Origin: Escherichia coli | GTDB lineage: Bacteria; Pseudomonadota; Gammaproteobacteria; Enterobacterales; Enterobacteriaceae | DNA: 896 nt | Reading direction: 5' to 3' (one strand) | Assembly (NCBI RefSeq): GCF_003334305.1 | Contig: NZ_QOWS01000065.1 | Shown here: one piece after another, positions 1-896 of the stretch | Layout: each line of letters starts with the position of its first letter | Position numbering within the stretch: the stretch's first letter is position 1 | The notes under the pieces: model-generated | Told to the model about the DNA's origin: nothing | Databases searched by the model: none | Seen by the model: the letters and a program-made list of their open reading frames with translations, nothing else | Translations under genes and position numbers: made by a program

Positions 1-896
1 TTCGGGCGGACGCTGACTTTCCACCGGGCAGCTAAGGGTGACGTGGCGGGCGCGGTGACGGGGGTGACGGACGGCGCGGGCCGCCGTTTTCACCTGGCGC
101 TGACCACGCAGGCGCAGCGGGCGGAAGCCTTCCGTAAACAGCGCGCCACGTCTTTATCTTCCCCTGCCGGTCCCCGTTCTGCTTCCTCTTCTTCTGCTTT
201 CCCCGACACGCTGCCCGCCGGTACAGAATACGGTGCCGATAACGGTATCCGGCTGGAGGCGGTGTGGCTGACACACGACCCGGCATACCCGGATGAACAG
301 CCGACTGCGCCGCTGGCGCGCTACACGTACACGGCCAGCGGAGAACTGCGGGCGGTGTATGACCGCAGCGGAACGCAGGTGCGCGGGTTTACTTATGATG
401 CGGAGCACGCCGGGCGGATGGTGGCGCACCATTATGCGGGGAGGCCGGAGAGCTGCTACCGGTATGATGATACCGGTCGGGTGACGGAGCAGGTCAACCC
501 GGAGGGGCTGGACTACCGCTTTGAGTACGGAGAGAGCCGGGTAATCATCACGGACAGCCTGAACCGGCGGGAGGTGCTGTACACGGAAGGCGAGGGTGGC
601 CTGAAGCGGGTGGTGAAGAAGGAACATGCGGACGGGAGCATTACCCGCAGCGAGTATGATGAGGCGGGGAGGCTGAAGGCACAGACGGATGCGGCGGGGC
701 GGCGGACGGAGTACAGCCTGCATATGGCGTCGGGTGCGGTGACGGCGGTGACGGGGCCGGACGGCAGGACGGTGCGGTATGGCTATAACAGCCAGCGGCA
801 GGTGACGTCAGTGACGTACCCGGACGGGCTTCGCAGCAGCCGGGAGTATGATGAGAAGGGAAGGCTGACGGCGGAGACCTCGCGCAGCGGTGAGAC
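1..896 (+). CDS. Rhs-family YD-repeat protein, internal fragment of the conserved core (5' and 3' ends both outside the window)
   Basis: Seen in sequence: frame 1 is open across all 298 complete codons (1-894) with no stop. Translation begins FGRTLTFHRAAKGDVAGAVTGVTDGAGRRFHLALTTQAQRAEAF and ends YPDGLRSSREYDEKGRLTAETSRSGE. It contains repeated YD-repeat units (RYTYTASGELRAVYD, GFTYDAEHAGRMVAH, YRYDDTGRVTEQ, SEYDEAGRLKAQTD, VRYGYNSQRQVTSVT, REYDEKGRLTAET). Codons strongly favour G/C, especially G, at the third position (acg, gcg, cgg, ctg, gtg, gag). Established knowledge: these motifs and the conserved blocks DSLNRREVL, GLKRVVKKE and AQTDAAGRRTEY are characteristic of enterobacterial Rhs core proteins. 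No database search was run; the paralog or subfamily cannot be assigned from memory, so no gene symbol is given. Confidence 0.93.
148..207 (+). repeat. Low-complexity Ser/Pro-rich segment (TSLSSPAGPRSASSSSAFPD) encoded by a pyrimidine-rich tract, including an in-frame (tct)3 run at 187-195
   Basis: Seen in sequence: nt 151-205 are almost entirely C/T on the + strand (tctttatcttcccctgccggtccccgttctgcttcctcttcttctgctttcccc), in sharp contrast to the G-rich codons on either side. In frame 1 this gives a serine/proline-rich stretch with four consecutive Ser codons (tcc tct tct tct). Confidence 0.6.
454..495 (+). repeat. Canonical YD-repeat unit (CYRYDDTGRVTEQV)
   Basis: Frame 1 codons 152-165 match the Y-R-Y-D-x-x-G-R-(V/L) core of the YD-repeat consensus almost perfectly. 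Confidence 0.8.
646..687 (+). repeat. Canonical YD-repeat unit (RSEYDEAGRLKAQT)
   Basis: Frame 1 codons 216-229, E-Y-D-x-x-G-R-L-x-x-x-T-D motif. Its nucleotide sequence is an imperfect direct repeat of 838-879. Confidence 0.8.
838..879 (+). repeat. Canonical YD-repeat unit (SREYDEKGRLTAET)
   Basis: Frame 1 codons 280-293, E-Y-D-x-x-G-R-L motif. Shares gagtatgatgag...aggctga with 652-676. Confidence 0.8.

Follow-up and report, generated by a model that had tools for sequence, protein, structure and literature searches.

The 896-nt window of Escherichia coli DNA analyzed here is almost certainly an internal 298-codon piece of an rhs gene of E. coli (or Shigella), belonging to the enterobacterial family annotated as 'RHS element core protein'. 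We established the reading frame of the window, its family, its fold, its position in the protein, and the genomic context of near-identical copies. When the window was translated, frame 1 of the + strand was free of stop codons across all 298 codons, as claimed in the first-pass annotation, with 16, 16, 7, 6, and 2 stops in the remaining five frames. Given the base composition of the window itself, the probability of 298 stop-free codons was ~2.5e-4. The window as a whole had a GC content of 66.1%; across the first, second, and third codon positions of frame +1 it was 66/55/77%, which is a coding-like pattern. An ORF listing of the window held five ORFs, every one of them out-of-frame or antisense. 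The real frame was absent from this track because the lister omits ORFs that run past either window end; its own description confirmed that end-truncated ORFs go unlisted, and the earlier view that the track had missed a window-spanning gene was therefore correct. In E. coli strain 1943, the annotated CDS start lies 654 nt upstream of the match to window base 1. This distance is a multiple of 3, and window frame 1 is therefore the frame of the strain 1943 gene. The internal rhs core gene fragment thus occupies positions 1-896 of the + strand in frame 1 and corresponds to codons 219-516 of the 1420-aa protein WP_047675370.1, without start, stop, or toxin tip. The window gave no Rfam match for RNA families, and the one tandem DNA repeat in it, at nt 736-754, was negligible (9-nt x 2). 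The repeats of the protein have diverged so far that the DNA no longer shows them.

The frame +1 translation was assigned to a family by profile search. The NCBIfam model NF041261 (RHS_core, 'RHS element core protein') matched with E=4.8e-167 and 558 bits at profile positions 216-512 of 1261. NF041261 is an equivalog-level model with a curated cut-off of 2000 bits for the whole protein, against which the 558 bits come from the window alone, covering 297 of the 1261 profile positions. The YD-repeat model TIGR01643 scored 77.2 bits against a cut-off of 15.8. Pfam RHS_repeat (PF05593) matched five times, at residues 110-147, 155-185, 203-234, 243-276, and 267-297, with E-values of at most 0.001 for four matches and 0.0013 for one. 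This profile search, which had been suggested together with the original claim, returned significant Rhs/YD-repeat family matches, and the reading of frame 1 as an Rhs/YD-repeat protein was borne out by NF041261, TIGR01643, and the five Pfam matches alike. We found no evidence contradicting the family assignment.

Since long spurious ORFs arise readily in high-GC DNA, we considered whether a listed out-of-frame or antisense ORF was the real gene and open frame +1 a side effect of base composition. One such candidate was the 189-aa antisense ORF (positions 154-723, - strand), which is long and has no interruption in five of the six closest relatives in the comparison. The alignment used comprised the window, six members of its own subfamily (88-100% aa identity), and two copies of other subfamilies. 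Relative to the window, substitutions at frame +1 codon positions 1/2/3 numbered 3/2/12 in STEC711, 9/8/26 in O157, and 9/6/30 in ETEC4073. Such a concentration at third positions argues that frame +1 is the selected frame. Changed codons of the antisense ORF were almost all non-synonymous (synonymous/non-synonymous 0/7 in STEC711 and 3/20 in O157), whereas the same bases read in the sense frame gave 6/1 and 13/10, respectively. Moreover, neither ETEC4073 nor Rhs copy 1 of strain 1943 has the antisense ORF uninterrupted, and no gene was annotated at the position of this ORF in any fetched genome. Frame +1, in contrast, had strong family, PDB, and fold matches. The antisense ORF was therefore rejected as a gene on its non-synonymous substitution pattern and its interruption in relatives, and the chance that it or another listed ORF is the real gene is negligible. 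It is instead a by-product (shadow ORF) of the GC-rich sense frame.

With frame +1 as the coding frame, we looked at how widely the gene is distributed. Megablast matches were found in 2623 of 5426 complete E. coli genomes, the best at 99.8% over all 896 bases, and the best matches were all annotated 'RHS element core protein'. The window differed from the top matches at two bases, nt 774 and 810, both synonymous; the states in the window (G at nt 774 and A at nt 810) are present in the O157 and STEC711 copies. The exact window allele (100%) was absent from the 5426 complete E. coli genomes, and an exact-match scan with an 88-nt allele-specific stretch (nt 730-817) gave no match in GTDB species representatives or JGI metagenome contigs. 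Likewise, no gene product identical to the 298-aa fragment itself was on record in public assemblies. The window is thus a new allele at most, two synonymous bases apart from known genes, and the gene is already known and annotated.

The match in E. coli strain 1943 was an intact CDS of 4263 nt encoding WP_047675370.1 (1420 aa). The window corresponds to residues 219-516 of this protein, in frame, with all 298 amino acids identical, the DNA being 99.8% identical and differing by two synonymous bases within the same GC-rich core. The complete WP_047675370.1 scored 2648.5 bits against NF041261 (curated cut-off 2000). From the N-terminus, it carries the letters PAAR at residues 5-8, a DUF6531 domain at residues 49-126 (E=1e-18), RHS repeats from residue 328 to 910, PF03527 at 1157-1192, and the Rhs-associated core TIGR03696 at 1183-1260 (82.7 bits); the Pfam search of the protein reported no PAAR domain. 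The region of the DPxG...DPxG aspartyl autoprotease motif at the C-terminal Rhs-associated core reads ...YYDPLQGRYITQDPIGL, where cleavage is predicted. The remaining 160 residues (1261-1420), after the end of the Rhs-associated core at 1260, make up the tip. The GC content of the strain 1943 locus was 61-66% in the core, 36.5% in the tip, and 33.5% in the downstream ORF. This is the classic Rhs composition of a GC-rich core followed by an AT-rich tip, a pattern described in PMC2935791, with the tip part seen in the counterpart only. The window had been described as encoding only the conserved repeat shell and not the toxic tip, and its placement at residues 219-516 of 1420, with the tip at 1261-1420, agreed with the absence of the tip. 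The landmarks of the family, namely the PAAR region and plug, the DPxG autoprotease, the toxin tip, and the predicted immunity gene, all lie outside the window and were seen in near-identical full-length copies only. The tip of WP_047675370.1 (L002:12127-12609, L002 being the strain 1943 locus) contains GHEFAH, an HExxH motif, and gave a weak Pfam Peptidase_M91 match (E=0.0066), which suggests a metallopeptidase-type toxin. The 149-aa ORF downstream of it, named dsORF-h1 (L002:12621-13070), had no family match and is the likely immunity gene.

An intact protein with the amino acid stretch of the window is common: WP_047675370.1 is recorded in exactly this form in 199 blocks of public assemblies. 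This bears on the question of whether the source of the window is a dead rhs copy, that is, a pseudogene or remnant that is open locally and from which no full Rhs protein is made. The best-matching gene was annotated 'frameshifted' in 13KWH46, GPEC60-12-649, and STEC711, which make up three of the four near-identical loci retrieved irrespective of intactness. In 13KWH46 (L001:11348-15609), an A-run in the CPKKKD region has lost one nucleotide at gene nt 121, which falls in codon 41 and precedes the window. The loss may be genuine, as an inactivating or slippage-prone mutation, or it may be a homopolymer sequencing error. The K-12 gene rhsE is itself a pseudogene. Furthermore, truncated remnants of the window's core are fused to tssM in other genomes. 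Five matches (H60-H64, covering window positions 238-896, 457-896, or 579-896) were such truncated copies annotated with tssM, and they fit the rhsG-tssM deletion junction of PMC10711316, according to which E. coli ST410 clade B/H24 lost its T6SS through this deletion. Against a dead copy, the window itself contains no stop or frameshift, both of its differences from the nearest genes are synonymous, and the identical amino acid stretch occurs within the intact 1420-aa protein in those 199 blocks. We consider a dead copy possible but the less probable case. If true, it would alter the expression of the gene and not the identity of the sequence.

Because the exact allele matched nothing at 100%, we also considered a recombinant rhs copy, in which the core would be a mosaic produced by gene conversion between rhsE-locus and T6SS-cluster copies and would be joined to a toxin tip or locus uncatalogued in E. 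coli. We regard such a copy as improbable. Block-wise divergence was observed among the relatives: ETEC4073 (L009) carried a patch of rhsA/copy-1-type bases at columns 25-62 of alignment A1, and AR216.2b and FDAARGOS_1276 (L008/L007) changed to another sequence type at columns 735-760 and 797-896 of the same alignment. In these three genomes the pattern looks like gene conversion between Rhs paralogues. Separately, the idea that the 896-nt window was a short-read contig bounded by paralogue-shared repeats was not supported, as exact matches of at least 25 nt between the two strain 1943 Rhs copies were absent near the window edges.

The genomic neighborhood of the near-identical copies was then compared. 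In all near-identical loci examined, the gene was located between yncH and pptA/nhoA, where K-12 carries its rhsE pseudogene. The locus runs in the order vgrG, a first rhs core gene, small ORFs and IS remnants, a DUF3969 gene, the rhs gene matching the window, and dsORF-h1 (149 aa). In relatives, vgrG was ~5.4 kb (end to start) upstream of the window-matching rhs, with another rhs gene between them; the nearest copies are thus not directly after vgrG, as the first rhs gene, IS remnants, and two small ORFs intervene. The first rhs gene of the locus was 68% identical to the window at the amino acid level. Copies 92-95% identical in DNA directly follow tssBC, hcp, and vgrG in a T6SS cluster beside yafV/fadE (O157:H7, AR216.2b). 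The T6SS association proposed at the outset was accordingly substantiated, with vgrG in the same locus of relatives and hcp-vgrG directly preceding the 92-95% identical copies. Upstream of the strain 1943 rhs are genes for a 150-aa hypothetical protein (L002:7354-7806) and a 64-aa DUF3969 protein (L002:8072-8266), which occupy the place typical of T6SS adaptor or chaperone genes. Neither protein had an NCBIfam match, and no DUF1795/Eag gene was annotated in the loci examined.

Regarding classification, the family of the window is clade I of Jackson et al. 2009 (Hill's Rhs elements). As summarized in that paper (PMC2935791), Hill's three E. coli subfamilies are rhsABCF, rhsDE, and rhsGH, and in PMC10711316 the vgrG-linked copy is named rhsG. 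The NCBI name 'dsORF-h1' and this use of 'rhsG' suggest that the window may belong to the rhsGH subfamily. The core was then compared with that of its paralogues. K-12 RhsA (b3593) and the first Rhs copy, WP_000014852.1, were collinear with the whole window in the same repeat register, and the motifs GVTDGA, FPDTLP, GIRL, GRMVAH, GLKRVVKKE, and AQTDAAGR were among those invariant. However, the two proteins were 62% and 68% identical to the window, respectively, and their Ser-rich stretches were shorter by 9 residues in K-12 RhsA and by 5 in WP_000014852.1. The window thus belongs to a core subfamily distinct from that of rhsA and of the first Rhs copy. The word 'conserved' in the first-pass annotation therefore held within the subfamily but not beyond it, given the 62% identity to K-12 RhsA and 68% to the neighboring Rhs copy.

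An AlphaFold model of the window protein was built on an alignment of eight paralogue sequences and had a mean pLDDT of 73. Residues 1-82 were poorly modelled. Within them, a pre-repeat segment at residues 17-50 (positions 49-150, + strand) was predicted to form strands at 17-23 and 29-35 and a helix at 37-50 (TQAQRAEAFRKQRA), with block-mean pLDDT of ~44-62; it had no Pfam repeat match, as the Pfam matches begin at residue 110. It was followed by a Ser/Pro-rich low-complexity stretch at residues 51-82 (positions 151-246, + strand), SLSSPAGPRSASSSSAFPDTLPAGTEYGADNG, predicted to be disordered with pLDDT <50. The poorly modelled stretch begins with a Ser/Pro-rich segment, SLSSPAGPRSASSSS. GC content dipped to 52.8% at nt 148-200 versus 72% and 66% on either side. 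All indels among the Rhs paralogues fell within or just around the Ser/Pro-rich stretch (columns 135-222 of alignment A1 and 43-74 of alignment A2), in a region that starts just upstream of the stretch and extends into it. The stretch, taken as window positions 145-246 (residues 49-82), probably forms a variable loop at the surface of the shell. The YD-repeat region at residues 84-298 (positions 250-896, + strand) was modelled entirely as strands, ~19 antiparallel beta-strands in all, and was also identified by Pfam RHS_repeat and Foldseek; its block-mean pLDDT was 51-60 at residues 81-100 and 71-97 from 101 onward. In the model, these strands would pair into roughly nine YD-repeat hairpins, whose turns include DDTGR, DEAGR, DAAGR, and DEKGR, and they are predicted to be Rhs cocoon wall near the N-terminal opening, a fragment that by itself cannot show closure of the cocoon. 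The description of the window as 'repeat shell' was accurate for the YD repeats at residues 110-297, but the first ~100 residues (block-mean pLDDT 29-62) are not canonical YD repeats.

A Foldseek search of the PDB with the window model returned T6SS Rhs shells as the top 14 matches (E 2e-16 to 5e-9), with 8cp6 (Tse5, E=2e-16), 7q97, 8qjb, and 8qjd the best, and Tc toxin BC components and teneurins ranked after them. A PDB sequence search with the window protein gave Tse5 (8CP6) at E=7.7e-30, and also RhsA (7Q97) and Salmonella bongori Rhs (8QJB/8QJD). Pseudomonas aeruginosa Tse5, the best match in both searches, is thus the closest solved structure, although only ~26% identical to the window. 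Its layout parallels that of the full-length counterpart: a short N-terminal fragment, a DUF6531 plug (residues 48-124 in Tse5 versus 49-126 in WP_047675370.1), a barrel, a C-terminal autoprotease plug, and a toxin. The two differ in that Tse5 has no counterpart of the Ser-rich loop, the alignment beginning at window residue 79, and in that the Tse5 toxin is pore-forming, whereas the WP_047675370.1 tip has an HExxH motif. In the PDB sequence alignment, window residues G199-G200 in 'EGEGGLKR' aligned with G361-G362 of Tse5, two residues reported to help keep the N-terminal fragment, once cleaved, in place within the shell close to its N-terminal opening (PMC10684867). By homology to Tse5, the window would encode the early barrel, next to the plug.

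Other solved shells were more distant in sequence. Pseudomonas protegens RhsA (7Q97), Photorhabdus Rhs1/Tre23 (7PQ5), and the S. bongori Rhs core (8QJB/8QJD) form the same anticlockwise beta-sheet cocoon at 17-25% identity and share the same logic of T6SS delivery (PMC8765631). S. bongori Rhs superposed on the window model with TM 0.60 and an rmsd of 3.1 A over 217 columns. P. protegens RhsA has a prePAAR, transmembrane helices, and a requirement for an Eag chaperone (PMC8765631), whereas the loci here have no annotated DUF1795/Eag gene. Tc toxin TcB/TcC and teneurin shells have the same repeat and shell architecture as the window, but their matches were weaker (E about 1e-8 and below), their plugs and delivery differ, and they come without T6SS context. 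A YD-repeat cocoon is indeed common to insecticidal Tc toxin BC components, WapA-like wall proteins, and teneurin-like proteins, and the window could in principle encode one of these instead of a T6SS Rhs effector. These families were lower in both the structural and the sequence match lists, with Tc and teneurin entries coming later and with weaker E-values than the 14 T6SS Rhs shells. The window DNA, in contrast, was 99.8% identical to E. coli RHS element core genes, the full-length WP_047675370.1 passed the equivalog model NF041261, and vgrG/hcp adjoin rhs in relatives. We therefore give an origin from another YD-repeat family practically no credence.

As part of an Rhs core gene, the window can be placed in a mechanism drawn from published work. 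The Rhs repeats of solved systems form a closed cocoon, an aspartyl protease cuts after PxxxxDPxGL, and the toxin remains encapsulated; an N-terminal DUF6531 plug seals the other end and joins the PAAR region on VgrG, and the T6SS fires the complex (PMC8765631, PMC10684867). By analogy, the full protein would be a PAAR-Rhs polymorphic toxin. Its short N-terminal region and DUF6531 plug would attach it to the VgrG spike of the T6SS, and ~1000 residues of YD repeats would wind into a closed beta-sheet cocoon. The C-terminal aspartyl autoprotease would cut off the variable toxin, which would remain enclosed in the cocoon up to the firing of the complex into a neighboring cell, and the small downstream gene would confer immunity. 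Secretion, autoproteolysis, killing, and immunity are thus attributed to this protein on the literature. The contribution of the window would be the early cocoon wall (residues 219-516), including the disordered Ser-rich loop, and the stretch itself has no catalytic or toxic function. According to a review citing Ma et al. 2017 (PMC6730261), E. coli PAAR-Rhs-CT proteins were shown to kill competitors in a T6SS2-dependent manner, and 'neighbourless' Rhs copies related to the Rhs of the T6SS2 cluster are described. The arrangement of the loci compared here fits this picture.

Short windows of this kind are prone to a particular error of annotation, in that ORF tracks omitting end-truncated ORFs miss the sole real gene and show only spurious ones. 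E. coli has been known to carry Rhs core genes since the 1980s, and these genes have an NCBI annotation model of their own. Since the structure of Rhs proteins and their T6SS-dependent delivery have already been solved in relatives, the scientific weight of the window is small.

Follow-up and report, generated by a model that had tools for sequence, protein, structure and literature searches.

An internal segment of an RhsH-type Rhs core gene of Escherichia coli, with a predicted M91-like tip and a candidate immunity gene in its near-identical relatives

In Tse5 of Pseudomonas aeruginosa, autocleavage at the N-terminus has been mapped experimentally to K47|P48, the 5-kDa PAAR-like fragment Tse5-NT is needed for secretion and has no membrane module, and DUF6531 forms the N-terminal plug (PMC10684867). 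For the Rhs-CT1 protein of E. coli, a T6SS-dependent antibacterial effect was shown experimentally by Ma et al. 2017, according to the accounts given in PMC6730261 and PMC7216683. M91 domains have been described in SED_RS06335, a PAAR-Rhs-M91 protein from SPI-19 of Salmonella Dublin with a candidate immunity protein that carries a transmembrane domain (PMC8867033), and at the C-terminus of P. aeruginosa VgrG2b, for which antibacterial activity has been reported (PMC8867033; PDB 6h56). An 'Rhs-Peptidase M91' gene, Ec154_02824/02825, has also been described in silico in pathogenicity island 2 of the STEC O22:H8 strain 154 (bioRxiv 10.1101/2024.03.05.583533).

The stretch analysed here (896 nucleotides of E. 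coli, GCF_003334305.1 NZ_QOWS01000065.1; hereafter the window, meaning this DNA at its full length) is open throughout in frame 1 of the plus strand (1..896, 298 codons), and its translation is identical in amino acids to residues 219-516 of a 1420-aa RhsH-type relative. The NCBIfam model NF041261 (RHS_core) matched the window protein with an E-value of 4.8e-167 and 558 bits, the equivalog cut-off of 2000 bits being out of reach for a fragment of this kind, and the YD-repeat model TIGR01643 matched it at E 5.9e-22. The match to RHS_core covered model positions 216-512 of 1261, in agreement with the first-pass annotation, which had placed the DNA in roughly the first third of an Rhs YD-repeat core. 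The window comes from the interior of a classical Rhs core gene of E. coli, of the RhsH type; its residues are the first part of the YD-repeat shell, following the N-terminal plug. At the DNA level the YD periodicity appears as imperfect direct repeats with a spacing of 192 nt, at 462, 654 and 846, and GC content stays between 0.63 and 0.67 along the whole length. No Rfam family was matched in the window. The other ORFs of the window are short or antisense; a 189-codon antisense ORF at 154-723 (minus strand) was taken as a by-product of GC-rich coding sequence and is unannotated in all RefSeq loci inspected. The features are listed below, Pfam repeat coordinates having been called on the full-length relative and moved to the window by an offset of 218 residues.

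1..896, plus strand: internal fragment of an Rhs core ORF (open frame, RHS_core match, 99.8% identity to annotated genes)
151..201, plus strand: Ser/Pro-rich low-complexity stretch, SLSSPAGPRSASSSSAF (from the translation)
328..441, plus strand: RHS/YD repeat (Pfam PF05593, residues 328-365 of the full-length relative)
463..555, plus strand: RHS/YD repeat, YDDTGRVTEQ... (PF05593, residues 373-403; direct-repeat family D1)
610..702, plus strand: RHS/YD repeat, YDEAGRLKAQ... (PF05593, residues 422-452; families D1 and D2)
727..828, plus strand: RHS/YD repeat (Pfam, residues 461-494; holds both differences from the nearest relatives)
847..894, plus strand: start of an RHS/YD repeat, YDEKGRLTAE... 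(Pfam, residues 501-540; families D1 and D2; cut by the window end)

The repeat at 610..702 is supported further by the TIGR01643 match over residues 203-238 of the window protein. The Ser/Pro-rich stretch falls in the part of the window that varies most among paralogous cores, and differences from one such paralogue, the core at the T6SS-1 locus of O103:H2 12009 (L012), cluster at nt 16-342, including 193-197 and 227-237.

By megablast, 2623 of 5426 complete E. coli genomes contain the window segment; the top matches are 99.8% identical and lie within coding sequences annotated as 'RHS element core protein'. None of these 5426 genomes, nor the plasmid set or the phage set, held a 100% match to the window, the phage set giving no match at all; scans for exact 200-nt matches to window 697-896 were likewise empty in the GTDB representative genomes and the JGI metagenomes. 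The best match in the plasmid set was also 99.8% identical, and its record, of 4.8 Mb, looks like a mislabelled chromosome. Since no exact match to the window was found, the flanks of the window's own copy had to be inferred from relatives, and eight loci carrying the complete window at 99.7-99.8% identity (among them L001, L002 and L007-L011) were sampled for this purpose.

In all eight sampled loci the gene order runs vgrG (seen at the head of the order in L003), RhsE core, dsORF-e4, an IS1 remnant, ISAs1, a hypothetical protein, a DUF3969 ORF, the window-bearing Rhs core, dsORF-h1, an ISAs1 remnant, pptA, yddH and nhoA. The gene immediately ahead of the RhsE-RhsH tandem is vgrG. IS3 interrupts the adjacent RhsE, and the element is surrounded by remnants of IS1 and ISAs1. 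Neither the upstream hypothetical protein (WP_000960005) nor the DUF3969 ORF has a Pfam or NCBIfam match. In two other genomes (L005 and L012) the Rhs gene is part of the T6SS-1 cluster, where it comes immediately behind hcp and vgrG. From its map position near pptA, we take the window-bearing element to be RhsH (Wang, Zhao & Hill 1998), an attribution based on RefSeq product names ('RHS element core protein', 'RHS element protein dsORF-h1') and map position. Rhs elements are reportedly divided into three subfamilies, as Wang, Zhao and Hill are said to have set out in J Bacteriol in 1998 ('Rhs elements comprise three subfamilies').

In these relatives the start codon lies 653 nt before the window. 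Past the window end, DPIGL is reached after about 2.15 kb and the stop codon after 2713 nt. With the window corresponding to residues 219-516 of 1420, the N-terminal domain, the DPxGL motif, the tip and the immunity gene all fall outside it, as had been proposed from the sequence alone. The tip had been expected some 2.5-3 kb further on, an estimate that the positions in the relatives uphold. An ORF ending soon after the window had been named as grounds for rejecting that proposal; the relatives' ORF instead runs on for 2.71 kb and includes a tip. The tip followed by dsORF-h1 was present in 8/8 sampled loci, although in one (L011) the Rhs coding sequence is broken by frameshifts and the tip end is annotated as a separate ORF before dsORF-h1. 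In a further genome (L004) the core is truncated inside the window region, and tip and dsORF-h1 are as in the near-identical loci. Orphan toxin/immunity modules, which the first-pass annotation described as frequent further downstream, were absent from the sampled loci, where only ISAs1 remnants were found.

The full-length relative, once repaired, scored 2643.9 bits on RHS_core over model positions 1-1261, above the cut-off of 2000. It also gave a TIGR03696 match (E 2e-23) and, in Pfam, DUF6531 at residues 49-126 (E 1e-18) and 13 RHS_repeat matches. Its best solved homologues are T6SS Rhs effectors, namely Tse5 (E 1.8e-120) and RhsA (E 7.7e-90). The N-terminus reads MSGKPAARQGD, with a literal P-A-A-R at residues 5-8, and the Pfam PAAR_motif model gave no match to it at E<=10; where a PAAR or other domain had been envisaged, the relative shows this literal motif and DUF6531. 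Chain B of Tse5, beginning with its first residue, can be aligned to residues 51-148 (E 2.3e-15). The head in front of them, of about 50 residues, equals the PAAR-like Tse5-NT in length and stops where the Tse5 cleavage site aligns. This alignment from P48 onwards, taken with the features of Tse5-NT mentioned above, argues that the E. coli protein has a Tse5-like, minimal PAAR-like head, without a transmembrane translocation module.

The core ends in YDPLQGRYITQDPIGL, followed by x18-DSLGL, in keeping with the PxxxxDPxGL-type ending that had been anticipated. DPIG lies at residue 1234 and DSLG at 1256, with 18 residues between them; in the second motif the proline of DPxG is replaced by serine, and both protease aspartates are intact in the DPxG-x18-DxxG arrangement. 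Immediately after DPIGLRG the sequence diverges from that of the L012 paralogue, and after the core end GC content falls from 0.64 to about 0.32 (at about 12000-12100 in L001), a drop that had also been foreseen.

The tip that follows in the relatives (residues 1261-1420) is AT-rich, 160 aa long and contains HEFAH. Across 19 sequences, H84, E85 and H88 of the tip (1344, 1345 and 1348 of the full-length protein) are invariant or nearly so, the block QSPALGLGHExxHA...EExRVI..E..AAKTL.E is invariant across the family alignment, and the catalytic motifs of the tip are intact. Taken alone, the tip matched Pfam PF14891 (Peptidase_M91) at E 0.002-0.0035, which is below normal significance; within the tip family, PF14891 was matched by 10/19 relatives at E<=0.001 and by 18/19 at E<=0.1, with a best value of 6.6e-9. 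Hafnia proteins that are 43-45% identical to the tip are named 'M91 family zinc metallopeptidase' by NCBI, their PF14891 annotation being precomputed. The predicted fold is that of a zincin resembling the botulinum light chain, and a Foldseek search of the tip against the PDB gave nothing significant. Identity with Tox-MPTase4 (Rhs-CT1) was ruled out for the tip, there being no PF15640 match even at E<=10. By its motifs and family matches, the tip is probably an M91 (NleD-like) HExxH zincin domain and a putative peptidase; this is the variable C-terminal domain that had been expected after the core, as found in the relatives.

The small ORF that had been predicted downstream of the tip is found in the relatives as dsORF-h1, which encodes 149 aa and starts 12 nt after the Rhs stop codon. 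Its N-terminus, MMKYLMVLLSLFSGSVLG, is its sole strongly hydrophobic segment and resembles a signal peptide. No family in Pfam or NCBIfam includes it, homologues could be detected in Escherichia and Shigella only, and an AF2 model built on a shallow alignment failed (pLDDT 43.9). In metagenomic data, a distant M91-like gene is followed by one whose 152-aa product also has a signal-like N-terminus and is weakly similar to dsORF-h1 in its C-terminal part (E 0.019). We take dsORF-h1 to be the candidate immunity protein.

Taken together, these observations are best accounted for by an RhsH-type core protein with a PAAR-like head, a plug, a YD-repeat shell, an M91 tip and the partner dsORF-h1, a reading to which we assign a probability of roughly 0.85. 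The PAAR-like head would mount the Rhs protein on the VgrG spike of the type VI secretion system, and the YD repeats would build a beta-cocoon shell, of which the window residues would form an early part. The C-terminal aspartyl-protease plug (DPIG-x18-DSLG) would self-cleave the tip, and the encapsulated, cleaved M91 domain would then be released into the periplasm of a rival Gram-negative cell and cleave some envelope protein there, the exported dsORF-h1 blocking the protease in the periplasm of kin cells. Delivery through the T6SS is a prediction, the link to this system being the neighbouring vgrG and, in L005 and L012, the T6SS-1 cluster. Action in the periplasm is likewise a prediction, made because dsORF-h1 has a signal-like N-terminus and the head, as in Tse5, lacks transmembrane helices, and because there is precedent in the transmembrane domain of the Salmonella Rhs-M91 immunity candidate and in VgrG2b. 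The tip is presumably antibacterial rather than a host-directed type III effector, since it forms part of an Rhs protein and has as its partner a small protein with a signal-peptide-like segment.

An adenine tract in codons 41-43 of the Rhs gene, outside the window and about 534 nt ahead of its start, bears on whether the window's copy is functional. The gene is intact with eight adenines (A8) and frameshifted with seven (A7), and the A7 frameshift separates the PAAR-like head from the rest. Of the eight near-identical loci sampled, four (L001, L002, L007 and L009) are A7 and annotated as frameshifted, and L011, with an intact A8 tract, is annotated as frameshifted elsewhere; because of these the window's own copy may be non-functional. 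It could thus be a decaying pseudogene without present function, in which the frame of the window is merely not yet broken. Besides these broken loci, such a reading would fit the IS3-interrupted RhsE and the IS1/ISAs1 remnants around the element, the exact A7 context in 73 of 578 records (about 13%) and the core truncated inside the window region in L004-type genomes. However, the intact A8 context was exact in 488 of the 578 records, and the annotation of L006, L008 and L010 shows the 1420-aa protein unbroken. The frame of the window is moreover open in all paralogues compared and the changes are mostly synonymous (24 synonymous versus 11 non-synonymous codon changes against L006, and 2 versus 0 against L001), and, as described above, neither the catalytic motifs of the tip nor the two protease aspartates have been lost. 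We therefore consider decay unlikely, though it keeps an appreciable share of the probability.

The position of the tract allows a further, highly speculative view. In the A7 state the ORF of the head ends at a TGA that overlaps (GTGA) the GTG of a 1369-codon ORF encoding shell and toxin, and this GTG start lies one residue past the position aligned to the K47|P48 cut of Tse5. Instead of a mark of simple decay, the tract might be a slip-strand switch that splits the gene almost exactly at the natural N-terminal self-cleavage site, though we regard such a switch as very improbable. On this view coupled translation, or -1 or transcriptional slippage, could still yield both A7 pieces, and these could still assemble; another possibility is that toxin loading onto the T6SS spike varies in phase with the length of the tract.

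As to whether the inferred architecture holds for the window's own copy, the two positions at which the window departs from its nearest relatives are of interest. Over 1-773 and 811-896 the window does not differ from the RhsH type, and the sole differences from the nearest RhsH-type relatives, G774 and A810, are both synonymous and occur in none of the sampled RhsH-type copies. They are exactly the states of the L012-type core, to which window 343-856 is identical. The 24 diagnostic positions in window 1-342 are of the RhsH type, as is position 857. Because the private variants match another core type, conversion between Rhs copies is indicated, and on this comparison the two variants are a short conversion patch from a paralogue, lying between 343 and 856 and possibly only 37 nt long. 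In many genomes other Rhs cores match segment 740-850 at 100% identity, and 532 records lie in the band of at least 99% for it.

Such exchange raises the alternative that the window derives from a recombinant Rhs copy with a tip other than h1/M91, either the YdcD-linked one or some further tip, known or unknown. Among cores about 97% identical to the window, that of L005 has the h1 tip and those of L012 and L017 have a YdcD-linked tip, and the window does not, therefore, fix its tip, which upholds the earlier remark that nothing within it tells which tip follows. The states G774 and A810 are those of the O103:H2 12009 core, which bears another tip plus YdcD; L017 combines the upstream context of the RhsH-type relatives (ISAs1, the hypothetical protein, DUF3969 and an A7 head) with a YdcD-type tip; and, as noted above, none of the sets searched held an exact match to the window. 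The h1 module, for its part, is present in 1085 genomes, in no fewer than three contexts. Against a foreign tip, the RhsH-type positions in 1-342 and at 857 confine the foreign patch to 343-856, and in all eight sampled loci with the complete window (99.7-99.8% identity) the core is followed by the h1 tip and dsORF-h1. We thus hold a recombinant copy to be improbable, and think it likely that the source copy has flanks as in the relatives, including the h1 tip.

That the YD repeats come from the TcC subunit of a Tc toxin, a teneurin-like or some other YD protein can be practically dismissed and is refuted as far as the relatives show, since, although a YD-repeat shell is common to all these proteins and weak Pfam TEN_YD-shell matches were seen (E about 6-7), RHS_core gave 558 bits for the fragment and 2644 for the full-length relative (cut-off 2000), T6SS Rhs effectors in the PDB matched at E 1e-120 to 1e-43 (Tse5 at 1.8e-120) with YenC2 at only 1.4e-5 and over the last 70 core residues alone, and the context consists of vgrG and T6SS genes, with no tcA/tcB in 19-20 kb.

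The window itself is a routine segment of an Rhs core, and in near-identical genomes its flanks consist of parts of known kinds. The case shows how little such a segment reveals of the tip that follows it. The residual interest lies outside the window, in an Rhs-linked M91 zincin with a core predicted to resemble the botulinum light chain; here the candidate immunity protein, apparently exported, and the Tse5-like head lacking transmembrane helices lead to a testable prediction of periplasmic action. Two leads may be considered mildly novel, both of them outside the window: the putative periplasmic M91 protease and the A-tract split at the natural cleavage site.

In comparison with described systems, the family of the window has long been known, and the locus, the M91 tip and the split of the gene have already been described in silico. 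The E. coli RhsH element is like the window in 99.8% of nucleotides and 100% of amino acids over the window, and its site, behind RhsE/dsORF-e4 and before ISAs1 (the H-repeat) and pptA, is common to the window's relatives; the sampled copies differ from the window in lacking its G774 and A810. The Ec154 locus can be likened to that of the relatives by its described layout, with VgrG and two Rhs genes each followed by an immunity candidate. Its second Rhs protein has an M91 HExxH C-terminus, as in the window's relatives, and in Ec154_02824/02825 a premature stop splits the gene and removes the PAAR motif, like the frameshift in the A7 relatives. The Ec154 preprint assumes a cytoplasmic target, whereas the signal-like N-terminus of dsORF-h1 points to the periplasm. 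SED_RS06335 and VgrG2b are T6SS effectors described with an M91 metallopeptidase domain, like the tip of the relatives. NleD, the M91 type III effector of EPEC/EHEC, shares HExxH and family-level HMM matches with the tip, which in contrast sits at the end of an Rhs shell and has as its partner a small protein with a signal-peptide-like segment. E. coli Rhs-CT1 (Tox-MPTase4, PF15640) is a PAAR-Rhs protein with a metallopeptidase tip, of a peptidase family other than that of the M91 tip. P. aeruginosa Tse5 (PDB 8cp6), the best solved homologue of the full-length relative, shares with it a PAAR-like N-terminal fragment of about 47-50 residues without transmembrane helices, the DUF6531 plug and the DPxG-x18/19-DxxG aspartyl protease motif. 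Its K47|P48 aligns with N50|P51 (PVNP...) of the E. coli protein, where cleavage is only predicted, and, while the tip of Tse5 is a pore-forming toxin, that of the E. coli relatives is a zincin-like domain.

The module formed by the h1 tip, an M91-like domain at the C-terminus of the Rhs protein, and its downstream immunity candidate, dsORF-h1, was found in 1085 genomes out of 5426. Its contexts number at least three:

L001 12046-13070: context 1, module behind RhsE near pptA
L005 8001-12715: context 2, module immediately behind hcp and vgrG, within the T6SS-1 island close to yafV
L004 8975-12492: context 3, truncated copy

A variant of the module with 80-90% identity was carried by approximately 46 genomes (for example H53, 87.9%). 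The truncated copy belongs to strain F070, and in this strain and similar genomes a truncated tssM adjoins an Rhs core that has been cut at its N-terminal side, the point of contact being as follows:

L004 8975-9003: tssM/Rhs junction, matching window position 579

The part of the core that was kept starts within the window-equivalent region. Some of the T6SS-1 cluster was lost in this deletion, but both the h1 tip and dsORF-h1 were retained. An M91-like gene was also found in a metagenomic locus:

L013 4001-5121: M91-like gene and downstream gene, JGI metagenome 3300056792

In the 219-aa product the Rhs shell is absent, and the M91-like domain is accompanied by a hydrophobic N-terminus and the pre-toxin motif YDPxxxRWIxRDPIGE. 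The product of the next gene, 152 aa long, has an N-terminus resembling a signal peptide and shows weak similarity to dsORF-h1 (E 0.019).

Within the window, positions 774 and 810 were the sole differences from RhsH-type relatives, and both were synonymous. The states at these two positions are those of the paralogous core L012 (O103:H2 12009, T6SS-1 locus), and window 343-856 matches that core exactly. This patch looks like a short gene conversion between Rhs cores. The opposite strand of the window carries a long open reading frame:

Window 154-723, minus strand: antisense ORF, 189 codons

This ORF reaches 322 codons in L001, was unannotated in every RefSeq locus inspected and is interpreted as an incidental consequence of the GC-rich sense frame. 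The window was also present at 99.8% identity in a 4.8-Mb record of the plasmid collection (H81, NZ_OL790696.1); this record is evidently a misfiled chromosome.

Two features lie upstream of the window-equivalent region in L001:

L001 7355-8267: two ORFs between ISAs1 and the Rhs start, in AT-rich DNA
L001 8467-8503: homopolymer A tract at Rhs codons 41-43, outside the window and about 534 nt upstream of its start in relatives

The first ORF encodes WP_000960005, a 150-aa hypothetical protein with a Gly-rich, hydrophobic N-terminus, and the second a 64-aa product annotated as 'DUF3969 family protein'; neither had a match in Pfam or NCBIfam. The pair accompanies the Rhs head in L017 too, and possibly represents what is left of an orphan toxin-fragment/immunity module.

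The tract has eight adenines, in frame, in L006, L008, L010 and L011, and seven in L001, L002, L007, L009 and L017, which are frameshifted pseudogenes; among 578 records, the exact A8 context occurred in 488 and the exact A7 context in 73. The reading frame of the A7 alleles would be restored by slippage of -1 at this tract. In these, the TGA stop of a 51-codon head ORF shares GTGA with the GTG at the beginning of the remaining 1369 codons, and this GTG lies one residue beyond the position aligned to the K47|P48 self-cleavage site of Tse5, the T6SS Rhs effector of Pseudomonas aeruginosa.

What the first reader, a model, noticed from the sequence alone, without database searches (positions are those of the whole stretch)
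148..207. Pyrimidine-rich, Ser/Pro-rich low-complexity linker with an in-frame (TCT)3 run inside a G-rich ORF
This roughly 60-nt stretch is compositionally unlike the rest of the gene: almost pure C/T on the coding strand, against G-ending codons elsewhere. It encodes a flexible-looking S/P-rich segment (SLSSPAGPRSASSSSAFPD). The tcc-tct-tct-tct run is a short in-frame trinucleotide repeat that could expand or contract by slippage without breaking the frame, so this is a plausible length-variable spot between Rhs paralogs or strains. From memory, the equivalent region in E. coli Rhs cores is also Ser-rich but differs in sequence, which fits a variable linker.
Basis: partly seen in the sequence, partly recalled or inferred. 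Interest (0 to 1): 0.4.

Follow-up and report, generated by a model that had tools for sequence, protein, structure and literature searches.

The report
Floppy serine-rich loop in Rhs toxin shell
The pyrimidine-rich stretch is real and encodes a floppy Ser/Pro-rich surface loop in a well-known E. coli Rhs toxin-shell protein; the loop differs in length between Rhs gene families, but its short TCT repeat is not an active slippage hotspot, so the finding is ordinary.

Summary
Window 148-207 is 82% pyrimidine against 38% elsewhere (0 of 2000 shuffles reach it). It encodes TSLSSPAGPRSASSSSAFPD in the single open frame of an E. coli RHS element core gene of the RhsD/E subfamily.

An AlphaFold2 model (pLDDT 87.7; best PDB match Tse5) places the segment in the only low-confidence internal stretch of the 1200-residue shell. 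That stretch is a helix-plus-coil insertion between two conserved beta-strands just after the DUF6531 plug. Distant Rhs proteins bridge these strands with far fewer residues.

Between Rhs subfamilies the loop varies from 30 to 51 aa between conserved anchors, always in frame. It is the only indel-bearing zone of the window. All 8 Ser codons are TCY, whereas AGY dominates elsewhere in the core (P=2e-5), and GC3 drops from 0.76 to 0.40. Both suggest the tract grew as pyrimidine simple sequence.

Active slippage is not supported. Synthetic +/-TCT alleles on two haplotypes find 0 matches in 5,426 complete genomes, against 486 and 236 for the real alleles. The only +3 allele (about 5.5% of records) inserts TCA and is one discrete inherited haplotype. 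A three-unit trinucleotide run is common by chance.

Verdict: an ordinary, tolerated variable loop in a known protein.

The parts
1..896 (+). Internal part of an RHS element core ORF (frame 1, no stops). It corresponds to residues 168-465 of the 1369-aa ORF in reference locus L001.
   Evidence: Pfam DUF6531 plus RHS repeats
85..108 (+). Conserved beta-strand RFHLALTT (ORF 196-203) that precedes the loop insertion
   Evidence: AF2 secondary structure; conserved R-x-[FY]-x-L in distant Rhs
109..153 (+). Predicted alpha-helix QAQRAEAFRKQRATS (ORF 204-218). This is the first part of the lineage-specific insertion; TQAQRAE is the conserved upstream anchor within enterobacterial clade I Rhs.
148..207 (+). 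Pyrimidine-rich tract (82% C/T) encoding TSLSSPAGPRSASSSSAFPD, with all 8 Ser codons TCT or TCC
154..246 (+). Predicted coil (ORF 219-249) joining the helix to the next shell strand. It contains the conserved FPDTLP..EYG.D.G re-attachment motif at its 3' end.
163..195 (+). PAGPRSASSSS (ORF 222-232), the only internal stretch of the 1200-residue model with pLDDT below 50; predicted disordered tip of the loop
184..195 (+). TCC TCT TCT TCT run (SSSS)
   Evidence: not scored by TRF
193..201 (+). Micro-hotspot of allelic change within the clade: TCT GCT (SA), CAG GTT (QV), CTG GTT (LV) or TCT TCA GCT (SSA, the +3 allele inserted after nt 195)
247..276 (+). Conserved beta-strand IRLEAVWLTH (ORF 250-259). 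Homology to distant Rhs shells and to Tse5 resumes here.

Best explanation
The tract encodes the disordered Ser/Pro-rich tip of a lineage-specific loop insertion: a short helix followed by about 30 residues of coil (window nt ~109-246). The insertion sits between two consecutive conserved beta-strands in the first turn of the Rhs YD-repeat cocoon, immediately after the DUF6531 plug. It most likely works as a passive, structurally tolerated spacer. Because it is not part of the beta-sheet, in-frame insertions and deletions there are tolerated, and different Rhs subfamilies have fixed different lengths. The uniform TCY serine codons and the low GC3, in a gene that otherwise uses AGC and G-ending codons, indicate that the tract grew as DNA-level pyrimidine simple sequence (old slippage or small duplications) rather than by selection for serines as such. 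Today the three-unit TCT run is too short to be unstable, and each allele is inherited stably. Shown: composition, position in the model, length differences between families, absence of unit-number polymorphism. Inferred: origin by simple-sequence growth, absence of a specific function, solvent exposure.
For: Gene identity: 2,628 E. coli records match, annotated as RHS element core protein; DUF6531 plus more than 10 RHS repeats; AF2 model matches Tse5 8cp6_B at TM 0.80/0.88. Position: strand 196-203, helix 204-218, coil 219-249, strand 250-259; pLDDT below 50 only at 222-232. Insertion: the span between the two strands is 25-45 residues in most 35-48%-identical Rhs proteins, against 48-69 in enterobacterial clade I, and the window's clade is the longest. 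The Tse5 sequence alignment skips query 121-245, and many distant homologs align only from about 241-246. Variability: anchor-to-anchor length is 30-51 aa in 86 cluster representatives; highest entropy and the only gap-bearing zone of the window; DNA length classes 0, +3, -6 and -15. Simple-sequence footprint: Ser 8/8 TCY against 16/73 elsewhere, P=2e-5, GC3 0.40 against 0.76; pyrimidine fraction 0.75-0.82 in all paralogous versions, and RhsD has its own TCT TCT TCT at a different place in the loop. The principle that DNA-level simplicity points to slippage while scrambled codons point to protein-level selection is stated in PMC1524752. Stability now: 0 records for +/-TCT alleles against 486 and 236 for the true alleles. 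Published Rhs structures report that cores differ mainly in loop lengths (10.1101/2024.02.26.582050).
Against: Low pLDDT may partly reflect the shallow alignment over a lineage-specific insertion rather than true disorder. I had no model coordinates, so I could not determine whether the loop faces outside or inside the cocoon. Each subfamily keeps its own loop sequence almost unchanged; for example SLSSP..PR.. is shared by the 48-51 aa versions, and the segment is not significantly more variable than its surroundings within the clade. That leaves room for some constraint or function. No internal DNA repeat that would directly document a duplication origin was found. 7 of the 11 loci fetched are annotated pseudogenes, so part of the variation may reflect relaxed constraint.
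Confidence: 0.75

Rival explanations
1. Active slippage hotspot: the TCC(TCT)3 run expands and contracts by replication slippage, giving length-variable Rhs alleles between strains.
For: A 3-nt in-frame indel lies exactly at the 3' end of the run. Four different alleles cluster within 6-9 nt at 193-201. All length differences are multiples of 3.
Against: No clean (TCT)4 or (TCT)2 allele on the window haplotype, and no (TCT)3 or (TCT)1 allele on the SSSQVF haplotype, which itself carries two TCT units, in 5,426 complete genomes; the real alleles have 486 and 236 records at 99% identity or more. The inserted codon is TCA, not TCT. All three carriers examined share the same linked substitutions, and the allele is one discrete haplotype (127 records at 99% or more, 1 at 95-99%). 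A three-unit run is common by chance and falls below the TRF threshold. From general knowledge, bacterial contingency loci use much longer tracts.
Confidence: 0.05
2. Functional subfamily-specific loop: the insertion, located in the first turn of the shell near the N-terminal plug, is a recognition or trigger element. For example it could select the cognate VgrG or adaptor, or serve as a protease-sensitive site that helps open the cocoon. Its length differences would then be adaptive.
For: Each subfamily has a distinct, internally well-conserved version. The segment is not significantly more variable than the rest within the clade. The flanking anchors TQAQRAE and FPDTLP..EYG are strongly conserved. 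An unrelated Rhs lineage (P0239) independently carries a long insertion at the same site. In Tse5 the first barrel strands line the N-terminal aperture (PMC10684867).
Against: There is no experimental or sequence evidence for a partner. The composition (S/P/G/A) and pLDDT below 50 fit a spacer. Most Rhs proteins, including the solved T6SS effectors, lack the insertion and still function. Within-clade conservation is expected anyway from the recent spread of E. coli clade I rhs genes (PMC2935791).
Confidence: 0.12
3. Nucleotide-level element: the pyrimidine tract (a purine tract on the other strand) acts as an RNA structure, an internal regulatory site, an antisense gene or a recombination signal rather than through the protein.
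For: The composition break is sharp, and GC3 is as low as in the foreign-looking C-terminal tip region (0.40 against 0.27). Antisense ORFs overlap the segment.
Against: No Rfam match at E<=1. No promoter-like or terminator-like sites. The mRNA segment folds worse than its shuffles, z=+1.99. No direct or inverted repeats. All indels preserve the sense frame. The antisense ORFs are the kind expected opposite a G3-rich gene, and nothing is annotated on that strand.
Confidence: 0.03

Closest known systems
E. coli clade I Rhs core proteins, rhsDE subfamily (RHS element core protein; RhsD of K-12/BL21; the RhsE-type locus next to pptA-yddH-nhoA)
   Same: The window is 99.8% identical to the annotated core gene of strain 13KWH46 at that locus, and 90-98% identical to more than 2,000 other E. 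coli genes. RhsD has the homologous loop with the same anchors and is also Ser-rich and pyrimidine-rich.
   Different: RhsD's loop is 5 codons shorter and differs in sequence. RhsB/C-type loops are 9 residues shorter and Gly/Thr/Glu-rich rather than Ser/Pro-rich. The K-12 placement of RhsE is from memory, not tested.
Pseudomonas aeruginosa Tse5 (PDB 8cp6) and other solved T6SS Rhs cocoons (RhsA 7q97, Rhs1 7pq5, Tse15 8uy4, S. bongori and Advenella Rhs 8qj*)
   Same: Same architecture: short PAAR-like N-terminus, DUF6531 plug, YD-repeat beta-cocoon, C-terminal aspartyl-protease plug. Foldseek TM 0.80/0.88 to Tse5.
   Different: Query residues 121-245 (125 aa) fall opposite only about 70 residues of Tse5, and the sequence alignment skips them. 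The helix plus S/P loop is therefore absent from, or much shorter in, the solved structures.
Loop-length differences between Rhs cores, as described for solved structures (bioRxiv 10.1101/2024.02.26.582050)
   Same: That paper reports that Rhs cores of 21-29% identity superpose closely and differ mainly in loop regions of different length. This loop is another example of that pattern.
   Different: The loops listed there are at other positions. This particular first-turn insertion of enterobacterial clade I Rhs is not mentioned in any paper I read.
Simple-sequence contingency loci and slippage-prone coding repeats
   Same: In-frame trinucleotide repeat with homogeneous codons. Simple sequence is a recognised source of indel polymorphism (PMC1524752).
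   Different: Only three units. No unit-number polymorphism in 5,426 genomes. The single indel allele is not a clean repeat unit and is identical by descent.

Membership tests
Rhs / YD-repeat polymorphic toxin core (T6SS-type cocoon) | N-terminal plug domain DUF6531 preceding the shell | tested here: met
   PF20148 E=1.1e-15 at ORF residues 2-75; aligns to the Tse5 plug. This lies outside the window, in reference locus L001.
Rhs / YD-repeat polymorphic toxin core (T6SS-type cocoon) | Many RHS/YD repeats forming a closed beta-cocoon | tested here: met
   10 PF05593 hits at E<=1e-3. The AF2 model consists of successive beta-hairpins, pLDDT 87.7. Foldseek E=3e-94 and TM 0.80/0.88 to Tse5.
Rhs / YD-repeat polymorphic toxin core (T6SS-type cocoon) | Core ends in the conserved DPxG...DPxGL aspartyl-protease plug, followed by a variable A+T-rich toxin tip | tested here: met
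   The ORF reads ...YYDPLQGRYITQDPIGL.... Query 1100-1208 aligns to the C-terminal plugs of Tse5 and RhsA. GC3 of the tip is 0.27 against 0.76 for the core. A downstream dsORF-h1 is annotated. Toxin activity was not tested.
Rhs / YD-repeat polymorphic toxin core (T6SS-type cocoon) | Physical link to T6SS (PAAR-like N-terminus or adjacent vgrG) | tested here: inconclusive
   A PAAR-like N-terminus MSGKPAARQGD...GVACSVCP is present but separated from the plug by a frameshift in strain 13KWH46. No vgrG lies within 8 kb; IS elements flank the gene.
Slippage-driven simple-sequence (contingency-type) locus | Repeat tract long enough to be unstable | tested here: not met
   Three TCT units only; below the TRF threshold; runs of this size occur in 25-49% of shuffles.
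Slippage-driven simple-sequence (contingency-type) locus | Unit-number polymorphism among closely related alleles | tested here: not met
   0 records at 99% identity or more for the synthetic +TCT and -TCT alleles on two haplotypes, against 486 and 236 for the real alleles.
Slippage-driven simple-sequence (contingency-type) locus | Recurrent, independent indel events at the tract | tested here: not met
   The only +3 allele inserts TCA and shares linked substitutions in L002, L004 and L005. It forms one discrete haplotype of 127 records.
Flexible Ser/Pro-rich inter-domain linker | Low-complexity S/P/G/A composition and predicted disorder | tested here: met
   SLSSPAGPRSASSSS; pLDDT below 50 at 222-232 and coil at 219-249.
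Flexible Ser/Pro-rich inter-domain linker | Connects two independently folding domains | tested here: not met
   It is flanked by strands 196-203 and 250-259 of the same shell region, which distant Rhs proteins join with a short connection. The DUF6531 plug ends about 140 residues upstream. Strand pairing could not be checked because no model coordinates were available.
Flexible Ser/Pro-rich inter-domain linker | Length and sequence variable between homologs | tested here: met
   30-51 aa between anchors; gap fraction 0.11-0.29 only in this zone.

The most novel reading that the evidence does not exclude
The clade-I-specific helix-plus-S/P-loop insertion, sitting in the first turn of the cocoon next to the N-terminal plug, could be a subfamily-specific recognition or release element. 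It might match each Rhs paralog to its own VgrG or adaptor, or act as a protease-sensitive latch that helps open the shell in the target cell. The fixed length classes of RhsABC-, RhsD- and RhsE-type loops would then be functional signatures rather than neutral drift.
Probability: 0.07. Interest if true: 0.5.

Novelty: already known. Interest (0 to 1): 0.1.

Why it matters
It matters little beyond annotation. The gene is a well-studied, RefSeq-annotated Rhs core, and variable surface loops are the expected way such cocoons differ. There are two modest practical uses. The loop's length and sequence class (41, 45, 48-49 or 50-51 aa between the TQAQRAE and GIRL anchors) is a compact marker for typing E. 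coli Rhs subfamilies. The site is also a naturally insertion-tolerant position in the Rhs shell that could be tried for tags or engineered inserts. The negative result is useful in itself: a three-unit in-frame trinucleotide run should not be flagged as a slippage hotspot without population evidence.

Tried and rejected
1. RNA element: Rfam with permissive E<=1 found nothing on either strand, and the mRNA segment folds worse than its shuffles (z=+1.99).

2. Promoter or terminator: none found.

3. Tandem or dispersed DNA repeats as direct evidence of a duplication origin: TRF reports only an unrelated 9-nt repeat at 736-754, and the repeat finder with seed 6 on 120-240 found nothing.

4. Substitution hotspot within the window's own clade: 12/20 variable columns against 112/278 elsewhere, P=0.10, not significant. 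Window residues 1-24 are more variable.

5. Active slippage: rejected.

6. Inter-domain linker: rejected in favour of an intra-shell loop insertion.

7. N-terminal autocleavage site: in Tse5 and RhsA this lies immediately before the DUF6531 plug. That is about 170 residues upstream of the window, so it is not this segment.

8. Loop orientation (inside or outside the cocoon): I could not determine this because model coordinates are not exposed.

9. A complete tally of loop lengths over all 8,699 matching places was not possible. I used a 60-row spread sample and identity-band counts instead.

Full report
**What the window is.** All 896 nt are open in frame 1. The window matches 2,628 records of complete E. 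coli genomes, annotated as 'RHS element core protein'. The best match is 99.8%, to strain 13KWH46. There the gene lies beside pptA-yddH-nhoA among IS elements and is annotated as frameshifted; the frameshift separates a PAAR-like N-terminus from the rest. In the 1369-aa ORF of that locus, window residue 1 is ORF residue 168, and the finding's segment is ORF residues 217-236. Pfam finds DUF6531 at 2-75 and RHS repeats from 277 onward. PDB sequence search finds the T6SS Rhs effectors, with Tse5 (8cp6) best at E=2e-119.

**Checking the observation.** The coordinates, the peptide and the TCC-TCT-TCT-TCT run at 184-195 are as stated.
- The 60-nt tract is 82% pyrimidine. Windows outside the region average 38% (sd 5%, maximum 50%), and none of 2000 shuffles reaches the observed value.
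- GC skew and AT skew both reverse there.
- The bias is not only a matter of amino-acid content. All 8 Ser codons are TCT or TCC, while the rest of the core uses 57 AGY and 16 TCN (P=2e-5).
- 6 of the 7 TCT codons of the ~1225-codon core lie in these 20 codons. GC3 falls from 0.76 to 0.40.
- The (TCT)3 run on its own is unremarkable. A trinucleotide run of 3 or more units appears in 25% of mononucleotide shuffles and 49% of codon shuffles, and Tandem Repeats Finder ignores it.

**Where it sits in the protein.** I built a 63-sequence alignment of diverse Rhs proteins. The resulting AlphaFold2 model of ORF residues 1-1200 has mean pLDDT 87.7 and pTM 0.81. It superposes on solved Rhs cocoons, with Tse5 at TM 0.80/0.88.
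- Around the segment the model gives strand 196-203 (RFHLALTT), helix 204-218 (QAQRAEAFRKQRATS), coil 219-249, and strand 250-259 (IRLEAVWLTH).
- Residues 222-232 (PAGPRSASSSS, window nt 163-195) are the only internal stretch of the whole model with pLDDT below 50.
- The segment is also not a linker between domains. In Rhs proteins of 35-48% identity, the span between the same two conserved strands is 25-45 residues in most sequences. In enterobacterial clade I Rhs it is 48-69 residues, and the window's clade is the longest.
- The Tse5 sequence alignment skips query 121-245. Many distant homologs align only from about 241-246.
- In Tse5 the DUF6531 plug is residues 48-124 and the barrel starts right after it (PMC10684867). 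This places the insertion in the first turn of the barrel, near the N-terminal aperture; that placement is an inference.
- An unrelated lineage (P0239) has an independent long insertion at the same site, which suggests the position tolerates insertions.

**Variation between and within families.**
- In 86 cluster representatives, the distance from TQAQRAE to GIRL ranges from 30 to 51 aa. Salmonella types are about 37. RhsB/C types are 41 (…ARQQAISGGTEPSAFPDTLP…). RhsD is 45 (…ARTSSLSSSDSSRPLSASAFPDTLP…). Intermediates are 48-49. The window's clade is 50, with one 51-aa allele.
- Window residues 41-65 have the highest column entropy (1.4-1.7 bits) and are the only gap-bearing zone (gap fraction 0.11-0.29). 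Residues 241-265 are equally variable but have no gaps.
- A 60-record spread sample of 3,704 matching E. coli records shows DNA length classes of 0, +3, -6 and -15 nt only. Among alleles at 90% identity or more, 35 of 37 are unchanged and 2 of 37 are +3.
- The paralogous loops are all pyrimidine-rich (0.75-0.82). RhsD has its own TCT TCT TCT at a different place in the loop.
- Within the window's clade the segment is not significantly more variable than the rest (12/20 against 112/278 variable columns, P=0.10).

**Testing slippage.**
- Codon-level comparison shows four alleles packed into nt 193-201: TCT GCT (SA, the window), CAG GTT (QV), CTG GTT (LV), and TCT TCA GCT (the +3 allele).
- The inserted codon is TCA, not a TCT unit. 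The three carriers examined (L002, L004, L005) share the same linked substitutions upstream.
- Searching with the +3 allele finds 127 records at 99% identity or more, 1 at 95-99%, and the rest below 95%. That is one discrete haplotype, about 5.5% of the 2,292 matching records.
- Synthetic alleles with exactly one TCT added or removed find no record at 99% or more. This holds on the window haplotype (the true allele has 486 records) and on the common SSSQVF haplotype (the true allele has 236 records).
- The best place per record is the one reported, so a variant copy anywhere in a genome would have been seen.
- Caveats: the test covers only haplotypes within about one mismatch of the two I tried, and only finished assemblies.
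- Conclusion: the run is not a currently active slippage site. The one indel is an old event inherited by descent.

**Other readings at the nucleotide level.** There is no Rfam match, no promoter-like or terminator-like site, and no direct or inverted repeat. The mRNA folds worse than its shuffles (z=+1.99). All indels preserve the sense frame. The antisense ORFs listed are of the kind expected opposite a G3-rich gene and are not annotated in any record.

**Interpretation.**
- The best-supported reading (confidence about 0.75) is a passive, disordered loop tip inside a lineage-specific insertion of the Rhs shell.
- The codon homogeneity and low GC3 suggest it was built up as DNA-level pyrimidine simple sequence. 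PMC1524752 states the principle that DNA-level simplicity points to slippage or duplication, whereas scrambled codons point to selection on the protein.
- It has since been fixed at different lengths in different subfamilies.
- This fits published structural comparisons, in which Rhs cores differ mainly in loop length (10.1101/2024.02.26.582050). It also fits the recent expansion of clade I rhs genes in E. coli (PMC2935791).
- The main rival (about 0.12) is that the loop is a subfamily-specific functional element near the plug. My data neither support it nor exclude it.
- Origin by simple-sequence growth, solvent exposure and lack of function are all inferences. No model coordinates were available to check orientation.

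**Verdict.** The feature is an ordinary variable loop in a well-known, already annotated protein family, and interest is low.

Noticed in passing
window 736-754: A perfect in-frame 9-nt tandem duplication, GCGGTGACG x2.1, encoding AVTAVT. It is the only tandem repeat TRF reports in the window, and it lies in the second high-entropy zone (window aa 241-265), which has no indels among homologs.
   Followed up: partly
window 193-201 (alleles in L006-L009 versus the window): TCT-GCT versus CTG-GTT or CAG-GTT differ at 4 of 6 adjacent bases. They can be related more simply by a +1/-1 compensated frameshift (TCT+T+CTG+C versus TCT+CTG+GT) or by a multi-nucleotide or gene-conversion event. A similar ambiguous shift occurs at 142-153 (GCC ACG TCT versus GCC/GAG TCT TCC).
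   Followed up: partly
window 579-896 (hits H28, H29): Only the 3' 318 nt of the window match, at 99.4%, an Rhs gene next to tssM in some strains. This implies a recombination or mosaic breakpoint inside the core near nt 578.
   Followed up: no
L001 1-14500; also L004, L005, L007-L010: 7 of the 11 loci fetched are annotated pseudogenes (frameshift, internal stop or truncation). In 13KWH46 two rhs cores are interrupted or flanked by IS3, IS1, ISAs1 and ISVsa5 elements. L005 carries a CAG-to-TAG stop at the codon matching window nt 139-141, just upstream of the segment.
   Followed up: partly
window 1-72 (aa 1-24): This stretch (…HRAAKGDVAGAVTGVTDG) is the most variable part of the window within the window's own clade, with up to 5 residues per column. 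TB06053, for example, reads HREAAGELAGEITRVTDG. It is more variable than the S/P segment itself.
   Followed up: no
window 154-723, minus strand: A 189-aa antisense ORF, plus an 84-aa one at 32-286, overlaps the gene. This is typical of G3-rich coding sequence; nothing is annotated on that strand in any matching record, and there is no other evidence of a gene.
   Followed up: partly
L001 7348-7532: The PAAR-like N-terminus (MSGKPAARQGD…GVACSVCP) runs into a stop. The plug sequence (…GNPVNPVLGAKVLP) continues in another frame, which locates the annotated frameshift of this reference copy between the PAAR-like region and DUF6531.
   Followed up: partly
alignment A2, protein P0239 (columns matching window nt ~85-276): A distant Rhs (about 36% identity) carries an independent insertion of similar size, with unrelated sequence (…RAAAAWQQEHERRLQALARGEALPRPPTGPGHNAQAGW…), at the same inter-strand position. 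This suggests a recurrent insertion-tolerant site in the Rhs fold.
   Followed up: no

Follow-up and report, generated by a model that had tools for sequence, protein, structure and literature searches.

Two blocks of 25 nucleotides that lie 192 nt apart in an 896-nt stretch of Escherichia coli DNA (hereafter the window, meaning the whole stretch that was analyzed) are very probably the nucleotide trace of the peptide motif E-Y-D-E-x-G-R-L in two repeat units of an Rhs core, with neither a function at the DNA level nor a role in recombination. The feature is ordinary and already known. An earlier note on this DNA had proposed that the blocks could mediate the in-frame deletion or duplication of whole YD units and support recombination between Rhs paralogs, and it had reserved a purely codon-level reading for the case that no length polymorphism or recombination breakpoints map to them; neither was found at the blocks.

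The window covers an internal part of an E. coli Rhs core gene that is linked to a T6SS. On the plus strand, frame 1 was translated without a stop codon along the entire 896 nt (positions 1–896), and in many complete E. coli genomes there are genes with the annotation ‘RHS element core protein’ to which the sequence is 99.8% identical, a match being present in 2,623 of the 5,426 complete genomes. It corresponds approximately to residues 216–514 of an intact 1,412-aa homolog in strain PSJ-36 (locus L004, 5356–9594), and the two are 98.2% identical over the window. The PSJ-36 homolog (5356–9591) scored 2,661.5 bits against the NCBIfam equivalog HMM NF041261 (RHS_core, cut-off 2,000 bits) over profile positions 1–1261, and the window alone scored 558 bits over positions 216–512. 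In addition, five matches to Pfam RHS_repeat (PF05593) were located within the window, and TIGR01643 (YD_repeat_2x) matched it with E = 6e−22 and the full PSJ-36 protein with E = 4e−48. The Rhs-associated core domain (TIGR03696, aa 1186–1263 of the homolog) and the PxxxxDPxGL motif, which reads PIQVIDPMGL in the translated homolog, are both situated beyond the window. At the level of sequence, the window resembles solved Rhs cocoons (Tse5, 8cp6, E = 8e−30; RhsA, 7q97, E = 6e−25; 8qjb and 8qjd, 7e−22) and, weakly, the YD shells of teneurins. When set beside E. coli Rhs core clade I (NF041261, a T6SS-associated polymorphic toxin), the sequence is near-identical and the YD repeats are shared, while the vgrG-rhs-immunity gene order, the Rhs-associated core domain and PIQVIDPMGL are common to the intact homolog; there is no substantive difference, the window being an internal fragment.

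The genomic context of the gene was compared among strains. In PSJ-36, hcp, vgrG, rhs and a small ydcD-family ORF follow each other in a T6SS cluster, with rhs directly downstream of vgrG, and the same order is present in an O104:H4 genome (L005, NZ_CP064387.1). In some strains the closest full copies of the window gene are frameshifted pseudogenes, e.g., in strain 13KWH46 (L001), where the window-like gene is located in a two-copy rhs region beside pptA-yddH-nhoA and rhs is followed by dsORF-h1. The two rhs core copies of this strain (34–4088 and 8348–12609) lie ~4 kb apart, are both annotated as pseudogenes and are separated by IS3, IS1, and ISAs1 elements together with orphan rhs tips; they are 81% identical overall, with patches of up to 97%. 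On the minus strand of the window, an ORF of 189 codons (154–723) runs opposite to the Rhs frame, and its translation is Arg/Pro-rich, as is typical when coding DNA of high G+C content contains a spurious ORF.

Direct comparison confirmed that block 1 (GAGTATGATGAGGCGGGGAGGCTGA, 652–676, plus strand) and block 2 (GAGTATGATGAGAAGGGAAGGCTGA, 844–868, plus strand) agree at 22 of 25 positions and lie 192 nt apart. Both are read in frame 1 and are translated as EYDEAGRL and EYDEKGRL, respectively, as the earlier note had stated, and the longest exact run that they share is 12 nt (GAGTATGATGAG). Block 1 is the YD motif of one Rhs repeat, inside RHS_repeat and YD_repeat_2x matches (aa 203–238), and block 2 is the YD motif three units downstream, inside an RHS_repeat match (aa 267–297); the reading of the blocks as Rhs YD units, with 64 codons amounting to about three of them, is supported by the translation as well as by the profile matches. 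The related copy that had been noticed at 460–471 was recovered as a weaker third copy at 460–484 on the plus strand (CGGTATGATGATACCGGTCGGGTGA, starting with CGGTATGATGAT), which lies 192 nt upstream of block 1, encodes RYDDTGRV and agrees with either block at 17 of 25 positions. Repeat detection returned these as a three-copy family with spacings of 192 and 192 nt. Around the blocks, an ungapped pair of imperfect 58-nt arms on the plus strand (629–686 and 821–878) is 72% identical, and the first arm covers the G-x-x-x-x-x-E-Y-D-E-x-G-R-L-x-A part of the repeat unit. Among the in-frame offsets of the window, 192 has the highest diagonal identity (0.379; mean 0.298, sd 0.023). No head-to-tail array was found: 192 nt separate one copy from the next, and identity along the diagonal between them is only 38%. 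This, together with the lack of copy-number variation in 67 homolog clusters and among the full-length places of 60 sampled records, sets the pair apart from phase-variable or contingency tandem repeats. Near-repeats were also observed elsewhere in the window, one of them equally strong (45–70 vs. 729–754, 22/25 at offset 684) and another at 21/25 (738–764 vs. 801–827, offset 63), both being built on GGTGACGG motifs (Val-Thr-Gly/Ala). The three best near-repeats of the analyzed core all start inside the window.

Whether such a match calls for an explanation depends on the null model that is used. Dinucleotide-preserving shuffles never reached 22/25 (0 of 300, maximum 20), by which chance from base composition alone was rejected. 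The appropriate null keeps the protein and shuffles its synonymous codons, and under this model the pair is expected to agree at ~19 of 25 positions, with P(≥ 22) = 0.028 for a pre-chosen pair. An agreement of at least 22/25 occurred somewhere in 4.3% of the synonymous-shuffled windows and in 22% of the shuffled whole cores; with the protein kept constant, the 22/25 match is unremarkable. In the real core, two diagonals reach 22/25 (shuffle mean 0.24), and the same codon is used at six of the seven shared residues (expected 3.2–3.6, P = 0.03–0.07). The DNA similarity is therefore essentially the repeated peptide plus the codon usage of the gene, with at most a small unexplained excess.

The nucleotide likeness was further followed across alleles and paralogs. 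In the O104:H4 gene, in L006b, L007, and L001a (the second rhs copy from the same genome region as L001b), as well as in rhsC of L008, blocks 1 and 2 agree at only 13–15 of 25 positions, with exact runs of 4–5 nt, and the Y/F-D-x-x-G-R-L peptide is retained in all of them. Block 2 reads AAATATGACCGTCAGGGCCGACTGG or GAATATGATGAA (continuing) in other alleles, again with 13–15/25 relative to block 1, and in the divergent paralogs L001a, L007, and rhsC, block 1 has the form ...GCG... and block 2 the form GAA...GAA. Alleles that are ≥ 95% identical to the window still have 21–22/25, and the identical 12-mer is specific to the allele group of the window. Because the pair falls to 13–15/25 in other alleles while the peptide motif is kept, selection appears to act on the peptide and not on the DNA. 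As regards the YD/RHS repeat family (PF05593, TIGR01643; Tc toxin BC subunits, teneurins), the blocks encode its Y-D-x-x-G-R-L core, but similarity between units at the nucleotide level is not among the properties defined for the family, and the alleles compared here do not conserve it.

The products that recombination between the blocks should leave behind were searched for using exact 200-nt products of a within-block crossover as queries, one for the deletion and one for the duplication, with a threshold (E ≤ 1e−57) chosen to be too strict for partial wild-type matches to pass. Neither the 192-nt deletion junction nor the 192-nt duplication junction had a match at this threshold in 5,426 complete E. 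coli genomes (0 for each). The search had power, as the wild-type 200-mer control was found at the same threshold at 3,450 places, distributed over 2,539 genomes and including 219 records at 90–95% identity. A degenerate 41-nt pattern for the deletion junction had no match in 241 million metagenome records, and a pattern that fits both the wild-type context of block 1 and the duplication junction was found on 21 metagenome contigs, all of which were collinear, with 0 duplication junctions among them. In 60 records sampled evenly down the complete-genome ranking, all full-length places span 891, 896, or 899 nt. Likewise, no 21- or 64-residue indel was detected in 67 homologous protein clusters that span both blocks (57–99% identity, including Shigella, Salmonella, Citrobacter, Kluyvera, and E. 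albertii), only three of the cluster representatives having small gaps of 1–10 residues. The proposed in-frame deletion or duplication of YD units thus found no counterpart in the data, and length variants of 192 nt, which the earlier note had suggested to look for among homologs, were absent from the 67 clusters, the 5,426 genomes and the metagenome contigs. What such an absence in finished genomes bounds is the standing frequency of recombinants, not the rate at which they form, and rare slippage events purged by selection would stay invisible there.

Rhs cores do vary in length, and none of the observed changes (linker indels, a 19-nt and a 587-nt deletion, and T6SS-cluster deletions) involves the two blocks. 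Indels among homologs concentrate at aa 25–80 of the window (73–240), i.e., in the Ser/Ala-rich stretch RATSLSSPAGPRSASSSSAFP and its surroundings, and the YD-repeat region downstream of this linker is length-invariant among homologs. The linker itself is of low complexity, is centered at ~142–204 and holds almost all homolog indels, in the form of gaps of 1–39 residues in many clusters. In the O104:H4 gene, 587 nt of the core were lost out of frame between two ACGGCAGAC 9-mers at gene position ~2298 (window-equivalent 1641–2228), outside the window and ~790 nt downstream of position 851. The downstream ACGGCAGAC copy falls within the Y-G-R-L codons of a YD motif, and the gene is annotated as frameshifted. 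Since identity to the PSJ-36 allele also changes at the junction, from 87% to 99.7%, this rhs gene may be a chimera that combines two rhs copies. A frameshifting deletion of 19 nt (741–759), flanked by GACGG direct repeats, was found in one genome (Z0117EC0040, NZ_CP098211.1, L009); it sits within a GGTGACGG-rich stretch and reflects either genuine slippage or an error in the assembly. Both deletions are out of frame, lie at repeats other than the 652/844 pair and produce pseudogenes. Furthermore, 5′-truncated copies (L002, L003) are associated with large T6SS-cluster deletions that end at window positions 579 and 817, and in several strains such a deletion has joined either a tssM remnant (position 579, at least four genomes) or a vasL remnant (position 817) directly to the 5′-truncated rhs. 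These truncated copies (H85–88 at 579, H89 at 817) were considered as repeat-mediated breakpoints and rejected, as their ends do not lie at the blocks.

Against this background, it is highly improbable that the blocks are working substrates of slippage or unequal exchange through which three YD units are lost or gained in frame and the size of the shell varies. The arrangement as such would suit this reading, given direct in-frame repeats at a distance of exactly 64 codons and a third, weaker copy 64 codons further upstream, and short-repeat deletions are known in Rhs cores from the ACGGCAGAC and GACGG cases. Slippage deletions between short repeats arise in bacteria by RecA-independent misalignment (Lovett-type studies), and misalignment between 12-nt direct repeats at a spacing of 192 nt is conceivable in principle; the two real cases in Rhs cores used 9-nt and 5-nt repeats, whereas the 652/844 pair is without a product among copies as numerous as the wild-type control found, in metagenome contigs and in the homolog clusters. 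Substrates of RecA-dependent recombination between repeats would be expected to share at least ~20–25 bp of uninterrupted homology. Recombination in vivo is undetectable below ~20 bp of contiguous homology (PMC10343044), and the blocks offer 12 nt. It is also very unlikely that the YD blocks are preferred crossover points between Rhs paralogs or alleles from which mosaic cores arise. Rhs cores are indeed mosaic: in an alignment of seven full-length alleles, the O104:H4 gene and L006b are 95–100% identical to the window lineage over 61–715, 50–80% over ~716–1000 and 92–97% thereafter, and block 2 falls inside this divergent patch, with block 1 located ~40 nt upstream of its left edge. However, the patch edges at ~716 and ~1000 coincide with neither block, and when L001a and L001b, the two paralogs of a single genome, are compared, no shared run within the blocks is longer than 8 nt, whereas exact tracts of 23–59 nt lie outside the blocks, most of them in the core's 3′ half. 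The suggestion that the blocks support recombination between Rhs paralogs is thus not borne out. The patch includes an identical island (761–795) and runs beyond the end of the window at 896, and its donor lineage is not among the sampled sequences. An alignment end at position 851, inside block 2, in an O104:H4 copy (H82) was rejected as a deletion endpoint, as a divergent mosaic patch begins there. The classical duplication and hotspot behavior of rhs involved nearly identical sequences within rhsA and rhsB (PMC3150448), and the unequal crossover of rhsA × rhsB (Capage & Hill 1979; Lin, Capage & Hill 1984, both cited by PMC3150448) resembles the present case in that the same gene family is concerned and direct repeats recombine; there, nearly identical sequences in two genes took part, and here the similarity is confined to 25 nt with 3 mismatches in one gene, and there is no product. 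The ‘rearrangement hotspot’ background given for the repeats accordingly holds as the historical term for Rhs elements, but the behavior behind it comes from rhsA × rhsB and not from YD units (PMC3150448).

It is unlikely that the slight identity excess has a historical origin, whether in a 64-codon super-repeat that was duplicated long ago or in micro gene conversion that occurred recently in this allele lineage. As the identity falls into the upper tail of what the codon-level null produces, a small extra share from unit ancestry or micro gene conversion is possible, and the three copies exactly 192 nt apart, the 12-mer that differs in L001a, L007, and rhsC, and an outstanding autocorrelation peak of the window protein at 64 aa (0.03 vs. 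−0.31 for the next best offset) would all agree with such a history. Yet registers of 64 residues share only 10–17 of 64 residues (17/64 for aa 412–475 vs. 476–539), mostly at motif positions, the excess is not significant over the whole core, and the few changes that would be needed are plausible by chance at a lineage divergence of 20–25%. The core as a whole moreover lacks a 64-residue periodicity, its top offsets being 21, 86, and 169, and the three-unit super-repeat was kept only as a low-confidence alternative. Still less credible, and extremely improbable, is the extension of this history in which micro gene conversion produced the identical 12-mer and the latter enables a lineage-specific, very rare in-frame switch of three beta-hairpin units (64 residues), the products of which are purged.

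In the favored reading, the blocks are the trace of a repeated peptide. E-Y-D-E-x-G-R-L is the ‘YD’ core of the ~21-residue Rhs repeat, used in two units that are 64 codons (three units) apart, and the repeated motif very probably belongs to the core that forms the shell of a T6SS-delivered Rhs toxin. Rhs repeats build a closed spiral beta-cocoon around the toxin (PMC8765631), and homology to solved Rhs proteins suggests that every YD repeat adds beta strands to such a cocoon, which is closed, wound as a spiral and has the C-terminal toxin inside. Since the YD repeats would supply the strands of this closed cocoon, selection is likely to bear on the peptide motif, the number of units and their spacing. 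The DNA likeness would then stem from seven identical residues in a gene whose codon usage is skewed, the same codon being used for six of the seven, and blocks so short and so interrupted (12 nt exact) would probably not recombine efficiently. Loss or gain of three units would presumably damage the cocoon and be selected against, and the invariant number and spacing of units fits a closed cocoon that is intolerant of strand loss or gain.

The echo between YD units hence needs no explanation at the DNA level and by itself matters little, being a clean negative, and the name ‘rearrangement hotspot’ should not be taken to imply instability inside the repeat array. As a by-product, a map of Rhs core variation was obtained, which comprises the lengths of the Ser/Ala-rich linker, mosaic patches and occasional out-of-frame microhomology deletions. 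The number and spacing of the YD units, by comparison, are invariant here in enterobacterial homologs down to 57% identity, which points to a tightly constrained closed shell.

What the first reader, a model, noticed from the sequence alone, without database searches (positions are those of the whole stretch)
52..765. Tandem 9-nt gtgacggNN duplications encoding V-T-x-V-T, present at two separate sites (55-72 and 739-756)
gtgacgggg-gtgacggac at 55-72 (V-T-G-V-T-D) and gtgacggcg-gtgacgggg at 739-756 (V-T-A-V-T-G) are each two tandem near-identical 9-mers, preceded by the same gcg in both places. They encode the V-T-x-V-T-D-x-x-G-R half of the YD repeat. Tandem in-frame 9-mers are a candidate slippage site and show that the protein repeat is conserved at the nucleotide level.
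Basis: seen in the sequence. Interest (0 to 1): 0.2.

Follow-up and report, generated by a model that had tools for sequence, protein, structure and literature searches.

The report
Slippage-prone codon repeats in Rhs gene
The repeated 9-base words are an ordinary by-product of a repeated protein motif in a well-known E. coli Rhs toxin-shell gene, written in the gene's favourite codons. One of the two sites does occasionally gain or lose a unit in natural strains, with no sign that this has a function.

Summary
GTGACGG occurs 5 times in the window against 0.26 expected, and both tandem 9-mer pairs are in frame at the stated coordinates. A third pair at 802-819 was missed.

The window is an internal piece of an E. 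coli RHS element core gene, which encodes the YD-repeat "cocoon" of a type VI secretion (T6SS) polymorphic toxin. In a predicted structure, each V-T-x-V-T is the 5-residue first strand of a YD β-hairpin. It is spelled with the gene's preferred codons: GTG for 16 of 18 Val, ACG for 20 of 29 Thr. Diverged alleles keep the motif with other codons.

Junction probes against 5,426 complete E. coli genomes support the slippage idea for site 2 but not site 1:
- Site 2: 1-copy allele in 16 genomes, 3-copy allele in 1, against at least 1,103 genomes with 2 copies.
- Site 1: no ±9 nt allele, although at least 2,035 genomes carry the tandem.
- Other events at GTGACG/GACGG words: −9 at site 3 (1 genome), −63 joining sites 2 and 3 and removing one whole YD repeat (3), −19 (3) and −17 (2), both frameshifts.
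- Controls: 20 random deletions and about 80 probes at other direct repeats gave no such allele.

This is classical direct-repeat-mediated indel formation in a known gene. There is no evidence of function. Interest is low.

The parts
1..896 (+). Internal part of an RHS element core protein gene. Frame 1 is open throughout. The window corresponds to about aa 219-516 of a protein of about 1,410 aa.
   Evidence: Translation. The window is 99.8% identical to NZ_CP019250 'RHS element core protein', with matches in 2,623 of 5,426 E. coli genomes. A full-length homologue 95% identical to the window scores 2,601 bits on NCBIfam NF041261 RHS_core, cut-off 2,000. Pfam RHS_repeat matches 5 times.
55..72 (+). 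Site 1: tandem GTGACGGGG-GTGACGGAC encoding V-T-G-V-T-D, the first strand of a YD-like hairpin. No ±9 nt alleles were found.
   Evidence: 8-nt exact repeat at spacing 9. Predicted strand E19-23. The exact 30-mer is present in 2,035 genomes. Deletion and insertion probes gave 0 hits.
37..53 (+). A 17-nt segment between GGTGACG at 37-43 and GGTGACG at 54-60. It is deleted in 2 genomes, causing a frameshift.
   Evidence: H49 B27, annotated 'frameshifted'; H50 EC05 matched the same probe and was not inspected. Repeat listed.
736..756 (+). Site 2: GCG-GTGACGGCG-GTGACGGGG, 19 nt of perfect period 9, encoding A-V-T-A-V-T-G, the first strand of a YD hairpin. It is polymorphic for 1, 2 or 3 copies of the 9-nt unit.
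   Evidence: TRF. 10-nt exact repeat. Predicted strand E247-251 at high confidence (block-mean pLDDT about 87-97). The 1-copy allele is in 16 genomes and the 3-copy allele in 1. The 2-copy exact 30-mer is in 1,103 genomes, plus about 110 with the T735C variant.
741..759 (+). A 19-nt segment between GACGGC at 741-746 and GACGGC at 760-765. It is deleted in 3 genomes, causing a frameshift.
   Evidence: H53 and H55 inspected, CDS annotated 'frameshifted'; H54 matched the same probes.
802..819 (+). A 1-copy allele occurs in 1 genome.
   Evidence: (D4). Predicted strand E268-272. H31 carries a 9-nt deletion.
748..810 (+). A 63-nt in-frame segment, exactly one 21-aa YD repeat, between GTGACG of site 2 unit 2 and GTGACG of site 3 unit 2. 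It is deleted in 3 genomes.
   Evidence: H69 aligned and its CDS annotated intact; H70 and H71 matched the same probe and were not inspected.

Best explanation
The window is part of an E. coli Rhs core gene. This gene encodes the YD-repeat β-cocoon that encapsulates the C-terminal toxin of a T6SS-delivered polymorphic toxin.

In this allele family, the first strand of three successive-type hairpins has the sequence V-T-x-V-T, followed by the x-(P/G)-D/A-G turn. The G+C-rich gene writes Val almost always as GTG and Thr mostly as ACG, so the peptide motif becomes two adjacent GTGACGnnn words. This much is shown.

The words have no sequence-level function. They behave as short direct repeats that occasionally misalign during replication or repair. 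The products are ±9 nt at site 2 and −9 nt at site 3. Pairing with other GTGACG/GACGG copies gives −17, −19 and −63 nt. The alleles are shown; the misalignment mechanism is inferred from the fact that every junction falls exactly on a repeat.

In-frame products shorten or lengthen one strand or loop, or remove one whole YD hairpin pair. In the records inspected they sit in genes annotated as intact, so they appear to be tolerated (inferred). Out-of-frame products give pseudogenes.
For: Gene identity. vgrG lies directly upstream in O157 and B27.

Codon bias: GTG encodes 16 of 18 Val and ACG 20 of 29 Thr in the window; the figures are 70% and 57% across the whole homologue.

Structure: the three V-T-x-V-T peptides are exactly strands E19-23, E247-251 and E268-272 of predicted hairpins. 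Solved Rhs cocoons are sequence homologues. The cocoon architecture is described in PMC8765631, and G residues at 9-11 aa intervals in PMC2935791.

Indel alleles: the junction probes were validated in silico so that the normal allele cannot seed a match. They found six distinct indel alleles, all bounded by GTGACG/GACGG repeats.

Controls: 0 of 20 random 9-nt deletions, 0 at 15 other short-range repeats and 0 at about 30 other long-range repeats.

Repeat length: the site with the longest perfect repeat (10 nt) is the only one showing both gain and loss.

Background: several different events sit on the same common haplotype.
Against: The 16 genomes with the 1-copy allele may descend from one or two events spread by recombination. 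Their haplotypes are identical from about window position 618 onward. The number of independent events is therefore small, and a true rate excess over other sites is not quantified.

Site 1 has an 8-nt repeat in twice as many genomes yet shows no ±9 nt allele. Repeat length alone does not predict the outcome. Selection on the nearly invariant VTDGAGR may remove such alleles.

The +9 allele and the site 3 −9 allele each rest on one assembly.

Nucleotide identity is somewhat higher than codon resampling predicts (joint p about 0.001, post hoc). Codon bias alone does not explain this.
Confidence: 0.85

Rival explanations
1. Pure coincidence. The tandem words are only codon bias on a repeated peptide and are mutationally inert.
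For: Diverged alleles and paralogues use other codons and show no 3-aa indel at these positions among 120 representatives of 90%-identity clusters. Site 1 has no ±9 nt allele. Each tandem alone has a 6-13% chance under codon resampling.
Against: 1-copy and 3-copy alleles exist at site 2. There are also −9, −17, −19 and −63 nt alleles whose junctions all fall on GTGACG/GACGG words, while control probes found no allele.
Confidence: 0.05
2. Programmed contingency locus. Copy number of the 9-nt unit is a selected, rapidly switching variable that tunes the Rhs shell, for example cargo fit, release or antigenicity.
For: Both gain and loss alleles exist at site 2. The in-frame variants inspected lie in genes annotated intact. 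An entire YD repeat can also be lost in frame.
Against: There are only two units and the unit is a multiple of 3, so no on/off switch is possible. Variants make up about 1.5% of alleles carrying the tandem (17 against at least 1,213 genomes). Four of the seven inspected 1-copy genes are annotated as frameshifted, and one of those is also incomplete. The tandem itself is absent from diverged alleles.
Confidence: 0.02
3. The indel alleles are sequencing or assembly artefacts at a short repeat.
For: The +9 allele (CH4799) and the site 3 −9 allele (158274-3) each come from one assembly. Several of the records are whole-genome-shotgun chromosome assemblies.
Against: The same −9 allele occurs in 16 complete genomes from different laboratories, hosts and countries and on at least two flanking haplotypes. 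Indels of 9 to 63 nt are not the usual homopolymer-type long-read error.
Confidence: 0.05
4. The tandem state itself was created or homogenised by past slippage. A −9/+9 cycle would copy one V-T-x unit over its neighbour, which would explain why nucleotide identity exceeds codon-bias expectation.
For: The joint probability of the three exact tandems under codon resampling is about 0.001. Other alleles have non-identical units at the same positions (L-T-S-V-I-L, I-T-D-I-T-T). Both −9 and +9 alleles exist today.
Against: The third codon differs between units at all three sites. The statistic is post hoc on sites chosen for this feature.
Confidence: 0.15

Closest known systems
E. coli Rhs core proteins (RhsA-H; NCBIfam NF041261 'RHS element core protein')
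   Same: The window is 91-99.8% identical in DNA to annotated Rhs core genes in about half of all complete E. coli genomes. A full-length homologue passes the equivalog cut-off. The gene has YD repeats, is G+C-rich, has vgrG upstream and a downstream dsORF.
   Different: Nothing differs at the gene level. The best-matching copy is itself annotated as frameshifted and sits among IS elements.
YD-repeat β-cocoons of solved Rhs/Tc/teneurin proteins (for example P. protegens RhsA 7Q97, P. aeruginosa Tse5 8CP6, S. bongori Rhs core 8QJD)
   Same: There are significant sequence matches (E from 8e-30 to 1e-17). The predicted fold is a series of antiparallel hairpins, as described for the cocoon (PMC8765631).
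   Different: No structure exists for this E. coli protein. The effect of a 3-residue or 21-residue deletion on the shell is untested.
Classical direct-repeat indel hotspots, such as the lacI (CTGG)3 ±4 nt hotspot and deletions between short direct repeats in lacI (from my own knowledge: Farabaugh et al. 1978; Albertini et al. 1982)
   Same: Indel length equals the repeat spacing. The junctions lie on the repeats. Both gain and loss of one unit occur at the longest perfect tandem. Longer deletions occur between dispersed copies of the same word.
   Different: The evidence here is natural polymorphism in genomes, not measured mutation rates. The 9-nt unit is in frame, so products can stay functional.
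Simple-sequence contingency loci (phase-variable genes of Neisseria and Haemophilus)
   Same: Copy-number change of a tandem unit inside a gene for a surface or competition factor.
   Different: There are only 2 units, the unit is a multiple of 3, variants are rare (about 1.5%), and the tract is not conserved. The locus does not behave as a switch.

Membership tests
RHS element core protein (NCBIfam NF041261, equivalog) | The whole protein scores above the curated cut-off of 2,000 bits. | tested here: met
   The O157 homologue (95% identical to the window across the window) scores 2,601 bits over aa 1-1253. The window itself is only a 298-aa fragment.
RHS element core protein (NCBIfam NF041261, equivalog) | Multiple RHS/YD repeats (Pfam PF05593, TIGR01643). 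| tested here: met
   The window has 5 RHS_repeat matches, 4 of them with E below 0.001. The homologue has 11 Pfam matches with E below 0.001 and TIGR01643 at 169 bits.
RHS element core protein (NCBIfam NF041261, equivalog) | Rhs-associated core domain (TIGR03696) at the end of the core, followed by a variable toxin tip. | tested here: met
   TIGR03696 matches aa 1176-1253 of the homologue at 88 bits. This region lies outside the window.
T6SS-delivered Rhs effector | Genetic linkage to vgrG or another T6SS spike gene. | tested here: met
   vgrG lies directly upstream in O157 7.1_Anguil and in B27. In the best-match locus (13KWH46) the upstream neighbours are IS elements and small ORFs instead.
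YD repeat (site-by-site) | The tandem lies inside a segment recognised as an RHS/YD repeat. | tested here: inconclusive
   Sites 2 and 3 lie inside Pfam matches at aa 243-276 and 267-297. Site 1 is not covered by any Pfam match. It has only a non-significant alignment to Tse5 residues 160-180 and a predicted hairpin of moderate confidence.
Direct-repeat (slipped-strand) indel hotspot | Indel junctions coincide with the repeats and indel length equals the repeat spacing. | tested here: met
   This holds for the −9/+9 alleles at site 2, −9 at site 3, and the −17, −19 and −63 nt alleles.
Direct-repeat (slipped-strand) indel hotspot | Comparable sites without such repeats show no such alleles. | tested here: met
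   None of 20 random in-frame 9-nt deletions was found. Of 27 testable probes at other short repeats, only the −19 probe, which overlaps site 2, detected an indel allele. No other long-range probe did either. These are lower bounds, because each probe needs an exact 28-mer.
Direct-repeat (slipped-strand) indel hotspot | A measured mutation rate elevated over the background. | not testable with these tools
   This needs a fluctuation or reporter assay, or a phylogeny-aware count over all gene copies.
Phase-variable contingency locus | A long tract whose length changes switch expression on and off, or length variants that are frequent among strains. | tested here: not met
   There are two units of 9 nt, in frame. 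Variants occur in 17 genomes against at least 1,213 with two copies. The tandem is absent from diverged alleles.

The most novel reading that the evidence does not exclude
Length variation of individual YD hairpins (±3 aa) and loss of whole YD repeats (−21 aa), produced by misalignment of the GTGACG codon words, might be a selected way for E. coli to retune the Rhs cocoon. It could, for example, adapt cavity size or plug fit after a new C-terminal toxin is acquired. Past −9/+9 cycles might have homogenised the motif.
Probability: 0.03. Interest if true: 0.4.

Novelty: already known. Interest (0 to 1): 0.13.

Why it matters
It matters little. The gene family, the YD-repeat fold and direct-repeat-mediated indels are all textbook. 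The analysis does show concretely where an Rhs core tolerates small in-frame length changes and where it breaks into pseudogenes. That could be useful when annotating Rhs pseudogenes or choosing permissive sites for engineering the cocoon. It does not open a new question.

Tried and rejected
- RNA element or structure at the sites: there was no Rfam match. Single-strand folding of the three sites is unremarkable, with z from −0.6 to −1.5.
- Genes on the other strand: the antisense ORFs (for example 154-723, 189 aa) were judged the usual artefact of a G+C-rich gene. They were not pursued, because the + strand frame is a strongly supported Rhs gene.
- 3-aa indels across species and paralogues: none was found at the three sites among 120 cluster representatives. 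These clusters, at 90% identity, cannot resolve rare alleles.
- A 684/693-nt deletion between site 1 and site 2: the probes hit only a T735C synonymous variant with normal copy number.
- Deletions or duplications at the 192-nt higher-order repeat, at 15 other short repeats and at about 30 other long-range repeats: none was found.
- Untestable probes: four short-range duplication probes and two long-range probes were not detected in the in-silico test of designed alleles, probably because of low-complexity masking. A fifth duplication probe was dropped because it cross-hit the normal allele.
- One event or several for the 16 one-copy genomes: this stayed unresolved. There are two flanking backgrounds, but the sequences are identical near the site.

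Full report
**What is in the window**

Frame 1 of the + strand is open over all 896 bases. The DNA is 99.8% identical to an annotated 'RHS element core protein' gene of E. coli 13KWH46. It matches 2,623 of 5,426 complete E. coli genomes, in most of them at 90-99% identity. In 13KWH46 the gene lies among IS elements next to pptA/yddH/nhoA and is followed by 'dsORF-h1'. In O157:H7 and B27 the orthologue directly follows vgrG.

The window protein carries five Pfam RHS_repeat matches between aa 110 and 297. A full-length homologue of 1,410 aa scores 2,601 bits on NCBIfam NF041261 RHS_core, against a cut-off of 2,000. It also has DUF6531 at aa 47-123, RHS repeats from aa 325 onward, and the Rhs-associated core domain at aa 1176-1253. 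Solved Rhs cocoons (Tse5, RhsA, the S. bongori Rhs core and others) are significant sequence homologues. The window is therefore an ordinary piece of the YD-repeat shell of a T6SS Rhs polymorphic toxin (background: PMC2935791, PMC8765631).

**Checking the observation**

Both are in frame and each is preceded by GCG. GTGACGG occurs five times against 0.26 expected. Tandem Repeats Finder reports only 736-754.

**Why the words are there**

In an AlphaFold2 model (mean pLDDT 79, above 85 for aa 120-298), the three V-T-x-V-T peptides are exactly the 5-residue first strands of three hairpins: E19-23, E247-251 and E268-272. Each is followed by the x-P/G-D/A-G turn and the second strand.

The gene writes Val as GTG in 16 of 18 cases and Thr as ACG in 20 of 29 cases in the window. 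Across the whole gene the figures are 70% and 57%. The peptide motif therefore tends to become GTGACGnnnGTGACG.

With the protein fixed and codons resampled, each site reaches its observed repeat length in 6-13% of trials. All three do so together in about 0.1% of trials. Codon bias explains most of the identity, but perhaps not all of it.

The nucleotide tandem is not conserved. Other E. coli alleles read ATCACCAGG-GTGACGGAC at site 1. At site 2 they read CTGACTTCA-GTGATACTG or ATCACGGAC-ATCACCACA, and O157 has GTGACA. Across paralogues and other genera, what is conserved is the peptide pattern. At sites 2 and 3 it is [VIL]-T-x-[VIT]-[TVI]-x-P-D-G. At site 1 it is x-[VI]-T-x-V-T-D-G-A-G-R.

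**Testing the slippage idea**

I designed 39-45 nt junction probes for loss or gain of one unit at each of the three sites. Each probe was built so that the normal allele cannot supply the 28-nt exact word that megablast needs. I verified this on synthetic alleles. Results against the 5,426 genomes:

| Event | Genomes |
|---|---|
| Site 2, 1-copy allele, exact match | 16 |
| Site 2, 3-copy allele | 1 |
| Site 3, 1-copy allele | 1 |
| Site 1, ±9 nt | 0 |
| 17-nt deletion between GGTGACG 37-43 and 54-60, next to site 1 | 2 |

Alignment confirms each of these in otherwise 91-97% identical orthologues. The in-frame variants in O111 11128, TW10722, ECL27977, CH4799 and 158274-3 lie in CDSs annotated as intact. 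The 17-nt deletion is annotated 'frameshifted' in B27, the one carrier inspected.

Denominators come from exact 30-mers. The site 2 tandem is in 1,103 genomes, plus about 110 carrying a T735C variant. The site 1 tandem is in 2,035 genomes, and site 3 in its TCA form is in 927.

**Controls**

A second probe set covered 16 other short direct repeats (6-8 nt, spacing 3-30) and 20 random in-frame 9-nt deletions without microhomology. The random deletions gave no hits. The only indel allele detected at the repeats was a 19-nt frameshifting deletion between GACGGC 741-746 and 760-765, which overlaps site 2, in 3 genomes. Two further 28-nt partial matches lay in a truncated Rhs copy and were not indel alleles.

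A third set covered about 30 long-range direct repeats of at least 8 nt, plus the pairing between sites 2 and 3. It found one real allele: a 63-nt in-frame deletion joining GTGACG of site 2 to GTGACG of site 3. This removes exactly one 21-aa YD repeat. It occurs in 3 genomes, and the CDS of the one inspected is annotated intact.

The hits on the 684-nt deletion probe proved to be the T735C variant with normal copy number. All six distinct indel alleles found therefore have junctions on GTGACG/GACGG words.

**Limits**

- The probes need an exact 28-mer, so all counts are lower bounds. Some duplication probes were untestable.
- The 16 one-copy genomes fall on two flanking backgrounds (35-36 substitutions apart) but are identical near the site. 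One event plus recombination cannot be told apart from recurrence.
- The +9 allele and the site 3 −9 allele each rest on one assembly.
- No mutation rate was measured.
- Site 1 shows no ±9 nt allele despite being present in about twice as many genomes. This may reflect constraint on the nearly invariant VTDGAGR, but that is inference.

**Other readings**

There is no Rfam family in the window and no unusual single-strand structure at the sites. A phase-variation role fails its defining tests: two units only, an in-frame unit, variants at about 1.5%, and a tract absent from diverged alleles.

**Verdict**

The idea that the repeat is conserved at the nucleotide level is largely codon bias. This is classical direct-repeat-mediated indel formation inside a well-known gene, with no evidence of function. 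Interest is low.

Noticed in passing
It has a 1-copy allele in one genome. It also pairs with site 2 to give a 63-nt deletion of one whole YD repeat in three genomes.
   Followed up: yes
window ~145-215 (aa 50-72), preceded by aa 37-53: A Ser/Pro-rich low-complexity linker, predicted disordered (pLDDT below 50), follows a predicted helix. It contains a TCT run at 187-195 with a +3 nt allele in strain TB06053. Most indels among protein homologues fall in this linker. It may correspond to the linker or seal region described for other T6SS Rhs proteins, but this was not tested.
   Followed up: partly
window 27-62 and ~732-896: The alleles are mosaics. Blocks of high divergence end at the second unit of site 1 in some strains and begin at site 2 in others. 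This suggests recombination between Rhs core alleles.
   Followed up: partly
window 735: A synonymous T735C variant in about 110 genomes makes the left flank of site 2 identical to that of site 1 over 15 nt (CGGGCGCGGTGACGG). No 684-nt deletion allele was found.
   Followed up: partly
L024 1502 (window 457 onward); H28/H29 (window 579 onward): Truncated Rhs copies begin inside this segment and abut a truncated tssM gene in several strains (EcPF16, KFu022, 2e, CUVET19-2242). These look like deletion or rearrangement scars at a T6SS locus.
   Followed up: no
window 462/654/846 and 652/844: There is a higher-order 192-nt (64-aa, three-repeat) periodicity. GTATGATGA recurs at 462, 654 and 846, and a 12-nt exact repeat GAGTATGATGAG occurs at 652 and 844. 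No deletion or duplication alleles were found at these positions.
   Followed up: partly
L001 1-16896: In the best-matching strain (13KWH46) this Rhs core is annotated as frameshifted. It lies in a cluster with a second disrupted Rhs core and IS3, IS1, ISAs1 and IS4 family elements next to pptA/yddH/nhoA.
   Followed up: no
window 154-723, minus strand: A 189-aa antisense ORF lies opposite the Rhs frame. It is probably a by-product of the G+C-rich codon pattern.
   Followed up: no

What the first reader, a model, noticed from the sequence alone, without database searches (positions are those of the whole stretch)
1..896. Strong G/C (mostly G) third-position bias, which may be atypical for the host
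The coding frame is dominated by NNG/NNC codons (acg, gcg, cgg, ctg, gtg, gag, ggc), making the window visibly GC-rich apart from the 148-207 pyrimidine tract. It is established that Rhs cores in E. coli are markedly more GC-rich than the genome, which has been taken as evidence of horizontal origin. If this window is from an enterobacterium of about 50% GC, the same argument applies, but I cannot see the host genome from here.
Basis: partly seen in the sequence, partly recalled or inferred. Interest (0 to 1): 0.3.

Follow-up and report, generated by a model that had tools for sequence, protein, structure and literature searches.

The report
GC-rich Rhs core in E. coli
The window is part of a well-known E. 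coli toxin-shell gene (an RhsH-type Rhs core); its G-rich codon usage really is foreign to E. coli, but this has been textbook knowledge since the 1990s.

Summary
Observation confirmed. Frame +1 is open across all 896 nt and encodes YD/RHS repeats. The window is 99.8% identical (2 synonymous differences) to chromosomal "RHS element core protein" genes of E. coli, specifically the RhsH-type core lying in tandem with RhsE between yncH and pptA.

- **Composition:** window GC 66.1%, GC3 77.2%, G3 49.7%, C3 27.5%. A 46,000-codon sample of a carrier E. coli genome gives GC 53%, GC3 58.7%, G3 30.4%, C3 28.2%. None of 364 host windows of equal size reaches the window's GC, GC3 or G3.
- **The excess is all G:** at four-fold sites G is 61% and C 18%, against 37% and 28% in the host.
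- **Predicted GC drop:** it exists and is exact. The GC3 change point is codon 1238, right after DPIGL (0.76 to 0.26). The GC-rich block starts at the ATG.
- **Not intrinsic to Rhs cores:** homologues elsewhere match their hosts, and one has 36% GC.
- **Subfamilies:** they differ at 39% of synonymous third positions and remain GC-rich there. Recent changes run GC→AT 52:19.

This fits the published view of a core that evolved in a GC-rich background and later entered E. coli. The only nuance is that the G-over-C excess is specific to the RhsH lineage. Already known; low interest.

The parts
1..896 (+). Internal segment (frame +1, codons 219-516 of a 1420-aa protein) of an RhsH-type Rhs element core ORF. 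It is GC-rich (66%), with GC3 77% and G3 50%.
   Evidence: Open frame. 99.8% nt and 100% aa identity to annotated 'RHS element core protein' genes of E. coli. The full-length homologue scores 2648 bits against NCBIfam RHS_core, whose cut-off is 2000. Composition.
328..891 (+). Five RHS/YD repeat matches (window aa 110-147, 155-185, 203-234, 243-276, 267-297), forming the first strands of the beta-cocoon shell.
   Evidence: Pfam PF05593 hits with E from 5e-9 to 1e-3. The same repeats appear in the longer N-terminal scan, which also finds DUF6531 upstream of the window. Homology to solved Rhs cocoons Tse5 (8cp6) and RhsA (7q97).
148..207 (+). Pyrimidine tract encoding TSLSSPAGPRSASSSSAFPD, a Ser/Pro-rich low-complexity linker that varies by insertion and deletion. 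Its codon usage differs from the rest of the window.
   Evidence: 82% pyrimidine. All 8 Ser codons here are TCY, whereas 12 of 15 Ser codons elsewhere in the window are AGC. The segment is shorter in RhsC and Yokenella and absent (30-residue gap) in Trabulsiella homologues.
154..723 (-). Long antisense ORF (189 aa) in register with the sense codons. It is a mechanical by-product of the codon usage, not a gene.
   Evidence: ORF listed. In-register antisense stops can only arise from sense TTA, CTA or TCA codons, of which the window has 2. Relatives have 4-5 stops in this frame: Yokenella 4, RhsC and RhsE 5.
736..754 (+). Perfect 9-nt tandem duplication GCGGTGACG x2.1, encoding AVTAVT.
   Evidence: Tandem Repeats Finder.

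Best explanation
The window is an internal piece of an RhsH-type (RhsG-H subfamily) Rhs core gene of E. coli. The gene encodes a YD-repeat beta-cocoon that encloses a C-terminal toxin, and it is delivered by the type VI secretion system.

Shown here:
- The sequence is strongly GC-rich, and specifically G-rich at third codon positions, relative to E. coli.
- The GC-rich block coincides exactly with the core ORF, from the ATG to the DPIGL cleavage motif.
- Low-GC DNA lies upstream, and the toxin tip and presumed immunity gene downstream are AT-rich.

Inferred: the composition is a historical signature. The core lineages evolved and split in a GC-rich genomic background and entered the Escherichia lineage later, as the Hill laboratory proposed. 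The gene has not yet drifted to host composition because that drift is slow, and because a weakly expressed accessory gene is under little selection for host codon usage. The extra G-over-C bias is a trait of the RhsH/Yokenella branch of the family.
For: Identity:
- 99.8% nt identity to E. coli RHS core genes.
- The locus is vgrG-RhsE(dsORF-e4)-...-RhsH(dsORF-h1) between yncH and pptA.
- The full-length homologue passes the NCBIfam RHS_core equivalog, 2648 bits against a cut-off of 2000.
- Pfam RHS repeats and DUF6531. Solved Rhs cocoon homologues.

Atypical composition:
- 0 of 364 host windows reach the window's GC, GC3 or G3.
- Four-fold sites are G 0.61 and C 0.18, against 0.37 and 0.28 in the host. 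CGG is 52% of Arg codons against 9% in the host.
- Rare codons are 13.1% of the window against 3.9% in the host.
- Boundaries are sharp: GC3 change point at codon 1238 right after DPIGL (0.762 to 0.264), and GC 0.25 to 0.67 at the ATG.

Not intrinsic to the fold:
- Cores of the same architecture elsewhere match their neighbours. L021 has GC3 0.634 against 0.653, and L022 has 0.607 against 0.626.
- One core (L025) has GC 36% and GC3 0.25.
- Jackson 2009 reports the same trend.

Divergence in a GC-rich background:
- RhsH and RhsC in one genome differ at 335 of 851 comparable synonymous third positions.
- Both stay GC-rich at those sites (0.67 and 0.61), and 30% of the differences are G<->C.
- The E. 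coli and E. albertii orthologues differ at 13% of such sites, mostly by transitions, with only 9% G<->C.

Ongoing decay: polarised synonymous changes since the E. coli/E. albertii split are GC->AT 52 against AT->GC 19 with a Yokenella outgroup, and 29 against 9 with two outgroups.

Literature: GC-rich core, AT-rich extension and the subfamilies rhsABCF, rhsDE and rhsGH are described in PMC2935791, citing Wang et al. 1998.
Against: - No donor lineage was found. Every close relative of the G3-rich branch that I recovered sits in an enteric genome whose flanks have about 50-55% GC (E. albertii, Yokenella).
- GC3 is as high in the E. albertii orthologue (0.778) as in E. coli (0.762), so amelioration since that split has been small.
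- Jackson 2009 regards rhs as ancient and largely resident in Enterobacteriaceae.
- The polarisation test uses distant outgroups that differ at 39% of synonymous sites, plus parsimony, which tends to inflate GC->AT counts.
- G3 far above C3 is not what typical GC-rich proteobacterial genomes show (my own knowledge). A simple 'GC-rich donor' therefore does not by itself explain the G bias.
Confidence: 0.7

Rival explanations
1. The GC-rich, G3-rich composition is actively maintained inside E. coli. Candidate forces are GC-biased gene conversion among the multiple recombining Rhs cores, or selection, for example rare codons slowing translation so the large cocoon can fold.
For: All three core subfamilies in one genome keep GC3 at 0.72-0.77. 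The composition is unchanged between the E. coli and E. albertii orthologues. Rare codons are 3-fold enriched. Cores are known recombination substrates (PMC2935791).
Against: Polarised recent changes run net GC->AT, 52 against 19. The subfamilies disagree on G versus C at the same synonymous sites (99 G<->C differences), so there is no shared codon optimum. Gene conversion bias is strand-symmetric and cannot produce G3 far above C3 on the coding strand. Homologous cocoons work at GC 36% and at host-matched composition.
Confidence: 0.2
2. The composition is forced by the protein. The Gly/Arg/Ala/Thr/Tyr/Asp-rich YD repeats dictate GC-rich codons, so nothing about the gene's history needs to be invoked.
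For: GC2 is high, 0.55 against 0.41 in the host. Gly, Arg, Thr and Tyr are enriched. The G3-C3 profile along the gene correlates between subfamilies (r 0.54-0.8), so amino-acid content shapes part of the local pattern.
Against: The bias is strongest at four-fold degenerate sites, where the protein imposes no constraint (G 0.61 against 0.37). Homologues of the same architecture have GC3 of 0.25, 0.61, 0.63 and 0.84 in different hosts.
Confidence: 0.04
3. The composition is unremarkable because the host genome is equally GC-rich.
For: None found.
Against: The window is 99.8% identical to E. coli chromosomes. Flanking housekeeping genes and 196 kb of the same genome have 51.7% GC and GC3 0.59.
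Confidence: 0.01
4. Third positions are shaped by an overlapping antisense gene, the 189-aa ORF at 154-723 on the minus strand.
For: The in-register antisense frame has only 2 stops in 298 codons.
Against: Stops in that frame arise only from sense TTA, CTA or TCA codons. Their scarcity follows automatically from A3 = 6%. The frame has more stops in relatives: Yokenella 4, RhsC 5 and RhsE 5.
Confidence: 0.01

Closest known systems
RhsH / RhsG-H subfamily of E. coli Rhs elements (Wang, Zhao & Hill 1998, J Bacteriol 180:4102; summarised in Jackson et al. 2009, PMC2935791)
   Same: Same gene. It is a GC-rich core ORF of about 3.7 kb ending at the conserved DPxGL region, followed by an AT-rich core extension and a small downstream ORF annotated dsORF-h1. 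It lies in tandem with RhsE, downstream of vgrG, between yncH and pptA. It shows about 71-78% nt identity to RhsC-type and RhsE-type cores.
   Different: Nothing substantive. The window differs from the best complete-genome copies by two synonymous bases, at 774 and 810.
Structurally solved T6SS Rhs effectors: P. aeruginosa Tse5 (8cp6), P. protegens RhsA (7q97), Salmonella bongori Rhs (8qjd)
   Same: YD-repeat cocoon, Rhs-associated core domain and C-terminal toxin. Sequence homology has E from 1e-121 to 1e-56.
   Different: They come from other hosts and carry different N-terminal loading domains and toxins. Their DNA composition was not examined here.
Compositionally atypical, horizontally acquired genes that ameliorate toward the host (Lawrence & Ochman concept; my own knowledge)
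   Same: Sharp compositional boundaries, atypical codon usage, enrichment of rare codons, presence in only 42-48% of complete E. coli genomes, and a net GC->AT drift.
   Different: Most atypical E. coli islands are AT-rich, whereas this block is GC-rich. The atypical composition has persisted at least since the E. coli/E. albertii split.

Membership tests
RHS element core protein (NCBIfam NF041261, equivalog) | Whole-protein score above the curated cut-off of 2000 bits | tested here: met
   2648.5 bits covering profile positions 1-1261. The protein scored was the intact L002 homologue, which is 100% aa-identical to the window over its 298 codons. The window alone cannot be scored this way.
RHS element core protein (NCBIfam NF041261, equivalog) | YD/RHS repeats within the segment | tested here: met
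   Five Pfam PF05593 matches inside the window. TIGR01643 YD_repeat matches in the full protein.
RHS element core protein (NCBIfam NF041261, equivalog) | Rhs-associated core domain ending in DPxGL, followed by a variable toxin tip | tested here: met
   TIGR03696 at aa 1183-1260 and DPIGL at aa 1234-1238. The tip has an HEFAH motif and a weak Peptidase_M91 hit. All of this lies outside the window, in the full-length homologue.
RHS element core protein (NCBIfam NF041261, equivalog) | GC-rich core joined to an AT-rich core extension | tested here: met
   GC3 is 0.762 before codon 1238 and 0.264 after it. The maximum-likelihood change point falls exactly after DPIGL.
RHS element core protein (NCBIfam NF041261, equivalog) | Link to VgrG and type VI secretion | tested here: inconclusive
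   In E. coli, vgrG precedes the tandem RhsE, not this core directly. In E. albertii, the sequence directly upstream of the RhsH-type core matches the end of the E. coli vgrG. DUF6531 is present at the N-terminus. Secretion itself cannot be tested here.
RHS element core protein (NCBIfam NF041261, equivalog) | Autoproteolytic release and delivery of the toxin | not testable with these tools
   This needs biochemistry and competition assays.
RhsG-H subfamily (Wang et al. 1998) | Core diverges by more than 20% from the RhsA-B-C-F and RhsD-E cores and lies in tandem with RhsE | tested here: met
   71-73% nt identity to RhsC-type cores and about 77% to RhsE. The genes lie in tandem, with a downstream ORF annotated dsORF-h1. 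The subfamily definition is taken from PMC2935791 and from my recollection of the 1998 paper, which the library does not hold.

The most novel reading that the evidence does not exclude
The synonymous-site bias is not simply 'GC-rich'. It is a coding-strand G excess, with G 61% and C 18% at four-fold sites, so C is below host level. It is confined to the RhsH/E. albertii/Yokenella branch. Sister subfamilies in the same genomes prefer C, and a distant homologue (L024) shows the opposite extreme, with C3 at 0.62-0.75. This could record a strand-specific mutational process, linked to transcription or replication, acting on these long genes. Alternatively it could reflect descent from an unsampled donor lineage with G3-dominated codon usage, rather than an ordinary GC-rich donor.
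Probability: 0.1. Interest if true: 0.35.

Novelty: already known. Interest (0 to 1): 0.1.

Why it matters
It matters little beyond confirmation. The atypical GC content of E. coli Rhs cores and the AT-rich tips were the original grounds for calling Rhs elements composite and foreign, and this window is a clean example.

The useful by-products are quantitative:
- The compositional boundary coincides to the codon with the DPxGL cleavage motif.
- Rhs cores in other hosts match host composition, so the E. coli case reflects history rather than structure.
- The G-over-C excess distinguishes the RhsH lineage from RhsC-type cores. It could serve as a cheap marker of subfamily or of mosaic recombination.

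Tried and rejected
- **Chi sites and G-quadruplex motifs.** I tested these as a functional reason for G-richness. There are none in the window or in the 4.26-kb gene, against 51 Chi sites in 196 kb of host DNA; about 1 would be expected, so the absence is not significant.
- **Antisense overlapping gene.** Rejected as a by-product of codon usage.
- **Structured RNA.** No Rfam match at E<=1 on either strand.
- **Search for a donor or wider host range.**
  - The genome-contig scan gave only 14 loci, all enteric or mis-binned gut MAG contigs.
  - The search for homologous proteins returned mostly E. coli, Shigella, Salmonella and Citrobacter fragments.
  - Three further look-ups (P0186, P0126, P0125) landed at loci with enterobacterial gene neighbourhoods; P0125 sits at the kdp/RhsC position seen in E. 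coli. They added no new kind of host.
  - No genome was found in which a G3-rich core matches its surroundings.
- **Synteny of the E. albertii orthologue with the E. coli locus.** This could not be established, because the contig ends 1.2 kb upstream of the gene.
- **Wang et al. 1998 (PMC107404).** The paper is not held. Its content is cited through Jackson 2009 or marked as my recollection.

Full report
**What is in the window.** Frame +1 is open across all 896 bases, while the other five frames carry 2 to 16 stops. The 298-residue translation contains five Pfam RHS_repeat matches.

The DNA is 99.8% identical over its full length to chromosomal genes annotated "RHS element core protein" in many complete E. 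coli genomes. Matches occur in 2,623 of 5,426 genomes, and 2,284 of those genomes hold a match covering at least 80% of the window; best-match identity is mostly 90-99.8%. The two differences from the best hits, at 774 and 810, are third-position and synonymous.

In strain 13KWH46 the gene lies between yncH and pptA. It sits second in a tandem: vgrG, an RHS core with dsORF-e4, IS debris, then this core followed by "RHS element protein dsORF-h1". Strain 1943 has an intact 1420-aa copy at L002 5347-9609, and the window corresponds to its codons 219-516.

That protein scores 2648 bits against the NCBIfam RHS_core equivalog, whose cut-off is 2000. It has DUF6531 at aa 49-126 followed by RHS repeats. 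An Rhs-associated core domain spans aa 1183-1260, with DPIGL at 1234-1238. The 182-residue tip carries an HEFAH motif and a weak Peptidase_M91 match. Solved homologues include the T6SS Rhs cocoons Tse5 (8cp6) and RhsA (7q97).

This is the RhsH element of the RhsG-H subfamily. The subfamilies are listed in PMC2935791, citing Wang et al. 1998. The tandem RhsE-RhsH arrangement is my recollection of that 1998 paper, which I could not open.

**The observation.** Window composition is GC 0.661, GC1 0.661, GC2 0.550 and GC3 0.772, with third-position G 0.497, C 0.275, T 0.164 and A 0.064.

As a host baseline I took four 50-kb pieces of strain 1943 and used 103 non-overlapping ORFs of at least 250 aa (46,027 codons). 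Their means are GC 0.530, GC3 0.587, G3 0.304 and C3 0.282, and the 196 kb overall has GC 0.517. None of 364 host windows of 298 codons reaches the window's GC, GC2, GC3 or G3, while its C3 is average.

The bias is clearest where the protein imposes no constraint:

| Measure | Window | Host |
|---|---|---|
| Four-fold sites, G | 0.61 | 0.37 |
| Four-fold sites, C | 0.18 | 0.28 |
| A/G-ending two-fold codons ending in G | 82% | 39% |
| C/T-ending two-fold codons ending in C | 61% | 49% |
| CGG as share of Arg codons | 52% | 9% |
| ACG as share of Thr codons | 69% | 27% |
| GAG as share of Glu codons | 73% | 30% |

Codons that are rare in E. coli make up 13.1% of the window against 3.9% in the host. 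Only three host windows deviate more in synonymous usage, and all three are AT-rich ORFs.

**The predicted boundaries.** In the intact gene a maximum-likelihood single change point for GC3 falls at codon 1238. That is the residue after DPIGL. GC3 is 0.762 to the left and 0.264 to the right. Upstream, 100-nt GC jumps from 0.25 to 0.67 at the start codon. The GC-rich block is thus exactly the core ORF. It sits between low-GC upstream DNA and the AT-rich tip and downstream ORF.

**Is the composition intrinsic to Rhs cores?** It is not. Representatives of the family with the same architecture (DUF6531, YD shell, RHS core and tip; 38-48% identity over the window) were located on contigs and compared with their neighbours.

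| Locus | Core GC3 | Neighbours' GC3 | Note |
|---|---|---|---|
| L021 | 0.634 | 0.653 | Matches neighbours |
| L022 | 0.607 | 0.626 | Genome with E. coli-like ppk-purNM-upp-uraA-hda synteny |
| L024 | 0.840 | 0.759 | Strong C bias: C3 0.62, G3 0.22 |
| L025 | 0.25 | no flanking genes | Core GC 36% |

This agrees with Jackson et al., who note that rhs genes of one clade in different genomes have dissimilar composition. In L021 and L022 the tips are still AT-rich, with GC3 about 0.25. Amino-acid content does explain the raised GC2. It also explains part of the local G3-C3 pattern along the gene, where profiles correlate between subfamilies at r 0.54-0.8. It does not explain the four-fold-site bias.

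**Which lineages share the G bias.** The table covers the window-equivalent region.

| Core | GC3 | G3 | C3 |
|---|---|---|---|
| RhsH, E. coli | 0.772 | 0.497 | 0.275 |
| RhsH-type, E. albertii (91% aa identity) | 0.765 | 0.486 | 0.279 |
| Yokenella (68% aa identity) | 0.754 | 0.505 | 0.249 |
| RhsE, E. coli | 0.758 | 0.430 | 0.328 |
| RhsC, E. coli | 0.716 | 0.346 | 0.370 |
| Trabulsiella | about 0.70 | 0.29-0.31 | 0.40-0.41 |

All of these cores exceed their flanks, which have GC 0.49-0.55. The G-over-C excess, however, is specific to the RhsH/Yokenella branch.

**History.** RhsH and RhsC in the same genome differ at 335 of 851 comparable synonymous third positions (39%). At those sites both remain GC-rich (0.67 and 0.61), and 30% of the differences are G<->C transversions. 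The E. coli and E. albertii orthologues differ at 13% of such sites, mostly by transitions, with only 9% G<->C.

This reproduces the logic behind the published conclusion that the subfamilies diverged in a GC-rich background before reaching E. coli.

Synonymous changes since the E. coli/E. albertii split were polarised with outgroups. They run GC->AT 52 against AT->GC 19 with Yokenella, and 29 against 9 when two outgroups must agree. This suggests slow decay toward host composition. The caveat is that the outgroups are distant and parsimony favours this direction. The decay is small, since GC3 is 0.762 in E. coli and 0.778 in E. albertii.

**Rivals.**
- **Active maintenance by biased gene conversion or selection.** This cannot be excluded. 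It is disfavoured by the net GC->AT drift, by the G-versus-C disagreement between paralogues, and by working low-GC homologues.
- **Protein constraint.** Refuted by the four-fold-site data and by L025.
- **Host-typical composition.** Refuted.
- **Antisense gene (minus strand 154-723).** Rejected. In-register antisense stops can only come from sense TTA, CTA or TCA codons, of which the window has two. The frame has 4-5 stops in Yokenella, RhsC and RhsE.
- **Chi sites, G4 motifs and Rfam families.** All absent.

**Verdict.** Everything essential was published by the Hill laboratory in the 1990s and revisited by Jackson et al. in 2009. The only mildly new detail is the lineage-specific G-over-C asymmetry. 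No donor was identified for it.

Noticed in passing
window 148-207: The pyrimidine tract encodes a Ser/Pro-rich low-complexity linker. It uses TCY for all 8 Ser codons, whereas 12 of 15 Ser codons elsewhere in the window are AGC. It sits at an indel hotspot: shorter in RhsC and Yokenella, and a 30-residue gap in Trabulsiella. It looks like a lineage-specific simple-sequence expansion in a loop.
   Followed up: partly
window 154-723 (-): A 189-aa antisense ORF lies in register with the sense codons. In the full gene of L001 an antisense ORF reaches 322 aa. It is a by-product of A3 = 6% and is not conserved in relatives.
   Followed up: yes
window 736-754: Perfect 9-nt tandem duplication GCGGTGACG x2.1, encoding AVTAVT. 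GGTGACG (Val-Thr) also recurs near the 5' end of the window.
   Followed up: no
L007, L009, L010, L012, L020: Contigs filed under MAGs of Akkermansia muciniphila, Collinsella sp. and an Oscillospiraceae bacterium carry Escherichia-type Rhs cores: four are 90-96% identical to the window protein, and L012 is RhsC-like (62%). These are almost certainly mis-binned E. coli contigs in gut metagenome bins.
   Followed up: no
L002 9061-9606 (tip) and 9621-10070: The RhsH tip has an HEFAH zinc-metallopeptidase motif and a weak Peptidase_M91 match (E=0.005). The downstream dsORF-h1 (149 aa), presumably the immunity protein, has no NCBIfam match.
   Followed up: partly
L024 10001-14200: A distant Rhs core (41% identity) in a ~63% GC genome shows the opposite extreme. 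C3 is 0.62 over the core and 0.75 over the window-equivalent region, with G3 0.22 and 0.11. Its GC3 (0.84) exceeds its neighbours' (0.76). Strong coding-strand G/C asymmetry in either direction may be a recurring trait of Rhs cores.
   Followed up: no
L025 521-4501: A full-architecture Rhs core with only 36% GC (GC3 0.25), on a short metagenomic contig. It shows the cocoon can be encoded at low GC.
   Followed up: partly
L001 11034-16502 and 19348-23609: In strain 13KWH46 both tandem Rhs cores are pseudogenes. RhsE is frameshifted with an internal stop and is followed by an IS3 insertion. RhsH is frameshifted near its 5' end. IS1, ISAs1 and IS4 remnants fill the locus.
   Followed up: no
hits H53, H54: In some E. 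coli genomes only window bases 579-896 match (99.4% identity), in a truncated Rhs core gene lying next to tssM. This suggests a recombinant or deleted core within a T6SS cluster.
   Followed up: no
L002 5347-9606, 60-codon blocks: G3 varies in blocks along the RhsH core. It is 0.5-0.68 at codons 150-240, 300-510, 750-810 and 990-1200, and about equal to C3 at codons 60-120, 540-720 and 840-960. This is only partly mirrored in RhsC. It could reflect amino-acid content or an old mosaic origin.
   Followed up: partly

What the first reader, a model, noticed from the sequence alone, without database searches (positions are those of the whole stretch)
208..894. Clearly Rhs-core-like but divergent from the E. 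coli K-12 RhsA core as I recall it
Blocks such as AFPDTLP, DPAYP, GRMVAH, YRYDDTGRV, DSLNRREVL, GLKRVVKKE, AQTDAAGRRTEY and ETSRSGE match my recollection of the E. coli RhsA core at the corresponding positions, but many intervening residues differ (for example RFEYGESRVIIT, SLHMASGAVTAVTGPDGRTVRYGYNSQRQVTSVTYPDGL). This suggests a different Rhs subfamily or a different host species rather than a K-12 rhsA/B/C copy. The comparison is from memory, not from a database search.
Basis: established knowledge. Interest (0 to 1): 0.35.

Follow-up and report, generated by a model that had tools for sequence, protein, structure and literature searches.

The report
Known E. coli RhsG/H-subfamily Rhs core fragment

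Summary
Frame 1 is open across all 896 bases and encodes 298 aa of an Rhs core (NCBIfam RHS_core E=4.8e-167, five Pfam RHS repeats). A direct alignment to K-12 RhsA shows 61.7% aa and about 68% nt identity.

The interpretation resolves to a different subfamily in the same species. The window is 99.8% nt identical (two synonymous differences, protein 100%) to "RHS element core protein" genes in many complete E. coli genomes. In all four closest hits inspected, that gene is the second core of the tandem locus between yncH and pptA and is followed by "dsORF-h1". This is the RhsH arrangement. Copies 92-98% identical sit directly after hcp-vgrG at the fadE type VI secretion locus, the RhsG position as I recall it. 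The segment tree gives three clusters: A/B/C, D/E-type, and this one. They match the published rhsABCF, rhsDE and rhsGH subfamilies.

The window most likely encodes the N-terminal wall of the YD-repeat cocoon of a T6SS polymorphic toxin. This is already known and of low interest. Whether the window's own gene copy is intact cannot be told, because three of the four closest relatives carry an upstream A8-to-A7 frameshift.

The parts
1..896 (+). Internal fragment of one Rhs core ORF in frame 1. It corresponds to about codons 219-516 of the 1420-codon intact relative, and the ORF runs off both ends of the window.
   Evidence: Open frame. NF041261 RHS_core E=4.8e-167 over aa 1-298. 99.8% nt and 100% aa identity to L001 gene positions 654-1549 and L011 gene positions 655-1550. 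Substitutions against relatives are concentrated at codon position 3.
1..150 (+). End of the N-terminal region that precedes the repeat wall (FGRTLTFHR...LTTQAQRAEAFRKQRA). It is conserved with K-12 RhsA.
   Evidence: Alignment to RhsA aa 216-265. It is part of the NF041261 match.
151..195 (+). Ser/Pro-rich low-complexity linker (TSLSSPAGPRSASSS). This is the one indel site relative to K-12 RhsA, which is 9 aa shorter here.
   Evidence: Pairwise alignment. One gap in tblastn against RhsA/B/C and two against RhsD.
196..327 (+). Conserved AFPDTLP...WLTHDPAYP segment that leads into the first YD repeat. The finding's stated start (208) falls inside it.
   Evidence: Aligns to Tse5 residues from 188 onward.
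328..441 (+). RHS/YD repeat 1 (aa 110-147)
   Evidence: Pfam PF05593 i-E=1.7e-4
463..555 (+). RHS/YD repeat 2 (aa 155-185)
   Evidence: Pfam PF05593 i-E=1.3e-3
607..702 (+). RHS/YD repeat 3 (aa 203-234)
   Evidence: Pfam PF05593 i-E=2e-5. Best TIGR01643 stretch is aa 203-238.
727..891 (+). RHS/YD repeats 4 and 5, which overlap (aa 243-276 and 267-297)
   Evidence: Pfam PF05593 i-E=5.2e-9 and 3.5e-6

Best explanation
The window is an internal piece (about codons 219-516 of about 1420) of an Escherichia coli Rhs core gene of the RhsG/H subfamily. It is most likely the RhsH-type copy that lies in tandem downstream of an RhsE-type core between yncH and pptA. By homology to solved Rhs effectors, the encoded segment is the first part of the YD-repeat beta-sheet spiral. 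This spiral forms a closed cocoon around a variable C-terminal toxin. The whole protein has four parts: an N-terminal PAAR-motif region with DUF6531, the cocoon, the Rhs-associated core autoprotease motif, and a roughly 149-aa tip. It would be mounted on a VgrG spike and fired by a type VI secretion system into neighbouring bacteria. The small downstream ORF (dsORF-h1) would protect the producer. Shown here: identity, subfamily placement, the locus of the closest relatives, and the domain layout of the intact relative. Inferred from the family, not shown here: cocoon formation, autocleavage, T6SS delivery, toxicity and immunity.
For: Identity: 99.8% nt over 896/896 bases to many E. coli chromosomes annotated RHS element core protein, and the protein is 100% identical. 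Locus: all four closest hits inspected show vgrG, an RhsE-type core with dsORF-e4, IS elements, this core with dsORF-h1, then pptA-yddH-nhoA-narZ. This is the K-12 rhsE position. Subfamily: the distance tree of the window segment gives three clusters, and the window is 92-99.8% identical within its cluster but 67-75% to the others. Jackson et al. 2009 report the subfamilies rhsABCF, rhsDE and rhsGH. Family: the intact relative L011 9347-13609 scores 2645 bits on NF041261 (cut-off 2000) and also matches TIGR03696 and YD repeats. Pfam finds DUF6531, RHS repeats and PF03527. The N-terminus reads MSGKPAARQGD. T6SS link: same-subfamily copies lie directly after hcp-vgrG in a tss cluster at the fadE locus and after vgrG in E. 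albertii. Fold and mechanism: the window matches the solved T6SS Rhs effectors Tse5 (E=7.7e-30), P. protegens RhsA 7q97 (6.4e-25), S. bongori Rhs core (7e-22), Tse15 and Tre23. The cocoon, double autocleavage and VgrG mounting are described in PMC8765631 and bioRxiv 10.1101/2024.02.26.582050. Polymorphic-toxin pattern: four cores of this subfamily carry four unrelated tips.
Against: The window has no flanks, so its own locus, its tip and its intactness are unknown. No 100% nt match exists in the 5426 complete E. coli genomes. The two differing bases carry the fadE-locus state, so an unsampled allele or a gene-conversion product is possible. Three of the four closest relatives are annotated as frameshifted, with A7 instead of A8 near codon 40. 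The RhsH-type copy is not adjacent to vgrG; it lies about 7 kb downstream, behind another core and IS elements. Pfam did not call a PAAR domain. The closest intact relative ends its core with IDSLGL, whereas the seven other cores examined have DP[LM]GL. No experiment on this subfamily's secretion or toxicity was found in the searchable literature. The details of the 1998 paper that named RhsG and RhsH come from my memory, because that paper could not be read.
Confidence: 0.9

Rival explanations
1. The subfamily is the same but the locus is different. The window comes from the vgrG-adjacent copy at the hcp-vgrG-...-yafV-ivy-fadE T6SS locus (the RhsG position), not from the RhsH-type tandem copy.
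For: fadE-locus copies belong to the same cluster at 92-98% nt. The window's two differences from the RhsH-locus alleles (G774, A810) are the state seen in all three fadE-locus copies. Only 4 of the roughly 30 top hits at 99.8% had their context inspected.
Against: The best fadE-locus copy sampled differs at 18 positions, against 2 for the RhsH-locus copies. All four inspected 99.8% hits are at the yncH-pptA locus.
Confidence: 0.08
2. The window belongs to an inactive remnant. It would be the same RhsH-type gene, disabled by the upstream homopolymer frameshift or otherwise decayed, so the encoded cocoon wall is not made.
For: Three of the four closest relatives (L001, L010, L012) are annotated as frameshifted. 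The cause is A7 instead of A8 at gene nt about 114-121. The neighbouring RhsE-type core is also a pseudogene in all four, and the locus is full of IS fragments.
Against: The window itself is fully open and differs from relatives only synonymously. An intact copy exists in NCTC9088. A single-base homopolymer difference could be an assembly error or a reversible slippage.
Confidence: 0.4
3. The window comes from a different host species that carries a related Rhs core.
For: The subfamily exists in Escherichia albertii NBRC 107761. Contigs binned as Collinsella and Akkermansia also match.
Against: E. albertii is only 91.8% identical, against 99.8% for E. coli. The MAG contigs are short. One of them carries a VgrG that is 99% identical to the E. 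coli one, so they look like mis-binned E. coli DNA. Shigella was not examined separately.
Confidence: 0.04
4. It is a non-Rhs YD-repeat protein, such as a teneurin-like protein, a Tc-toxin C component or a wall-associated WapA-type protein.
For: Teneurin-like chains appear weakly in the PDB search (E=2e-7 to 3e-4), because all of these proteins share YD repeats.
Against: The match to the E. coli RHS_core equivalog is E=4.8e-167. T6SS Rhs effectors match at 1e-30 to 1e-17. The window is 99.8% nt identical to annotated E. coli Rhs cores.
Confidence: 0.01

Closest known systems
E. coli RhsH element, the second core in tandem with RhsE at the yncH-pptA locus, followed by dsORF-h1 (named by Wang, Zhao & Hill 1998, from memory; RefSeq product names 'RHS element core protein' and 'RHS element protein dsORF-h1')
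   Same: 99.8% nt and 100% aa identity over the whole window. The reading frame and the position within the gene are the same.
   Different: There are two synonymous differences (nt 774 and 810). The window's own flanks are unknown. Identity to the originally published ECOR-45 sequence was not tested directly, because that record is not available in these tools.
E. coli vgrG-linked Rhs at the fadE/T6SS locus (the RhsG position) and its E. albertii counterpart
   Same: Same core subfamily at 92-98% nt (E. albertii 91.8%), with the same N-terminal KPAARQGD motif and the same domain order.
   Different: They sit at a different chromosomal locus, directly after hcp-vgrG. Each carries a different C-terminal tip and downstream ORF.
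E. coli K-12 RhsA/B/C (rhsABCF subfamily) and RhsD/RhsE (rhsDE subfamily)
   Same: Colinear homologues that belong to the same NCBIfam equivalog and share the same repeat layout. Many short blocks are identical.
   Different: Identity is 61.7-63.4% aa and about 68% nt to A/B/C. It is 66-69% aa and 72-75% nt to D and the E-type core. RhsA is 9 aa shorter in the Ser-rich linker.
Structurally solved T6SS Rhs effectors: P. aeruginosa Tse5 (8cp6), P. protegens RhsA (7q97), S. bongori Rhs core (8qjb/8qjd), A. baumannii Tse15 (8uy4), P. laumondii Tre23-Rhs (7pq5)
   Same: YD-repeat cocoon family. The sequence match to the window is E=7.7e-30 to 4.9e-17. They are the basis for the inferred mechanism.
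   Different: They are only distantly related in sequence. They have different N-terminal loading regions and toxins. No structure of an E. coli clade I Rhs core was found by sequence search.

Membership tests
Rhs / YD-repeat core protein (NCBIfam NF041261 'RHS element core protein') | Tandem YD (RHS) repeats | tested here: met
   Five PF05593 hits in the window, four at E<=0.001. TIGR01643 E=5.9e-22.
Rhs / YD-repeat core protein (NCBIfam NF041261 'RHS element core protein') | Whole-protein score above the curated equivalog cut-off (2000 bits) | tested here: inconclusive
   The window is a 298-aa fragment and scores 558 bits, colinear with profile positions 216-512. The 100%-identical intact relative L011 scores 2645 bits, above the 2000-bit cut-off. 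The source gene itself is not available.
Rhs / YD-repeat core protein (NCBIfam NF041261 'RHS element core protein') | Rhs-associated core domain ending in the PxxxxDPxGL demarcation/autocleavage motif, followed by a variable tip | not testable with these tools
   This lies outside the window. In relative L011 the domain is present (TIGR03696 82.7 bits, PF03527). The motif there reads PVRFIDSLGL, with Ser in place of the usual Pro.
Rhs / YD-repeat core protein (NCBIfam NF041261 'RHS element core protein') | A G+C-rich core relative to the E. coli genome | tested here: met
   The window is 66.1% GC, with 77% at third codon positions. The E. coli genome average of about 51% is established knowledge.
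E. coli RhsG-H core subfamily | Clusters with the G/H-type cores and is separated from the ABC(F) and DE subfamilies by the inter-subfamily divergence (22-29% over whole cores, from memory of Wang et al. 1998) | tested here: met
   The tree and identities show 92-99.8% within the cluster. Divergence is 25-27% to the D/E-type cores and about 32% to A/B/C in this segment. The subfamily names are confirmed via Jackson 2009.
E. coli RhsG-H core subfamily | Chromosomal position: RhsH in tandem with RhsE (min 32.8), RhsG near fadE (min 5.3) | tested here: inconclusive
   This is met for the closest relatives. It cannot be tested for the window, which has no flanks. The map positions are from memory.
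E. coli RhsG-H core subfamily | Direct identity to the published RhsG (ECOR-11) and RhsH (ECOR-45) sequences | not tested
   Those GenBank records are not in the available collections and the 1998 paper is not held. The only link is the RefSeq product name dsORF-h1.
E. coli RhsA-B-C(-F) subfamily (K-12 rhsA/B/C) | Near-identity among members (cores about 1% divergent, from memory) | tested here: not met
   61.7-63.4% aa and about 68% nt identity.
T6SS PAAR-Rhs effector | An N-terminal PAAR domain that caps VgrG | tested here: inconclusive
   This lies outside the window. The relative begins MSGKPAARQGD, but Pfam reported only DUF6531 and no PAAR_motif hit.
T6SS PAAR-Rhs effector | Genetic linkage to vgrG and a tss cluster | tested here: met
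   fadE-locus copies follow hcp-vgrG next to tssB/C/E/F/G. E. albertii has vgrG immediately upstream. The RhsH-type copy is about 7 kb downstream of a vgrG, behind another core.
T6SS PAAR-Rhs effector | T6SS-dependent export, toxicity of the C-terminal tip, and neutralisation by the downstream immunity protein | not testable with these tools
   This needs experiments. The tip and dsORF-h1 have no significant family or PDB match. The only Pfam hit is a weak one to Peptidase_M91 (E=0.0097).

The most novel reading that the evidence does not exclude
The window could be an unsampled recombinant allele. It would be an RhsH-locus core that has exchanged a short tract (around nt 774-810) with the fadE-locus (RhsG-position) copy by gene conversion, or a copy that lives in a host or locus not represented among 5426 complete E. 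coli genomes. This would only illustrate the already-known exchange between Rhs cores.
Probability: 0.1. Interest if true: 0.1.

Novelty: already known. Interest (0 to 1): 0.07.

Why it matters
It matters little. About half of complete E. coli genomes carry this third Rhs core subfamily, which K-12 lacks. The subfamily is linked to type VI secretion loci and carries interchangeable C-terminal toxin tips. It is a routine annotation ("RHS element core protein"), not a new system. The only mildly useful leads lie outside the window. They are the uncharacterised HExxH-containing tip, its dsORF-h1 partner, and the homopolymer that switches the gene in and out of frame.

Tried and rejected
(1) A K-12 rhsA/B/C copy is rejected, at 62-63% aa identity.

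(2) The K-12 rhsE pseudogene gave no match. It lacks this 5' part of the core.

(3) A non-Rhs YD-repeat family is rejected.

(4) The long antisense ORF at 154-723 (189 aa) is rejected as a gene. It is open only within this subfamily and has 3-4 stops in the other two. Substitutions follow the codon phase of the + strand. It is a by-product of GC-rich coding sequence.

(5) Reading Wang, Zhao & Hill 1998 failed, because PMC107404 is not held. I relied on Jackson 2009 for the subfamily names.

I ran it on two pieces instead.

(7) PADLOC, PHROGs, NCBIfam and PDB sequence searches of the RhsH-type tip, dsORF-h1 and the two small upstream ORFs gave nothing significant.

(8) The EHEC in-silico paper uses the names 'RhsG' and 'RhsH' for short fragments z0702 and z0272. 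That is its own naming, so I did not use it for subfamily assignment.

(9) I did not run the large protein-database searches or a structure prediction, because the identification was already unambiguous.

Full report
**What is in the window.** The + strand frame 1 is open for all 298 codons. No other frame has comparable support. The longest alternative is a 189-aa antisense ORF at 154-723. The frame-1 product matches the NCBIfam equivalog NF041261 "RHS element core protein" at E=4.8e-167, colinear with profile positions 216-512 of 1261. It matches the YD-repeat model TIGR01643 at E=5.9e-22. Pfam places five RHS_repeat units at aa 110-147, 155-185, 203-234, 243-276 and 267-297. The window is 66% G+C, with 77% at third codon positions, as expected for an Rhs core in an enterobacterial genome. 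Against close relatives, differences fall mainly on codon position 3 (for example 4/1/13 and 9/8/26 at positions 1/2/3). This confirms the frame and shows purifying selection.

I fetched the five K-12 rhs loci and aligned the window to them.
- Identity to RhsA/B is 61.7% aa and about 68% nt. It is 63.4% aa to RhsC and 68.8% aa (73% nt) to RhsD.
- The K-12 rhsE pseudogene lacks this part of the core and gave no match.
- The blocks recalled as matching scored AFPDTLP 7/7, GRMVAH 6/6, GLKRVVKKE 9/9, AQTDAAGRRTEY 11/12, DSLNRREVL 8/9, YRYDDTGRV 7/9 and DPAYP 4/5. Only ETSRSGE was poor, at 3/7.
- The two stretches recalled as divergent are 4/12 and 18/39 identical.
- The single indel against RhsA is a 9-aa difference in a Ser/Pro-rich linker (nt 151-195).

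The homology covers the whole window, and the first cited block begins at nt 196 rather than 208.

**What it is.** Megablast against 5426 complete E. coli genomes finds matches in 2623 of them. By best place per record, 260 records are >=99% identical, 1447 are 95-99% and 877 are 90-95%. The best matches are 99.8% over all 896 bases, and all are annotated "RHS element core protein". The two differences (nt 774 and 810) are synonymous third-position changes, so the protein is 100% identical.

I inspected the context of four of the 99.8% hits. All four show the same arrangement:
- yncH, then vgrG
- an RhsE-type core with "dsORF-e4"
- IS and ISAs1 fragments
- a 150-aa hypothetical gene and a 64-aa DUF3969 gene
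- this core with "dsORF-h1"
- ISAs1, then pptA, yddH, nhoA and narZ

This is the chromosomal position of rhsE in K-12. As I recall it, it corresponds to the RhsH element that Wang, Zhao and Hill (J Bacteriol 1998) described as lying in tandem with RhsE. I could not open that paper. Jackson et al. [quoted passage not shown]

A distance tree of the window-homologous segment reproduces three clusters:
- K-12 A/B/C
- K-12 D with the RhsE-type cores
- the window, the RhsH-locus copies (99.8%) and copies at a second locus (98.0, 95.2 and 92.1%)

That second locus is hcp-vgrG-Rhs-...-yafV-ivy-fadE, inside a tssB/C/E/F/G cluster. From memory, this is the RhsG position (min 5.3) and corresponds to locus 1 of Jackson's Table 3. 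Divergence between clusters in this segment is 25-32%.

**Other species.** I scanned one genome per species with a degenerate pattern specific to this subfamily's VNPEGLDYRFEYG peptide. It hit Escherichia albertii NBRC 107761. That copy is 91.8% nt identical to the window and 89.9% aa identical over the whole core. It has vgrG immediately upstream. The scan also hit three short MAG contigs labelled Collinsella or Akkermansia. One of them encodes a VgrG 99% identical to the E. coli protein, so these look like mis-binned E. coli DNA. Nothing is closer to the window than the E. coli RhsH-type copies.

**How it most likely works.** The intact relative (NCTC9088, L011 9347-13609, 1420 aa) has these features:
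- It exceeds the curated RHS_core cut-off (2645 against 2000 bits) and has the Rhs-associated core domain.
- Its N-terminus reads MSGKPAARQGD and is followed by DUF6531.
- Its core ends in ...YYDPLQGRYITQDPIGL...PVRFIDSLGL, followed by a 149-aa tip containing HEFAH.
- Four cores of this subfamily carry four unrelated tips. This is the polymorphic-toxin pattern.

The window matches solved T6SS Rhs effectors: Tse5 8cp6 at E=7.7e-30, P. protegens RhsA 7q97 at 6.4e-25, S. bongori Rhs core at 7e-22, and also Tse15 and Tre23. For these proteins it has been shown that the repeats form a closed beta-cocoon enclosing the toxin. Both the N-terminal plug and the C-terminal toxin are autoproteolytically cleaved, and the particle is mounted on VgrG (PMC8765631; bioRxiv 10.1101/2024.02.26.582050).

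By inference, the window encodes the region just before the repeats and the first five YD repeats of the cocoon wall. These are structural parts, not catalytic ones. Delivery, cleavage, toxicity and immunity for this subfamily are inferred, not shown.

**Caveats.**
- The window has no flanks, so its locus and intactness are unknown.
- Three of the four closest relatives are annotated as frameshifted. The cause is A7 instead of A8 at gene nt about 114-121, roughly 530 nt upstream of the window. This may be real slippage, decay or an assembly error.
- The window's two differences from the RhsH-locus alleles carry the base seen in the fadE-locus copies. This allows an unsampled allele or a short conversion tract.

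**Verdict.** The sequence belongs to a subfamily described in 1998 that RefSeq annotates routinely and that about half of complete E. coli genomes carry. It is already known, and interest is low.

Noticed in passing
L011 9460-9474 (A8) against L001 11461-11474 (A7); the same A7 in L010 and L012; about 530 nt upstream of the window's position in the gene: The RhsH-type gene is in frame with an A8 run (CCT AAA AAA AAG, 'PKKK') in NCTC9088. It is frameshifted with A7 in three other strains. This could be slip-strand on/off switching, decay or a homopolymer assembly error.
   Followed up: partly
L011 about 13110-13609 (C-terminal end of the intact relative; outside the window): The core of the RhsH-type protein ends in PVRFIDSLGL, whereas all seven other cores examined have DP[LM]GL. 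Its 149-aa tip contains an HEFAH (HExxH) motif and gives only a weak Pfam hit to Peptidase_M91 (E=0.0097). It has no PDB, NCBIfam or PADLOC match. This suggests an uncharacterised metallopeptidase-like toxin.
   Followed up: partly
L011 13621-14070 (dsORF-h1), 8354-8806 (150-aa hypothetical) and 9072-9266 (64-aa DUF3969): The presumed immunity ORF and two small ORFs just upstream of the RhsH-type core have no hit in NCBIfam, PADLOC or PHROGs. The role of the two upstream ORFs (chaperone or adaptor?) is unknown.
   Followed up: partly
window 154-723, minus strand: There is a 189-aa antisense ORF. It is open in all members of this subfamily but has 3-4 stops in the RhsA/B/C and RhsD/E-type cores. 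It is most likely a by-product of GC-rich, codon-biased coding sequence.
   Followed up: yes
window 151-195: A Ser/Pro-rich low-complexity linker (TSLSSPAGPRSASSS) lies between the conserved N-terminal region and the AFPDTLP block. It is the only indel site against K-12 RhsA, which is 9 aa shorter here.
   Followed up: partly
E. coli hits H65-H69 (e.g. NZ_CM184318.1 3573204-3573862, NZ_CP072976.1 1009869-1010186): Some genomes hold 5'-truncated copies that match only window positions 238-896, 457-896 or 579-896 at 97-99%. The annotated features under these matches are an 'RHS repeat-associated core domain-containing protein' and tssM. These look like Rhs core remnants next to a T6SS gene.
   Followed up: no
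L014, L015 (MAGs labelled Collinsella) and L016 (MAG labelled Akkermansia muciniphila): Short contigs in gut MAGs of unrelated phyla carry this Rhs core at 93-97% nt. L016 also carries a VgrG 99% identical to the E. coli one. This is probably binning contamination by E. coli DNA.
   Followed up: partly
L001 3034-7088, L010 1034-5088, L011 2285-6500, L012 1033-5087: The vgrG-adjacent RhsE-type core upstream of the RhsH-type copy is a pseudogene in all four strains inspected. It is frameshifted, and in three of them an IS3 element lies immediately downstream of it and a short Rhs remnant follows the IS3. The tandem locus seems to be decaying.
   Followed up: no
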